Part shown: in pieces, positions 1 through 64,000 of the stretch
Layout of the letters: each line of letters begins with the position of its first letter
Position numbering within the stretch: position 1 is the first letter of the stretch
DNA from: Candidatus Cloacimonadales bacterium
Lineage (GTDB): Bacteria > Cloacimonadota > Cloacimonadia > Cloacimonadales > JAFGVF01
Direction of reading: 5' to 3'
Assembly (NCBI GenBank): GCA_963678315.1
Contig: OY782781.1
Span: 2,720,001-2,784,000, forward strand
DNA: 64,000 nt
The notes under the pieces: model-generated
What the model was told of the DNA's origin: nothing
What the model saw: the letters and a program-made list of their open reading frames with translations, nothing else
Database searches by the model: none
Made by a program: the position numbers and the translations under genes

Positions 1-115
1 TTACTCACCCGTTTGCCACTGTACTCACTCTCCGAAGAAAGCTTTCTCGTTCGACTTGCATGCCTAATCCACGCCGCCAGCGTTCGTCCTGAGCCAGAAT
101 CAAACTCTCCATTAT
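1..115 (-). rRNA. rrs: 16S rRNA gene, 5' end only (continues off the left edge)
   Basis: Reverse complement reads GGAGAGTTTGATTCTGGCTCAGGACGAACGCTGGCGGCGTGGATTAGGCATGCAAGTCGAACG...GGGTGAGTAA; 27F site at 89-108. The exact 5' end is approximate. Confidence 0.98.
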
Positions 116-189
116 TAATAAAAATCGTTTTTTTCTGTCTCTCGCAAGTTCACATTCATTCTCTCACTCTATAAAAACTTTTAATTTAA

Positions 190-201
190 CTTTCAAAGAT
201 C
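190..201 (-). promoter_or_regulatory. rrn leader boxA antitermination element
   Basis: Minus strand GATCTTTGAAAG between the promoter and the 16S 5' end. Confidence 0.7.
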
Positions 202-254
202 ATTACCTCTGCTCTGTCGCTTCGTTTCCTTAGCTCCCGTGCATCGGTTGTGTT

Positions 255-282
255 AAACTATAAGAACCTGCTTTCTTGTCAA
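255..282 (-). promoter_or_regulatory. rRNA operon sigma70-type promoter
   Basis: Minus strand TTGACA (282-277), 16-nt spacer, TAGTTT; about 140 nt upstream of the 16S start. Confidence 0.65.
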
Positions 283-508
283 TACTTATTTTAATCTTTT
301 TATGTTTTTGTTTTATCAATACAGACATTCCTCTTTATCATACTTCTGTTAAATAGGCAGTTAAAGTCTTTAATATTTTTATGTATTATTTTGATTATTA
401 ATAAAAATTGCTTTAAAATCGAGATTATATTAATAAATTCAACCTGTAAGTTTCAGAAAAACTTCTATTGTGAGGATGAATATATTTGGTTAGAGTAAGT
501 ATGTATTT

Positions 509-647
509 TAGCCCACGATTGAAATTTTGGCCTCTAAAGAAAGATGTCCTTTCAGGACAATACAAGATCTTTGTGTAAGCATGAAGTTCCTTCAACCTAT
601 CGGTGGATGCTTACACTCCCTTTTCTGAGACGTTCTTCCGAACGTCT
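509..647. repeat. Cluster of REP-like hairpins (left part of a mosaic split by the IS)
   Basis: GCCCACGATTGAAA (511); GTCCTTTCAGGAC (546-558); perfect 10-bp inverted repeat GTGTAAGCAT (573-582 / 607-616); AGACGTTC-TTCC-GAACGTCT (628-647). Confidence 0.6.
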
Positions 648-733
648 CAGACTGCTGACAAAGTCATGTAATCAATGTGTGATTTTCGTATGTTTTTTCT
701 GTACTAAACAACCCAGAAAAAGCACAAATAGAC

Positions 734-761
734 TTGACAATATTACTCCTTATTATATGAT
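734..761 (+). promoter_or_regulatory. Putative transposase promoter
   Basis: TTGACA-16 nt-TATGAT, followed by SD GAGGTG before ATG 786. Confidence 0.55.
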
Positions 762-785
762 AGGCATATAATTAGAGGTGATAAA

Positions 786-2246
786 ATGATTAAAGAAGAA
801 TATAGAAAACAATACGAATTCGAGCTTGTAAATTTAGAAGAACAGGTTCCAGACGATCATATCCTTAGGTTTTTTGATGAATATATAGATTTCTCTTTCG
901 TTTATGATATAATGAAAGACACATACAATGAGACTTTTGGTAGACCTGCTATTAATCCAATAACTCTTTTTAAAATAATATTAATAGGTTATCTCTTTGG
1001 TATTAAATCAGAACGTCAAATATTTAAAGAAATACAAGTTAATCTTGCATATAGATGGTTTTTAGGGTTCGGATTTAATGATAAAATTCCTCACCATTCA
1101 ATTATAAGTAAAACTCGTAAAAGACGATTTGCTAATAATGATTTATTTCAAGAGATTTTTGATAATATTGTTAAGTTAGGCATTGAAAATGGTTTAGTTA
1201 ATGGGAAAATTTTATATACAGACTCAACCCATATAAAAGCTAATGCGAATAAGAATAAGTTCATAAAAATTGTAGTAAAAAGAACTACAAAAGAATATAT
1301 TAAAGATTTGGATGAAGCAGTCGCAGAAGACAGAAAAAAACACAATATAAAACCACTTCCTCCTAAGGAACCACAGGAAGAAACCAAGACAATTAAATCC
1401 AGCACAACAGATCCAGACAGTGGTTTTATGGCACGAGACCGCAAACCACAAGGCTTCTTTTATTTAGACCATAGGACAACGGATCCTAAATGTAATTTTA
1501 TAACAGATGTATTTATAACACCTGGGAATATAAATGATGCAGTGGTATATAAATCTCGTCTTCTTCGGCAGATTGAAAGGTTTAATTTTAATGTTATAGC
1601 TGTAGGCTTAGATGCTGGGTATAATACTGTAGATAATTGTCGTTTTTTATGTGAAAAAGGAATAATGGGGGTAATAGGGTACAAAAGAGGTAGCCATAAA
1701 AAAGGATTTTTCAGCAAGAATAAATTCAAATTTGACTCAGTCAACGACCAATATATTTGTCCAAATAACAAATTATTACATTACAAAACAACAAGAAGAG
1801 AGGGCTACAAAGAATACGTATCAAATGCTGAAGACTGTAAAAACTGTCCTCATTTATCTAAATGTACTTCAAATAAAACAAGGAGGAAAGTACTAAATCG
1901 GCATGTCTGGGAAAAATATAAAGACAAGATAAATATGAATCGTTTAACATTCTGTGGTAAAGAGATTTATAAGCGACGAAAAGAGACTATTGAGAGGAGT
2001 TTTGCTAATGCAAAACAAAATCATGGATATCGATATGCACGATATAGAGGACTTGAAAAAGTTAAAGAACAAGCTCTAATGACAGCTTGTACTCAAAATT
2101 TAGTAAAATTAGTTAAATACTTTAAGAGAATCAATAAAAAGCTAAAAAAGGGTTCTATTTTAACAAAAATACTCAAATTTTTTGATTATTTTGGGTATAT
2201 TGTCTCCCATAGTGAACTTATGCAACAATATCATCACCAATACTAA
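786..2246 (+). CDS. IS1182-family DDE transposase
   Basis: N-terminal GRP..P..LFK..L.GYL.GI.SER / YRWFLG domain; DDE motifs DSTHIKANA, LDAGY, IERSFANAK; Cys-rich insertion. Confidence 0.95.
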   Translation: MIKEEYRKQYEFELVNLEEQVPDDHILRFFDEYIDFSFVYDIMKDTYNETFGRPAINPITLFKIILIGYLFGIKSERQIFKEIQVNLAYRWFLGFGFNDKIPHHSIISKTRKRRFANNDLFQEIFDNIVKLGIENGLVNGKILYTDSTHIKANANKNKFIKIVVKRTTKEYIKDLDEAVAEDRKKHNIKPLPPKEPQEETKTIKSSTTDPDSGFMARDRKPQGFFYLDHRTTDPKCNFITDVFITPGNINDAVVYKSRLLRQIERFNFNVIAVGLDAGYNTVDNCRFLCEKGIMGVIGYKRGSHKKGFFSKNKFKFDSVNDQYICPNNKLLHYKTTRREGYKEYVSNAEDCKNCPHLSKCTSNKTRRKVLNRHVWEKYKDKINMNRLTFCGKEIYKRRKETIERSFANAKQNHGYRYARYRGLEKVKEQALMTACTQNLVKLVKYFKRINKKLKKGSILTKILKFFDYFGYIVSHSELMQQYHHQY

Positions 2247-2318
2247 AAAATCTATCAACTATCAGATGAAAACTAAAATTGGCTGTAAACACCTTTTTTC
2301 TACTTTGTCAGCAGTCTG

Positions 2319-2560
2319 AGACGTTCTTCCGAACGTCTCTACAAATTCATCACTCTCTCCTAACTCCTCACTGCTAACTTCTCTTTGCCAGCTATCCGGC
2401 AGCAGCCGGACTAAAGGCAAAGCGTTCCCAGATATTTTCATTATTCAATTTTCCCTGTTAATTTTTCATTATACCGTCCCTTTGGGACTCAATTCATTTA
2501 TGTCATTGTACATGGGGTACAAGACCCCATGCTAATACATGTCGTCCCTTCGGGACTAAA
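2319..2560. repeat. Intergenic mosaic of REP-like modules
   Basis: GTAG-type half (..CGTCTCTAC); CTCCTMA heptamers (2357-2382); 51-bp unit at 2381-2431 identical to 23309-23359; CGTC-type three-hairpin unit at 2471-2560 similar to the reverse complement of 35127-35210. Confidence 0.85.
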
Positions 2561-2604
2561 TAGTAAATAAGAGGACGCTAGTTAATACATTCATTAAGTA
2601 AAAA

Positions 2605-3642
2605 TTATCTTTGATTATCGAGATACTTTGCTACACAGTGTGCCATCTCTAATTCAAAATTAGGTTTAACTTCTTTGAATAACCACTTATCATCTATTTT
2701 TTGATAGTATCCCTTGTTCTTGACTATTACATTAATACCAAAATGTTGAGCTTGAAATTCTATCAAATGGTAATCTTTACCATCAAAAGCAATATCAATA
2801 GATAATGATGGGGTCTTAAACTTGTTGAAAATAGCTATTGCAAAATCAAGTAATTCAGAAGGTGCTTGGAAATCACAATCAAATTTCTTTGCTCCTGATG
2901 CTCGAAAATCATTATCTCTATTCCATCTTCTGGTTACCCATAAATGATTATAAAGTACTAAAACCCTGAAATCATACTGTAGATTAGGAACAAATGGCTG
3001 TAGAATAAAGTTTCTTTCGGGAGTAATATGCTTTTTATAAGCGATACAATCACACTTATCGTCATGATTGGGATATTCTTTATATTTCTTTTTCCTTAGA
3101 TGCATTCTTCGTAATAAGTCTGCATGCTCCCATACAGAGAGCTTTTCCCAATTCTTAAGCACTTTAATCAGTTCTTCCTGTGATTTAATTAAAAAAACCC
3201 CAGTACCATTTGAACCATCAAGAGTTTTTAACACTGTTGGATACTTTATGTCATACCCTTCTAAATCTTCTCGAGAGGAGAAATAGTAGCTATTTAAGGA
3301 TTTTATACCTCTTTTCTTTTTACAAATTTCCTGATAACCTTTATTTTCATGACATATTAGAAGGTCAATTTCAGGAATCAAATTATAGCCTTCATCATAT
3401 AGAAATTTAATTACATCAAAAAAGTACTGTCTGATATTTGTTTTCTGACTGAAGGTGTATAAAATAGGAATGTTGCTTAAATTCACATTTTTATTGATAA
3501 TTTCATGGTAAATATGTTGTTCTATGACGTAACCATAATCATATAGGTATGATTTAATTTTATCAATATCCGCAGTTACCCACGGTTTTCTAGTTTGGCC
3601 AAAAAAAGACGTATCTCGGGTTATTATTGCTAGTTTTTTCAT
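2605..3642 (-). CDS. ATP-grasp (RimK-like) domain protein
   Basis: YPTVLKTLDGSNGTGVFLI, ILQPFVP..YDFRVLV, DFRASG, SIDIAFDG..HLIEFQ motifs; ATG 3642 preceded by GGAG. Confidence 0.75.
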   Translation of the reverse strand: MKKLAIITRDTSFFGQTRKPWVTADIDKIKSYLYDYGYVIEQHIYHEIINKNVNLSNIPILYTFSQKTNIRQYFFDVIKFLYDEGYNLIPEIDLLICHENKGYQEICKKKRGIKSLNSYYFSSREDLEGYDIKYPTVLKTLDGSNGTGVFLIKSQEELIKVLKNWEKLSVWEHADLLRRMHLRKKKYKEYPNHDDKCDCIAYKKHITPERNFILQPFVPNLQYDFRVLVLYNHLWVTRRWNRDNDFRASGAKKFDCDFQAPSELLDFAIAIFNKFKTPSLSIDIAFDGKDYHLIEFQAQHFGINVIVKNKGYYQKIDDKWLFKEVKPNFELEMAHCVAKYLDNQR

Positions 3643-3769
3643 TAAGTTCTCCAAAGTTGCTTTTTTTTAAAATAATCTAGAAGAATGTCAATAAAAAAAA
3701 TTTGATTGTTTAAATGAAGTGTTTTATAGCGTTCTATGCTTTAACAATCTACTTCAACTTGAAGCAAAG

Positions 3770-4486
3770 CTATTGAATATTAAAATTATCTAAATAGTGT
3801 TTTATATGCTGTAAATCGTGCCAAGTTGGTAGTTTATAGGATGAGTTGTGTAACAAGGCAGAAGGGTGATAAGTTACAAAAGTTCTTATTCCTTGATAAG
3901 ACCACTCTTTACCTCGATAGAAGGAAAGTGTATTTCCATTTGGATCATTAATAAGAGTAGTGGCTGCAACTTTACCGAAAAGTAATATTACTTTAGGCTT
4001 TATAATTGATATTTGTTCTTTTAAATAAGGCAAACAAGCTTGTTTTTCTATTGGAAAGGGGTCTCTGTTTTGTGGAGGTCGGCACTTAACAATATTCGTA
4101 ATATACACATCTGTTCTATCAATTTCTATTGCTTTGAGCATTTTAGTTAATAATTCTCCAGCTGGCCCGACAAATACATGACCTTGCTGATCTTCTTTTG
4201 CCCCAGGTCCTTCTCCAATAATCATTATCTCTGCATTTTGATTTCCATCACCATAGACAAAACTATGTTTAGTTTGATGAAGAGGACATTTTTTACAAGA
4301 ACTATATTTTAATCTTAGAACTTCAAGATTAGCTGGGGAATTATTATTATTAGCTACAATTGTATTGTCAATAGGTAATTGTTCAGAGTATATATTATCA
4401 ACGGCTTTATCATTAATTTTATAATTCTTCTTGAATATAAAATCAAGTCCTGATATTTTTAAATGCTCTAGTCGGTAACTTTTCAT
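3770..4486 (-). CDS. Uracil-DNA glycosylase, family 4 (Fe-S type)
   Basis: CKKCPL, IGEGPGAKED..G..FVG.AG, TNIVKCRPP.NR.P, TYHPSALL motifs. Confidence 0.92.
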   Translation of the reverse strand: MKSYRLEHLKISGLDFIFKKNYKINDKAVDNIYSEQLPIDNTIVANNNNSPANLEVLRLKYSSCKKCPLHQTKHSFVYGDGNQNAEIMIIGEGPGAKEDQQGHVFVGPAGELLTKMLKAIEIDRTDVYITNIVKCRPPQNRDPFPIEKQACLPYLKEQISIIKPKVILLFGKVAATTLINDPNGNTLSFYRGKEWSYQGIRTFVTYHPSALLHNSSYKLPTWHDLQHIKHYLDNFNIQ

Positions 4487-4490
4487 AAAG

Positions 4491-4524
4491 AAAAAGCTAT
4501 TCTGAAAGATAAAACAGAATAGCT
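4491..4524 (-). terminator. Intrinsic terminator-like hairpin
   Basis: AGCTATTCTG/CAGAATAGCT stem with a U-tract on the minus strand. Confidence 0.6.
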
Positions 4525-4533
4525 GTAAAATTT

Positions 4534-4818
4534 TTATTCATCATCATCATCATCATCGAATGATGACATTAAGTCTCTATTTGTAAGTTCTTCGTTTTTT
4601 CTTTCTTCCACTAAATCATCATTCTGTTCAAACATATAGTCTGGAATATTATTTGTAGCAATATGGTCTAGGGCTTCTTCAGTAATAGTTTTACCCATAT
4701 TCTTTTTAATATGCTCATAAACATTACTAAGTCTTGCCACTTCTTTATTAGCTAGAAGACAAAACATAAATGTAAGATTATTTTCTTCTAAGAACTTCTC
4801 TACTTTAGGATTAATCAT
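4534..4818 (-). CDS. rpoZ: Probable divergent RNA polymerase omega subunit
   Basis: Immediately downstream of gmk; 94 aa; LLANKEVARL...KTITEEALDHIATNNI resembles the omega pattern; acidic tail. Confidence 0.5.
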   Translation of the reverse strand: MINPKVEKFLEENNLTFMFCLLANKEVARLSNVYEHIKKNMGKTITEEALDHIATNNIPDYMFEQNDDLVEERKNEELTNRDLMSSFDDDDDDE

Positions 4819-4874
4819 ACCTATTCCTTTTGTTCATAATATTTTTTACAAGTTAAAATTAAACAAGAATATTG

Positions 4875-5501
4875 TCAAACTTTTTCATAGAATGAATTAT
4901 AGACACCATTATATCTTGATATTTTATGCATTTCTGCCCAAATAATGTTTTTCACAGCAAAAACAGCTTTTTCTAGGTCATCATTAATAACAAGGTAATC
5001 ATATTTATCAATCAAACTAATCTCATGTTCAGCAGTTTTAAGCCTCTTCACAATAACATCTTCTGAGTCTGTGCCTCGGGTTCTTAATCTATGTTCAAGC
5101 TCTTTTACACTAGGCGGGATAATGAATATTTTAATCATTGGACAATCTGTTTGAGTTAGCTTTAAGCATCCCTGAACATCAATATCCATGATAACGTATT
5201 GTCCCTTATCAAAACAGTCAAAAATAAATTCTTTAGATGTGCCATAATAGTTACCAAAAACATTTGCATATTCTAAGAAATTATCTTCTTCTATCTTCTT
5301 TTCAAATTCGTCGACAGATAAGAAAAGATAGTCAACACCATTCTTTTCATCTCCTCTAGGATCACGTGTAGTAGCAGAAATTGAATATTGCATATTGTCA
5401 AATTCATCTAGAACTCTATCAAGTATAGTAGATTTTCCACCACCAGAAGGTGCAGATATTACTATTAAAAACGGATTTTCTGAAATATTTGATACACTCA
5501 T
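4875..5501 (-). CDS. gmk: Guanylate kinase
   Basis: SAPSGGGKST P-loop, SATTR.PR..E..GVDY.F, NYYGT, DIDVQG. Confidence 0.97.
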   Translation of the reverse strand: MSVSNISENPFLIVISAPSGGGKSTILDRVLDEFDNMQYSISATTRDPRGDEKNGVDYLFLSVDEFEKKIEEDNFLEYANVFGNYYGTSKEFIFDCFDKGQYVIMDIDVQGCLKLTQTDCPMIKIFIIPPSVKELEHRLRTRGTDSEDVIVKRLKTAEHEISLIDKYDYLVINDDLEKAVFAVKNIIWAEMHKISRYNGVYNSFYEKV

Positions 5502-5508
5502 AATATAT

Positions 5509-5534
5509 AAAAAAAGCCTCGATTTCTCGAGGCT
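5509..5534 (-). terminator. Intrinsic terminator after gcvH
   Basis: AGCCTCGA/TCGAGGCT stem followed by T7 on the minus strand. Confidence 0.75.
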
Positions 5535-5549
5535 AGCTCAAATTATATT

Positions 5550-5930
5550 TTAACTTTCAATTAATTTTGCATATTCTTCAGCTGAAAGAAGATTCTTAAC
5601 AGATTCTTCGTCATCAAGAATAACTTTATAAATCCAACCATCTTCATAAGGTGATTTATTGATTAAATCAGCTTGATCTTCTAATTCTTCGTTAACTTCA
5701 ACAACTTCGCCAGTCACAGGTGAATTAATATCTTCAACTGCTTTAACTGCTTCGATTGAACCTATAGATTCACCAGCTTCAACATTGTCTCCAACTTGTG
5801 GAAGTTCAACATAAACAATATCACCTAATTCATGTGCAGCAAATTCTGTGATACCGATAAAAGCTTCTTTACCGTCTACTTTAACCCACTCGTGTGTTTC
5901 TGTATAATATAAGTCTTTTGAAAATTCCAT
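5550..5930 (-). CDS. gcvH: Glycine cleavage system H protein
   Basis: HEWV, GIT.FA..LGDIVYVELP, lipoyl motif EAVKAV, N.SPY..GWI. Confidence 0.97.
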   Translation of the reverse strand: MEFSKDLYYTETHEWVKVDGKEAFIGITEFAAHELGDIVYVELPQVGDNVEAGESIGSIEAVKAVEDINSPVTGEVVEVNEELEDQADLINKSPYEDGWIYKVILDDEESVKNLLSAEEYAKLIES

Positions 5931-6138
5931 AATGAATCTCCTAAATTTTTCTTTTGATGTAAAAATCTTTTGTTAGGAATTTATGTCAAGTATAAATTTA
6001 CGAGCTAACAATAATATTTATAATTCATTGATAAAGTATATCTTACCCCTTCTATAAAATTAGACTATACTTTTTTAATTGACATAGATATTGTTAGAAT
6101 TTTAGTCGTAGTAATATTTTTAGAGGAAATTCAAAATT

Positions 6139-7032
6139 ATGAACGATAGAGCGATAAGAGGAATAACATCCAATAAACAAATTAGATTCTTTGCTGTGAA
6201 CTCAACAAATACTTGCAAAAAGGCTTCAGAATCACATTTTTTATCTGTAACAAGCACGATATTTTTAGGTAGAATGATTTCTGCTGCTATCATGATGGGA
6301 ATGGATTTAAAAGATTACAATTCATCATTAACAGTCAAAATAAAATCTGAAGGTCCTTTAGGTGGTGCTACAGTTGTGAGTAGGAATAATGGAGAGATTA
6401 AAGGATATGTTGATAATCCAGAGTTTGAGCAAAGCGCTGAAAGTTCATTGTATGGCTTAAAAATAGGTTCTGCAGTTGGTTCTGGTCTGCTAACAATAAT
6501 CAAAGATTTGAATCTTGAACAACCATTTTCTGGACAGATTGAGCTTCAAACAGGTGAAATAGGTGATGACCTTGCATATTACTATATGAAGTCTGAACAA
6601 ATCCCATCAGCTGTTGGTCTTGGAATCTTAGTTAACCCCGATGCAAGTATAAGAACTTCAGGAGGGTTCATCGTTCAGCTTCTACCATTTGCTTCAGAAG
6701 AAACGATTACTCAGCTTGAAGAGAACATAAACAAGATGCCAAATGTTTCTGATTTAATGGATATGGGTAAGACTATTGAGCAAATCTTAAGTGATTTTAT
6801 CTTGAAAGGTTTTGAATTCAAGATTACTGATGAACTTGAACCATCTTTCAAATGTGATTGTTCAAAGGATAAATTCAGAAATGGAGTTAAACTACTAGGT
6901 ATTGAAGACCTGCAGGATGCTATTGATAAAGAAGGTTATCTTCAAGCTCATTGCCACTTCTGTAATTCTAAATATACCTACAATAGAGAAGAATTAGAAG
7001 ACATGATTCAGGAATTAAATAAGGAAAAATAG
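6139..7032 (+). CDS. hslO: Hsp33 redox-regulated chaperone
   Basis: YY..SEQIPSAV.LG; C-terminal CDCS...CHFC zinc motif. Confidence 0.95.
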   Translation: MNDRAIRGITSNKQIRFFAVNSTNTCKKASESHFLSVTSTIFLGRMISAAIMMGMDLKDYNSSLTVKIKSEGPLGGATVVSRNNGEIKGYVDNPEFEQSAESSLYGLKIGSAVGSGLLTIIKDLNLEQPFSGQIELQTGEIGDDLAYYYMKSEQIPSAVGLGILVNPDASIRTSGGFIVQLLPFASEETITQLEENINKMPNVSDLMDMGKTIEQILSDFILKGFEFKITDELEPSFKCDCSKDKFRNGVKLLGIEDLQDAIDKEGYLQAHCHFCNSKYTYNREELEDMIQELNKEK

Positions 7033-7056
7033 AAAAAAAGGAAAAGGTGGTTTTAT

Positions 7057-8253
7057 ATGAAAAAGACTGTGGTTGTTGCTGCTAAACGTAGCGCTGTAGG
7101 ATCTTTTGGTGGACAATTTAAAGATGTATCTGCTGTTGAATTAGGAGTTCAAGTACTTAAGAATGTTTTGGAAGAAACAGGTGTTAAACCTGAGATGGTT
7201 GATGAAGTTATCTTAGGAAACGTAGTTGGTGCTGGTCTTGGTCAAAATGTAGCTCGTCAGATTTCTGTAAATGCAGGTATACCTGTGGAAGTTCCAGCTT
7301 ATACAGTGAACAAGGTATGTGGTTCAGGCATGAAAACTGTAACATTAGCGTCAGCAATGATTGCTTTAGGTGAAGCAGAAATAGTTGTAGCTGGTGGCTC
7401 TGAAAACATGAGCCAAATACCATATATAATGAAAGATGCACGTTGGGGTGCAAGAATGGGCGATAAATCAATAGTAGATATAATGGTTCATGATGGCCTA
7501 TTTGATATCTTTAATGGTTATCACATGGGTATCACAGCTGAAAACTTAGCTGATAAATATAACATTTCTAGAGAAGAACAAGATGCATTTGCTACCACTT
7601 CTCAAAATAGAGCAGAAGCTGCTATTAATTCAGGTCGCTTTAATGATGAAATTGTTCCTATCATGGTTCCTCAAAGAAGAAAAGACCCAATTGCAGTTAC
7701 TCAAGATGAGTTCCCTAGAGCTGGTGTTACTGTAGAAGGTTTAGCTAAATTGCGTCCTGCTTTTAAAAGAGATGGATCAGTTACTGCAGCAAACTCTTCT
7801 GGAATTAATGATGGTGCAGCAATTCTTCTATTAATGAGTGAAGATAAAGCTAAAGAACTTGGACTAGAACCATTAGCAACTTTAGTTAATTATGCTAGTG
7901 GTGGTGTTGATCCTTCTATCATGGGATTTGGACCAGTTCCAGCTATCAAAAAAGCACTTAATAAAGCAGACTGGAATATGGATGATATAGAATTGTTAGA
8001 ACTAAATGAAGCCTTTGCTGCTCAATCATTGTCAGTCTTTAAAGGCTTAGCTGAAGATGGAATTAATGTTAATCCTGAAATCACAAATGTTAATGGTAGC
8101 GCTATAGCTATCGGTCACCCTATCGGTTGTTCAGGTGCTAGAATAATCGTTACTCTTCTACATGAAATGAAGAAACGTGGAAATAAAAAAGGTTTAGCTT
8201 CTCTTTGTATCGGTGGTGGTATGGGTATCACTACTCTTTGGGAAATGAACTAA
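7057..8253 (+). CDS. Acetyl-CoA C-acetyltransferase (thiolase)
   Basis: [32 protein letters not shown] catalytic motifs. Confidence 0.96.
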
Positions 8254-8275
8254 AATAATATATCGCTAACATTTA

Positions 8276-8300
8276 AAAGAGGACAAGATTTGTCCTCTTT
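8276..8300. terminator. Bidirectional intrinsic terminator
   Basis: AAAGAGGACA-AGATT-TGTCCTCTTT between convergent genes. Confidence 0.8.
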
Positions 8301-8342
8301 CTTATTTTTAGCTGCAATATTGTAAATTCAATTTCTTTCATT

Positions 8343-8834
8343 CTAATTAGATAATCTTAATTCGACCAAATCTAGTGTTGGTCTTGCCCAATTATATTGA
8401 TTACTCGAGCCCATTGCTCTTCCATAATATGCTCCACCAGTTGCCATTGAACTCCCATTATAATTCATGTAGTTATCATGAGCCATATCTGAAGTTCGTT
8501 TCAACTGATTTATCACATACGCTTTCTCGGTATAATCGCAACTATATGTATCAAAGTCAACTGAAACAATATAGCCACTACTGTTACCTAATAATCCCGC
8601 TTGAGCAGTATAATATTCTAGTTTTATTGCATAGGGTAGATTGTAATAACAGAAAGTATAAATTTGAGGATAACCTTTATAACTTATATCTGCTGTACGG
8701 TCTCTATTAGCCCCATCAGAAGCTACATATTGATATTGTGGATTTTGAGAAAACAAGGCAGGTCTTACAAATTTAGCATTAAGACTTGAGCATAATATTA
8801 AGGCCATTGAGATAATAACAAGTACTTTTTTCAT
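8343..8834 (-). CDS. Hypothetical secreted protein
   Basis: Signal peptide MKKVLVIISMALILCSSLNA; SD GGAG; upstream TTGACA-17 nt-TAAAAT. Confidence 0.7.
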   Translation of the reverse strand: MKKVLVIISMALILCSSLNAKFVRPALFSQNPQYQYVASDGANRDRTADISYKGYPQIYTFCYYNLPYAIKLEYYTAQAGLLGNSSGYIVSVDFDTYSCDYTEKAYVINQLKRTSDMAHDNYMNYNGSSMATGGAYYGRAMGSSNQYNWARPTLDLVELRLSN

Positions 8835-9051
8835 AAACACTCCCAAAACATATTATTTTATATAATTAATTTCATTTTAGGTATAACTTATTTTTATGTC
8901 AAACAATAATTACATGATTTCTATATTCTAATTTGAGTGATTTAATTTGTACTTCATTCATGTTTAATCTTTCTTATTTGTTTAATCCTGGTTTTACTTT
9001 GGCCTTGATAAAACTGGGCATCATTCTAGCTTAAGGATTAGATTTTATTAC

Positions 9052-9091
9052 TAGTCTCCTGCATTAAAAGTCGATTTAGTGTAGGAGGCTA
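9052..9091. repeat. Degenerate member of the AAAGCCGATTT-loop palindrome family
   Basis: TAGTCTCCTGCATTAAA-AGTCGA-TTTAGTGTAGGAGGCTA; similar ends and loop to the 46159 copy. Confidence 0.45.
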
Positions 9092-9141
9092 TTGACTTAA
9101 GACTAAAAACAAGCATACAAAATCATATATTTACGAATTAG

Positions 9142-9170
9142 AAAAGCCTGCAACAAAATGTTACAGGCTT
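9142..9170 (-). terminator. Intrinsic terminator
   Basis: AAGCCTGCAACA/TGTTACAGGCTT stem downstream of the 1011-aa gene. Confidence 0.7.
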
Positions 9171-9198
9171 AATTTTTATTCTATATGGTCATTTGATA

Positions 9199-12100
9199 CT
9201 ATTTCATAAGAACCATTTTTCTAGTTGAAGTTTGTTTTCCAGCTTTTAACTTATAGAAGTAAACACCAGAAGCAACACTTTGATTGTTATTGTTAACGCC
9301 ATTCCAAACAATATTATGTGTTCCTGCTTTCATATCTTCATTGACTAATGTAGAAACTTTTTGTCCTTTAATATTGTAGATTGAAAGTTCAACATCTTTT
9401 ACATCTTTATTTAATGTAAAACTAATGTTTGTTTCAGGATTGAATGGGTTAGGGTAGTTTTGGTTAAGAACTGAGTTAACAGGAGCAACATCATTATCTG
9501 CAACAGGAACTGTAGTTACATCAACGAATTGAGCATAAACACCAAGAATGGTTGTTTTACCTGAAGAAATACCATCTGCCCAAGTAATGAAAGCTTTTCC
9601 ATCACCGATAGAAGCAACTTTAGGATTCTTTTGATCTTTTCTTTCTGTAGTAACATCAGCACCAGCATTTGACCAAAGAACATCACCATTATATCTAAAT
9701 ACATTCATAGATATGTCAATTTCTTCTTCTGCAGCATCTTCCCATGCAGAAATATAATAACCACGTGAGATTTCACCAATAGCAGGTTTAGTTTGTGTGC
9801 CTTCAGCAATACCTATTTCAAGTCCTCTTTCTCCCCATGCACTTGTTCCATCAAAATTAATCTTTTGAGCTCTTACATCTTGGTCAGATAAGTTTTCATG
9901 CCATACTGTATAAAGACCATCTTCACCAGCTACTATGCTAGGACGTTTAGCTTCATGAGGAGCACCACCAACTAAACTTGGAGTAACTTCGATATCATTA
10001 TCGAACATTTCTGTACCATCATCAGCAAAACCTTGAGCAAATATTGAGAAGATATAATCATCTCTGTTATCAGCCCAAACATAATATAATTGGTCATCAA
10101 CTACAACACCATTACCATTATCAACAGAAGCATCTGCAGTAGAGATTAAATTACCTTCAACTGAATAACCTTCAGCAATAGAACCATCTTGATTTACTTT
10201 AGCAACTCTTCTTTTAACAGCAGAATAACTCCATAAGTAATATGAACCAACGATATCATTAATCATAGCTTCTTGCATAGGTGAACCAGCTTCTTGGTCT
10301 GATAAAAGAAGACCGTTATCACCCCATTGTTTGTCACCATTATGCATTCTTTGACCGTAAACTTTATTGTAATATGAGAAATCTTGTTCAATTAAATCAG
10401 CCCAACCAATATAGAAGTCACCATCTTCATGGTTCCAAGAAACATTTGGAGCTGATTGACCGATAGTCGCAAAAGTAGGAGTCATTTCTAAACCAGTGTC
10501 ACCCCATAAATAGCTACCGTCAACATCTAGTAATTGAGCGTAAACTTTAGGAGTTGAACCACGTTGTTCAATCCAAACAACACAAGTTTGACCTTGGTTG
10601 TTAACAGCTGAATCAAATTCTGCTTGAGTTGTTCCAGTTGAAATAGTAATAGCTTTACCATTCACATCAAGGTCAATAGAACCATCTTCATTAACATATT
10701 GGAACATGATTTGGTAACCATTACTAGCTCCACGAGTATCCTGCCATAAAACAACAGCATCATCTTGAGAAGGGCGACCATGAGCTTGAAGTTCACCTTC
10801 TGCACCTGCATCACCTGAAAGACCGATAAACACAGTTTCGCCATCTTCAACTAATATAGGAGAACCAGCAGCAGTAACAATTTGTTGAGTAATACCTAAT
10901 GAACCAGTTCTTAAATCAAACCAAACAGCGAAAACATTATCACCTGACTTTTTGATAAGAGCATTGTTTTGTTCATTAATAGCATCACAAATAATCATAC
11001 CATCTTCATTCCAACCAAAAGTACCATCACTTTCAACGTGTTGAGCATAAATATCTACTTGAGGGTAATCATTTGTTCTAGCGTCAGTCCATACAACATA
11101 AACACCTCCGTTACCATCGTCAGAAGTTCTAATTGAACCTTCACGAACAGCATCAGGAGCTATTTCAACACCATCAGCATTCCATTGGTGAACACCATCA
11201 GAATTTAATTTCTGAGCATAAACACCTGTTAGCTCGATAGTATTTCTTGTATCTTCCCAAACAACAACAACAGAACCATTACCAACTTCTCTTAATCTAG
11301 GTCTATTTTGACCATGACCGTCATTTGAAGGTTCATCACCATAAACCACAACAGGTGCAGTCCATGCATAATCGCCGTTAGCTAAGATACGGTGAGCGTA
11401 TATATCTGAAGAGGTATAACGAGCATCTTGCCATGCGAAAACATAGCCACCAAGTCCATCAGGAACAACTTTAACCGATTCTTGGTTACCTGTTTCAACC
11501 ACAAGCTCTTTAGGTTCTCCCCATTCAGAAGTTCCATCACTGTTAATTCTTTTTACATAGATATCTTTTTGATTATTTTCTTCAACGATATAAGCAATAA
11601 CAAAACCACCGAAGCCATCTTCTCTCATTGAGTTTTGTCCTTCACTTAAATCAGTATTAGCTATAGGATGACCATCAGCAGTCCATTGGTTAACACCTTG
11701 ACTATTTAAATGAGCTGCATATAAATCTTGAGATGGGTTACGGCTATCTTTCCATAGAATGTAAGCACCACCTTCATCATCTTCAACAATATTTAGAGAG
11801 ATTTGGATTTCTGGATTAGAGCAAACAGCAACCCCACCATCTTGCCACATTAACTGACCATCATCACTTATTTTTTGGGCATAAACATCACCATTTTGAT
11901 CATTTGAGAAGTCTAACCATGCAATGATGTAATCATTATTTGATGTCTCAATAATCACTGGATCTTCTTGTCTATCGATTTTATTATCAACTAAAAGAGG
12001 TTCATCACCCCATGCACTATTTCCATTACTATCATATTTCATTGCCCAAAGGTCTCTATCGCCAAAGCGAGTATCCGACCATGAATAAATCATTCCACCA

Positions 12101-12234
12101 TCATCAGTTGGAATTGCAGTTCTAAACCACTCAATGTTAGCACCTTGTCTTAATGGAACAGCTGTATCCCATTGTGTTTGTGCGCTAGCTAGAGTTATCA
12201 ATACTAAGAATAAGATCACTAATCTAGATTTCAT
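9199..12234 (-). CDS. Large secreted repeat (beta-propeller-like) protein with FlgD-Ig/T9SS-type C-terminal domain
   Basis: Signal peptide; about 16 repeats of W.D.R....D.YAQ....G...W; C-terminal QNYPNPFNPET...IYNIKGQKV...SGVYFYKL..RKMVLMK. Confidence 0.85.
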   Translation of the reverse strand: MKSRLVILFLVLITLASAQTQWDTAVPLRQGANIEWFRTAIPTDDGGMIYSWSDTRFGDRDLWAMKYDSNGNSAWGDEPLLVDNKIDRQEDPVIIETSNNDYIIAWLDFSNDQNGDVYAQKISDDGQLMWQDGGVAVCSNPEIQISLNIVEDDEGGAYILWKDSRNPSQDLYAAHLNSQGVNQWTADGHPIANTDLSEGQNSMREDGFGGFVIAYIVEENNQKDIYVKRINSDGTSEWGEPKELVVETGNQESVKVVPDGLGGYVFAWQDARYTSSDIYAHRILANGDYAWTAPVVVYGDEPSNDGHGQNRPRLREVGNGSVVVVWEDTRNTIELTGVYAQKLNSDGVHQWNADGVEIAPDAVREGSIRTSDDGNGGVYVVWTDARTNDYPQVDIYAQHVESDGTFGWNEDGMIICDAINEQNNALIKKSGDNVFAVWFDLRTGSLGITQQIVTAAGSPILVEDGETVFIGLSGDAGAEGELQAHGRPSQDDAVVLWQDTRGASNGYQIMFQYVNEDGSIDLDVNGKAITISTGTTQAEFDSAVNNQGQTCVVWIEQRGSTPKVYAQLLDVDGSYLWGDTGLEMTPTFATIGQSAPNVSWNHEDGDFYIGWADLIEQDFSYYNKVYGQRMHNGDKQWGDNGLLLSDQEAGSPMQEAMINDIVGSYYLWSYSAVKRRVAKVNQDGSIAEGYSVEGNLISTADASVDNGNGVVVDDQLYYVWADNRDDYIFSIFAQGFADDGTEMFDNDIEVTPSLVGGAPHEAKRPSIVAGEDGLYTVWHENLSDQDVRAQKINFDGTSAWGERGLEIGIAEGTQTKPAIGEISRGYYISAWEDAAEEEIDISMNVFRYNGDVLWSNAGADVTTERKDQKNPKVASIGDGKAFITWADGISSGKTTILGVYAQFVDVTTVPVADNDVAPVNSVLNQNYPNPFNPETNISFTLNKDVKDVELSIYNIKGQKVSTLVNEDMKAGTHNIVWNGVNNNNQSVASGVYFYKLKAGKQTSTRKMVLMK

Positions 12235-12317
12235 TAGTTTCCTCCATATATTAAATAATTAAATTTCATTTTTTATTACACAATGCAATAACCTTTCCAA
12301 AAAAGAACTTGATTCTA

Positions 12318-13265
12318 TTATATAGAAGGTATATATAGGTGTTGTTTACGCTCATTGAACTTTGAAATAAGCTGACCGTGCAAGTCTATTACTGCTTTCA
12401 TTGACTTTATTGCCTTAGCAGAGATAGACTTAGTTTCTGGCTCATAGAACCACTTTATTGATAAGAAGAGATCATCATCATCTAACATTTGTACAAACTT
12501 AGGAATATCAAAATCACTATCACTATATTTAAATTCAACAACTTTATCAATTGTTACATTGTAGTTCTGTACTCTTTGAGAATGCTTGTTAAAGAAGAAT
12601 TTATGTGAAGAAGATCCCACCTCTATTGTCTCAAGTGTTGATTCTAACTGTGAAGGAACAAGCTGTACTATTAGTTCAGGACCTTTGTAGCCGTTAAGTC
12701 TTGTAATAACTTTTATTGGAGCATCAATGGATGAGAGTTCTCCCACTCCTTCTCTTTCAGAGTAATTGAAGTTATTTTTAGAGTCATTTATCAACTCAAA
12801 ATACTCACTTAAGTGCTTATCATTTGATTTTTTAACTCTTGCTAAATATGTTTCTTTAGACTGTTTTAATCTTGGATTTCTTTCGGAAATTCTATATTTC
12901 TTAAGTAATTGTTGGTATTCGAAATTATAAGCATATAGCTTTCCTTTTACAGCTAAAGAGTCAAGGTTAGTTAAATGATTATTTAAATGTTCTTCTATTT
13001 TTTCTTGTAATGAATCAATGATAGCTTCATCATTGTCTTTTAATCTTCCTTTTTTTGCTTCATCAATATTGTCAGATGCAGTCTTATAGTCTTCAGCTTG
13101 ATATGCTTCAATAGCTCTTTTGAGGAGTCTACTCTTAGCATCTTCTACACTATATTTAAATCTAGTACTAGCACTATCTTGATTAGCTTCTTCTTTAGAG
13201 TTATTGCATCCTAAAACAACAATTGTACAAGCAAGAAGTAGGAATACGACTTTAGTAATTTTCAT
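12318..13265 (-). CDS. Hypothetical lipoprotein
   Basis: Lipobox VLGC; SD GGAGG; 315-aa ORF. Confidence 0.75.
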   Translation of the reverse strand: MKITKVVFLLLACTIVVLGCNNSKEEANQDSASTRFKYSVEDAKSRLLKRAIEAYQAEDYKTASDNIDEAKKGRLKDNDEAIIDSLQEKIEEHLNNHLTNLDSLAVKGKLYAYNFEYQQLLKKYRISERNPRLKQSKETYLARVKKSNDKHLSEYFELINDSKNNFNYSEREGVGELSSIDAPIKVITRLNGYKGPELIVQLVPSQLESTLETIEVGSSSHKFFFNKHSQRVQNYNVTIDKVVEFKYSDSDFDIPKFVQMLDDDDLFLSIKWFYEPETKSISAKAIKSMKAVIDLHGQLISKFNERKQHLYIPSI

Positions 13266-13285
13266 TATGCCTCCATTAATTACAT

Positions 13286-15457
13286 TTATTTAATTATTTT
13301 TTCAATATCTTGTTTACTATATCTTTTATTCTCTTGTTGATAATTCTTTAATTGTCTGATGACATCACTTCTTAAATCTACGTAAGCTACAACTTTGTAG
13401 AACATATAATTACTAAAATCACCTACTCTATAATGAGTGAAAGAAGTGTCTTCAGTAAATCCAAGATAGAAGAAATAGTCTGATTCATTTGATATTTCAC
13501 TGTAATAGACAATATAACCAGCTGGATTAACAGGAGAATCATATATATTTTCAGTAACATCATCCCATTCTATCAGAGCATTAGAGTTTTGAAAAGAGAC
13601 CTGCACATTCTCTGGTATCTTTGGTGGAGCATATTCGCATATTCCTTTTAGAGGAACTGCAATGCGGGGATTATTCTCAGAAGTGTTGTATACAATTAGT
13701 GAATCGCTATAGCTTCCTACATGCTGAGGGAAGAAGTTAACTAAAACTTCTACTGAGCTGTTTGGCTCAATATCTACATTTAGTGAATCAAATACATAGT
13801 TAAAAGCACTCTGATTTTGGCTAAACTGGATATCTGTAATCTGGAAAGCCTTAGTTCCAATATTACTGAATATTAATGTAGAATCCGGTGAGCTATCTGT
13901 AAGGTATAATAATCCAAAGTTAATTCCATTATCATCTGAGAAATCAAGAATAGGATGTGCTATAGCCTCTATATAGTTAGTCATACTCTTAGTTTTAGAA
14001 TGATATTTATCACTAATTGTAAGAGAAACATCAAATAAGCCTTCTTGATTATATGTATGAACAGGACTTTCTTCATTAGAGCTTTGACCATCCCCAAAAT
14101 CCCATAGATAAGAAATAAGGTCACCCTGTGAACTTGATGTAAAAGCTACATCAAATGGGATATCTCCAGTCCAAACATTATTCGTAAAGTTAGCAATTAA
14201 GTCATACCCTTGCCCACTTACTGGAAATAGTTGAAACTGGTTGTTTACGTCATTACTAAGAATAATCAAGTTTCCTTCAATCAAATCATAATTAGTTGGA
14301 GTAAAGTTAACATCAACACTAACTGTTTCCATTGAATTAATGACTAAGTTTACATCTCTGTCTTCAGCCGTTACATTGAATTTGTTAGTAGAAGAAAGTA
14401 TATTGGATATGACTAAATCACTCCCTCCATAGTTAGAAAGTGAAAGAGAAAGGGTAGCTGTATCATTAATTGAAACATTACCAAATGCAAGTTCATTAAT
14501 ATCAATAAAGAGATATGGAGAACTCGCGATCTCGATAGTAACATAGTCTTCTTTGGTTGTTGTGGAAGAAACACCGTCCCAATTTACTGTTAAGGAAACA
14601 CTATATGTTCCAGGAGCATCATAAAAACAACTTGGGTTTTGCTCTGTAGAATCAATAATTCCATCATTATCAAAATCCCACTCCCATGAATCTACAGCTC
14701 CATCTGATAAATCTGTAAAGTTCACTGTAGAACCAAATAAACTAGATTGATTATCAACTGTGAAATCACATGAAACATCCCAGTTATCTTGGTGGTACAA
14801 TTCTTGTATATCAGCAATATCTAATACTCTATCATATACTCTAACATCATCAATATAGCCTTCGAAGTAACCGTCGTCTCCCCTACCAATTCTTAAATCG
14901 CCATTATTATCGTATGGAGGAACTGTAAAAGATTCTGTATCTATAAGTTGTCCATTAATATATGCTTTTAGAATATTGCCATTACTATCAAAGGTCATAG
15001 TTGCCATGAAATATTGATTAATGGCAGCACCCACATTTGAAAGAATCTGATAATCATTATCATATTCATCTTCATACCAGAACTCTATCTTAGGTTCGGA
15101 ACCTGTAGTTAAGTACTGAATTTGATAATAGTGTTCTGAAATACCTTTATCGATAATCTCGCCAATATTTAACTCTGTAGCCTTGTACCAGACATTGATA
15201 GTATAATTATCCGGAGTTAGAAACTCTGAGTCATCAATCTTTACAAAGGCATCTCCATTAAAATACAAAGCGCTATTTTCATTGCCAAATCTATCAGTTG
15301 AAAAGACAGCACCGAGGTTTTCCCCATCATTTCCATTTAGAGTTTGGTCGACAACTGTCTCATTAAAGGGGTAATAGGCTACTAATCCTGTATTTATGTC
15401 AGCAAAGACACTAGTTATTAGAATTAGGATTATTGAAAGCAATAGGATTCTTTTCAT
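13286..15457 (-). CDS. Secreted LamG + PKD + Ig-like multidomain protein
   Basis: GLVAYYPFN..DRFG LamG-type start, F.G.IDDVRVYDR, PKD motifs WEWDFDNDG and YLWDFGDG; likely start MKRILL. Confidence 0.85.
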   Translation of the reverse strand: MKRILLLSIILILITSVFADINTGLVAYYPFNETVVDQTLNGNDGENLGAVFSTDRFGNENSALYFNGDAFVKIDDSEFLTPDNYTINVWYKATELNIGEIIDKGISEHYYQIQYLTTGSEPKIEFWYEDEYDNDYQILSNVGAAINQYFMATMTFDSNGNILKAYINGQLIDTESFTVPPYDNNGDLRIGRGDDGYFEGYIDDVRVYDRVLDIADIQELYHQDNWDVSCDFTVDNQSSLFGSTVNFTDLSDGAVDSWEWDFDNDGIIDSTEQNPSCFYDAPGTYSVSLTVNWDGVSSTTTKEDYVTIEIASSPYLFIDINELAFGNVSINDTATLSLSLSNYGGSDLVISNILSSTNKFNVTAEDRDVNLVINSMETVSVDVNFTPTNYDLIEGNLIILSNDVNNQFQLFPVSGQGYDLIANFTNNVWTGDIPFDVAFTSSSQGDLISYLWDFGDGQSSNEESPVHTYNQEGLFDVSLTISDKYHSKTKSMTNYIEAIAHPILDFSDDNGINFGLLYLTDSSPDSTLIFSNIGTKAFQITDIQFSQNQSAFNYVFDSLNVDIEPNSSVEVLVNFFPQHVGSYSDSLIVYNTSENNPRIAVPLKGICEYAPPKIPENVQVSFQNSNALIEWDDVTENIYDSPVNPAGYIVYYSEISNESDYFFYLGFTEDTSFTHYRVGDFSNYMFYKVVAYVDLRSDVIRQLKNYQQENKRYSKQDIEKIIK

Positions 15458-15473
15458 GTTCATCTCGTTGATA

Positions 15474-15980
15474 TTATTCAGTGTAAAGGGCAATAAATGT
15501 AAGTTCTTGATTTAAAGCGTAATATGTTTCCATTTTCAATTTGAATAATTGATATCCAAATAAGAATTCTTCGTACTCTGATTGTATTTCAGCTTCAGGA
15601 TTAGTACTTGCTGCTTTTAAAGCTTCAGCATCGAGTTCTTTAGCCGCTCTCAATCCATTATATAGGGCACTATTAGCTTCAATAAATTCTTTATGAAGAA
15701 ACTTAATTTCAATAGTTTCCCCATCTATCAATGCCATTTGTTGAAGGTATTCTTCCATAGAATCAAGATAGCCACCTTGTAAGTGTTCTATTAGTTCAAA
15801 CAATGCTTGACTATCACTATTATCGATTCTTCTTAGTAATCCTTCAAGCTCGGTATTTTCGATTAAATCTTGATGTTTCTCTACAGCTTTCTTATAGTTC
15901 AATATATCTTCTTTTATTGTTACAGCAAAAACACTAGTAGTTAAAAATGTTATTAGTAAAACAATGATTATCTTTTTCAT
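15474..15980 (-). CDS. Hypothetical secreted helical protein
   Basis: Signal peptide ..TTSVFA; translationally coupled to hldD. Confidence 0.7.
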   Translation of the reverse strand: MKKIIIVLLITFLTTSVFAVTIKEDILNYKKAVEKHQDLIENTELEGLLRRIDNSDSQALFELIEHLQGGYLDSMEEYLQQMALIDGETIEIKFLHKEFIEANSALYNGLRAAKELDAEALKAASTNPEAEIQSEYEEFLFGYQLFKLKMETYYALNQELTFIALYTE

Positions 15981-16948
15981 TAATATGTCCTTAAATCTTT
16001 ATTTAAATAGTTTATTACGTAGTCTTTTACAGCATCCTCAAGTTTTGTGAACTTCACTGGGCATCCAGCATCCATCAGCTTTTGATTATCTGCTTTTGTA
16101 TAATACTGATACTTCTTTTTTAAGTGTTGAGGCATGGGGATATACTCAATGCTAGGTGTTAAATCAAGAGCAGAGAATACACTCTTTACAAGGTCATTCC
16201 AAGTTCTCGCTTGACCAGTACCAATGTTAAATATACCATTAATTTTAGGGTTTTTCATTAGCCAGTAAATTATCTTTGCAACATCCTTAACGTAAACAAA
16301 GTCTCTCATTTGTTCTCCGTCTGCATAGTCCGGATTCTCAGATTTAAACAATTTTACAGAGCCATTTTCTTTTATTTGGAAGAAAGAATTATACACAACA
16401 CTAGTCATAGATCCTTTATGATACTCATTAGGTCCAAAAACATTAAAGAACTTTAGCCCACATACATTATTAATTAAACCTGATTTAATAGCGACTTCAT
16501 CTAAGAACTGTTTTGAATAGCCATACATGTTTAAAGGTCTATAATTTGGTGTAACATCATGGTCATCAGAGTAGCCTTTAGATCCATCTCCATAGGTTGC
16601 AGCAGATGATGCATAAATGAATCTAACATTATTCTCAATTGACCACTCCATAAGAATACGAGTGTACTCAGTATTATTAGAATAGAGATAATCAGCATCT
16701 AATTCAGTTGTTGAAGAACATGCTCCCATATGAATAATGGCTTCGATTTCAGGCAATGAGTCTTCTAGTAATTCTTCTATAAACTTACTTTTATGAATAT
16801 ATTCATCGTACTTTTTGCCGACTAAGTTCTTCCACTTTTCTGTTTTAGAAAGGTTATCTACAATAATTATATCTTCCCTACCCTTCTTATTCAAATATGA
16901 TACAACTGCACTTCCAATTAAGCCAGCACCACCTGTAACTATTATCAT
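15980..16948 (-). CDS. hldD: ADP-L-glycero-D-manno-heptose 6-epimerase
   Basis: MIIVTGGAGLIGS, HMGACSSTTE, YASSAATYG, YGYSK, FFNVFGPNEYHKGSM. Confidence 0.95.
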   Translation of the reverse strand: MIIVTGGAGLIGSAVVSYLNKKGREDIIIVDNLSKTEKWKNLVGKKYDEYIHKSKFIEELLEDSLPEIEAIIHMGACSSTTELDADYLYSNNTEYTRILMEWSIENNVRFIYASSAATYGDGSKGYSDDHDVTPNYRPLNMYGYSKQFLDEVAIKSGLINNVCGLKFFNVFGPNEYHKGSMTSVVYNSFFQIKENGSVKLFKSENPDYADGEQMRDFVYVKDVAKIIYWLMKNPKINGIFNIGTGQARTWNDLVKSVFSALDLTPSIEYIPMPQHLKKKYQYYTKADNQKLMDAGCPVKFTKLEDAVKDYVINYLNKDLRTY

Positions 16949-17751
16949 TACATCCTCCAATTCTTCATAATAAGCAATAAGAAATAAAATATTGGGGCTG
17001 ATACAAATAGACTATCAAATCTATCAATAAGACCACCATGTCCAGGTATTAAGTTAGAACTATCTTTTACTTTTAAATCTCTCTTTATTATTGATTCAAT
17101 TAAATCGCCAAACTGTCCAAATATCCCTGCTGATATTACAGCAAATAAAAGATGTTGCCATTCAAATAAATCTGTAAACAGGTATATCAACAAACCAGTA
17201 ATACCTGTTAATATAAAACCACCCAAGAAGCCTTCTAGTGACTTCTTTGGACTAGCAATAAATATATTCCTATGTTTTCCAAACTTCATACCAATAAAGT
17301 AAGCGAAAGAATCTGTTGTCCAACAAAATATTTGCAATAACAATACTAATTTATAACCTGCAAATTCATTTGATAATCTATAAATAGACGCAGGCATAAT
17401 CATAGTATAAACTACAGCCAGTAGAGAAAAGCCTATAATTGAGGCGGCTTGTTCAATTCTGTTTGTTAAAACATTGTGTCCAGCTACAAAAATAAAAGTT
17501 CCAACAATAATAAAGTAAATATACTCAAAACCTTGTATAGAACTTATCAAGAATATTGGTATTGATAAGGGCACAAGTAAAACAGGTACATAAAGCCCTT
17601 TACCTTCTTTTATTATATTGCGAATTTCCCAAGTTGCACCAAAACTAAGAAGTCCTAGAAACACAAGAAGGGCTATATCACCATAATAATAAATAAGCAA
17701 TAATAAAGGGATAAAGATTAGAGCTACAATTACTCTTTTTATTAGTTCCAT
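16948..17751 (-). CDS. cdsA: Phosphatidate cytidylyltransferase
   Basis: DSFAYF.G, SPKKS.EG, GDL.ES..KR...KDS..LIPGHGG..DRFD. Confidence 0.96.
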   Translation of the reverse strand: MELIKRVIVALIFIPLLLLIYYYGDIALLVFLGLLSFGATWEIRNIIKEGKGLYVPVLLVPLSIPIFLISSIQGFEYIYFIIVGTFIFVAGHNVLTNRIEQAASIIGFSLLAVVYTMIMPASIYRLSNEFAGYKLVLLLQIFCWTTDSFAYFIGMKFGKHRNIFIASPKKSLEGFLGGFILTGITGLLIYLFTDLFEWQHLLFAVISAGIFGQFGDLIESIIKRDLKVKDSSNLIPGHGGLIDRFDSLFVSAPIFYFLLLIMKNWRM

Positions 17752-18489
17752 TTACTCAGCTCCATAGCGTCTATTTCTTTTTTGATAATTTAGAATAGCC
17801 GTAACAAAATCTTCTTTTGAGAAGTCTGGCCATAATACGTCGGTAAAGCAAAACTCAGTATAAGCTGATTGCCATAACAAGTAATTAGAGAGTCGTTGTT
17901 CTCCACTTGTTCTAATCATTAGCTCAGGATCAGGTATATTTGCAGTATATAGGTGTTCTGCTATTATCTCTTCACTGATATCTTCTGCCTTAAGTTCATG
18001 TTTTTGAACCTTATCTGCCAAACTTTTTACAGCATCAAGGATTTCTCTTCTTCCCCCATAGTTAAATGCTACATTAACATTTAAGCCTGTATTAGCTAGA
18101 GATTTAGCACAAGCCTTCTCAATTTTATCAAGATAGTTTTTATCTAAATTCTCTTTTGATCCAATGAATTTAACTCTAACATTATTTTCTATCAATTCGT
18201 CTATTTCTTTTAATAGAGTATTCAGGATTAGTTTTAATAGACCTGAAACTTCGCTGTCTTGTCTTCTCCAGTTCTCTGTAGAAAAGGCATAAAGGGTAAG
18301 ATATTCAATTCCAAGTTCATGACAAACTTCTATAGTTTCTCTTACAGCTCTAGCACCGTGTTTATGTCCATAAAGCCTATTTTGTAGTCTTTTCTTAGCC
18401 CATCTTCCGTTGCCATCCATAATAACGGAAACATGTTTTGGAATATTATTCTTATCAACTTGTTCCAGAAGTGTTTTATAATCTCTCAT
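17752..18489 (-). CDS. uppS: Undecaprenyl diphosphate synthase
   Basis: IMDGNGRWA, YAFSTENW.R, NYGGR.E, IRTSGEQRLSNYLLWQ. Confidence 0.97.
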   Translation of the reverse strand: MRDYKTLLEQVDKNNIPKHVSVIMDGNGRWAKKRLQNRLYGHKHGARAVRETIEVCHELGIEYLTLYAFSTENWRRQDSEVSGLLKLILNTLLKEIDELIENNVRVKFIGSKENLDKNYLDKIEKACAKSLANTGLNVNVAFNYGGRREILDAVKSLADKVQKHELKAEDISEEIIAEHLYTANIPDPELMIRTSGEQRLSNYLLWQSAYTEFCFTDVLWPDFSKEDFVTAILNYQKRNRRYGAE

Positions 18490-19594
18490 CTATTTCTCCG
18501 CTTTCCATTTTAGGTAAGAATTTATAAATTCATTTAAATCGCCATTCATAACTCTTTCAGTATTACCAATATCATAATTTGTTCTATGATCTTTAACCAT
18601 CTGATATGGATGGAAAACATAAGAACGAATCTGACTTCCCCAAGAGATATCACTCTTAGAATCTTCAGTTTCTTGTCTCTCTTTTCTTCTTTCTTCTTCT
18701 AATTGTTCATATATTCTTGATTTCAAAATCTGCATTGCTTTTTCTTTATTTTGTGTTTGAGAACGTTGATTTTGACAAGACACAACTATATTAGTTGGTA
18801 AATGGGTTATTCTTACAGCTGAATCAGTTGTATTGACATGTTGACCACCAGCCCCACTAGCTCTATATGTGTCTATTTTAAGATCTTTTTGATTGATTTC
18901 AACTTCAATATCATCTTCTATCTGAGCATAAACAAAGACAGATGCAAAAGATGTCTGTCTTTTACCCTGAGCATTGAAAGGTGAGATACGAACTAATCTA
19001 TGAACACCAATTTCTGATTTTAAGAATCCAAATGCATAATCACCAGTAATCTCAACAGAAACAGATTTAACTCCTGCTTCGTCACCGTTGACATACTCAA
19101 CAATATCATACTTATAGCCGTTACTATCACACCATTTGGTATACATTCTCAACAACATTTCAGCCCAGTCTTGAGATTCAGTTCCACCTGCGCCAGGGTG
19201 AATACTTAAGATAGCATTATTGTGATCAAATTTGCCATTAAGGAGAAACTCTACTTCGTATTTATCAATAACTTTTTGTGTATCATTAATATATTCAACA
19301 ATTTCATCAGCTAAATCTTTTTCGAATTCTTCGTCTATGAGTAATGAATAAGTATCTATGTCATCAATAAAATTTTCTAATTCTGTTAGCTGTTCAGATT
19401 TGTTCTTTAAGTTAGATAGTTCTTTTGTTACTTTTTTAGCATTATCCTGATTGTTCCAGAAATCAGGATCATTCATAATTTGTTCTAATTTATTTATTTG
19501 CTTATCGATATCAGTCTTGTCAAAGTAACCTCCTGATATCGTTGATTCTCGTAGATATATCTTTAAAATTCTTTTTAATTTCGAAAACTTCCAT
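18490..19594 (-). CDS. prfB: Peptide chain release factor 2 (programmed +1 frameshift after codon 24)
   Basis: SPF and GGQ motifs; 24-codon ORF from ATG 19594 ends AGG AGG TTA CTT TGA C, and the +1 frame continues DKTDIDKQ...MNDPDFW. Confidence 0.97.
19519..19534 (-). promoter_or_regulatory. prfB frameshift cassette
   Basis: Internal SD AGGAGG, 3 nt, then CTT TGA C. Confidence 0.95.
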
Positions 19595-19647
19595 TAAAAC
19601 TCCATCTTTTTTCTCAAATATTTATAATTCTAATTTTTAGTCAATAA

Positions 19648-20955
19648 CTAGTTACTATTATCAGATTGACGGGGTAAGTTAAGTGTTTTTATATGTAAAT
19701 CTCTTTGAGGGAATGGTATTTCAATATTATGTTCTTTAAGTGTGTCCCAGATATTAAACAATACCTCACTCTGAATATTTAATACACCTGATTGGGGATC
19801 GTTAATCCAAAATGTTACTTTAAAATCTACAGAGGAATCTCCAAAATTTGTTAGATAGACCATTAATTTTGGTCGTTTAAGAACCCTTTCACACTTCTCA
19901 GTCGCTTCTTCCAATAGACCCTTCACTAAATGAATATCTGAGTTATAAGACACCCCTACATTAACAGATTGCATGACTAACTTATTAGAGTGAGACCAGT
20001 TAATAACTTGATTTGTAATAAATTGCTCATTGGGAATAAGATGTTCTTTCCCCTCAACAGTGACTATTGAAGTATATCGTGATGCCATGACTTTCACAAC
20101 ACCAAAATGGTCATCTACTTCAACTACATCTCCGGGTTTAAGGGAGTTATCCAAGAGTAAGGTTACACCACTAATAAGATTAGCAACAATCTTTTGCAGA
20201 CCAAAACCAATACCGACACCGAGAGCAGAAGTAAACAGTGCTAAAGTGCTTAAGTCAATACCTATAGCATTTATAAATAGAATAGTTGCTATTATGAAGC
20301 CAAAGATTCTTATCCCTTTAGTAAGTAAGACCTTTATTGAAGGATTCAAATCAGCACTTTGTTCAATTCTATGAGAAAAGAAGTCTGTTAGAATTGTAGT
20401 TATTTTGAAAAAGACAATCATATATAAAAGACTTTTAATTACAGTATATATTGAAAGTCTAATCCCTGATATTGTAACAGCTAATGAATCAAGAAGAATA
20501 GCAGTATCACTATACAGATTAAGAACATTTAATATAATGATGAGCCAAGTACTAGTAGTAACTATTTTTCTGAAGAATGCATTTTTTATTACATTGGTTG
20601 ATAACCTAATAGCTACCCATAAAAAGAGTATTACATAAGTTTGAGTTAATATAGGAACACCAACCCCGAAATATCTTAAAACTTCTGTTACCAATGCAAA
20701 TACTAAAGCTATATTAAGTCTTTTCTTAACAGGAAGATAGAATTTTAAAAATAAATCAAGATAGTAGTTGTGTTTTATCCCATCAACATAGTTATTTATA
20801 AGTCTAGATAAATATCTATTTAGAATAGCTGTTGCAACTAATAGCACCAATACAATAAATAATTGCAAGAATATGCTACTATTTTGATATGGCTCTACAA
20901 AAACATCTATTCTATATTGTAGGGTTGAACCTATTTTATCCATTAACTCTGACAT
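19648..20955 (-). CDS. MscS-family mechanosensitive channel
   Basis: GVGIGFGLQKIVANLISG, GD.VE, IPN, FGDSS.DF, IPFPQRD. Confidence 0.93.
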   Translation of the reverse strand: MSELMDKIGSTLQYRIDVFVEPYQNSSIFLQLFIVLVLLVATAILNRYLSRLINNYVDGIKHNYYLDLFLKFYLPVKKRLNIALVFALVTEVLRYFGVGVPILTQTYVILFLWVAIRLSTNVIKNAFFRKIVTTSTWLIIILNVLNLYSDTAILLDSLAVTISGIRLSIYTVIKSLLYMIVFFKITTILTDFFSHRIEQSADLNPSIKVLLTKGIRIFGFIIATILFINAIGIDLSTLALFTSALGVGIGFGLQKIVANLISGVTLLLDNSLKPGDVVEVDDHFGVVKVMASRYTSIVTVEGKEHLIPNEQFITNQVINWSHSNKLVMQSVNVGVSYNSDIHLVKGLLEEATEKCERVLKRPKLMVYLTNFGDSSVDFKVTFWINDPQSGVLNIQSEVLFNIWDTLKEHNIEIPFPQRDLHIKTLNLPRQSDNSN

Positions 20956-20966
20956 TTATTCCTCTT

Positions 20967-21638
20967 CTACTTTACTTTTTTTATTATCTTTGTACCATCA
21001 TAGTCATAATTGTATTCGAACAATACATTCTTATTTTCATTAATAGTTTTCTTAGTCAAAATAGACTTATTATACTGATAATCAAAACTAGCATCTGAGT
21101 TATCCCATTCAATCTTACTAACTAGTTTACTATCATTATATAAGACCTTTCCTGAATAGTACTTTCCCTTACTCAGGATATTGAAAGAATCATAGTTTAT
21201 TTGGAATGGTATTACTTCGAAAGTTGACACCAAGTCATCGTTAGACTTATTAACAATGAATTTAATTAATTCAGTATCATTATAAAAGAATCTATAGCTT
21301 CTACTTTTATTAGTATAATCGACATAAAGCCTGTTCCATTCTTTATTTACACCAAAAATATATTTACTCAATTCGAAGTATGATCTAGTTAAATGAGTAT
21401 TTGAGTTAATCTTAATTAGCTTATTTCCTACATAAGTAAATACATAGTTTCCCTTTGTGTTCTCATCAACTTCGTCAAGTCTATTAACTCCCTCTATCTC
21501 AAAGTTAGAATTAACTCGTATATCTTCATAATGAACCACTTTCTTTTGTACATCACTAGTCTTTTCAGTGTTTTTTCTTGTAGTTGTACAGCTCAATAAT
21601 AAAATCAATAAAACAATTATAAAAACTAATTTCTTCAT
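20967..21638 (-). CDS. Hypothetical lipoprotein
   Basis: Lipobox LLSC; SD GGAG. Confidence 0.7.
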   Translation of the reverse strand: MKKLVFIIVLLILLLSCTTTRKNTEKTSDVQKKVVHYEDIRVNSNFEIEGVNRLDEVDENTKGNYVFTYVGNKLIKINSNTHLTRSYFELSKYIFGVNKEWNRLYVDYTNKSRSYRFFYNDTELIKFIVNKSNDDLVSTFEVIPFQINYDSFNILSKGKYYSGKVLYNDSKLVSKIEWDNSDASFDYQYNKSILTKKTINENKNVLFEYNYDYDGTKIIKKVK

Positions 21639-21715
21639 TGTATCTCCAAGATTAATTGGTTACGTTCAAAAAACTCTAGGCTCTTTATAATTAGAGTTCT
21701 AGAGTAACATTTTAA

Positions 21716-22513
21716 TTAAAATATCGACTCACTCATATTCCATAAATATTCGAATAAACTTCTAAACAAAATTACTACATCCTTGTTTCTAACAATATAC
21801 CCTTTTAGATTATTTTGACTGTTTATTCCTGTCTTATCAGAAGTGACCACTACTGCAACATTATTATCAATAATATGCATATAGAATGGCACTTGATTTA
21901 ATTTTCTTACTTCCTGCCCTAAAGATTTGTTTTGCATTGCATATCTGAAGTTTGACATATCTGCTAAATATGAACTTTCGTATATTGTCTTTACTTTGAC
22001 ACTGCTGACAAGAGCTTTAAGGATACTTTTTTGTTCTGAATAGGTTTCAAATAGATCGCTTTTAAAATAAGAAACAATATCTACCCTAGCACTGTTCAAA
22101 GCTAAGTCTATTTCTCTTTTAATATCTTTTAAGTCTGTATGTACCTCAATGTTAAAGGTATTTTCTCTTTTAATAGTACTTGTATCCTGTATATTTCTTA
22201 ACAGTTCAGGAAGAGACTTAAATGATTGTAGAGTATCGAATGTTTTATTTTGAAATGCTGTTTGCATATTATTTATCCCTACAAATGGATCTAGTGCTGT
22301 AAATCTCTTTTTACCGACCTCGCTCTGTGTGACTAAACCTTTATCTATTAAACGATAAAGCACATCATAAGCCTTGGATCTAGGTATCCCGGATTCTTTA
22401 CTAATTTCTGTTGCTGTTTGCTCTCTTTTCTTTACTACAGCAACATATACTTTTATCTCATATTCACTAAGTCCGATGTCAGCTAATTTCTTATTTAATG
22501 CATTTTGTTCCAT
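21716..22513 (-). CDS. TrmB-family transcriptional regulator
   Basis: GLSEYE.KVY, A.EISKESGIPRSKAYDVL..L..KGLV winged HTH; C-terminal PLD-like domain (IIDN...F..LW). Confidence 0.88.
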   Translation of the reverse strand: MEQNALNKKLADIGLSEYEIKVYVAVVKKREQTATEISKESGIPRSKAYDVLYRLIDKGLVTQSEVGKKRFTALDPFVGINNMQTAFQNKTFDTLQSFKSLPELLRNIQDTSTIKRENTFNIEVHTDLKDIKREIDLALNSARVDIVSYFKSDLFETYSEQKSILKALVSSVKVKTIYESSYLADMSNFRYAMQNKSLGQEVRKLNQVPFYMHIIDNNVAVVVTSDKTGINSQNNLKGYIVRNKDVVILFRSLFEYLWNMSESIF

Positions 22514-22693
22514 TAATACTCCTAAAATAGTATTTTAAAAGTATATTTTTCTTTTGTCAATAAATATCTTTAGCTTTTCTCTAAAGTTGTTTCTTTATTA
22601 AGTTTGTGTTAGTATTATTGCAGACAGTTAGTTTGCTATTTGGTTTAAAGTTATATCCTGTCATGCCTTAATAATTTATTGATAACAAGAACT

Positions 22694-22993
22694 TCATTTT
22701 CTACTGTTTTTATTGGGATATGGCTTAGTAAACATGCCCCAAATAATATGAACAATTACTGCTACAATTAAGCCATTAATAATTATTCCTCCAATATTAT
22801 AGCCTAAAACATGCTTACTTGATGCTGAGCCCAAATTTAAGTATAATATTATTCCAATTTGTATAATTATTGTAAGAAAAAATGATATTATGCTTGCTTT
22901 GTTTAAGCTATCACAAAAACCCTTGAAGTTAAACTTGAAAAACATCCACATAAGTACTCCTAGATTGCTCAATTCTGCATTATCATTATTCAC
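22694..22993 (-). CDS. Small hypothetical membrane protein
   Basis: 99 aa with two hydrophobic segments; GTG start uncertain. Confidence 0.5.
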   Translation of the reverse strand: MNNDNAELSNLGVLMWMFFKFNFKGFCDSLNKASIISFFLTIIIQIGIILYLNLGSASSKHVLGYNIGGIIINGLIVAVIVHIIWGMFTKPYPNKNSRK

Positions 22994-23005
22994 TTTCTAT
23001 TTAAA

Positions 23006-23422
23006 TCTATATCGTCCCTTTGGGACTAAACTTGCTCTTCATTGTCAATTATCAATTCATCCTCACATCTCCCACTATGAAATCATAGGCTCTGAAGAGA
23101 TATGTCCCCAAGCTACATTACATTCTTTGACCCTGTAAGGGTTAATCTTAAAAGAGCCCTGGGTTTTAACCCTGGGTGATAAGATTGGAGCTAATTTTTT
23201 CCATCTTTTTTTTATTTAACAAACATCCTTTCGTCTCTACAAATTCACTTATAACTACGTTCTAAGTAAAGCCAGCACAGAGGCTGAGCGTTCCCAGGGT
23301 CCTGACTCCTCTTTGCCAGCTATCCGGCAGCAGCCGGACTAAAGGCAAAGCGTTCCCAGTGTCCCACCTCCTGCCTTAAGGGTCTCTTTGAAAAATTGGC
23401 TTTTTTCAAAGAGGCAAGTAAG
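23006..23422. repeat. Intergenic mosaic of REP-like modules
   Basis: CGTCCCTTTGGGAC (23013); CCCACTATGAAATCATAGG unit (23071, similar to the reverse complement near 35280); ACCCTGTAAGGGT (23130); CGTCTCTACAAATTCA (23232); GCGTTCCCAG-ended units (23271-23297, 23309-23359); 48-nt palindrome (23375-23422). Confidence 0.85.
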
Positions 23423-23437
23423 GGTCAAGTATTGTAG

Positions 23438-23905
23438 CTAAAACTTATAATTAAGTCCAATATAATTATAGTTTAATTCAAGGTTGATTCTTTCTTTTTC
23501 TTGGTCATAGTTAAATAAAGCAGCATCAACATAGGCATCAACTATAGAAAGGATAAGGGTTCCCCCTAACCACCAAAGGCCATTATTCCTCTTTTCTAAT
23601 TGGTCTCCAACTTCATAGTTCCACTTGTCCCATTGATCTTGACTAGAAGCATTAGAGCGCTTATCTTTGTAGTCGTTTACCAGACTGTTATGATACAATG
23701 TAAGAGCAATAAAGCCAACTTCTGCAGATCCCCAGAAAGCTGTTTTATAGTAGTTGTCATTGTAGTATTGACCTCCACCTGGAATCATTAAAGAGTATAG
23801 AGCTGCCTTGTTTGGATCTCTACCAGAATCATAAGTTTTATCTTCCGAAAAAATCTGAGAACATAGCAGAAGAGAAAACAAGATAATGATTAGTCTTTTA
23901 ATCAT
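23438..23905 (-). CDS. DUF5683-like membrane/secreted protein
   Basis: P.KAALYSL.IPG.GQ.YN..Y.K and S.VDAYVDA.L motifs. Confidence 0.75.
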   Translation of the reverse strand: MIKRLIIILFSLLLCSQIFSEDKTYDSGRDPNKAALYSLMIPGGGQYYNDNYYKTAFWGSAEVGFIALTLYHNSLVNDYKDKRSNASSQDQWDKWNYEVGDQLEKRNNGLWWLGGTLILSIVDAYVDAALFNYDQEKERINLELNYNYIGLNYKF

Positions 23906-23915
23906 AATAACTTAT

Positions 23916-25289
23916 TTAAAGAATATACCTTGATAAATCTTCATTTTGAACTACGTCACTTATTACTTCATGAACCAGAGCATCATCAATAAGAACTTCT
24001 TTATAATCCACTTCAGGCATTTCAAAAAGATACTTTTCCATAAGTTTATTTAAGATAGTATGTAGTCTTCTAGCTCCAATGTCTTCCATTTTCTCATTTG
24101 CTTTGGAAGAATAATCAGCAATAGCTGAAATAGCTTGATCTGTAAATTTAAGTTCTACATTTTCAGTAGAAAAAAGTGCTATATATTGTTTAGTAAGTGA
24201 GTTTTTTGGATAAGTTAAGATTTTCTCAAAATCACTTGAAGTAAGACTATTTAACTCTACTCTGATTGGGAATCTACCTTGAAGTTCTGGAATCAAATCA
24301 GAAGGTTTAGAAATGTGAAAAGCCCCAGCAGCGATGAATAAGATATGGTCAGTTTTGATTATACCATGTTTAGTAGGAACATTAGAACCCTCAACTATTG
24401 GAAGTAAGTCTCTTTGTACGCCTGATCTAGAAACATCAGCATTACCTCTTTTATCATCAGAAGCAATCTTATCTATTTCATCAATAAAGACAATACCATG
24501 ATTTTCAACTAAATCTTTGGCTTGTTCAATAACATTTTCTTTCTTGACCATTTTTTGAGCTTCTTGGGATTTTAAGAAATTAAGAGCATCCTTGATTTTC
24601 ATCTCTTTCTTCTTAGCTTTTCCCTTTTTATTCATGATATTACCAATCATATCTGAGATATTCAGGTCAATCATTTCAAAACTATTATTACTAAAGACTT
24701 CCACATTTGGGTTCTTAGTATCATCCTTAATCTCAATTTCTATCTTACGTTCATCTAGCTCACCGTCTTCAAACTTAGCCTTCATCTTGTTTCTTGAACG
24801 CTGATACCTTTCTATTCTATTGTTGTATTCTTCATTGCTTTCTTCAGGTGTCCTTTCAATGGACAAAGGACTGATAAGTTTATCCAAGATAATTTCTTTT
24901 GCTTTAGTAAGTGCTTTTTGTTCAACTTCTTCAAGCTTCTGAGCATTAACTTGATTAATAGCAATGCTCATAAGTTCTCTTATCATAGATTCAACATCAC
25001 GACCAACATAACCAACTTCTGTGAACTTGGAAGCTTCAACTTTTATGAATGGGGCATTCGCAAGTTTAGATAGTCTTCTTGCTATCTCTGTTTTACCCAC
25101 GCCTGTAGGTCCAATCATAATAATGTTGTTAGGTACTATCTCGTTTTGGAGCGCTTCAACTACGTTTTGCCTACGCCATCTGTTTCTGAGAGCAATTGCT
25201 ACTGACTTCTTTGCTTCATCCTGTCCAATAATATACTTATCTAACTCTTCAACAATGCGTGAAGGTGTTAATTCATTTCTATCTATCAT
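23916..25289 (-). CDS. hslU: HslUV protease ATPase subunit
   Basis: GPTGVGKTE, GYVG pore loop, FIDEIDK, QGRFPIRVEL, GARRL. Confidence 0.98.
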   Translation of the reverse strand: MIDRNELTPSRIVEELDKYIIGQDEAKKSVAIALRNRWRRQNVVEALQNEIVPNNIIMIGPTGVGKTEIARRLSKLANAPFIKVEASKFTEVGYVGRDVESMIRELMSIAINQVNAQKLEEVEQKALTKAKEIILDKLISPLSIERTPEESNEEYNNRIERYQRSRNKMKAKFEDGELDERKIEIEIKDDTKNPNVEVFSNNSFEMIDLNISDMIGNIMNKKGKAKKKEMKIKDALNFLKSQEAQKMVKKENVIEQAKDLVENHGIVFIDEIDKIASDDKRGNADVSRSGVQRDLLPIVEGSNVPTKHGIIKTDHILFIAAGAFHISKPSDLIPELQGRFPIRVELNSLTSSDFEKILTYPKNSLTKQYIALFSTENVELKFTDQAISAIADYSSKANEKMEDIGARRLHTILNKLMEKYLFEMPEVDYKEVLIDDALVHEVISDVVQNEDLSRYIL

Positions 25290-25297
25290 TACTTACC

Positions 25298-25834
25298 TTA
25301 TTTTAATTCTTCTATCACTAAATTATGGTTTGTATATATGCAAATATCAGCTGCAATATGAAGAGATTTTTCAACGACAGCTTTATTAGAAAGTTCAGAA
25401 TTCTCAGAAAGAGCTCTTGCAGAAGAAAGGGCATAATTACCCCCTGATCCTATTGCAGCAATGCCATTGCTTGGTTCAAGAACATCACCAACTCCAGTGA
25501 TAACAAGAATTGCATCTTTTGACCCTGCAATAATCATTGCTTCAAGCTTTCGTAAGATTCTATCAGATCTCCACTCTTTAGCTAATTCTACAGCAGCCTT
25601 TCTTAGATTCCCTTTGGAAGCTTTTAGATGACCTTCAAACTTCTCAAATAAAGTGAAAGCATCTGCAGTTGCTCCTGCAAAACCAGCTATTACTTCTCCA
25701 TTATATAGTCTTCTAATTTTCCTAGCTGAATCCTTCATAACGGTATGACCAAGCGTAACTTGACCATCACCACCAATTACTAAATTGTTATCCTTTAGAA
25801 TTCCTAATATCGTAGTTCCGTGAAATTGTTCCAT
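25298..25834 (-). CDS. hslV: HslUV protease peptidase subunit
   Basis: HG|TTI N-terminal Thr, DGQVT.G, GSGG.YA, ICIYTN. Confidence 0.98.
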
Positions 25835-25858
25835 CAATTCCTCTTAATTTGAATCAAG

Positions 25859-27811
25859 TTAAATGTCTTCTGTTTGCAACTTAGGTAGTGGCTTTTTATC
25901 TTCTTCTCTTTCATCGAAGCTAAGTTCTTTAGATCTATTATATTTCTTTTCTACTATAGCTAAATCATCGCCATCAACAAATTTCTTAGCTAATGTAAAG
26001 ATATCATCAGCACCCATAGTTTCAGTTTCAAGAAGCTGTTTAGCTAACTCATCAACAAGTTTTCTATGTTTAGTTAAAGTAGCTTTAGCTTTATTATAAG
26101 CTTCACTTAAGAATTCATGAATTTCTTGGTCTATAACCTTAGCAACTTCTTCACTATGAAGCTCTTTTTGTCCAAGCTGTTTACCCAAGAAGACTTCTTG
26201 TTGTTTTTGCATAATAGCTACAGGACCAAGTTTTTCACTCATTCCCCAGTTACAAACCATCTGTTTAACGATATCAGTTGCTCTTTCTATATCATTACTT
26301 GCACCAGTAGTAATCTCATTGAAGACTATTTCTTCAGCAGCTCTACCACCTAGCAAGTGAACTAGCATAGCCTTTAAGAAACCTTTTGAATAGTTAGATT
26401 TCTCTTCACCTAAGAAGTGAGTTGCTCCACCAGTGAAGCCTCTTGGAATGATTGAAACTTTGTGAGCAGGTTCTCCGTGTTCTTCAAATAAAGAACAAAC
26501 TACATGACCAACTTCATGGTATGAAGTAATCTTTCTTTCTTCTTCAGAAACAACACGACTTTCCTTTTTCTTACCAAGAGTAAGCTTATCTTTAGCTTCT
26601 TCAAAATCATCCATTTCTATTTGAGTTTTATTTCTACGTGCAGCAATAAGAGCAGCTTCATTAACTAAATTAGCAAGTTCAGCACCAGAAAATCCAGGAG
26701 TTGCACGAGCGATAACTTTTAGATTAATGTCCCTTGAAAGCTCAACATTAGTTGCATGAACTTTAAGAATCTTGGTACGACCATTAATATCAGGAAGATC
26801 AACAACAACTTGTCTGTCGAATCTACCAGGTCTAAGAAGTGCTGGATCAAGAACATCAGGTCTGTTAGTTGCAGCAATAATGATAACAGAATCATTCATT
26901 TCAAAACCATCCATCTCAACTAGAAGTTGGTTCAATGTTTGTTCACGTTCATCATGTCCACCACCTAAGCCAGATCCTCTATGCCTTCCGACAGCATCTA
27001 ATTCATCTATAAATGCAATAGCTGGAGCACTCTTTTTAGCTTGAGCGAATAAATCTCTAACTCTTGATGCACCCACACCAACAAACATTTCAACGAAGTC
27101 TGAACCACTTACACTAAAGAATGGCACATTAGCTTCACCAGCAACTGCTTTTGCAAGCAAAGTTTTACCTGTACCAGGTCTTCCAACTAAAAGGACACCT
27201 TTAGGTATTTTACCACCAAGCTTTTCAAACTTCTTAGGATTCTTTAAGTATTCTACTATTTCAGTAAGCTCTTCTTTAGCTTCATCTACACCAGCAACAT
27301 CACTAAAATTAACTTTAGTTTTGCTACCCATATATCTTTTAGCTCTACTCTTACCAAATGAGAATGCAGAGTTTTGTCCTTTATTAACATTCCTAAACAT
27401 AAAGAACCAGAAGAAGAGTATCATAAGCAAGAATGGCAACCAAGATAAAAGAGCCGACTGCCATCTTGATGGCACCTTCTCTTTAACTGTTCCACCTGCT
27501 AGTTCAAGCAGTTTTTCTTTGAATTCTAGGTCTGATTGAGACCATCTTGTATAGTAATCTTCTCCATCTCTCTTGTAGTTAATTACTTTGCCTTCAATAA
27601 CTACATCAGAGATTTCTTTATTATTTAATTGAGTCCAAAATACTTTATTATCTACCTCTTTTTGAGTTTGATTTTCTTGAAATAAAGCATAGATAAGAAC
27701 TGTGGCTAACACCAAAACAACAATTAATGAAAACTTGTTATTTGTAGGTGACTTTAAAGGGCTTTTCTTCTTATCTTGTTTTGGATCATTGTTATCGTTC
27801 TCTATCTTCAT
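25859..27811 (-). CDS. ftsH: ATP-dependent zinc metalloprotease FtsH
   Basis: Two TM segments, [23 protein letters not shown] zinc motif. Confidence 0.98.
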
Positions 27812-28344
27812 GAATAAACCTCTTCTTTTAAAATTCCAATGAATGGAAGATTACGATATTTCTGTGCGTAATCTAAGCCATATCCAACAACAAACTCGTT
27901 ACCTACTTCGAAACCTACATATTCTATTACACTATCTACTTTATGAGCTTTAGGCTTGTCTAATAATACACAAGTTGCTACAGACTTTGGATTATGTTTT
28001 GAGATATATTCTTTAATATACTGTAATGATAAACCTGAGTCCACTATATCCTCTACAATTATAACATCCCTACCTTCTAAATTTACATCAACATCTTTCT
28101 TTATCTTTACAACGCCAGATGATGTTGTGCTATTTCCATAACTTGATATCGCCATAAAATCTATTTCAACATGAACTGTTACAGCTCTCATAATATCAGC
28201 CATAAATGTTGAAGCTCCTTTTAATATACATAAAAGTACTGGACAACTATCAGTGTAATCTAAAGAAATCTTTTCACCTAACTCTTTTATTCTACTTTGT
28301 ATTTGTCTTTCATCAAAAAGTATTGCAGATATATCTTGTATCAT
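27808..28344 (-). CDS. hpt: Hypoxanthine phosphoribosyltransferase
   Basis: [28 protein letters not shown]; tilS-hpt-ftsH synteny. Confidence 0.97.
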
Positions 28345-28346
28345 TG

Positions 28347-29795
28347 TTATTCTTTTACCATCCTTTCTGCAGAACGCAGTTTATTTTCACTTAACTCTTC
28401 AATTTCAATTCTTAATATATTTGTTGTAGTTGCTTTATCTATAGCAACCCTGTTATCTATTCTCATGCCCCCGACCCATATAATCTTTTCATCATCTTCA
28501 AAGATTAATATCTTATCTCTTTCGTATCTAGGCACTTTTTCGTCAATAAAAAAATCTTTTAGCTTTTTAAAACCACTCACCCCAAGAGGCATGAACCTAT
28601 CTCCCGGCTGTCTAAACCTAATCTTCAGTGGTAAAGTAATTTTGTTGTAATCAAGATAAACTACATTTGATTTACCAACAAGTGTTTTATCAGCCGGTAT
28701 CTTCTTTATTCGCTTCATATTAATTCGATAGTTACCTACAGTGAGTCTCGATCTTATAGAGGTTAAGACTCTACTATCATCATTCTCCTCATTATGCTGC
28801 AATAGAGGATTCTTAGTGGTAAAGATCAATTTTTCATACTGTTTGATTACATATACCTTATGAGGAAGATAAACAACTTTCGACCCATTAGTAAAGAGAA
28901 CACTTTCAATCTCATTAATATTATTCTGATAGATATCATGTTGAACATTAACCAACATAGTTATGCATCTTTTATAGAAGTAGTATCTAATAACGCTATT
29001 GCTAATCCTGATTTTGTGTAAGTCAAGCTCTATCCTAGTTTCTGTGCTTTTAAGCAAGAATTTTTTAAATCGTTTTGTTACATAGTCTTCAATAAACTCT
29101 TCTGTATCTTTCATCAAATCAGCAACAAAGATTAGTTTATCTTCTACATTACTATTTACATTCTCCTCAAGCCAAGGCAAAAAGTCATTCCTAACTTTAT
29201 TTCTCGTGTAAGAACTTTCTTTATTGGTATAATCCTCACACCACTGGCAATTTTCTTCTTCTAAGAAACGATAAATATCCTGCTTAGAGAAAATAATGAA
29301 TGGATGAATCAATGTATCTGTTTTAGGAAGAATACCTCTTAAGCCAGAAATACCTGAACCTCGAGCTAAATTCATGATAACAGTTTCAGCTACATCACCC
29401 TTGTTATGTCCCAGTGCTATATATTCCATGTTATATTCATCTTTCAAGCTATGGAAAAACTCCATTCTAATATCTCTAGCTTTTTGTTCCATACTAACCT
29501 TAGACTCTAACTTTACGTTCTTCATGACTAGGTATAGATTGTGTTGAAAACAAAATTGCTTAACAAAGTCCTCATCCCTCTTAGAGTCTTCACCCCTCAA
29601 GTTATAGTTTACATGAGCAACTAATATGGATAAATCCAACATATCTTTTATCTTCAATAATGCTAGTAAAAGTGCAGTTGAATCTGGTCCTCCAGAAAAA
29701 CCTACAATAACTTTGCTTTTCTTTTCTAACAAGTTATGTTCATTAATAAATTCTTGAAACTTCTCAATAAATTTCCTGCTGTATCTCTCTTCCAA
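28347..29795 (-). CDS. tilS: tRNA(Ile) lysidine synthetase
   Basis: SGGPDS PP-loop, HVNY.LRG, RN.VR, C-terminal KKLKDFFIDEKVP. Confidence 0.96.
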   Translation of the reverse strand: MEERYSRKFIEKFQEFINEHNLLEKKSKVIVGFSGGPDSTALLLALLKIKDMLDLSILVAHVNYNLRGEDSKRDEDFVKQFCFQHNLYLVMKNVKLESKVSMEQKARDIRMEFFHSLKDEYNMEYIALGHNKGDVAETVIMNLARGSGISGLRGILPKTDTLIHPFIIFSKQDIYRFLEEENCQWCEDYTNKESSYTRNKVRNDFLPWLEENVNSNVEDKLIFVADLMKDTEEFIEDYVTKRFKKFLLKSTETRIELDLHKIRISNSVIRYYFYKRCITMLVNVQHDIYQNNINEIESVLFTNGSKVVYLPHKVYVIKQYEKLIFTTKNPLLQHNEENDDSRVLTSIRSRLTVGNYRINMKRIKKIPADKTLVGKSNVVYLDYNKITLPLKIRFRQPGDRFMPLGVSGFKKLKDFFIDEKVPRYERDKILIFEDDEKIIWVGGMRIDNRVAIDKATTTNILRIEIEELSENKLRSAERMVKE

Positions 29796-29857
29796 TATAT
29801 TGTCCTAGGTTAATTATGTAATTCAATGTCTTAGATAAACCCTATTTATTGTCTAAG

Positions 29858-30397
29858 TTAATTATTCTTCTCTGGATGGTAATATCTGTCTCTTTCTGAA
29901 TAGATACAACCACAGTATTGTTGACGGTACATTCCTACTTCCTTAGATAGTTCAATTCCCTCTTTCCAATATTCTCTAAAGTCCTCATAATAGAATTTCA
30001 CACCATACTCTTTGGCAAGAGAATTTCCAATTTCAATCATCATCTCATGGTTTTGGAATTTAGAATATAATAAAGTAGAAGTAAAAGCATCAAAGTTACC
30101 TTTTTTAGCTATAATAGCTGTGTACTTTAATCTCTCATAGTAGCAAGATCTACATCTATCAGACTCTCTATAAACAGCATTATGAATAAACTTGTCTAAT
30201 TCATAAACATCTTTTTCAATGTATTTGATATTATTTGTATCGACAAATTCTCTTAATGTGTCTAGTCTTTTTTTATATTCTTGATAGGGATGAATGTTGT
30301 GGTTATACCAAAAAGCAGTAACTTCATGTTTACTCTTTAAATGCTCATAGGGAGCAATAAAACATGGTGCACAACAGACATGTGTTAATATTCTCAT
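29858..30397 (-). CDS. queH: Epoxyqueuosine reductase QueH (DUF208)
   Basis: HVCCAPC, NIHP..EY.KR, RCRSCY, YRQQYCGC. Confidence 0.93.
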   Translation of the reverse strand: MRILTHVCCAPCFIAPYEHLKSKHEVTAFWYNHNIHPYQEYKKRLDTLREFVDTNNIKYIEKDVYELDKFIHNAVYRESDRCRSCYYERLKYTAIIAKKGNFDAFTSTLLYSKFQNHEMMIEIGNSLAKEYGVKFYYEDFREYWKEGIELSKEVGMYRQQYCGCIYSERDRYYHPEKNN

Positions 30398-30409
30398 GAT
30401 TTTCCTTAA

Positions 30410-31171
30410 CTATTTATGAACTTTAATATCCATATTAACATTTTCTACAATACTGTCAAAATAATTTTCTAAAGCTTTTATAATAGAAGCCTCTACCCTA
30501 TATTCGGGAAACAAATCTTGAAGCTTTTCAACCCTTTCACGAAATCCCATTCTCAAGTTCTTATCTTCATAAGGACATTTATAATCTACAATAGCTAAAC
30601 GTTTTTTATTAAATATGTTACTGATTGTTTTTTCTTCTAAAAATATCAAAGGTCTTATCACACTTAAATTAACTTTTTCGTATTGAAGGATTGGAGGAAA
30701 CACTTCTAGATTACTATGAATAATTAGATTCATAAAGAATGTATCAACTGCATCATCTGCGTGGTGACCATAAGCAATAGTTCGGATATTTCTTCTATCG
30801 AGTTCTTCCCACATCGCATATCGTTTAATTCTAGCACATGAATAACAAATGTTCTTATGTTCAACAACCCTTTTCATATCAATGGTTAGTACTTTTAGCT
30901 CAACCTCCAGAGATTTACATAAATTCGCAATAGGTGAAACATCGTATTTACCTGTCTTAACATGAAATCCTACTAGCTTGAAATTAAGGTAGGAATACTT
31001 GCTTATATACCATAGTAAGAATAAAAGAGTAGCACTATCTTTGCCACCTGACAAAGCAACAGCGATAGTCTCATTATCTGAAATCAGATTATATTTTCGT
31101 ATTGTTCTTATTGTCTTACTGATAATTCTCTTTATTGATTTATCGAACGTTATATCTATCTTATTTTCCAT
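30410..31171 (-). CDS. TtcA-like tRNA thiolation PP-loop protein
   Basis: SGGKDS, CYSCAR.KR, GHHADD, IRPL, distal CP. Confidence 0.8.
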   Translation of the reverse strand: MENKIDITFDKSIKRIISKTIRTIRKYNLISDNETIAVALSGGKDSATLLFLLWYISKYSYLNFKLVGFHVKTGKYDVSPIANLCKSLEVELKVLTIDMKRVVEHKNICYSCARIKRYAMWEELDRRNIRTIAYGHHADDAVDTFFMNLIIHSNLEVFPPILQYEKVNLSVIRPLIFLEEKTISNIFNKKRLAIVDYKCPYEDKNLRMGFRERVEKLQDLFPEYRVEASIIKALENYFDSIVENVNMDIKVHK

Positions 31172-31327
31172 AACATTAGTAATTTATAGTTATTAAAAAT
31201 GTCAATATTTAAAAGATAATTGTTTAAATACAAGGCTTAATACAACATATTTAATGCTGTAAATAGTTATGAAAAGCCTATAAACATCAAATACAAAATT
31301 AAAAATCAAAAATCCTGTATTTTACTC

Positions 31328-31368
31328 TTGACACAATTCTCAATGAATTTATTTTGAACTTATGTTCA
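31328..31368 (+). promoter_or_regulatory. Promoter and palindromic operator of the DUF134 operon
   Basis: TTGACA (31328)-16 nt-TATTTT, overlapped by TGAAC-TTAT-GTTCA (31355-31368). Confidence 0.6.
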
Positions 31369-31396
31369 TTAATAAAGAAAGAAGAATGGAGTTTTG

Positions 31397-31855
31397 ATGC
31401 CTAGACCTAAAAAGAGAAGAATGGTAAGTAGCCCCCCAAGATTTAGTAGTTTTAAACCTGCTGGTGTAAGAAGAAGTGATTTAGTCACAATTATTCTTTC
31501 ACTAGATGAATACGAGGCAATTAAGCTTATCAACTATGACGGCTTAGACCAGACAGAAGCTTCATTAGAGATGGGTGTATCACGCCCGACAATAACTAGG
31601 CTAGTAGCTTCTGCTAACAGAAAAATCGCTGAGTTTATAGTTAATGGCAAAGAATTAACTATTGAAGGTGGAAATATACATTTCAGAGAGAATTATTATG
31701 AATGCCTTGATTGTGGGCATAGGTTCAAAATAGATATAAACAATGAAATCATCGAATGTCCATCATGTAAATCCAAGAATTTACTAGATTTTGCTGGTAG
31801 ATTTGGTCATGGTAGATGCTGTAGAAGACAACACAGAAAAGGTAAGGAGGAATAA
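31397..31855 (+). CDS. DUF134 putative DNA-binding protein with zinc ribbon
   Basis: MPRPKK.R, F.P.G, DEYEAI.L..Y.GL.Q.EA...MGVSR.T; CxxC..CxxC. Confidence 0.9.
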   Translation: MPRPKKRRMVSSPPRFSSFKPAGVRRSDLVTIILSLDEYEAIKLINYDGLDQTEASLEMGVSRPTITRLVASANRKIAEFIVNGKELTIEGGNIHFRENYYECLDCGHRFKIDINNEIIECPSCKSKNLLDFAGRFGHGRCCRRQHRKGKEE

Positions 31856-32172
31856 TGCCTTTTAGAGATGGAAGTGGACCTAATGGAAATGGTCCTTTAA
31901 CTGGAAGAGGAATGGGCGACTGTAACGCTGGAGATGCACCAAGAAACCGTAACTATGGTTCTGGTATGGGAAGAGCTTTCGGTCGTGGTAGAGGAAGAGG
32001 CTTTGGAAGAAGAAACGACGGCTACGGTCGAGGTTACCGCCGTTTCGATTCATATGATGTAAATAATACACCAAATGCATATAATGATAAATCATACCTT
32101 GAAAGTATGGTTAAATATCTAACAGATAGATTAACCTTCTTCAAGAATAAATTAAACGATAGTGATGACTAA
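31855..32172 (+). CDS. DUF5320-like Gly/Arg-rich protein
   Basis: MP..DG.GP.G.GP.TGRG.G.C, RG repeats, C-terminal coiled coil. Confidence 0.85.
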   Translation: MPFRDGSGPNGNGPLTGRGMGDCNAGDAPRNRNYGSGMGRAFGRGRGRGFGRRNDGYGRGYRRFDSYDVNNTPNAYNDKSYLESMVKYLTDRLTFFKNKLNDSDD

Positions 32173-32235
32173 ACTTAGTATCACATATCAATAACATAAT
32201 AAAATATTATTACTTAACCTGCAATCGAGGTATTT

Positions 32236-33099
32236 ATGTTTAAAATAGCTGTTGCTAGCGGAAAAGGTGGAACAGGTAAGACAACTGTTTCAACCAATCT
32301 TGCTTATTATTTAGCAAAGGATAACAAAATTCTTCTAAGCGATATGGATGTAGAAGAACCTGATTCTCATATTTTCGTAAAAGGTAAAACTTTGCAAGAA
32401 AAAAAAGCATATAAGAAAGTTCCACAGTTGATTCAAGACAAGTGTGTTTCTTGTGGACGTTGTAAAGAAGTCTGTGCGTTTAATGCAGTTACATTATTAG
32501 GAGACAAGGTAATATTCTTTAATGAATTATGTCATTCATGTTATTCATGTGTAGAATTATGTCCTAAATCTGCAATTGAGATGGTCGAACAGGAGCTTGG
32601 TTTAATTACTCATATTCAAGAAGGGAATGTTGATTTCATCGAAGCAAGACTTGATATCGGTCAAGAGCAAGCTGTTCCAATGATAAAGAGTGGATTTAAA
32701 TATATTGAGGATAATTTTGAAACAGAAATAGCAATTATAGATTCTCCCCCTGGTTCATCATGTCCAGTAGTGGAAACTATTCAAAATGTAGACCATGTAT
32801 TTTTAGTGACTGAGCCTTCACCTTTTGGTTTGAATGATTTGAAGATTGCTATTGATACTGTTAAAATTCTTAAAAAGAAATTTTCCATAATTATTAATAA
32901 AGATGATGGTAAACAAAATATTATTAGAGATTTCTGCCAAAAGGAAAGTTGTGAGATTATTGGAGCTATTCCTGAAAAGATAGAGATAGCCCAATTGTAT
33001 TCAAAAGGTTCTAGAATTTATGAATATGATAAAGACTTTAAAGAAGCAATTGAATCTATCAAAAGTAAAGTTAGCTCTCTTGTTGGAGGTGAAGAATGA
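32236..33099 (+). CDS. MinD-superfamily P-loop ATPase with inserted 2x4Fe-4S ferredoxin domain
   Basis: SGKGGTGKTT, DMDVEEP, CxxCxxCxxxC twice, DSPPG.SCP, VTEP. Confidence 0.9.
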   Translation: MFKIAVASGKGGTGKTTVSTNLAYYLAKDNKILLSDMDVEEPDSHIFVKGKTLQEKKAYKKVPQLIQDKCVSCGRCKEVCAFNAVTLLGDKVIFFNELCHSCYSCVELCPKSAIEMVEQELGLITHIQEGNVDFIEARLDIGQEQAVPMIKSGFKYIEDNFETEIAIIDSPPGSSCPVVETIQNVDHVFLVTEPSPFGLNDLKIAIDTVKILKKKFSIIINKDDGKQNIIRDFCQKESCEIIGAIPEKIEIAQLYSKGSRIYEYDKDFKEAIESIKSKVSSLVGGEE

Positions 33100-33974
33100 A
33101 AGAAATAGTAGTAATATCTGGAAAAGGTGGAACAGGTAAAACCACTATCACTGCAGCCTTAGCTCAACATTTAGCTTCAAATTGCATTGTAGCCGACTGC
33201 GATGTTGATGCTGCCGATATGCACTTAGTATTCACCCCAAAAGCATTAAAAGAAGAAAAGTTCTTTTCTGGTAAAGAAGCAATAATTAATAGAGAAAAGT
33301 GCAAAAACTGTGGGTTATGCCAAGCTAAGTGCCGTTTCGATGCAATAATCCCATTAAGCAATTATAAAAAGGTTGATCCATTCTCATGTGAAGGTTGTGG
33401 TTTATGCTCACATTTATGCCCACATGATGCTATTAAAATGGAAGATAGATATGTTGGAGATTTCTTTATTTCCGAAATCAGAACTAATACGAATATGGTT
33501 CATGCTAAACTCTTACCAGGAGGAGAAAACTCTGGTAAACTTGTTGCAGAAGTTAAAAAGGAATCACGAAATCAAGCTAACCGACTAAACAAAGACTACA
33601 TTATTGTTGATGGTTCACCTGGTATTGGATGCCCTGTTATATCATCACTGTCTGGTGCAGATTATGTTGTTTTAGTAACAGAACCTACTAAATCAGCTTT
33701 GCATGATTTAAAACGAGTTGTAGAGCTTTTAAAGAAGTTTAAGATAAGAGCTGGTTGCATTATCAATAAGGCTGACTTAAATGCTGATGTAGCTAAAGAG
33801 ATTAATGAATACATTGTCGAAGAAGAGCTAGACTATTTAGAAACTTTTAATTATAGTAAGAATTTCATTAATGCTGTGAAGAGCGGTTTAACCATTAATG
33901 AATATGACCCATTTGAAACTAAAAATAAGATAGAGAATATCTGGACTAAGGTTCAAGAATATTCTACTAGATAA
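33096..33974 (+). CDS. Second MinD-superfamily P-loop ATPase with ferredoxin insert
   Basis: SGKGGTGKTT, DCDVDA, two CxxCxxCxxxC, SGKLV, DGSPGIGCPV. Confidence 0.9.
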   Translation: MKEIVVISGKGGTGKTTITAALAQHLASNCIVADCDVDAADMHLVFTPKALKEEKFFSGKEAIINREKCKNCGLCQAKCRFDAIIPLSNYKKVDPFSCEGCGLCSHLCPHDAIKMEDRYVGDFFISEIRTNTNMVHAKLLPGGENSGKLVAEVKKESRNQANRLNKDYIIVDGSPGIGCPVISSLSGADYVVLVTEPTKSALHDLKRVVELLKKFKIRAGCIINKADLNADVAKEINEYIVEEELDYLETFNYSKNFINAVKSGLTINEYDPFETKNKIENIWTKVQEYSTR

Positions 33975-33988
33975 ATATAGGAGTTATT

Positions 33989-34333
33989 ATGAAAATTGCT
34001 GTAAGTACTGTTGGACCAGAAAAAGATGCAGTCCTAGAACCTCGTTTTGGACGTTCAAACTATTTCGTTATTTATGATACAGAAACTCAAGAATATTCAA
34101 GTTTAGATAACACAGCTATTCAAGCCGAGGCTCACGGAGCAGGTCCTAAAACCTCTCAGTTAATCTTTGATTCTGGAGTAAATATTGTCCTAACCGGTAA
34201 CGGTCCTGGAAAAAATGCTTTCCAAGTTTTACAAGCTGGAAATATTAGTATGTTTATATGTAAAGAAAACATATCTGCAACAGAAGTTATTACTAAATAT
34301 CTAAATAACGAACTTGCTGAATTTCAAAACTAA
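33989..34333 (+). CDS. NifB/NifX-family protein
   Basis: MKIAV, RFGR..YF.IYD, HGAG, TG..G..A. Confidence 0.88.
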   Translation: MKIAVSTVGPEKDAVLEPRFGRSNYFVIYDTETQEYSSLDNTAIQAEAHGAGPKTSQLIFDSGVNIVLTGNGPGKNAFQVLQAGNISMFICKENISATEVITKYLNNELAEFQN

Positions 34334-34345
34334 AGGAGTTATCTA

Positions 34346-34684
34346 ATGAAAAAGATTATCGCATTACCAACTGAAAATAAACAGTTATGTTCTCATTTTG
34401 GTCATTGTGAAGAATTTGTATTCTTCACCACAGAAGATGGTAAAATTGTAAGCCAAGAGTGGGTTACACCACCTGAACATGTTCCAGGACTATATCCTAA
34501 ATTTGTTGCAGAAAAAGGTGCTACTGTAGTGATTGCAGGCGGTATGGGAATGAAAGCACAAGAGCTTTTTACTTCTAACAATGTTGATGTATTTTATGGT
34601 GTTGAACCATGTGCTTTAGAAACTATTGTTAATACCTATTTAGAAGGTAAATTAGAATCTGGTCAAAACCTATGTGATCACTAG
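34346..34684 (+). CDS. NifB/NifX-family protein
   Basis: HFGHCE.F, H.PG..P, GGMG..A, C-terminal CDH. Confidence 0.88.
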   Translation: MKKIIALPTENKQLCSHFGHCEEFVFFTTEDGKIVSQEWVTPPEHVPGLYPKFVAEKGATVVIAGGMGMKAQELFTSNNVDVFYGVEPCALETIVNTYLEGKLESGQNLCDH

Positions 34685-34710
34685 ATTGCAATATTACATT
34701 AAAACACTTT

Positions 34711-34738
34711 AAGAGCCTTCACTTCAAGGCTCTTTTTT
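34711..34738 (+). terminator. Intrinsic terminator of the DUF134 operon
   Basis: AAGAGCCTT/AAGGCTCTT stem followed by a T-tract. Confidence 0.8.
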
Positions 34739-34764
34739 CATAGTTTACTGATTTATAATGCTTG

Positions 34765-34813
34765 CTTACTTGCCCCCTTGAAAAAAAGCCGATTTTTCAA
34801 GGAGACCAGTAAG
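34765..34813. repeat. 49-nt REP-like palindrome (copies also at 23375, 46159, 59681)
   Basis: CTTACTTGCCCCCTTGAAAAAAAGCCGATTTTTCAAGGAGACCAGTAAG. Confidence 0.85.
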
Positions 34814-34897
34814 TTAGAAGTTAGGAGTTAGGCAGAGGAACTAGGAGTGAGGAGTGAGGAGTGAGGAGTGAGGAGTGAGGAGTGAGGAGTTAGGAAT
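34812..34897 (+). repeat. Heptamer tandem repeat (AGGAGTG)n
   Basis: Six perfect AGGAGTG (34843-34884) plus degenerate AGGAGTT/AGAAGTT units. Confidence 0.9.
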
Positions 34898-34950
34898 TAA
34901 CTCCGATGAATGAAGAATGATTGAAGAATTGAGGAGATGCTATCCATAAA

Positions 34951-35320
34951 AACCCCGAAGGGGTGGCATATACTAAGCATGGAGGCTTGCCCTCCATGTA
35001 ATAGTTAAAAAATAAAAAAAGCCCTGAAAGGGCGACATAAAGGCTAGGCTTTATCTGCAAACAGGAAAGTATACCACGAAAAGCACGAATAACACGAAAA
35101 ACAGTCAAATTATTTAGGACTGGACAGAAGGGGTGGCATATATTAGCATGGGGTTTTGCACCCCATGTTCAATGATATAAAAGTTTTGAGTCCCGAAGGG
35201 ACGATATAGATTTTCAGTCCAGTTCAGATGTATTCAGAATTGTAAATAATGTACAGTATTCGGCTCGAACGCTGCAAGGATATATCTCTCCAGAACCCAT
35301 GATTTCAATAGTGAGCATGT
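34951..35320. repeat. Mosaic: two three-hairpin units, a 9-mer CACGAA triplet and a CCCATGATTTCAATAGTG unit
   Basis: 34951-35040 ACCCCGAAGGGGT/CATGGAGG..CCTCCATG/GCCCTGAAAGGGC; 35073-35100 CACGAA x3; 35127-35210 CGTC-type unit; about 35278-35315. Confidence 0.8.
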
Positions 35321-35498
35321 ATAGGATTATCAAAAAAAATGTAGAGTTGTTTTACTGTGTTAAACCCATTTGATTAAGAAAATAGTTTTTTTTGTTGAGG
35401 GTTGAAAATAATCACAGCCTAAGTTTTGACTATTGCACTATTAAATTATTGACAAGTAGACTGTATCATAAATTATGAGTTAACATGATAAATTATAA

Positions 35499-36056
<558 letters not shown>

Positions 36057-36059
36057 ACT

Positions 36060-36863
36060 ATGTCATTCTGGAAAAAATATAAAAATATCATCAAAGAAAA
36101 CAAGTCTTATGTTTGTCTTGGTTTAGATAGTGATTTTAGCAAATTACCTGAATGTGTTTTAGAACTTGAAGATCCAATATTTGAATTCAATAAGGCTATT
36201 ATTGATGCAACTAAAGATGTAGTTGCATGTTATAAGCCTAACTTTGCTTTCTATCACTCACAAGGTTTAAAATCTTTAGAGTCTTTACGTAAAACTTTAG
36301 ATTATATACCAGAGAATATCCCTGTGATTCTTGATATAAAAGCTGGTGATATAGGCAACACAATGTCTAATTATGCAAAAGCATTCTTTGAAGATTGGAA
36401 ATGCGATTCAATAACTTGTAATCCATTAATGGGTAATGATGTTATTGAAGCTCTAAAGGCTCACACTGAAAACTTTGCATTCATTTTAGCATTAACCTCA
36501 AACAAGTCTGCAAGTGATTTCTTGAAGAAGAATGACCTTTATAAGGATATTTCAAAATATATAGCAGATTTAAACTCTCAACAATTTGGTGCTGTTGTAG
36601 GAGCTACAAATTCATCAGAATTGAAAGAGCTAAGAGAATTAATGCCAGAGACCTTATTCTTAGTTCCGGGAATCGGAGCTCAAGGTGGTTCATTGGCTGA
36701 AGTTGTTGAAAACACAACTTATTCCAAAGATGATGCTCGATTTGTAATAAACTCTTCTAGAGGAATTATATTTGCTGATTCTTCAGAGAATTTTGCAGAG
36801 AAAGCTAGAGAAAAAGCTATTGAATTAAAAGATTCAATAAACGATTTGATTGAAAAACTGTAA
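36060..36863 (+). CDS. pyrF: Orotidine-5'-phosphate decarboxylase (subfamily 2)
   Basis: CLGLD, YKPN.AFY, DIKAGDIGNT, LVPGIGAQGG, NSSRGI. Confidence 0.94.
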   Translation: MSFWKKYKNIIKENKSYVCLGLDSDFSKLPECVLELEDPIFEFNKAIIDATKDVVACYKPNFAFYHSQGLKSLESLRKTLDYIPENIPVILDIKAGDIGNTMSNYAKAFFEDWKCDSITCNPLMGNDVIEALKAHTENFAFILALTSNKSASDFLKKNDLYKDISKYIADLNSQQFGAVVGATNSSELKELRELMPETLFLVPGIGAQGGSLAEVVENTTYSKDDARFVINSSRGIIFADSSENFAEKAREKAIELKDSINDLIEKL

Positions 36864-36927
36864 TAAATATTATTGTGTTGCTTCGTATTAATTGCGGAGC
36901 AACATTTCATTATATAGTGGAGTAATA

Positions 36928-37404
36928 ATGCAAAAAAGACCTAGTTGGCAGAAATATTTCATAGAAATGGCATATTTAGTAGCTGAACGTTCAACCTGCT
37001 TAAGAAGAAAAGTAGGTGCAGTGATTGTACGTAATAATCAAGTATTGGCGACAGGCTATAATGGAGCACCTAAGAATGTAAAACATTGTAAAGAAACTGG
37101 ATGTTTAAGAGAACAATTAAATGTTCCATCAGGACAAAGACATGAGCTTTGCAGAGGTGTACATGCAGAACAAAATGCAATTATTCAAGCAGCAGTAAAC
37201 GGAACTCCAATTCAAAATGCTGAATTATATTGTACTACTCAACCTTGTATAATATGTGCTAAAATGATTATTAATTCTGAGATAAAAAGAGTCTATGTTG
37301 CAGAGCCATATAATGATGATATGTCAGAACAAATGCTAGCTGAAGCTGGCGTAGAACTAATACATTTGGATAGGGATTCGGGACATTTAAAAAAACTAAA
37401 TTAG
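36928..37404 (+). CDS. dCMP deaminase family (ComEB-like) protein
   Basis: RSTC.RR.VGAV, TGYNG, HAEQNA, PCxxC. Confidence 0.92.
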
Positions 37405-37414
37405 GGGTGTAAAA

Positions 37415-38638
37415 ATGAAAAAGTTAGTATCATTATTAATGTTAAGTTCAAGTATTTTGCTATCAGCAAAAGTCTTAACTCTCAACCAAGCAGTAGAAAC
37501 TGCATTCAGAAATTCTCATGATATGCAAGTTCAAGAGGTTGATAATGAAAAAGTAAATTCATCTTACAATTCAGTTTTATGGGATATCGTTCCGGAAGCA
37601 GATGTTAATTGGTCATGGCAAAAGAATAATCAAGGAATAGGGAGATCAGCAGGATTTACATTTTCAAAAAGTCTTACATCTACCCTACCAGAATATTTTA
37701 ACTGGACAAATGCAAAACATAATATCGAAATAAACAAACTCCAAGAAGCTCAAAATCGTAAAGAAATTGCTTGGAATGTTCTTAATACTTATATTGATTT
37801 ACTTCTATCTCAAAAAAAGTTATCTATCTATAACGAAAACTATTCTATACAAAAAGACTTGTTAGAGGAAGCCAAAATCTTAAAAGACCAAGGTAGAAAA
37901 TCAGTTTATGATTATAATCAAGTTGAGATTAATACTTTAAACTCAGAACTAGACCTTATTCAAGCTAAGAAAAGTGTTTCTGACAATATTAGAGAGCTCA
38001 AGTTAGTTTTGAATATTGAAGCTGATACTCTTTCTTTAGCTGATATTGATATTCCTACAGATAGAGAACTTGATTATGATATAGAAAATGAAAGTTCATA
38101 CTCACTTCAATTGAAAGAAAGCAACATCTCTCATGACAAGTATATGCTTAATCAAGAAAAGATTAGATTTTTACCTGACCTAAGTCTTTCATATAATCAT
38201 AGCTATTCTTCATCTAATGGTTATGATGATTTTGATGATAGTTATACTTTAGGCTTGGGGATTAGCTATTCTCTATGGAATTTCTTTGAGCATGGCCAAG
38301 AATATTATCGTTCAAAACTAAATATCTCTTCAAGTGAAATTGAGCTTGATAGAGAATTAATGAAGTTTAAAAAAGATTTTAGACAAAACCAAGATGACTT
38401 AGCTAACCTAAGAATTAAAAAGAAAATTAACGATAAAATTCTTGCTCAAGCTAAAGAGAATTTTGAAATCGCTAAAACTAATTTCAACTTAGGATTAATC
38501 AAGGCAATTGAACTAGAGGAATCAAAAACAGACTTGAATGATGCTAAAGTTAGTAATCTAGAGCTAGGTTATCAATTATACTTAAAAGAAGAAGCAATTA
38601 ATTATCTATTGTCAAAAGAAATTGCGGGGAAATGGTAG
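37415..38638 (+). CDS. TolC-family outer membrane protein
   Basis: Signal peptide, LTL..AV..A..N, duplicated OEP architecture (P.L.L repeats), F.LG near C-terminus. Confidence 0.8.
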   Translation: MKKLVSLLMLSSSILLSAKVLTLNQAVETAFRNSHDMQVQEVDNEKVNSSYNSVLWDIVPEADVNWSWQKNNQGIGRSAGFTFSKSLTSTLPEYFNWTNAKHNIEINKLQEAQNRKEIAWNVLNTYIDLLLSQKKLSIYNENYSIQKDLLEEAKILKDQGRKSVYDYNQVEINTLNSELDLIQAKKSVSDNIRELKLVLNIEADTLSLADIDIPTDRELDYDIENESSYSLQLKESNISHDKYMLNQEKIRFLPDLSLSYNHSYSSSNGYDDFDDSYTLGLGISYSLWNFFEHGQEYYRSKLNISSSEIELDRELMKFKKDFRQNQDDLANLRIKKKINDKILAQAKENFEIAKTNFNLGLIKAIELEESKTDLNDAKVSNLELGYQLYLKEEAINYLLSKEIAGKW

Positions 38639-38644
38639 GAAAAA

Positions 38645-39766
38645 ATGAAGAAGTTTTTTAGAATTTTACTGTTTTTAGTTGTTGTTGTTGTTATTGGATA
38701 CTTTGCAAAGTCATATTTGGGTAAATCAGATTCTGAAGCGACTAGCAAATCAGTTTTTAAGTTTCAATCTGTAAAAGCCTCAAAAGGTGAGATTGTTACA
38801 CAAATCGATATAACTGGAGTAGTTGAACCAGAAACTACTGTTGAGATTAAATCTAAGGTTTCTGGTAAAATAGTTAAATTCTATAAAGATATTAACGATT
38901 CTGTTAGAATAGGTGATTTAATAGCAACAATTGAACCAGATTATCAGCAAGCAAATTCTATTACTAACACTCGTTCTAATTTAGATTTAGCTAGAATTAG
39001 ATATGAATGGGCTTTGAAAGATTTTAAAGACATAGAAACCCAGTATAATTTAGGTCATGAATCAAAATATAACTATGACCAAAGTAAAAAGGAATTGGAT
39101 CAAGCTCTTATCAATTTCAATATAGCAAAAGAGCAATATGCTCAAGTTGAAGAGATTGATACTAAAGGTGCAGAATCAAAGATTTACGCATCAGTTCATG
39201 GTAAAGTCATTTCTAGATCAGTCGAAGAGGGCGAAATGATTTCTTCTGTCGGACTAGGAAATTCAGATGGTACAGCAATAATGAATATTGCAGACCTATC
39301 AAAAATGATCGTAAAATCAAATATTAACGAAATTGATATTAATAAATATAGAGAAGGACAGAAAGCTCAAATCACTGTTCCAGCAAACCCTTATCATAAG
39401 TATAAAGGAACTATCAAACAGATTGCTGTAATGGCTATTGATTCTAATAATACTAAAGTATTCCCTATTGAAATAGAACTAGAGGATGTAGATAAGAAAA
39501 TTATGCCTGGAATGACTGCAGAAATAACTATTCAAGGTGATTCAAAACAAGATATTATTAAAATACCTATCCGTGCCTTATTTAGTAATGATAAAGGTGA
39601 GGATGTTGTTTATATCGCAGAAAATGAGAAAATCACTGAAACTAGGGTTGTTCAAACTGGCATAAATAATTTCCGAGAAGTAGAGATTGTTTCTGGGCTT
39701 CAAGAAAACGAAGAAATTTCTTTATTCCCACCTTCTATGATTAATGGAACAAGCGAGAAAAAATAA
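38645..39766 (+). CDS. Efflux periplasmic adaptor (MacA/HlyD-like)
   Basis: V.IKSKVSG.I, G.VI...VEEG, I.EIDI.....GQ, PGMTA, EI.SGL..E. Confidence 0.9.
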   Translation: MKKFFRILLFLVVVVVIGYFAKSYLGKSDSEATSKSVFKFQSVKASKGEIVTQIDITGVVEPETTVEIKSKVSGKIVKFYKDINDSVRIGDLIATIEPDYQQANSITNTRSNLDLARIRYEWALKDFKDIETQYNLGHESKYNYDQSKKELDQALINFNIAKEQYAQVEEIDTKGAESKIYASVHGKVISRSVEEGEMISSVGLGNSDGTAIMNIADLSKMIVKSNINEIDINKYREGQKAQITVPANPYHKYKGTIKQIAVMAIDSNNTKVFPIEIELEDVDKKIMPGMTAEITIQGDSKQDIIKIPIRALFSNDKGEDVVYIAENEKITETRVVQTGINNFREVEIVSGLQENEEISLFPPSMINGTSEKK

Positions 39767-40422
39767 TGAGTGATAAGACAAAGAAGATAATCTATTTTTC
39801 TTTACTGTTTATTTTAGGAGCTGCTTTCGTTATCCTCTATAACCTTGATAAGACAATCGAAACAGATGGTCAGTCAATAGTGGATGTCGCAACAAAATGG
39901 ATTCCTGTAGATGAAGATACTCAAACTAATACTGCAGAAAGTGACTCTCTTGATTCTGAAAACTACTACAAAAATGAAACTGTTACTCCCTTTAAATATG
40001 ATTTGGATGACATCTCAGAAATAAAAGTAACATCAGATTACTACAACTATACTCTTTCTCAAGAAAAAGCTAAGAACTGGATGTATGTTTCTGAAAACCT
40101 CACTTGTAATGTGAAAAGGAACAACAATTCATTAAACAAACTAAGAAATATTTTATTTAATATAAAAGCAGATAACTATGGCACTAAAGATTACTCTGAC
40201 TATTCAAGATACTTTGAGAAACCACTGTTAACTGCTAAATTAACCTTTAAAGATAAGTCAACTCACACTTTGCAATTCATTAGAATAGAAGACCAAGTGA
40301 GGCACATGGCAGATTCTGGTAAACGAACCTACGTTCGTGTTGATGACGACACAGTTATCTACTTCATTGTTTATAGCAATGTACAACGCTTTATGATAAC
40401 TGATGAGTTGATTAATAAATAA
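39766..40422 (+). CDS. Membrane-anchored hypothetical protein (possibly DUF4340-like)
   Basis: N-terminal TM; ...L..L..IKA..; YVRVDDD..IY near the C-terminus. Confidence 0.55.
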   Translation: MSDKTKKIIYFSLLFILGAAFVILYNLDKTIETDGQSIVDVATKWIPVDEDTQTNTAESDSLDSENYYKNETVTPFKYDLDDISEIKVTSDYYNYTLSQEKAKNWMYVSENLTCNVKRNNNSLNKLRNILFNIKADNYGTKDYSDYSRYFEKPLLTAKLTFKDKSTHTLQFIRIEDQVRHMADSGKRTYVRVDDDTVIYFIVYSNVQRFMITDELINK

Positions 40423-40446
40423 TGAATATTATATGTGGAGGATAAA

Positions 40447-41592
40447 ATGGATTACTTCTTAACTGAAGATCAATTGGAAATGAGAGATATTGCACGCAGA
40501 ATAGCTCAGGAAAAAATTAAGCCGCTCTCTGAAGAGTACGATGAAAAAGGGATTTTCCCTTGGGATATAGTAGAGATATTAGCACAAAGTGATATCTTTG
40601 CTGTGCTTGTTCCAGAAGAATATGACGGAATTAGCGGAAAAGTATTAGATTTAGCTATAGTAACAGAAGAGTTATCTAAAGTAGATACTGGTATTGCTTT
40701 AGCTTTTGGGGCAACAGGGTTAGGAATGTATCCACTGCTTATTTCTGGAAGTGAAGAACAAAAACAGAAATATTTACCACAAATAGCAAACGGTGAAAAA
40801 TTAGCAGCTTTTGCCTTAACTGAAGCTAATGCTGGTTCAGATGCTGGTGCTATTGAAACCACTGCTACATTAGATGGTGATCATTATGTACTTAATGGTA
40901 CTAAACAATGGATTACTAACGGTGGTGATGCAGATATCTACACTGTATTTGCTATGACTAATAAGTCAAAAGGCGCGAGAGGTTGTTCTTGCTTTGTAGT
41001 AGAGAAAGGTACACCTGGTTTTGAGTTCGGTAAGAAAGAAAACAAAATGGGTATCAGAGCTTCTTCAACTAGAGAGCTTATCTTTGACAATTGTAGAATA
41101 CCAAAAGAAAACCTAATCGGAAGAGAAGGTACAGGCTTTATCACAGCAATGAAGACTTTTGATAAATCAAGACCTATGGTTGGTTCTCAAGCTGTTGGTG
41201 TTGCAGCAGGTGCATTAGATATCGCTGCAAAATACTCTAAAGAAAGATACCAATTCGGAAAACCTATTTCAGCATTCCAAGGTGTTCAATTCATGCTTGC
41301 AGATATGGCAACACAAGTAGAAGCAGCTAGAGCATTAGTTTATCAAACTGCTAGAATGGTTGATGCTGGTTGTAAGAAATATAGTAAAGAAAGCGCTATG
41401 TGTAAATACTTTGCTTCTGATGTAGCAATGAAAGTTACAACTGATGCTGTTCAAATCCTTGGTGGATATGGTTACATGAAAGAATACCCAGTAGAAAAAA
41501 TGATGCGTGATGCTAAGATTCTTCAAATCTATGAAGGAACAAACCAAGTTCAAAGAACTATTGTTGCATCTAACTTATTAAAAGAATATTAA
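40447..41592 (+). CDS. Acyl-CoA dehydrogenase (short-chain/butyryl-CoA type)
   Basis: FALTEANAGSDA, NGTKQWITNG, KMGIRAS, R.QFGK, GGYGY, IYEGT. Confidence 0.96.
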   Translation: MDYFLTEDQLEMRDIARRIAQEKIKPLSEEYDEKGIFPWDIVEILAQSDIFAVLVPEEYDGISGKVLDLAIVTEELSKVDTGIALAFGATGLGMYPLLISGSEEQKQKYLPQIANGEKLAAFALTEANAGSDAGAIETTATLDGDHYVLNGTKQWITNGGDADIYTVFAMTNKSKGARGCSCFVVEKGTPGFEFGKKENKMGIRASSTRELIFDNCRIPKENLIGREGTGFITAMKTFDKSRPMVGSQAVGVAAGALDIAAKYSKERYQFGKPISAFQGVQFMLADMATQVEAARALVYQTARMVDAGCKKYSKESAMCKYFASDVAMKVTTDAVQILGGYGYMKEYPVEKMMRDAKILQIYEGTNQVQRTIVASNLLKEY

Positions 41593-41819
41593 ACTAAAAA
41601 CTTATACAAAGCAAACGGGATAGTCTAACTATTCCGTTCTGCTTTACAGAGATTTCTTAAATTCTTATTATTATAAAACTCAGACAATCTATGAGGTATT
41701 ATTTGGGTTAAAATCAATATATTGAAATAAGTAGTATGAATTTAAGAAATATCTTGACGATAATTCTATAAATTTAACAAAGTTATAAAAAATAAGAAAA
41801 TAAAATATTGGAGCTATAG

Positions 41820-44732
41820 ATGAAGAAAAAGACGATAATTATTGAATCAATAATCTTAGTTGTTTCAGCTGTTGTTTTGGCTTTATTCTTGGGTTTACCA
41901 CAAGTAATTGATCTTGACAAGAGGCAGAATAAGCAAAAGAACATTTCTCAGCTAACAGAGCTAACTATGAACACAAACAATTTCTTGGATAAGTACAAAT
42001 ATAGCATGACTGCTGATTTAGGAAGATTAAAAGAAAAAATGGAATATTCTCAGAAGCTATATGTACCTGGGGATAATGATTATAAGTATTTTGTGTACGG
42101 TGGTATTAAAAATAGTGATTTAAGATACTTAATCACTTATGACTTACTAGATATTTTGAATGCTTACCCATCACTTTCATCTAGTAATAAACTAAAATTC
42201 AATAATTCAATGAATGCTTACTTAATCACTGCTAAGAATAGATTAATGTATTCAGAAGATAGTGAAAAATATCAAGAATTTTTAAAAGCAATTGAGAATT
42301 TACAAGCAAACTTAGGTAATACTAAGTACTTCAGAAAAGCTCAATACTTATCTGATATTAAGAAGAGTTTAAGTAAAGAAAATGCTGCTCTTTATGATAA
42401 CAGAGTATCAATATTCTTACCATCATTGATTCAATCATTCTCTAATGAAGGTAAAAAGAATCTCCAAATTGGTATTGCATTTTATTTAGCTTATGTTAAT
42501 AGAATCAATTCAGGAACAGATATTAATGAAAGTTTTGTTGCTTTTTCAAATGACATTGATGAATTATCTAAATATTCAGCTTTAAAACAAGCTGCATCAA
42601 ACAATGTATTCCCAGAAGGAACTAGCAGCAAAGATATCACAACTATCTTTGATAATGAATTGTCTAATGTTGTATTAGCATCATGCAACTATCAAGATAG
42701 ATTGAACAAGGGTATCGTAGCAATCGGTACAAACGTAGCAGAAAACCCTAAAGATAAATTATCTTCTGAAACTGTACTATCCTACAATAATACTTCATTC
42801 CAAAAAGAAATTAATAACAAATTAGATCAGCTTATTGAACAATATCAAGGTGATTCAGACGGACTTGAAAATGCTATTGCTGCTATGGTAAATGACTACA
42901 AGATGAATGATATTAACAATCAAGTTGTCGATATTACTGAATCAATTTTTAATTACATGCAATATCAAGATTTTACTTATAAATCAATCTATAACAGTCA
43001 AAAAAGTTCTGTTGGAGCTAAGTTCAGTGAAAAGTATGTTGATATCTTCCATAAATACTTAATGAAGTATGACAAGCAATTAATCATTGAAAATCTTGCT
43101 AAAGAAATGGAATCTAAAAAACAAGATGCTCTTAAGAATTACAAATCTAGACTTAAAAACACTGAGTTGCTTCCTGTATTAAGAACACAAATGATGAATA
43201 CTCCTGATTTCTTAAACAAGTATTATTCTTCAAAGAAGTTTAAAACTTTAGTTGCAGACAACGAGAAAGATTTCATCAAAAATATTGAGAGAGAATTTGT
43301 TAATACTAAGAAAAAAGATTTAACTATTGAAAACATTAAAGCTAATGCTGATAACGATAAAATCATCTTTGATGATGATTATCTAAAGCAGTTAAAAGCA
43401 AACAAGACTTTATGGAATAATCAATATGATTATATTGTTTATCATGTAACTAAAGATAACCCTAAAGCTTCTATAAAAGGTATTGCAGCTGAAGTTATTG
43501 CTGATTCAACTAATATAATCAAAAACAACTCTAAATTAGTTAGTAGCTTACAAGATAAGATTGCAAAATCTAAAGAAGATTATGTTAAAAAAGATTATTC
43601 AAATTATAATGCTCTCTTATACTATAGTGATTATTGCACAAACCTAATTGCTAAGAATATTGAAATTACTAACAAGGCTGGTTATGATGGTTTTATTGAA
43701 GCTACTACAAAAACAGCTGACAATATTATTACTAACGATGAATATCCAGAGTTTACTGATGACTTCTTATCTCAAGTTAAAACTGCTATGAATGAAGTAA
43801 CCAAGAATTACATTATTGATGAAGGAAACATTCCAGCTGAATTATCTGCACAGTTAGACCAATTAAGTGCTCAATTAACTAACTATGATGCTTACTTGAA
43901 ATACGTGCAAGCTAAGAAAGTTAGTAGCAAGAAAAGATTCTCTAAAAATGAACTAGCTTTATATTCAGCAAGCGGCATTGATAAAAACAGTTTAGTATCT
44001 TACTATAACGGTAATATTCGTTACATTAAAGGTAAACTTGATAAAAAAGACATCTTTAGAAAGTTCTATAATACTCAAAAAAGCCTATTATTATCTAAAT
44101 ATAACGATGCGAAAAGATCTGCTACTGAAGAAGACTTTAATAAACTAGAAACTCAAATCAGTGCTTTTGTTAAGGCTAATAATCAAGATGATAGAGCAAA
44201 CTTCACTAACATCGTATCTCAAATGCTTAAAAATTATAATGAGTATATCAATAATGATTATAAATTCAATAATGCATTCAACTTTGATGGTCTTATTTCA
44301 GATTTAACAAGAGTTGAGAATAATATTAAGTTCTACCGTTCACTTGTTGAATTCCCTTATTATGACAAGGATGAATATTATCTTTTATATGGAAGATTCA
44401 TTGAACCTGAGCATGATAAAAAAGCTAAAACTTATGAAAAGATTGGAGTTAGTGCTGTAGTTTACACTGATATTCATAACTTTCCACAAGCTCATAAAGT
44501 TGTAGTAAGAGACCTTGGAAATACTAATGTAGATGTTCAATCATTACAATCTGCTTTAGAAGCTAAAATTAACTCATTAATCCAACAAAACAGATCTGAT
44601 TCATACGTTCATTATACAGATCCAGATTACAAGTTAACAAAGCAAGAAGCACAGGCTAAGAAAGACATTAGAGAAAAACTAACTACTGAGTTAAACAAAA
44701 TAGTAGATGACTTTGTTAAAGAAAATTACTAA
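41820..44732 (+). CDS. 970-aa membrane-anchored hypothetical protein
   Basis: Long ORF, SD GGAG, single N-terminal TM, K/N/D/Y-rich remainder; no recognised motif. Confidence 0.85.
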   Translation: MKKKTIIIESIILVVSAVVLALFLGLPQVIDLDKRQNKQKNISQLTELTMNTNNFLDKYKYSMTADLGRLKEKMEYSQKLYVPGDNDYKYFVYGGIKNSDLRYLITYDLLDILNAYPSLSSSNKLKFNNSMNAYLITAKNRLMYSEDSEKYQEFLKAIENLQANLGNTKYFRKAQYLSDIKKSLSKENAALYDNRVSIFLPSLIQSFSNEGKKNLQIGIAFYLAYVNRINSGTDINESFVAFSNDIDELSKYSALKQAASNNVFPEGTSSKDITTIFDNELSNVVLASCNYQDRLNKGIVAIGTNVAENPKDKLSSETVLSYNNTSFQKEINNKLDQLIEQYQGDSDGLENAIAAMVNDYKMNDINNQVVDITESIFNYMQYQDFTYKSIYNSQKSSVGAKFSEKYVDIFHKYLMKYDKQLIIENLAKEMESKKQDALKNYKSRLKNTELLPVLRTQMMNTPDFLNKYYSSKKFKTLVADNEKDFIKNIEREFVNTKKKDLTIENIKANADNDKIIFDDDYLKQLKANKTLWNNQYDYIVYHVTKDNPKASIKGIAAEVIADSTNIIKNNSKLVSSLQDKIAKSKEDYVKKDYSNYNALLYYSDYCTNLIAKNIEITNKAGYDGFIEATTKTADNIITNDEYPEFTDDFLSQVKTAMNEVTKNYIIDEGNIPAELSAQLDQLSAQLTNYDAYLKYVQAKKVSSKKRFSKNELALYSASGIDKNSLVSYYNGNIRYIKGKLDKKDIFRKFYNTQKSLLLSKYNDAKRSATEEDFNKLETQISAFVKANNQDDRANFTNIVSQMLKNYNEYINNDYKFNNAFNFDGLISDLTRVENNIKFYRSLVEFPYYDKDEYYLLYGRFIEPEHDKKAKTYEKIGVSAVVYTDIHNFPQAHKVVVRDLGNTNVDVQSLQSALEAKINSLIQQNRSDSYVHYTDPDYKLTKQEAQAKKDIREKLTTELNKIVDDFVKENY

Positions 44733-44804
44733 AGAATAAATATATCTTAAAAAATTAGATGAGCTACTGTATGGTATCTCATCTTTTTTGTTATGGGAGA
44801 ACAA

Positions 44805-46079
44805 ATGGAATATAAAGAATTTCTAGATAAACTATATCAAAGATACTCTGGTAATGTAAAGTTAGGGTTAAATCGTATGTTTGAAATCTTAAAAGAGATG
44901 GATAACCCTCATGAGAAAATGAAAGGTTTTCATATTGCAGGAACTAATGGCAAGGGTTCTACATCAGCAATGCTGGAAGCATTATCCTTAGCTTATAATC
45001 TTTCAACTGGTTTGAACACATCTCCCCACTTAGTTAATTATACTGAAAGATTTCGAGTAAGTGGTAAGCAGTCAAGCTTTGAAGATGTTTATAACTATTA
45101 CAAAGAATGGGAGTCTGTCTTCAATAAAACAGATGCATCTTTTTTCGAGATTACCACAGCAATTGCTTTTAAAATGTTTTTGCAGAATAAGGTAGATGTA
45201 GCTATTTTTGAAGTAGGTTTAGGTGGAAGACTAGATGGAACTAATCCTTTTAAATCAACTGTTACAGCCATTACTTCTATCTCAATCGACCATAAAAAGT
45301 CTCTTGGAGATAGTTTTGAAAAGATTGCTTATGAAAAAGCAGGTATTATAAAAGAAAATGTGCCAGTAGTACTAGGTAAAATCCAAGCAAGTCCATTAAA
45401 AGTTATCACTGATATAGCGAATGAACGCTATGCCCCAGTGTATAAATATGGAGAAGATTACACAGTTTCAAATATCAGAATGGATGAAAATGGTACAACT
45501 TTTGACTATGAGCTTCCTTCTGAGAATATTTATCTAAAAGATATTTCTGTTAACTTACTTGGTGAACACCAAGCTCTGAATGCTTCGGTAGCTCTCACTT
45601 GCTTTATTCTTTACTTAAGATTACAAAAGATAGAATTTGACGAAGTTACGATTCGAAAAGGTCTTTCATCAGTTTCTTGGTCAGGTAGAATGCAGATTAT
45701 AAATAAAAAGCCTCTAGCAATACTTGATGGTGCACATAATGATGCAGGTATGAACTTCTTGATAAACAATACTAAGAGTATTTTCCCGGATAAGAGAAGA
45801 GTTTTCGTTCTAGGTATATTAAGAGATAAACCTTTTGCAGAGATGCTTAAAATGGCTTCAGAAATTGCTTCTAAACTATATTTATGTCAAAGCACCTCCC
45901 AACGTGCTGCCGATGTTGAAGACTTAAGACTGGTAGCTGATAAATTAGCCATAGATTATGAGGTTATCCCAGATGTAAATGAAGCTTACCAAAAAGCAAT
46001 CAAAGACTGTGATGAAGATGACTTGATTATAGTTGGAGGTTCTTTATATACTATCTCTGAAGTTCTAGCTCATCAATAA
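44805..46079 (+). CDS. folC: Folylpolyglutamate/dihydrofolate synthase
   Basis: HIAGTNGKGS, TSPHL..Y.ER, FFE.TT, EVGLGGRLD.TN, DGAHN, GGSLY. Confidence 0.96.
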   Translation: MEYKEFLDKLYQRYSGNVKLGLNRMFEILKEMDNPHEKMKGFHIAGTNGKGSTSAMLEALSLAYNLSTGLNTSPHLVNYTERFRVSGKQSSFEDVYNYYKEWESVFNKTDASFFEITTAIAFKMFLQNKVDVAIFEVGLGGRLDGTNPFKSTVTAITSISIDHKKSLGDSFEKIAYEKAGIIKENVPVVLGKIQASPLKVITDIANERYAPVYKYGEDYTVSNIRMDENGTTFDYELPSENIYLKDISVNLLGEHQALNASVALTCFILYLRLQKIEFDEVTIRKGLSSVSWSGRMQIINKKPLAILDGAHNDAGMNFLINNTKSIFPDKRRVFVLGILRDKPFAEMLKMASEIASKLYLCQSTSQRAADVEDLRLVADKLAIDYEVIPDVNEAYQKAIKDCDEDDLIIVGGSLYTISEVLAHQ

Positions 46080-46158
46080 GAAATTGACATAATTTTGGTG
46101 ATTATATTGAGCAATTTGCTTATATGTGTAATCATAATTTTAACTCACTAAGGTGACC

Positions 46159-46207
46159 CTTACTGACCTCCTTGAAAAAAAGCCGATTTTTCAAGGAGGC
46201 AAGTAAG
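46159..46207. repeat. 49-nt REP-like palindrome
   Basis: CTTACTGACCTCCTTGAAAAAAAGCCGATTTTTCAAGGAGGCAAGTAAG. Confidence 0.85.
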
Positions 46208-46370
46208 GATGAAGTAATAATCTTGTGTCTCTGAAAAGATTTTTCAAATCTCTTCAAGGCTAAGAGTTCATTTTGATAAATAAAAAACAAGTTTTATATC
46301 TAACGAATAATTGGAATACAAACAAAAAGAGAGTATTGAATAATCAAAACTCTCTTTTTATATAATTTAT

Positions 46371-46531
46371 CCCAGATGATGCATTAGGATTGACGAAAAT
46401 AGTGCAGATTCTTTCAGCAAAATAGCTTACAGAATCGAAGCTTGAATAATATTTATTCTAGTTGAGATTATGGAAGTTATTCTTGCCAAATAATATCGTG
46501 CTATTTTTCAAGTCCTAGTGCATTATTTGGG
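46371..46531 (+). repeat. Long rod-like imperfect hairpin, copy A (candidate structured ncRNA or MITE-like element)
   Basis: CCCAGATGATGCATTAGG pairs with CCTAGTGCATTATTTGGG (G-T wobbles on the + strand); 77-nt core 46412-46488 is 71/77 identical to 59465-59541. Confidence 0.75.
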
Positions 46532-46544
46532 TTTATAGAAACTA

Positions 46545-47444
46545 CTAGTATTTAACTACTTCATATTTTCCTGAGTCAAGCAATCTTCTAATAATACCAG
46601 TATCATTAACATAGTGTCCAGCACCTACAATAACAAAAGCTGTTTTGTTTTGAGCTAGCATATCTTCAATTTTAGCAGTCATTTTAGTATCTCTATCACC
46701 AAATAAACTCTTGATATAAGCTTCTTCTTCTTTAGTTTCAAAGTTTGTGAAGTAAGCTTTCATAGCTTGAGCATCACCTCTTTGCCAAATATCAGCTAGA
46801 GAGTTTAATTGTTCTTTGTAATTTTCTGCTTCCACTAGTGATTTTCTTAAAAGTCCTTCAGAGCTTGACTCATCTGAGCTAAATAATAATTCAATTTGAC
46901 CTTCAATACCTTCAAGCTCTACAATCTCTTTATTCATCTCATTAGCTCTATTTAAAAAGTGCACATCAATACCGTATTCAGCATTTAAACCTGCTTTCAT
47001 TGATTCATTTTGAACAATTGAGATATTGATTAGACCAGGCTTCATCATGTTAATTTGTTGCATAGGTGCATTCAATGCGGTGAAATATTCAACTAACAGT
47101 TCATAAGTTTCTGGAGAAATATGATCTTTGATTGTTGTACCATCCATATAGATACCTTTAGACGCGATCATTTGTTGAATCATCATTTGATCAACATTCA
47201 ACATATCTACTTCTACAGCTAACAAATCGGATTGAGTAAAAGCATCTTCTACCACTTTATCCATTGGGAAAAATTCTTTCTTACCAAAATGCATTGAGCC
47301 TAATAAATAAACTGAACTATCTTCATCTGAAACCTTCCAGAACATCATTTCACCACTATCAAGTGGATCTGAGGATGAGAACATTGAACAACTAGATAAT
47401 ACTACTAATACAAGTGCAAAAAGCACAAATTTTCTTAACTTCAT
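46545..47444 (-). CDS. TraB/GumN-family lipoprotein
   Basis: Lipobox LSSC, YLLGSMH, GID..F, LE....Q, R...M, VGAGH. Confidence 0.9.
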   Translation of the reverse strand: MKLRKFVLFALVLVVLSSCSMFSSSDPLDSGEMMFWKVSDEDSSVYLLGSMHFGKKEFFPMDKVVEDAFTQSDLLAVEVDMLNVDQMMIQQMIASKGIYMDGTTIKDHISPETYELLVEYFTALNAPMQQINMMKPGLINISIVQNESMKAGLNAEYGIDVHFLNRANEMNKEIVELEGIEGQIELLFSSDESSSEGLLRKSLVEAENYKEQLNSLADIWQRGDAQAMKAYFTNFETKEEEAYIKSLFGDRDTKMTAKIEDMLAQNKTAFVIVGAGHYVNDTGIIRRLLDSGKYEVVKY

Positions 47445-47504
47445 AACATACTCCATATATTTTTTGTTAATATCTTTTCAAATGACAAATAAGTCAAGCA
47501 CAAA

Positions 47505-49496
47505 CTATTTTACTATAAGTACTTTTGTTACTTCACTGCTTCCTTTTCCACTTACTTTTATGATATAAACACCTTCAGCAACTTTTAAATCAACATCAAA
47601 AGTTACTTCTTTTGAATTAGCATAATAATCTTTTCTTTTCACTAATTGTCCTCGTAAATTGTATAGTTCAACGGTTTCAACATTATGTTCAGATTTAATT
47701 GCTAGTTTATTATCTACAAGTGGATTTGGATATATTCTTAGATTACAAGCTTCTACATCGTTACTAGCATTTTCTGTTGCATAAGAAGACAAACTGATTC
47801 TGTCAATCATGATCATAGATGCTTGATTACTACAATTCTTAAGCCAAAAGTTAGTAATCATATCATCACCAGAAACACTGTATTCAAAGTTTAGGAGGCT
47901 ATAGTCAGGCGTAATTTCTATATAAGGCATTTCATAGGCTTCTACAGATTGAGAAGAATCATTATTTAAATAGATTCCTGTTTTTATTCTGTCATAACCC
48001 CATTCAGAAGATAAGCTTCTTAGCCAGACCATTACATTTAGCTGCTGAGTTCGAAAATCTGGCGAAATAAGTAAATCCTCGGTAAAACCATTGTTTGCTG
48101 AGACACTGACCAGAGACTTGTCTTGAATATTGTTTATATTTAAAGTAGAATCTAGAGAGTTAAAATCAATAATGAAAAAACCACTATGACTACCTTCATT
48201 CTCAAAATCAAACCATGGAAAGGTCACAGTATTTGCTTGGTCAAGATCATAAGACTGCCAAACTCCTAGATTATCTTCACCATTTTGATAAGATTGGAAA
48301 TCATCATTTATAATGAACTCAGCCCCTTGAAGTGGTGATATCTCAATTGAATTTGATTGGCAAGTGTAAGCAATAAAGTCTTTTGTAACATATATGTTAT
48401 CAAGGTTATCAAATTCATTTAAGTTGAGAGTATAGCTTGTTGCATTGCATGAAATACTTTCGCTTCCACAGTTGACCATATAGACACATTCATCTTCAGT
48501 AACAAAACTTGGAAACCAAGTCATTGAAATAGAATCATTACCAATATTAGTTGTAATCAAATCTATATGAGGAAGATCTCCTGCAAAGCTTAGAGAATAT
48601 TCTTCACTTGGGTATTCTAAACCATTCAATGCATTTATAAACTTAATTGTATAGTCTTTGCTAGGACACCACATTTCAGGTAAAACTATTCTATACTGGT
48701 TGTTAGAGATGCTTTCTAATTCTAAATCTTCAATTACATCAGATATAGATTCAGTTTGGTACTCCATTCTAATGGACCCTATTTCATTTGCTTGCACAAC
48801 AATATCAACTGCAATATCAAGGTTGTCTAAATTATTAGTTGGACTTACTAGTAAAGGACAATTTACAGAGGGCTCAAATTCAAACTTGGTATTAGGAAGG
48901 TAGTTTCTTAAGAATTGACCATTAACAAGGTTGTTAACATCTATTAAGGAATCAAATTGGCAGTATGCTAAAGATGTATTGGCTTGTGTTTCAAAACATA
49001 GGAAGTTATCACTAGTGGAAGCGTAATCTTCTCGGTTCTCAACAAAGACTACTGCTAAATTATTATTTTCTGTATATTCAAAGTCAGTTTGGAAATCTAT
49101 ATTTAACCACCCTTCCCCAACTTCTGTAGAAAAATTGTTAGCTGTTAACTCTCCTTCGAATACTAACTCTAATGATGAAGTATCAATCCAATCATCATTT
49201 GTAGCAAACTCCAGTCCATCAGTATAGCCCATATAGATAGAAACATCATTTATGTAACTTGCAGGATTAGGACTCTCTATTGAATATTGATAACTAATGG
49301 AATTAATGCTTCCTAAGGAATTAAAGTAATCACGACTATATATAGTCTCACTCATTGAATAATTATAGTGTGGATCAGAAGGTAAATGTTGATTGTCTAT
49401 GGTTCCCCCACCGACCTCGATTGAATAAGCATATATTTTATTTACACTACAAATAGCAAAGAATACAAATAATACTACAGCACCAAAGCGTTTCAT
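47505..49496 (-). CDS. Secreted protein with T9SS type-A-like C-terminal domain
   Basis: Signal peptide; cleaved-adhesin-like segment (W...D.D...F..EG..DLLISP); C-terminal IYPNP...LYNLRGQLV...GVYIIKV...KVLIVK. Confidence 0.8.
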   Translation of the reverse strand: MKRFGAVVLFVFFAICSVNKIYAYSIEVGGGTIDNQHLPSDPHYNYSMSETIYSRDYFNSLGSINSISYQYSIESPNPASYINDVSIYMGYTDGLEFATNDDWIDTSSLELVFEGELTANNFSTEVGEGWLNIDFQTDFEYTENNNLAVVFVENREDYASTSDNFLCFETQANTSLAYCQFDSLIDVNNLVNGQFLRNYLPNTKFEFEPSVNCPLLVSPTNNLDNLDIAVDIVVQANEIGSIRMEYQTESISDVIEDLELESISNNQYRIVLPEMWCPSKDYTIKFINALNGLEYPSEEYSLSFAGDLPHIDLITTNIGNDSISMTWFPSFVTEDECVYMVNCGSESISCNATSYTLNLNEFDNLDNIYVTKDFIAYTCQSNSIEISPLQGAEFIINDDFQSYQNGEDNLGVWQSYDLDQANTVTFPWFDFENEGSHSGFFIIDFNSLDSTLNINNIQDKSLVSVSANNGFTEDLLISPDFRTQQLNVMVWLRSLSSEWGYDRIKTGIYLNNDSSQSVEAYEMPYIEITPDYSLLNFEYSVSGDDMITNFWLKNCSNQASMIMIDRISLSSYATENASNDVEACNLRIYPNPLVDNKLAIKSEHNVETVELYNLRGQLVKRKDYYANSKEVTFDVDLKVAEGVYIIKVSGKGSSEVTKVLIVK

Positions 49497-49600
49497 ATTT
49501 CCTCCAAATATAAGTCTAGTAAACCATTAAATATATTTACAATTATTTATCTACAGTTGTCAAGAGCTTTTTGAGAAATGTGGAAATATTTAGTACAATT

Positions 49601-49627
49601 AAAAAAGGCTACTCATTTGAGTAGCCT
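49601..49627 (-). terminator. Duplicated tRNA-Asn terminator
   Basis: AGGCTACTCA/TGAGTAGCCT stem with a U-tract on the minus strand. Confidence 0.75.
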
Positions 49628-49633
49628 AATCTA

Positions 49634-49716
49634 TGGCTCCGACAGAGGGATCCGGCAGTTGCCGGACAAGTTCCGAACCCCCGTCCGTCCGGCAGCTGCC
49701 GGATAACAGCCACCCG
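49634..49716 (-). pseudogene. 3'-part copy of tRNA-Asn disrupted by two 16-nt palindromes
   Basis: Matches the tRNA 3' portion including CCA; palindromes at 49651-49666 and 49688-49703. Confidence 0.9.
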
Positions 49717-49765
49717 GTTGACATCACATGTTATTTATTATATTTCTAATAAGATCTCTGCAACG

Positions 49766-49793
49766 AAAAAAAGGCTACTCAGTTGAGTAGCCT
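49766..49793 (-). terminator. tRNA-Asn intrinsic terminator
   Basis: AGGCTACTCA-GT-TGAGTAGCCT with T7 on the minus strand. Confidence 0.85.
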
Positions 49794-49799
49794 AATCTA

Positions 49800-49874
49800 T
49801 GGCTCCGACAGAGGGATTTGAACCCCCGACCTAGTGGTTAACAGCCACCCGCTCTACCGCTGAGCCATGTCGGA
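49800..49874 (-). tRNA. tRNA-Asn (GTT)
   Basis: TCCGACATGGCTCAGCGGTAGAGCGGGTGGCTGTTAACCACTAGGTCGGGGGTTCAAATCCCTCTGTCGGAGCCA; full cloverleaf with encoded CCA. Confidence 0.97.
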
Positions 49875-49912
49875 ATAATTAATAAAGATTTGATTGACAC
49901 TTTTCATTGGTC

Positions 49913-49979
49913 GGGATTAAACCCCCGTCCGGCAACTGCCGGATAACAGCCACCCGCTCTACCGCTGAGCCATGTCGGA
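49913..49979 (-). pseudogene. 5'-part copy of tRNA-Asn disrupted by a 16-nt palindrome
   Basis: Identical to the tRNA from its 5' end through A37, then TCCGGCAGTTGCCGGA (49928-49943) replaces 10 nt; degenerate T arm; no acceptor 3' strand. Confidence 0.9.
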
Positions 49980-50003
49980 ATGATTATCAATCATGTTTAA
50001 TCA

Positions 50004-50032
50004 AAATATAATATTAGTGTTTCTGTGTCAAT
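50004..50032 (-). promoter_or_regulatory. Putative promoter of the tRNA-Asn locus
   Basis: Minus strand TTGACA (50032-50027), 17 nt, TATTTT. Confidence 0.5.
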
Positions 50033-50042
50033 AATAAATTTA

Positions 50043-50480
50043 TTATTTTTCTAAAATAATGGTAACAGGTCCATCATTAGTTAATTGTATCTTCATATCT
50101 GCAGCAAAGATACCTGTTTTTGGTTCTTTATAAATATTTTTAATTTGTTCTATCATTTTCTTGTATAAACCTTCTGCTATATCAGGTTTTGCAGTGTTAA
50201 TAAAGTCTGGACGCATACCTCTTTTACAGTTGGCATATAGAGTAAACTGAGAGACAAGCATAACATCCCCTTCAATATCTTTAACTGATAAGTTCATTTT
50301 ACCATTACAATCTTCGAATATTCTTAATCCAATGAGTTTATTAACAAGCCATTCTATCTCCGTACCTGTATCTTGACAACCGATACCGACAAAAACTAAA
50401 AGACCTTTTCCTATTTCAGAGACTAATTTATTATCAACAGTCACAGAAGCATTATTTACTCTTTGAATCAAAAGTTTCAT
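50043..50480 (-). CDS. dtd: D-aminoacyl-tRNA deacylase
   Basis: QRV..ASV, LRIF.D..GKMN, SQFTL, NDGPVT. Confidence 0.97.
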   Translation of the reverse strand: MKLLIQRVNNASVTVDNKLVSEIGKGLLVFVGIGCQDTGTEIEWLVNKLIGLRIFEDCNGKMNLSVKDIEGDVMLVSQFTLYANCKRGMRPDFINTAKPDIAEGLYKKMIEQIKNIYKEPKTGIFAADMKIQLTNDGPVTIILEK

Positions 50481-51445
50481 TAAACTACACCAGCTTTGAT
50501 TAGGTCATGTAGATGTAAAACACCAACAGGTTCATTATCTTTATCAATAACAGGTAAAACAGTAATATTAAAGTCTTCCATTACATTCAAAGCTTCTACA
50601 GCAAGAATATCTTCTTTTATTGATTTAGGACTAGAAGTCATAGCCTTATTTACAGGAAAAGTAGCAAGCTCATTGTAGCCCTTTTGTAAGAACCTTCTCA
50701 AATCACCATCAGTAACTATTCCTACTAACTTGTTAGCTTCAAGCACCAAGACACATCCAAGCTTTTTGGAGGTCATGGTCATGATAGCTTTATCCATTGT
50801 TGAAGTAATCTCGATAGTAGGGCAATCATCTCCCCTATGCATTAAATCTTCTACTCTTAGAAGAATCTTTTTCCCTATAGATCCGCCTGGATGAAACTGA
50901 GCATAATCTTCAAGTTTAAAGTTTCTCTTCTTAAGTAACGAAACTGCAAGAGCATCACCAACAGCTAATTCTACAGTAGTGCTTGCTGTAGGTACTAAGC
51001 CTAATTGTTCAAACTCTTTAGGTACTGAGCAGTCAATGACTACATCAGAATGTTGAGCAAGTTTGCTCTGCAAGTTGCCAGTTAAACCTATTAAGGGAAT
51101 CTTGTTGAATTTTATAAATGGTATAATCGAAATTAGTTCTTGAGTGTTTCCACTGTTGGAAATAGCAATAACAACGTCTTCTTTTTGGAGCATTCCTAAA
51201 TCGCCATGAATACCTTCTGCAGGGTGTAGAAATATAGAAGTAGTACCTGTACTAGCTAGTGTAGCAGATATCTTACGTGCTATCAAACCCGCTTTACCCA
51301 TACCGGTTACCACAACTTTACCTTTGCATTCAACTAAAATTTCCAAAGCTTCAACTACATTATTATCTATTTTATCGGAACACATTTGGATAGCTTTAGC
51401 TTGTTGTTCAAGCTCTTTTTTAACAACTTTGATATAATCTTTCAT
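50480..51445 (-). CDS. kdsD: Arabinose-5-phosphate isomerase (KpsF/GutQ, SIS + CBS)
   Basis: GMGK.G.I..KI.ATL.STGT, HGDLG, PTAST, HPGG..G, CBS pair. Confidence 0.93.
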   Translation of the reverse strand: MKDYIKVVKKELEQQAKAIQMCSDKIDNNVVEALEILVECKGKVVVTGMGKAGLIARKISATLASTGTTSIFLHPAEGIHGDLGMLQKEDVVIAISNSGNTQELISIIPFIKFNKIPLIGLTGNLQSKLAQHSDVVIDCSVPKEFEQLGLVPTASTTVELAVGDALAVSLLKKRNFKLEDYAQFHPGGSIGKKILLRVEDLMHRGDDCPTIEITSTMDKAIMTMTSKKLGCVLVLEANKLVGIVTDGDLRRFLQKGYNELATFPVNKAMTSSPKSIKEDILAVEALNVMEDFNITVLPVIDKDNEPVGVLHLHDLIKAGVV

Positions 51446-51537
51446 CTTATCGCCTACTATTAGAAAGGGTAAACACATTGGTTTACCCTAATTATTTATC
51501 CTCTGAGCTAGCTAATAAAGCTCACTCTTCTTAATCA

Positions 51538-53445
51538 TTATTCTTCATCTTCTAAAACTGATTTAATAGCATCTTCAACCTTTAGAATACCTAAATCACC
51601 TTTAGTATGACGTCTAACTGATACAGAATCAGCTTCAGCTTCTTTACCACCAATAATGAACATGTATGGTATCTTAGAAACTTCAGCTTCTCTTATCTTG
51701 TAACCAATCTTTTCTGTTCTAGTATCAATTTCAGCTCTTATACCAGCAGCTTTGAGTTTTGCAAGAACTTCTTGGCCATATTCATTTACAGAATCAGCAA
51801 TAGGAAGAACTTTAACTTGAACTGGGCATAACCATACTGGGAAGTTTCCTGCATGGTATTCAATTAAAGTACCAAAGAAACGTTCGATAGAGCCTAATAA
51901 AGCTCTATGAATCATATAAGGTCTGTGAGGTTGATTATCTGAGCCTATGTAGTCCATATCAAACCTAGTTGGTAAGTTAAAGTCGAACTGAATAGTAGTA
52001 CATTGCCATGATCTGTTTAAAGCATCCTTAATCTTAATATCAATTTTAGGACCATAGAAAGCTCCACCACCTTCATCTACTTTGTATTCTAAGCCATGTT
52101 TCTCAATTGCTTTCTTGAGTGATTCAGTAGCTTTATCCCATTCTTCAACTTCTCCAACAGCCTTTTCAGGTTTTGTTGATAAGTATATGTCAAAGTTATT
52201 GAAACCGAATTTCTTTAGAATCATTAGAGAGAAGTCTAGTAACTTTTCAACTTCAGTCTCTAACTGATCAGGTGTACATATAATATGAGCGTCATCTTGT
52301 GTAAAACCTCTAACTCTCATCAAGCCATGTAAAGCTCCAGAAAGCTCATTTCTGTACACAGTTCCAAGCTCAGCCATTTTATAAGGAAGCTCACGGTATG
52401 ATCTTCTAGATGATTTGTATATCATTATGTGGAATGGACAGTTCATAGGTTTTACATAATAGTCTATTCCATCCATTTCCATTGAGTCATACATGCCATC
52501 TTTGTAGAAATGCAAGTGACCACTAGTTTCCCACAAAGTACCTTTACCAATATGTGGTGTATAAACTAAATTATAATCATAAGCCAGATGTTGTTCTTTC
52601 CAATAAGACTCTATTTGATGTCTAATCATAGCACCTTTAGGATGCCATAAAACTAAACCTGCACCAATTTCATCATTGATTGAGAAAAGGTCTAATTCCT
52701 TACCAATCTTTCTGTGGTCTCTTTTCTTAGCTTCTTCTAAATTGTTTAAGTGCACCTTAAGATCTTTTTTAGAAGGGAAAGAGATACCATATATTCTCTT
52801 AAGCATTTTATTCTTTTCATCGCCTCTCCAGTAAGCACCTGAAGAACGTAATAATTTAAAAGCTTTAATCTTGCCAGTATGAGTTACATGAGGACCTCTA
52901 CACAAGTCTGTGAAGTCACCTTGAGTATATAACGAAAGAGTTTCATCTTCTGGAATTTCGTTTAAGATCTCCAATTTATAAGGCTCATCCATCTCTTTGA
53001 AAATTTCTATTGCTTCATTTCTTGAAACTTCTTTTCTTGAATAAGGAAGCTTTTGCTTAGAAAGTTCTTTCATCTTGTCTTCGATTTTAACAAGTTCTTC
53101 TTCAGAGAATGCTTTGTCTCGATCAAAGTCATAATAGAAACCGTTTTCTATAGCAGGACCAATAGTTACTTTTACATCTGGATAAAGTTGTTTAACAGCT
53201 TGAGCCATTAAGTGAGCAGTAGAATGCCAGAATATTTCAGGACCTTCTTCTGATTTAAAGGTTATAATTGATACTTCTGCATCTGAATCTATTTTATGAT
53301 TTAAATCTACTTTCTTTCCATTTACTATTCCAGCTAAAGCAGCGTTAGCTAGTCCATCGCTGATACTTCTAGCGACTTCTAATACATCAATTTGTCCTTC
53401 AAACTCTTTTATTGAGCCATCAGGTAATTTAATTTTTAAACTCAT
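51538..53445 (-). CDS. thrS: Threonine--tRNA ligase
   Basis: TGS domain, HSTAH, DLCRGPH, RDHRK.G, KPMNCP.H, RVRGFTQDDAH, HRA..GS.ERF. Confidence 0.99.
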   Translation of the reverse strand: MSLKIKLPDGSIKEFEGQIDVLEVARSISDGLANAALAGIVNGKKVDLNHKIDSDAEVSIITFKSEEGPEIFWHSTAHLMAQAVKQLYPDVKVTIGPAIENGFYYDFDRDKAFSEEELVKIEDKMKELSKQKLPYSRKEVSRNEAIEIFKEMDEPYKLEILNEIPEDETLSLYTQGDFTDLCRGPHVTHTGKIKAFKLLRSSGAYWRGDEKNKMLKRIYGISFPSKKDLKVHLNNLEEAKKRDHRKIGKELDLFSINDEIGAGLVLWHPKGAMIRHQIESYWKEQHLAYDYNLVYTPHIGKGTLWETSGHLHFYKDGMYDSMEMDGIDYYVKPMNCPFHIMIYKSSRRSYRELPYKMAELGTVYRNELSGALHGLMRVRGFTQDDAHIICTPDQLETEVEKLLDFSLMILKKFGFNNFDIYLSTKPEKAVGEVEEWDKATESLKKAIEKHGLEYKVDEGGGAFYGPKIDIKIKDALNRSWQCTTIQFDFNLPTRFDMDYIGSDNQPHRPYMIHRALLGSIERFFGTLIEYHAGNFPVWLCPVQVKVLPIADSVNEYGQEVLAKLKAAGIRAEIDTRTEKIGYKIREAEVSKIPYMFIIGGKEAEADSVSVRRHTKGDLGILKVEDAIKSVLEDEE

Positions 53446-53450
53446 ATCTA

Positions 53451-54773
53451 TTATTCTCCATTCCTATTTTCATTCTTTTCGATGCTTGTAGATAATCTTT
53501 CAGCAACATCATCTAGTAATTTCATAAGTTCGTTATCAGTTAGATCTTTAGTATTATCAGCAGTTGGTTCTAAGACAAATTTTTCTATGTCTTTTCTTGT
53601 TTTACGCCATTCAGAAATAGTTGGTTCTGTTTCTGCACTATTTAATTGGTCATATACTTCAAATAACTTATTATTCTCTTCAAGTCTTGTTTTCAATGGT
53701 TCTACATCTAGAGCGCTCTTTCTAAGTGGCATATAATATGTATCATAAGACCATTTAGCTGTTTGTTCTTTTTCTGTTAACCATTTAATAAAGTTCCAAG
53801 CCCCTCTTTCTTTCTTATCAGAGCTTTTGAAAATTGCTATATTTGTACCACTAATCACGTTCTTAATCGTTCGATGATGTGGTATTGGTGCTATACCAAT
53901 GTTAAACTTAATCTTGTCGTTATTAGCCATAAAAGCCATTGAAACACTTGACCCTTCATAAGTAAGAACTTTTTCAGCCAAGAAGTCATTCTGACCATCA
54001 AAGCCTTGCACTGTATAAGCAGCTCCTAAGTCAACAAGTAATGTTCTTAAGTATCTTAGAGCTTCAACACCTTCAGGGCTATTAAATTTTGGTTCTTTAC
54101 CATCAACAATCTCTCCCCCAGCTTGCAGAATCAAGTTCACTAGTTGGGTTGTACTGTTGTTAAGGTTTGTCATATAAACCTTTGGATAACCATTCTCATC
54201 TTTTTCAGCTATAACATATCTAGCGTAGTCTAGGTATTCATCCCATGTTTCAGGTGGGTCGTAAGGATCTACACCATATTTAAGAAACATATCTTTGTTG
54301 TAGTACAAAACTCTCACACTCTTATTGAATGGGAAGGTCCATAATGTATCTTGGAAAGTATTACTTCTTAAGAATACAGGGTAGAAGTCTTCGATTATTT
54401 CAGACTTAAGTTCTTTGTCTTCATTTATGAACTTTTGAACTGGGCATAAATCACGTGACTTAATAAAATCAGCTGTTGTATTTTCATATAGTTGGGCTAT
54501 ATCTGGTTGATTACCAGCAGTAATAGAAGCTTGCAACTTTTGAGTTAAAGCAGTATAATTACCAACAGATACTCCATCAACAAATATGGAATCCTGTGAA
54601 CTGTTATATTCCTCAATTAAGTTATCTAAAGATTCACCTAAAGGTCCGCCCATACTATGCCAAAAAGTAATAGTAACTTTATCTTCAGCACTTTTTTTCA
54701 TACAACTAGTTAATGTTAGTAGCATTATTAGAGCTAGACTAATAACAACCACAAATGATAATGCTCGTTTCAT
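53451..54773 (-). CDS. ABC transporter substrate-binding lipoprotein (sugar/G3P family 1)
   Basis: Lipobox LTSC, ITFWHSMGG, PFNKS...LYYNKD, P.TWDE, AW.FIKWL. Confidence 0.9.
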   Translation of the reverse strand: MKRALSFVVVISLALIMLLTLTSCMKKSAEDKVTITFWHSMGGPLGESLDNLIEEYNSSQDSIFVDGVSVGNYTALTQKLQASITAGNQPDIAQLYENTTADFIKSRDLCPVQKFINEDKELKSEIIEDFYPVFLRSNTFQDTLWTFPFNKSVRVLYYNKDMFLKYGVDPYDPPETWDEYLDYARYVIAEKDENGYPKVYMTNLNNSTTQLVNLILQAGGEIVDGKEPKFNSPEGVEALRYLRTLLVDLGAAYTVQGFDGQNDFLAEKVLTYEGSSVSMAFMANNDKIKFNIGIAPIPHHRTIKNVISGTNIAIFKSSDKKERGAWNFIKWLTEKEQTAKWSYDTYYMPLRKSALDVEPLKTRLEENNKLFEVYDQLNSAETEPTISEWRKTRKDIEKFVLEPTADNTKDLTDNELMKLLDDVAERLSTSIEKNENRNGE

Positions 54774-54907
54774 TTTATCTCCAGTTCTTGATTTCTAGTA
54801 ATTTTATCTATACTATTATATCACACAAAATATCTACAATCTAATAGTCAATATTTTTTTTGTTTTCCCAATAATATTAATGTAGGATTAACAATCTATC
54901 AACCTTC

Positions 54908-56353
54908 TTAGAAACTCATGCTAACACCAATTTTATATTCTCTATCCTTCTTATCCAGAGTAGAATATTCTTCTCGATCTGTCTTAAATAGATTATCTAC
55001 TTGACCCCAAAGAGAGCACCAGTCAACAATCTGATAATCTGCCATCATATTCATATTCGTTGAGTTATCTATTTTATTAAAACTATCATCAAGCATATTA
55101 AAATTATGAATTACAGCAAATCCACAATTTAATCTTTGGTATGAATAATTTAAATCAGCAGATATTCTTTCTTCAGCTAGGAATGGAAGTCTAACTTCTG
55201 CAATATTTAAGTCTTGTTTAATTGTATCATCTGAAGACAGTCCTGTTGATATAAACTCAGCTTTTAAAGCAAGACTAAGTTTATTTATCTGCTTTTTAAC
55301 ACTTATATAAGAACTATTTTCCCAATAAGTATCATTGTAGAAACTTAGACCATCGCCACCATTTCTGTATATAGGTCTATCAACCCAATATTTAAAAGAA
55401 TTTCCTACATCGAGACATAGATTATTTGAATAACTAATCTTTATATCTGCATTAACAGGCAAAGCAGAATCCGTATCATTTAAGATATATATGTTATATG
55501 GATTTTTGTTAAAGATATCGTGATAACTTTTAAATTCAAAACCTGGATTATTTTTAAGTGAGAATCCCCAACGATTATTACTAAGTGCAATATTAATTTT
55601 AGGTGCAATTAAGTAGTCATCTCTTGATTTCCCAAACCAAAGTCCTATATTGTTTACATCTTCATAGTATAATTCAATAGAAGATCTATTTTTCTCATGA
55701 TTATATCCAAGTTGCATATTATAGTATAAATTTGAATATATTTCCATAGTTGAAGCAAGGAATATATTTATGAAACTAGCATCATTTAAGCTTTGATCAT
55801 AATACTCATTGCTTAACTTTATTTCGATAATCTTGTTATTCTTATAAAGGTAACTGTATTCAACTTGCCCAATGAACTGGTCATAGCTTACCAAATTACC
55901 AGAGAACTCACTTTCAATATAATCAAGTTCAAAAGCAAATTTATGATTGTTGTCCTTATGAGAAACTAACATGTGCCCTGTATTTTTTTCTCTATCATCA
56001 GAATTTCTATATACCCCAAAATCCATTTTAGCATTAGTATTATTATCACCATATAGTAGATCTAGGTTAAATAAACTCTTGTTACCTCCATTGACTTTCA
56101 GATAGGCAATCGAGTTCTTTGGAGCAAAAAGGAAGTAGTCTGTTTTAATAGGCATGCCATGATAAGTATAATTGAATCTTTCTAAAGAATCTGCTTCTAT
56201 AGGAGCATCATAGTTAACAGGATTTAGTTGAAGAGTATTCTGTAAATCAGCTCTTGTTTCTACAACGATAGGTTCTCTTTCCCCTTCCAAAATATCATCT
56301 TGAGCTGATAGCAATGAAGCAAATAAAAGAATACAAATTATATAATATTTCAT
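54908..56353 (-). CDS. Putative outer-membrane beta-barrel protein (TonB-receptor-like C-terminus)
   Basis: Signal peptide, alternating aromatic strands, C-terminal VDNLF...Y.IGVSMSF. Confidence 0.65.
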   Translation of the reverse strand: MKYYIICILLFASLLSAQDDILEGEREPIVVETRADLQNTLQLNPVNYDAPIEADSLERFNYTYHGMPIKTDYFLFAPKNSIAYLKVNGGNKSLFNLDLLYGDNNTNAKMDFGVYRNSDDREKNTGHMLVSHKDNNHKFAFELDYIESEFSGNLVSYDQFIGQVEYSYLYKNNKIIEIKLSNEYYDQSLNDASFINIFLASTMEIYSNLYYNMQLGYNHEKNRSSIELYYEDVNNIGLWFGKSRDDYLIAPKINIALSNNRWGFSLKNNPGFEFKSYHDIFNKNPYNIYILNDTDSALPVNADIKISYSNNLCLDVGNSFKYWVDRPIYRNGGDGLSFYNDTYWENSSYISVKKQINKLSLALKAEFISTGLSSDDTIKQDLNIAEVRLPFLAEERISADLNYSYQRLNCGFAVIHNFNMLDDSFNKIDNSTNMNMMADYQIVDWCSLWGQVDNLFKTDREEYSTLDKKDREYKIGVSMSF

Positions 56354-56361
56354 TGTTGCTC

Positions 56362-59265
56362 CTACTTAATAAGTCTCTGATAAAGTTCATTCTTCTGCCA
56401 TTCTGGAAGAAGACTCTTATATGAATCATAAGATTGCTTTGCTTTCTCGAATCTATTGTTTTCAATCTGAGATAATATTAGATAATATGATGCTTTTACA
56501 TTCAAGTCTTTATATTCTTCAAACAAGAACAAGACTCTCATCATATATAAAGAAGCAGCATTATAATCTTGATTTCTATAACTTTGCAAGCCCAGCAAAT
56601 AATAACTCAAGCTTGATAATCTATCATCATCGCTATCTTTAAGGCTTTCAGCTAATATAATATCTACTTTCTTATTTAGCTTCAAGTCATATTCTATTTT
56701 TAACAAGTTAGCATAATCAGTAAAATTCTTATCCGCATTAAGAACAAATCTTTTGTGAGTAGAAACAAAAGTTGAGTCCTTAGTACTTAATTGAAGTTTT
56801 AGCAGTTTAATCCAAATCTCAGGTTCATTACTATAGCCTATGCCTTCGTTAAGAACAGATTTTGCATTTGTAGTATCTTTTCTTGCAAGGAATACATCAG
56901 CCCAAGCAGAAAATACTTCAGCATCTTTATGTGAATCAGTTAAGGCTGAATAAAGAGAGTCAGCTCTTTCAAATTGATTTGTCTTCGTATATGCTATAGC
57001 TAAATTTTTACTTACGTTTTTATTCTGTCTATCTTGAGGGTTTTCCTTAATTAACTCTTCACCAGTTTTAATTAAATCTTCCCATTTTTCTTCTTGAGAT
57101 TCATATAGTAGAATTATCTGCTTCAAAGTTCTGGAAACATTTTTGTTAGTCATTTTTCTTGCTAAAGTAGCTAATTTAGAACGATAATCTTTATTTTTAT
57201 CACTCAAAACAGACCATTTTATTCCCAAAATAGAATTCTTAAATTCACTTTTCGAAGGATTACTATCAAGAACTTTTATATAAGTATTTAAAGCATCTTC
57301 AAACTGATTCTGATTAAAATAAGAATCGGCAAGATTAAGATTAACATAATTTAGTTTATAACTTTCTGGATACTTCAATGTAAATTCTCTGAAAAGATTA
57401 ACTGCATCTGCATAATTTTTACCATTCATAGCAGAACTTCCAGCTAATATTAGATAATCTTCTGAAGAATTAGAATCTTTAGACAATTCACGGAATTTGC
57501 TCTCTGCTTTTTCAAAATCTTTCATCAAGTAATATGTCCAACCCATTCTACTATTTACCTGATCTATCTGCTTTGCTTCTATAGCATTATCATAAGAAAT
57601 AGTATAATATTCTAGTGCTTTCTCATAATTATTGAGATTGTAGAATACATTTCCCTTAATAAGATTTGCTCTAAATAGATAGAGAGGGTGAGTATCAATA
57701 TTTTGAAGACTAACTATTGTTTCTTCCCATTTACTCAATAAGAAGTTGAGTTCAGATATTCTTAACCAGACAGCATTCTTATCAACAGAATCAGTCATAC
57801 ACATTTCGAAATACTCTAAAGCAACTTCGTAGTTCTCATTTATTGTGTTAATTTCTCCTAAATAGAAATAAGTAGTTGATATATTCACAAAATCAGGATA
57901 TTTCTTAGCTAACTCTGTTAGACTTTCTGCAGATTCCTTGTATTCTCCTAAATTGAAGTAAGAGAGACCCATTTTATAAAGCACTTCGTCATAAAATCTT
58001 CCGTTGGGATAGAGATCTATATAGTTTGTAAGGAATGAAATTGCTTTCTTGTATTCCTTATCAATAAAATAAATATCACTTACTAAGAATAATAATTTTT
58101 CTGATGTGTCATTATCTAAAACTTGGTTTTTTGCCATTAGTATAAGATCTAAAGATTGTTTATAATCTGCTTCAAGATACTTTATATAACTAGTTAAATA
58201 ATATGCATTACCTATATATTTACTATCTGGATTTCTTTCAATAAATTTATTAATTCGTGCAAAAATCAAATTATTTGATTTAATGGTTTGTGCTTTTTCT
58301 TCTTCTGAACCAACTGGGACTTTAATCTCATAATTGACTAGCTCAAAGAAACTCAAATCCTTTATCTTCTTCATATCTGAGTTATCAGATAAATCTCTAA
58401 ACAAACCACTTGCAATTTTCAAGTCTCCAGTAGCCTTATATGCTAATCCTAGATAGAATCTTTTAACATCTGTATCTGGACTAATCGAATTAAAAACCCT
58501 TTTTGCAGATTCAAAATCTCCAGTTTTATAGTAAGCTTGACCCAATATTATGGCATAATCAGAATACAATCTAGAATGTTTTGGAACTCTATAACTATTA
58601 CTAGAAACAATTTTCTTATAATCAAGATTCTCATATAAATAATTATACCATTCTAAGACTATTTGATTAACATATTCATCTTGATATTTACTATATGTTT
58701 CAGATAAAACCTTCTCAGCAGTGTCAATATCATCTTGTTTAATTCTTAACTGGAATTCTAAATACTTAGTCATAGATGAAGAATTTTCTTGCCCAATTTG
58801 AGTTAGATAACTATCAGCTTTGATATATTCCCCATTATCTAAAGCAATTCTTCCTAACCAACAATACACTTCTGTAATGCTAGTATTAGCTGGAAATGAA
58901 GCTATAAATTCATTAGCATATTTGTTGGCATCAACATAATCTTCCTGGAAATAATTTGCTTGTATCAAAGCAACAATAACTAAGGGTCTTATATCACTAT
59001 CAGCAGAAGCTTTACTAATCATCAGAAGTTTTTCTTCTGCTTGACTAAATTTATTTTCTAAAAGCTCAATCATAGCTGTGTAGTATTCTGCTTTAGATTT
59101 TAATTCACTCTGAGGGTACTTCTTTATAAAGTCTTCTAACTGCATCTTTGCAAATTCTAATTCGTCCCTTTGATAAAGTTCCTCGATAAACCTAAAATCC
59201 CTCTTTTCATTTGCATTTAATATTGTTGTTAATATCAGTATCATTATAATAAGTACTTTTCTCAT
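56362..59265 (-). CDS. Large secreted tetratricopeptide repeat protein
   Basis: Signal peptide; many TPR units (YP.S, LY..G.SYF..G.Y..A). Confidence 0.9.
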   Translation of the reverse strand: MRKVLIIMILILTTILNANEKRDFRFIEELYQRDELEFAKMQLEDFIKKYPQSELKSKAEYYTAMIELLENKFSQAEEKLLMISKASADSDIRPLVIVALIQANYFQEDYVDANKYANEFIASFPANTSITEVYCWLGRIALDNGEYIKADSYLTQIGQENSSSMTKYLEFQLRIKQDDIDTAEKVLSETYSKYQDEYVNQIVLEWYNYLYENLDYKKIVSSNSYRVPKHSRLYSDYAIILGQAYYKTGDFESAKRVFNSISPDTDVKRFYLGLAYKATGDLKIASGLFRDLSDNSDMKKIKDLSFFELVNYEIKVPVGSEEEKAQTIKSNNLIFARINKFIERNPDSKYIGNAYYLTSYIKYLEADYKQSLDLILMAKNQVLDNDTSEKLLFLVSDIYFIDKEYKKAISFLTNYIDLYPNGRFYDEVLYKMGLSYFNLGEYKESAESLTELAKKYPDFVNISTTYFYLGEINTINENYEVALEYFEMCMTDSVDKNAVWLRISELNFLLSKWEETIVSLQNIDTHPLYLFRANLIKGNVFYNLNNYEKALEYYTISYDNAIEAKQIDQVNSRMGWTYYLMKDFEKAESKFRELSKDSNSSEDYLILAGSSAMNGKNYADAVNLFREFTLKYPESYKLNYVNLNLADSYFNQNQFEDALNTYIKVLDSNPSKSEFKNSILGIKWSVLSDKNKDYRSKLATLARKMTNKNVSRTLKQIILLYESQEEKWEDLIKTGEELIKENPQDRQNKNVSKNLAIAYTKTNQFERADSLYSALTDSHKDAEVFSAWADVFLARKDTTNAKSVLNEGIGYSNEPEIWIKLLKLQLSTKDSTFVSTHKRFVLNADKNFTDYANLLKIEYDLKLNKKVDIILAESLKDSDDDRLSSLSYYLLGLQSYRNQDYNAASLYMMRVLFLFEEYKDLNVKASYYLILSQIENNRFEKAKQSYDSYKSLLPEWQKNELYQRLIK

Positions 59266-59401
59266 TCTTTCTCCATAAATGGTTTTCTTCATAAAAACAT
59301 GGTTATTCCTTTATAAAAGACTTTCTAGCTTTAATAATGTCAAGATTTTTATCACCAACTTTTTAAAAATTCACTTTGACCACCATATATTTCAAGTTTT
59401 T

Positions 59402-59617
59402 AACTCATTTAATCTAGTAGGCTTCTCGTGAAGAGTGCAGATTCCGTCTAAGCCGGACACGGTATTTCAGCAAAATAATTTACAGAATCGAAGTTTGAAT
59501 AATATATATTCTAGCTGAGATTATGAAAGTTATTCTTGCCATGAGTCTTCGCTAAAGCTACGCCCTCACAGGAATAATATTGTACTATTCTAGAAGTTCT
59601 ACTTTATTAGATGAGTT
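59402..59617 (+). repeat. Long rod-like hairpin, copy B, carrying two mini-hairpin insertions
   Basis: Core shared with 46401-46505; extra 20 nt (59445-59464) and 31 nt (59542-59572); outer stem AACTCAT.../...ATGAGTT. Confidence 0.75.
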
Positions 59618-59644
59618 TGGGGAACATATATCCCAAATTTCAAT

Positions 59645-59729
59645 CCCTTAACACCTAACTACTCACTCCTCCTCTTCTTCCTTAAGGGCCTCATTGAAAA
59701 ATCGGCTAATTTTCAAGGAGGCAAGTAAG
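59645..59729. repeat. Degenerate heptamers plus a 49-nt REP-like palindrome
   Basis: CACCTAA CTACTCA CTCCT, then CTTAAGGGCCTCATTGAAAAATCGGCTAATTTTCAAGGAGGCAAGTAAG (59681-59729). Confidence 0.8.
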
Positions 59730-60019
59730 GAAGCACTATTAAGAGCTAAAATCACAATAGAATTTTTGTTGTTTTCTCAGATTTTAAGCCTACTAAATCA
59801 TGTTGTTTTTTTATTAGAAAGTCATGGATAAATTAAGATATAAAATGTTTTTATTTATAAACAAATTAAGGCTTTGTTAGAGAATTATTGATTTCATTAA
59901 AAATTCTTGACAGCCTATAGAATTTATGAAATAATGTAAAAAAGATTGTATATAATTTGTAATTGTTAACAGATTCAATATACACTCACTATAAATTTAA
60001 ATTTCAAGGAAATTATATA

Positions 60020-61753
60020 ATGAAAAAAGGTTACTATTTTGGCTTCGGATGTCTAACATCTATTGTATTATTAGGATTATTTTTTGTGGCGATGATTGTT
60101 GGTATAAGTCAATTTGCTAAAACATCATACAAACAGCTTAAACCAAGTTCTGCTCTTGTTGTAGAGCTTAAAGGTGAAATCCCAGAATACTCTAGAATTA
60201 AAGATGATAAATTCTTCTTTAAAAGTTCATCTGTTTCTGAAATAGTTGATGCAATTAAAAAAGCTACTTACGATGTAAATATCGATGCTCTTATCCTAAA
60301 ACCTGAAATGTTAATGTGTGGCTACGCTTCTATTAATGAAATTATTGAAGCAATTGAGTACTTTAAAAAATCTGGAAAAGCAGTTACTTCATTTGTAACT
60401 ATAGCATCTAATGCAGATATGCTTATTGCTTCAACAGCTGGAGAAATAGTTATTTCTGAATCATCTTCAGCAGGTGTAATGTTGAAAGGTTATGGCGTTA
60501 ACAGAGCATATTATAAAAGCCTTTTTGATAAATTTGGAATTAAAGTACACGTAATAAGTGCGGGAAAATACAAGGACTATGGAACTCAATATTCTCACAC
60601 ATCTATGAGTAATGAATCTAGAACAAACATTGAAAGAGTTCTTGAAAGTAGATATACAAAATTCATCAACCAACTTGGAAAGCAAAAAGATTTAGTTCCA
60701 TTAGCAATTGACCAAATTATTAAAAATGAGAGTTTTTTAATATTGAACAATTCAGAATCTGTAAAAACTGGTTTAGTTGATGACATCAAGTTCGAAATTG
60801 ATTATGAAACAAGCCTAGAAAAATATTATGATGATACTGTTAGTATTAAAGAATATTTAGCTAGCTTTAAAGTAGATAAAAAAGATAAATTAGATAAAAA
60901 TATTGCAGTTTTATATCTCAATGGTAGTATAATGCCATTAGAATCTGATTTTTCCAAGCTAAGTTCAGGTTGGATTAATGATGCAGTAGAAGATATTTTA
61001 GCAGACAACACAATCAAAGCTTGTGTTGTGAGAGTAAACAGCCCAGGTGGAAGTGCTCTAGAATCAGAGAAAATATTAAGAGTTCTACAAAAATTAAAAT
61101 CACAAATGCCAGTTGTAGTTTCTATGGGTAATGTAGCAGCGTCTGGTGGATATATGATAAGTTGTGTTGGTGATTATATTTTTGCAGATCCATATACCAT
61201 TACTGGTTCAATCGGGGTTGTTCAGTTAATACCAGAACTTAAAGATTTTCAAGAATCTATTGGTATTAATCATGAAAAAGTAGAGTATGGTAAAAAGAGC
61301 GATTGGCTAAACCCTTTGAATGGTATTTCTGAAACACAGAAACAAGCTTATAAAAACTCAGCTGATAACGTTTATAACTCTTTTAAAACCATAGTAATGA
61401 ATGGAAGAAGCAACAAATTTTCTTCTTTAGAAGAAGTTGATAAAGTAGCACAAGGTCAAGTGTGGGATGCAGAAAGCGCATTAGAAAATGGTTTAATTGA
61501 CGAGATTGGATCCTTAACTAAAGCAGCTAAATACTCAGCATCTAAAGCAAATATTGACCAATACCAAATTAAAAACTTCCCAGTAAAAAAAGATATTTTT
61601 GAACTATTCATGGCAGATCAACTAGGATTAGACCAAGTTAAAACCATGTTAATGAAAAATACTTCCAATACTCTCTATGAACAAAAAGTATTCTTTGACG
61701 CAATCAAAAATAATAGCATTCAAACATTAATGCCTATTAGCTTCGATAATTAG
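60020..61753 (+). CDS. sppA: Signal peptide peptidase SppA (long, two-domain type)
   Basis: GKYKD, RVNSPGGS..ESE, SMGNVAASGGY, TGSIGV, AQGQVW, GLIDEIG. Confidence 0.93.
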   Translation: MKKGYYFGFGCLTSIVLLGLFFVAMIVGISQFAKTSYKQLKPSSALVVELKGEIPEYSRIKDDKFFFKSSSVSEIVDAIKKATYDVNIDALILKPEMLMCGYASINEIIEAIEYFKKSGKAVTSFVTIASNADMLIASTAGEIVISESSSAGVMLKGYGVNRAYYKSLFDKFGIKVHVISAGKYKDYGTQYSHTSMSNESRTNIERVLESRYTKFINQLGKQKDLVPLAIDQIIKNESFLILNNSESVKTGLVDDIKFEIDYETSLEKYYDDTVSIKEYLASFKVDKKDKLDKNIAVLYLNGSIMPLESDFSKLSSGWINDAVEDILADNTIKACVVRVNSPGGSALESEKILRVLQKLKSQMPVVVSMGNVAASGGYMISCVGDYIFADPYTITGSIGVVQLIPELKDFQESIGINHEKVEYGKKSDWLNPLNGISETQKQAYKNSADNVYNSFKTIVMNGRSNKFSSLEEVDKVAQGQVWDAESALENGLIDEIGSLTKAAKYSASKANIDQYQIKNFPVKKDIFELFMADQLGLDQVKTMLMKNTSNTLYEQKVFFDAIKNNSIQTLMPISFDN

Positions 61754-61786
61754 ATAATGATATAAAAACTGTTGCAAAGGATTGCA

Positions 61787-63292
61787 ATGAGTTTAGAAAT
61801 AATTGTAAATGTTTCTCCCTTTGAGAAAAGAATAGCATTGTTAGAAAATGGAAAACTTCTCGAGTTCATTATCGAGAAACCAAATTCTACAAATATTGTT
61901 AATAACATCTACAAAGGGATTGTAAAAGATGTACTTCCCGGTATGGGAGCTGCCTTTATTGATATTGGTCTAGAAAGAACTGCCTTTCTACACTACTCAG
62001 ATATCAGAACAGACTATTTGGATGAAGTTGAAGGTGATGGTAAACTTAGCAGAAAATCGAATGATTCTTCTATGATTAGTAAATACCTTCACCCTGGACA
62101 AGAGATTATTGTTCAGGTTCAAAAAGGACCACTCAATAAAAAAGGTGCTAGACTTACAGGGCAAATATCGTTGCCAGGTAAGTTTCTTGTCTTCTTTCCA
62201 AACAAGAAGAAAGTCTCTCTTTCTAGAAAGATTTCTTCTATAAAAGAAAAAAAGAGACTTCGAAACTTACTCTACGATATGAAAAATGATGACCATGGTT
62301 TGATAGTAAGAACTGAAGCTGAAGGTTGTTCTGACGAAGATTTAACAGCGGAATACAAGGCATTGGTTAAAAGTTGGAAATTGATTGATAAACAAATCCA
62401 ATATTCCAAGCCTCCTGTTTGTATCTTTGATGAGAATAAACTTCAAAATACACTTATTAGAGACCTTTTTAGAGATGATGTAACTCGTGTTGTAATAGAT
62501 GATTTGGATTTCCTAAAGAGTATTAAACATGAAATTTCTGATATCTCCCCTGACCTTATCGATAGAATTGAATGGTATAACGAAGATTCTCCAATTTTTG
62601 ATGCCTTTGGTATAGAGAAAAAGATTCAATCAATTTTTAATTCCAAAGCTTACCTTCCAAGTGGTGGTAATATCCAAATAGACCAAACCGAAGCATTGGT
62701 TGCTATAGATGTTAATACTGGTAGCTTTACAGGTAAATCAAAGTATGAAGAAACTGTTAAAAAGACCAATAAAGAAGCTGCCAAAGAAGTAGCAAGACAG
62801 ATTAGACTTCGAGATTTATCTGGAATAATTATTGTTGATTTTATTGATATGGTTGAAGATGCTAGCAGAGAAGTAGTTCTTGATGTTCTTAGAAAAGAAC
62901 TTAGAAAAGATAGAGCCCGTAACAAAGCCTATCCATTTGGTCCTCTAGGATTGGTTCAAATTACAAGAAAAAGAATAAGACCATCTATCATTTCATCTTA
63001 TTCAGAATCATGTCCTTACTGCTACGGTTCTGGAAGAATATTCTCATGCGATGCCGTTATAATGAATATCAGTAGATGGCTAAATAGAGCAGAATATTTT
63101 ATCAAAGGTGATTTGCTCAGAGTTGAAGTTCACCCAGATATAAGAGCCTTTATTCTTAATAACCCTGACTACATTTATGACAACTATGATTTTAAAGTAG
63201 AATTCGTTAGTAATGAAGCTTTACACAGGCATGACTTCAAGGTATATCTTGGAAAACAAGGTAAAGAAATAACAGATCAATATAGTGCTTGA
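61787..63292 (+). CDS. rng: Ribonuclease G/E family
   Basis: NIYKG.V..VLPGM.AAFIDIG, KGARLT..IS, IDVNTG, QIRLRDL.G.I.VDFIDM, CPYC.G.G; no long C-terminal scaffold. Confidence 0.93.
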   Translation: MSLEIIVNVSPFEKRIALLENGKLLEFIIEKPNSTNIVNNIYKGIVKDVLPGMGAAFIDIGLERTAFLHYSDIRTDYLDEVEGDGKLSRKSNDSSMISKYLHPGQEIIVQVQKGPLNKKGARLTGQISLPGKFLVFFPNKKKVSLSRKISSIKEKKRLRNLLYDMKNDDHGLIVRTEAEGCSDEDLTAEYKALVKSWKLIDKQIQYSKPPVCIFDENKLQNTLIRDLFRDDVTRVVIDDLDFLKSIKHEISDISPDLIDRIEWYNEDSPIFDAFGIEKKIQSIFNSKAYLPSGGNIQIDQTEALVAIDVNTGSFTGKSKYEETVKKTNKEAAKEVARQIRLRDLSGIIIVDFIDMVEDASREVVLDVLRKELRKDRARNKAYPFGPLGLVQITRKRIRPSIISSYSESCPYCYGSGRIFSCDAVIMNISRWLNRAEYFIKGDLLRVEVHPDIRAFILNNPDYIYDNYDFKVEFVSNEALHRHDFKVYLGKQGKEITDQYSA

Positions 63293-63358
63293 CAAGATTC
63301 GTAAGTTTCTGGTTTATGTTCTATACGAAGAATTTATAATAAATTTGAAGGAGAAAAA

Positions 63359-63673
63359 ATGTACGCAATAGTTCATTTTAAAGGATATCAGTTTAAGGTT
63401 GAAAAAGATGCTATAGTAAAAGTACCTTACCTTGCTGACCATAATGCTGGCGACCAAGTTAGCATTGAAGACGTACTTGTTCTTAGAGAAGAAAATGATG
63501 TAACTTTTGGTTCTCCAAAAGTTGAAGGTGCAGTTGTGACTGCTGAAGTTCTTGGACACAAAAAAGATAAAAAAATTATCGTGTTTAAAAAGAAAAGAAG
63601 AAAAGGCTATAAAAAGAAAAATGGCCACAGACAAAACTTCACTGAAATTAAAATCAAAGAGATTAAAAAATAG
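63359..63673 (+). CDS. rplU: 50S ribosomal protein L21
   Basis: MYAIV...G.QFKV, G.P.V.GA.V, KRRK.Y.K..GHRQ. Confidence 0.98.
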   Translation: MYAIVHFKGYQFKVEKDAIVKVPYLADHNAGDQVSIEDVLVLREENDVTFGSPKVEGAVVTAEVLGHKKDKKIIVFKKKRRKGYKKKNGHRQNFTEIKIKEIKK

Positions 63674-63682
63674 GAGGAACTA

Positions 63683-63937
63683 ATGGCTCATAAGAAAGGT
63701 GTCGGATCGAGTAAAAACGGTAGAGATAGTAATCCTCAGTATCTCGGAGTAAAAAAATACGGTAATGAATTTGTTATTCCTGGTAACATCATCGTTAGAC
63801 AACGTGGAACAAAATTCCATCCAGGTCTAGGTGTTGGTATGGGTAAAGATCACACTATCTTCGCTACTTCAGAAGGTAAAGTTCAATTTGTTACAAAAAG
63901 AAATGGTAGAAAATTCATTAACGTGGTTTCTGCTTAA
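63683..63937 (+). CDS. rpmA: 50S ribosomal protein L27
   Basis: [31 protein letters not shown]. Confidence 0.99.
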
Positions 63938-63956
63938 ATAAATAGTTTATTATTTT

Positions 63957-63988
63957 AAGAGTGTTGAAAAATCAACACTCTTTTTTTT
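63957..63988 (+). terminator. Intrinsic terminator after rpmA
   Basis: AAGAGTGTTGA/TCAACACTCTT stem followed by a T-tract. Confidence 0.88.
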
Positions 63989-64000
63989 ATATCTATAAAA

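Follow-up and report, generated by a model that had tools for sequence, protein, structure and literature searches.

The tRNA-Asn locus described here belongs, near certainly, to a family of tRNA-linked cassettes built around a small GIY-YIG nuclease gene, and it is a decayed copy of such a cassette. A complete cassette consists of an intact tRNA gene with its terminator, a stand-alone GIY-YIG gene for a protein of ∼80 aa and a trailing copy of the tRNA in which a GC hairpin takes the place of a fixed segment; many cassettes also have tandem upstream units, each made of a 5′ part of the tRNA, the hairpin and a T-arm stub. At least 582 such loci were confirmed in a scan of species representatives from Bacteroidota, Balneolota and Cloacimonadota, and this large family of selfish cassettes at tRNA genes appears to be undescribed. 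We put at about 50% the probability that these are free-standing, homing-type selfish cassettes, which, judged from sequence comparison, would spread by recombination through tRNA homology.

In the window, that is, the whole stretch of 64,000 nt that was analysed, the locus contains the following features, given from high to low coordinates:

49944..49979, minus strand: 5′ copy of tRNA-Asn, nt 1-36 by count (canonical 1-37), same sequence as the intact gene
49928..49943, minus strand: signature hairpin TCCGGCAGTTGCCGGA in the upstream unit, in place of ACCACTAGGT
49875..49927, minus strand: T-arm-like remnant CGGGGGTTTAATCCCG and spacer
49800..49874, minus strand: intact tRNA-Asn(GTT) (ARAGORN; Rfam 70.6 bits)
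49766..49799, minus strand: terminator-like hairpin and T run of the intact tRNA-Asn
49724..49759, minus strand: GIY-YIG ORF remnant, last 11 codons (RDLIRNIINNM) and stop
49704..49715, minus strand: start of the trailing tRNA-Asn copy, anticodon-stem 5′ strand and loop GGGTGGCTGTTA
49688..49703, minus strand: hairpin 1, TCCGGCAGCTGCCGGA, replacing 10 nt (ACCACTAGGT) after position 37
49667..49687, minus strand: CGGA repeat, T-stem 5′ strand and altered T loop
49651..49666, minus strand: hairpin 2 in the T loop of the 3′ copy, loop orientation opposite
49601..49650, minus strand: T-stem 3′ strand, acceptor 3′ strand, CCA and second terminator copy

The first three features form a 105-nt upstream unit (49875-49979: 5′ copy, hairpin, T-arm-like stub and spacer). 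These coordinates bear out the structure given in the original prediction, an intact tRNA-Asn between two hairpin-altered copies of itself. As had been claimed, the same 10 nt after position 37 are replaced in both copies (TCCGGCAGTTGCCGGA and TCCGGCAGCTGCCGGA versus ACCACTAGGT), a second palindrome lies in opposite orientation in the T arm of the 3′ copy (49666-651), and 49601-49650 matches 49767-49816 with one mismatch (49650-01 versus 49816-767 on the minus strand). The palindrome is beyond chance: TCCGGCAGYWGCCGGA, allowing up to two mismatches, was found at five sites (10 strand matches) in the window, where 100 shuffles gave an expectation of 0.00, and for a looser palindrome pattern the reversed-pattern control gave 0. 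Alternatively, hairpins 1 and 2 can pair with each other to form one long stem (DNA fold −31.2 kcal/mol, z −5.2). With 19.1 bits against an Rfam gathering score of 29, the 5′ copy falls below the threshold for a functional tRNA, and the 3′ copy gave no tRNA match in Rfam. No Rfam family was found for the hairpin repeats or the partial copies in a search of 16 loci at E up to 1, nor in a search of window positions 49500-50100. The hairpin site is the tRNA intron position of archaea and eukaryotes, but this is a coincidence, because nothing has been inserted there; an archaeal-type intron was therefore rejected, 16 nt having been substituted for 10.

The original prediction also held that neither an integrase nor a nuclease gene was adjacent. 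The former statement stands, since no integrase was present among the ORFs of window positions 46500-52500. The latter does not: the 3′ end of a GIY-YIG gene lies between the intact tRNA and the 3′ copy, and intact genes are present at a sister locus. The genome, a single contig of 2.99 Mb with 32.8% G+C, has two tRNA-Asn genes, and the same block occurs at both (2/2). The sister locus begins with two tandem 105-nt upstream units and the intact tRNA. Behind this tRNA come the terminator already seen in the window, then an ORF of 83 aa, and then an almost complete tRNA-Asn that contains the hairpin. This hairpin-bearing copy, at genome positions 11698-11781, was called by ARAGORN as ‘tRNA-???’ with a 2-nt anticodon. 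Next comes an IS21 element (IstB PF01695, E 1e-71) and, beyond it, a second copy of the ORF (82.5% identical) and a 3′ copy that, like the one in the window, has two hairpins. The two intact GIY-YIG ORFs are at 11365-11613 and 14193-14438 (Pfam PF01541, E 2.9e-18). Alignment of window positions 49759-49724, encoding RDLIRNIINNM and the stop, with the 3′ end of the gene at 14193-14438 argues that the window holds a deletion derivative of the sister-locus block, in which the nuclease ORF has been reduced to its last 11 codons. The edges of the block are tRNA base 1 and the end of the last terminator, and the outer flanks differ between the two loci. The same type of terminator is found behind the sister tRNA-Asn and behind each 3′ copy in this genome. 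Other partial tRNA copies with the hairpin, for which a search had been proposed, do exist: blastn-short with all 54 tRNAs against the genome returned seven partial copies, all of tRNA-Asn or tRNA-Met, and every one (7/7) contained the hairpin. Two 3′ copies with the same hairpin after position 37 lie behind the tRNA-Met at 1382589.

A collapsed or mis-joined repeat could in principle generate such a locus, and the region is indeed repetitive and not spanned by any one short-read contig, because unitigs break within the repeated tRNA. However, Logan contigs from four runs in four studies tile both junction regions, and each junction is reproduced by overlapping contigs with 0-3 differences. 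For X1, which may be the source sample, records 1-3 cover 49300-49812 (0-1 differences) and records 4-8 cover 49850-50300; the cover by X2 contigs resembles that of X1. The same architecture is also present at the second locus of a single-contig genome and in scores of other genomes. We consequently give an assembly artefact next to no credence. Strains differ at the locus. X2 and X5 lack 4 nt at 49681, in the CGGA repeat. A contig of X9 joins 49838 to 49944 and thus represents a related strain without the 105-nt upstream unit; the cover from X9 leaves out 49604-49711. The filled/empty polymorphism anticipated in the original prediction is accordingly present for the upstream unit, although this presence and absence could equally be the result of a deletion between two 36-nt repeats.

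Within Cloacimonadota, the recurrent layout is an intact tRNA, a terminator, a small GIY-YIG ORF and a tRNA copy with the hairpin. The hairpin joined to the start of a T arm was found in 12 of the 203 genomes of the order. Nine of these 12 loci also have the ORF; those without it comprise one contig end, one truncated unit and one unrelated terminator. The protein subfamily is present in 32 of the 203 genomes, with 29 of 62 in family f12 and none of the 11 others in the genome's own family. Among 25 further ORF loci, 11 lie behind tRNA-Asn (proteins at least 52% identical) and eight behind tRNA-Asp (40-51%), while the remaining six showed no tRNA on the DNA examined. Loci of the Asp type carry a copy of tRNA-Asp whose T arm has another hairpin, TCCCGA..TCGGGA, in place of 8 nt. 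In genera g44 and g55, one type of terminator precedes the ORF in five loci, and the terminator after the trailing copy differs from it. No empty site for a whole cassette was found with the downstream flank of the cassette of G159 in the nine genomes of its genus; the search recovered three genomes, all filled.

The cassette extends to other phyla. The best 78 of the at least 582 loci are from Bacteroidota, Balneolota and Cloacimonadota, and the nearest upstream tRNA in these 78 is Met(CAT) in 59 and Asn in three, with no tRNA in 11 and a contig edge in five. A set of 100 non-redundant loci was obtained by removing L146 and seven other duplicate places. Niabella L145 and L146 are one sequence, flanks included, and were rejected as two occupied tRNA loci. 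In 75 of the 100 loci a perfect 6-bp hairpin of the TCCG/TCCC type is found near the stop codon. Among the loci for which both flanks could be mapped on the intact tRNA, the replaced segment was exactly the 10 nt that follow position 37 in 38 of the 40 Met loci and in all four Asn loci (42/44 combined), and it was 8 nt long in all four Asp loci. Additional hairpins occur at sites that vary by lineage (T loop, T stem/acceptor, D loop); loci of Bacteroidota show upstream units in tandem as well as further hairpins, which lie in the D loop, T loop or acceptor. The Niabella upstream unit contains, in addition, a duplicate of the ∼40 nt in front of the intact tRNA.

The arms of the stem are TCCGCC, TCCGGC, TCCGTC or TCCGCT, each with its complement. 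Pair 17-24 of the stem is CG in 50 rows, GC in 17, UA in two and UG in one, and is unpaired in none of the 70. Rows had been selected on the three outermost positions of each arm alone, which left the inner pairs free to vary. The covariation score was 0.170 compared with 0.046 in shuffles, was reached in 0 of 500 shuffles and exceeded all slid controls; many of the GC rows are from one clade, so this score reflects few independent events. The compensatory changes argue that the hairpin is an inherited and selected structure rather than a repair scar. The original prediction had proposed a tRNA-targeting process that duplicates tRNA segments and writes a hairpin into them, leaving a scar. The link to tRNA, the duplication and the recurrence of the hairpin hold. 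The idea of a scar does not, in view of a hairpin after position 37 that is conserved and co-inherited with compensatory stem changes in ∼100 cassettes from three phyla, and neither does the statement that no nuclease gene is adjacent.

The same compensatory changes have a bearing on a possible function as RNA, since selected intrastrand pairing suits RNA or single-stranded DNA but not duplex DNA. The hairpin-bearing tRNA copies might be RNA partners of the nuclease, either as a decoy or antitoxin, similar to the arrays of type III toxin-antitoxin systems, in which tandem repeats are followed by a terminator and the toxin gene, or as a handle plus guide, with the hairpin bound by the protein as its handle and the tRNA-derived flanks pairing with a target. 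The layout of tandem units, terminator, ORF and a further unit directly after the stop codon agrees with this idea, as do the duplication of ∼40 nt 5′ of the intact tRNA in the Niabella upstream unit, the lack of a domain in the protein that would give sequence specificity, and the association of two protein clades with two hairpin types. However, all units have the same tRNA-derived flank, the left flank is decayed in many loci, and two clades with two hairpins may simply represent two events. Furthermore, GIY-YIG enzymes are DNA nucleases and are not known to use RNA guides. We thus consider RNA partners improbable.

A direct repeat running from the anticodon stem to the 3′ end of a tRNA is also the trace of an integrative element; Williams is said to have described in 2002 that such elements leave a repeat from the anticodon stem through the tRNA 3′ end. 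The locus could on this basis be read as attL/attR-type remnants of an integrase island that entered the anticodon-loop region and was later deleted. In tRNA-targeting islands, attL and attR are tRNA fragments and a 3′ tRNA fragment lies downstream of the intact tRNA, as it does here. In contrast to such islands, there is no integrase among the window ORFs searched, the insert is ∼0.35 kb and the core of the repeat is a hairpin. About 80 loci have only the 80-aa ORF between the tRNA and its copy, and an island does not account for the upstream 5′ units. A classical integrase island, with no integrase, the ORF alone as insert and a hairpin-interrupted repeat, is close to refuted, and we regard it as extremely unlikely.

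The hairpin is not restricted to tRNA loci. Two further copies in the window belong to REP-like dispersed repeats:

2395..2410, plus strand: same hairpin with loop AGCA in a REP-like dispersed repeat, not tRNA-linked
23323..23338, plus strand: same hairpin in another copy of the REP-like repeat

The genome contains 37 exact TCCGGC-N4-GCCGGA sites, of which eight are tRNA-linked and 29 belong to the REP-like family, the latter at distances of 21-72 nt from a REP-like signature present in 207 copies. Inverted arrays of the REP-like repeat flank a RAYT-like (Y1 transposase-like) gene at 1110583-1110822; there are nine Y1_Tnp matches in the genome in all. Genomes of family f12 have up to 90 hairpin sites each. 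In Niabella (20 of 20 sampled sites) and in G035 (∼20 sites), the dispersed hairpins have their own arm type and lie in genome-specific repeats of their own, while in G160 the hairpin caps a terminator-like stem and in G015 it caps longer stems. The GIY-YIG clade was absent at E 1e-15 from some hairpin-rich genomes, e.g. G035, G142 and G143. Hence the 16-nt core moves between contexts, and this is the main fact that homing leaves unexplained. An origin of the palindrome from P-nucleotides or fold-back was rejected because the same sequence recurs in unrelated contexts.

On the basis of these dispersed sites, the hairpin may be viewed as an independent REP- or MITE-like micro-palindrome, moved by a Y1/RAYT transposase or by gene conversion, that colonizes any dispensable stem-loop DNA, taking the place of one arm in REP hairpins, in terminators and in spare copies of tRNA genes. 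The link to GIY-YIG genes would then exist only because the cassettes supply dispensable tRNA copies. The variable places of the secondary hairpins in tRNA copies would also be expected from such a process. Against it, the first hairpin has the same boundaries in the 42 of 44 mappable Met/Asn cassettes from three phyla and the Asp clade has a separate hairpin at a separate fixed site, which points to co-inheritance and not to repeated random colonization. Moreover, at tRNA loci the gene flanked by the hairpins encodes a GIY-YIG protein and not a Y1 transposase, and G205 and G207 have cassettes but only 4-5 hairpin sites. An independent micro-palindrome is in our judgement unlikely.

We therefore return to homing-type cassettes that spread through tRNA homology. 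In such a scheme, the nuclease would break DNA at or near a tRNA gene, the break would be repaired by recombination with the universally conserved tRNA as homology, and repair would copy the block between loci and between genomes. The hairpin would remove from the spare copy the segment needed by the nuclease or by the tRNA fold, and would in addition interrupt the direct repeat, leaving stretches of homology too short to be deleted readily. Dead copies of full length and upstream units would arise incidentally when the intact gene is repaired with the hairpin copy as template, and would persist only in places where a tandem intact gene is left. The distribution of the cassettes is patchy against the host phylogeny and they adjoin a conserved essential gene. 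This patchiness and the presence of the same block at both tRNA-Asn loci fit a spread by recombination through tRNA homology, as do the ORF-linked type of terminator in g44 and g55 and the direct repeats, which at some loci take in the start of the ORF.

Several points speak against homing. The protein of 80 aa has no DNA-binding domain able to read a tRNA sequence, no single conserved sequence is needed to break homology or fold, the hairpin doubles as a component of dispersed repeats that are remote from tRNA genes, and some hairpin-rich genomes do without this GIY-YIG clade. In addition, the intact neighbouring tRNA keeps the segment that the hairpin removes, so simple target-site immunity would leave the host copy unprotected. 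The role of the hairpin could be removal of the target or fold in the spare copy, or it could be that of a protein handle. If the latter, nuclease and hairpin might constitute a new mobile system acting on stem-loop DNA (or RNA), in which the hairpin serves the enzyme as a recognition handle and is ‘written’ over one arm of an existing stem-loop, and the tRNA-derived flanks target by homology or base pairing. In spare tRNA copies the anticodon arm, T arm and D loop would be overwritten in this manner, and elsewhere REP hairpins and terminators. We consider such writing possible but doubtful; if true, it would represent a minimal 80-aa nucleic-acid-directed nuclease element across the FCB superphylum.

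Homing cassettes with a duplicated gene end have a precedent in the mobile ORF (mORF) elements, or free-standing homing endonuclease genes, described for fungal mitochondria in Allomyces atp6 and in Glomus atp6, atp9, cox2 and nad3 (PMC3630166). According to that work, the order is functional gene, endonuclease ORF (GIY-YIG in atp9) and displaced duplicate of the 3′ end of the gene; the element brings its own gene end, and its patchy distribution suggests horizontal transfer (PMC3630166). The cassettes likewise have the ORF directly behind the host gene, followed by a displaced 3′ duplicate. A terminator before the ORF that differs from the trailing one, as in g44 and g55, is what an mORF of this description would leave (PMC3630166); in the genome of the window the terminators are all alike. 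The cassettes depart from the mORF elements as described there in several ways: they use a bacterial chromosomal tRNA gene as host gene, their enzyme consists of no more than an 80-aa catalytic domain, their duplicate has a conserved hairpin in place of a fixed segment and is accompanied by tandem upstream 5′ units, and their functional tRNA copy cannot diverge from the target sequence. A conservative reading is that the strategy of a mobile ORF with a duplicated gene end extends from fungal mitochondrial protein genes to bacterial tRNA genes.

A second precedent is SegB, a GIY-YIG homing endonuclease encoded in the tRNA gene cluster of phage T4 (PMC2330249). Both are free-standing GIY-YIG genes beside tRNA genes, and SegB drives preferential inheritance of the tRNA region (PMC2330249). 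SegB differs in being a phage enzyme, and hairpin-substituted tRNA copies are not part of its description in the portion of that account consulted. With regard to the palindrome, the closest comparison is to the REP/BIME sequences and their RAYT genes. The cassettes share with these a dispersed GC palindrome that flanks a small-nuclease gene, here nested in the REP-like family of the genome. REP/BIME elements are short GC-rich palindromes with tens of extragenic copies, some of them flanking the gene of a small nuclease (RAYT, Y1). In the cassettes, however, the flanked gene is GIY-YIG and not Y1/HUH, and the hairpin replaces defined tRNA segments, with a core conserved across phyla and flanks that differ. 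A 16-nt core that is conserved across phyla amid changing surroundings is explained by neither plain homing nor REP biology. In the main texts of openly accessible journals, we found nothing on tRNA-linked bacterial GIY-YIG cassettes or on the 16-mers. The cassette accounts for the hairpin-bearing pseudo-tRNAs and the odd calls of tRNA finders in these genomes. A nuclease of 80 aa that recognized the hairpin, or that took its direction from the tRNA-derived flanks, would be among the smallest targeted nuclease systems known.

The protein itself is 80-85 aa long and matches the GIY-YIG catalytic domain (Pfam PF01541, E 2.9e-18) over residues 1-72. The catalytic residues Y5, G18, R26, H30, N31 and E63 are the same in all 19 proteins compared, and Y16 is conserved in at least 90% of them. 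The Pfam search of the protein returned GIY-YIG and T5orf172 only, both over residues 1-72, and no tethered DNA-binding domain of the I-TevI/Seg type; SegB has extra DNA-binding parts. No curated NCBIfam model matched the protein. Asn-type and Met-type proteins are as close to each other as Asn-type proteins are among themselves (58-71% identity), so the protein may not set the tRNA specificity. In a quick tree of 83 columns, with weak support and most forks unresolved, the Cloacimonadota Asn-type proteins were nested among the Met-type proteins of Bacteroidota. The nearest solved sequences were those of UPF0213 proteins (BH0048, EF2693; 1zg2, E 5e-10) and SLX1, with E values of 5e-10, 1.4e-8 and 1.9e-5. 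UPF0213 and SLX1 have the same catalytic core, but differ from the cassette protein in that linkage to tRNA and a hairpin are absent from their descriptions. SLX1 cuts branched and stem-loop DNA, an activity that would suit a hairpin substrate; no SLX4-like partner was evident for the cassette protein. Other small GIY-YIG paralogs of these genomes adjoin structured-RNA genes as well, with sites inside a 23S rRNA intervening sequence, behind tmRNA and behind tRNA-Val.

The 3′ tRNA-Asn copy in the window carries two hairpins on the minus strand, hairpin 1 (49688-49703) and hairpin 2 (49651-49666). At position 49681 a 4-nt CGGA repeat adjoins hairpin 1; it is missing from the contigs of sequencing runs X2 and X5, and the 3′ copy at genome position 14.4 kb likewise lacks it. 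In the predicted fold of 49601-49730 (minus strand; -31.2 kcal/mol, z -5.2), hairpins 1 and 2 can pair as a stem of ∼17 bp that encloses a T-arm stub. Paired in this way, the two hairpins resemble the inverted-repeat termini of a very small element.

The 16-nt hairpin is also a module in ∼29 units of a modular REP/BIME-like repeat family of the same genome (G000). The family, seen in the window at 2300-2440 and 23230-23420, has the signature CGWTCCCAG, of which the genome holds 207 copies, and inverted arrays of the repeat flank a Y1 transposase-like gene (G000:C1:1110583-1110822). Dispersed, genome-specific repeats built around the same hairpin core were found in genome G035 (L007-L022) and in Niabella ginsengisoli (G203; L169-L188), with 32 and 41 hairpin-core sites, respectively, and 0 control sites in both. 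No Rfam family matched these dispersed repeats of G035 and Niabella. Near the window start, Rfam gives a match to the Acido-Lenti-1 RNA (43.5 bits; gathering score 37). A REP-like repeat lies ∼100 nt away from this match, which is itself upstream of the 16S gene:

2511-2557, plus strand: Acido-Lenti-1 RNA match
1-115, minus strand: 5′ end of the 16S gene

Small GIY-YIG ORFs were also observed in other settings. One, with an inverted repeat on either side, lies inside a 23S rRNA gene (G000:C1:1142681-1142890; L195:1482-1690), and a second copy lies a little beyond the window (G000:C1:2788314-2788523). The Rfam LSU match to the 23S gene with this ORF covers 3188 nt, the model being 2925 nt, and the insert looks like an intervening sequence bearing a nuclease gene, at what we take to be the helix 45 site. 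In locus L168 (G015:C220, positions ∼800-1090), a small GIY-YIG ORF with a short inverted repeat on both sides interrupts a gene that reads like a tyrosine recombinase (XerC-like). Another paralog (G000:C1:2929071-2929280) is downstream of the tmRNA gene (c2929838-2930191), with four tandem repeats of ∼120 nt each between the two; the tmRNA and GIY-YIG gene pairing recurs in G035 (L164). At the first tRNA-Asn locus, an IS21 element (G000:C1:11895-14104) encoding an IstA-like protein of 494 aa and an IstB of 242 aa is inserted between two GIY-YIG cassettes.
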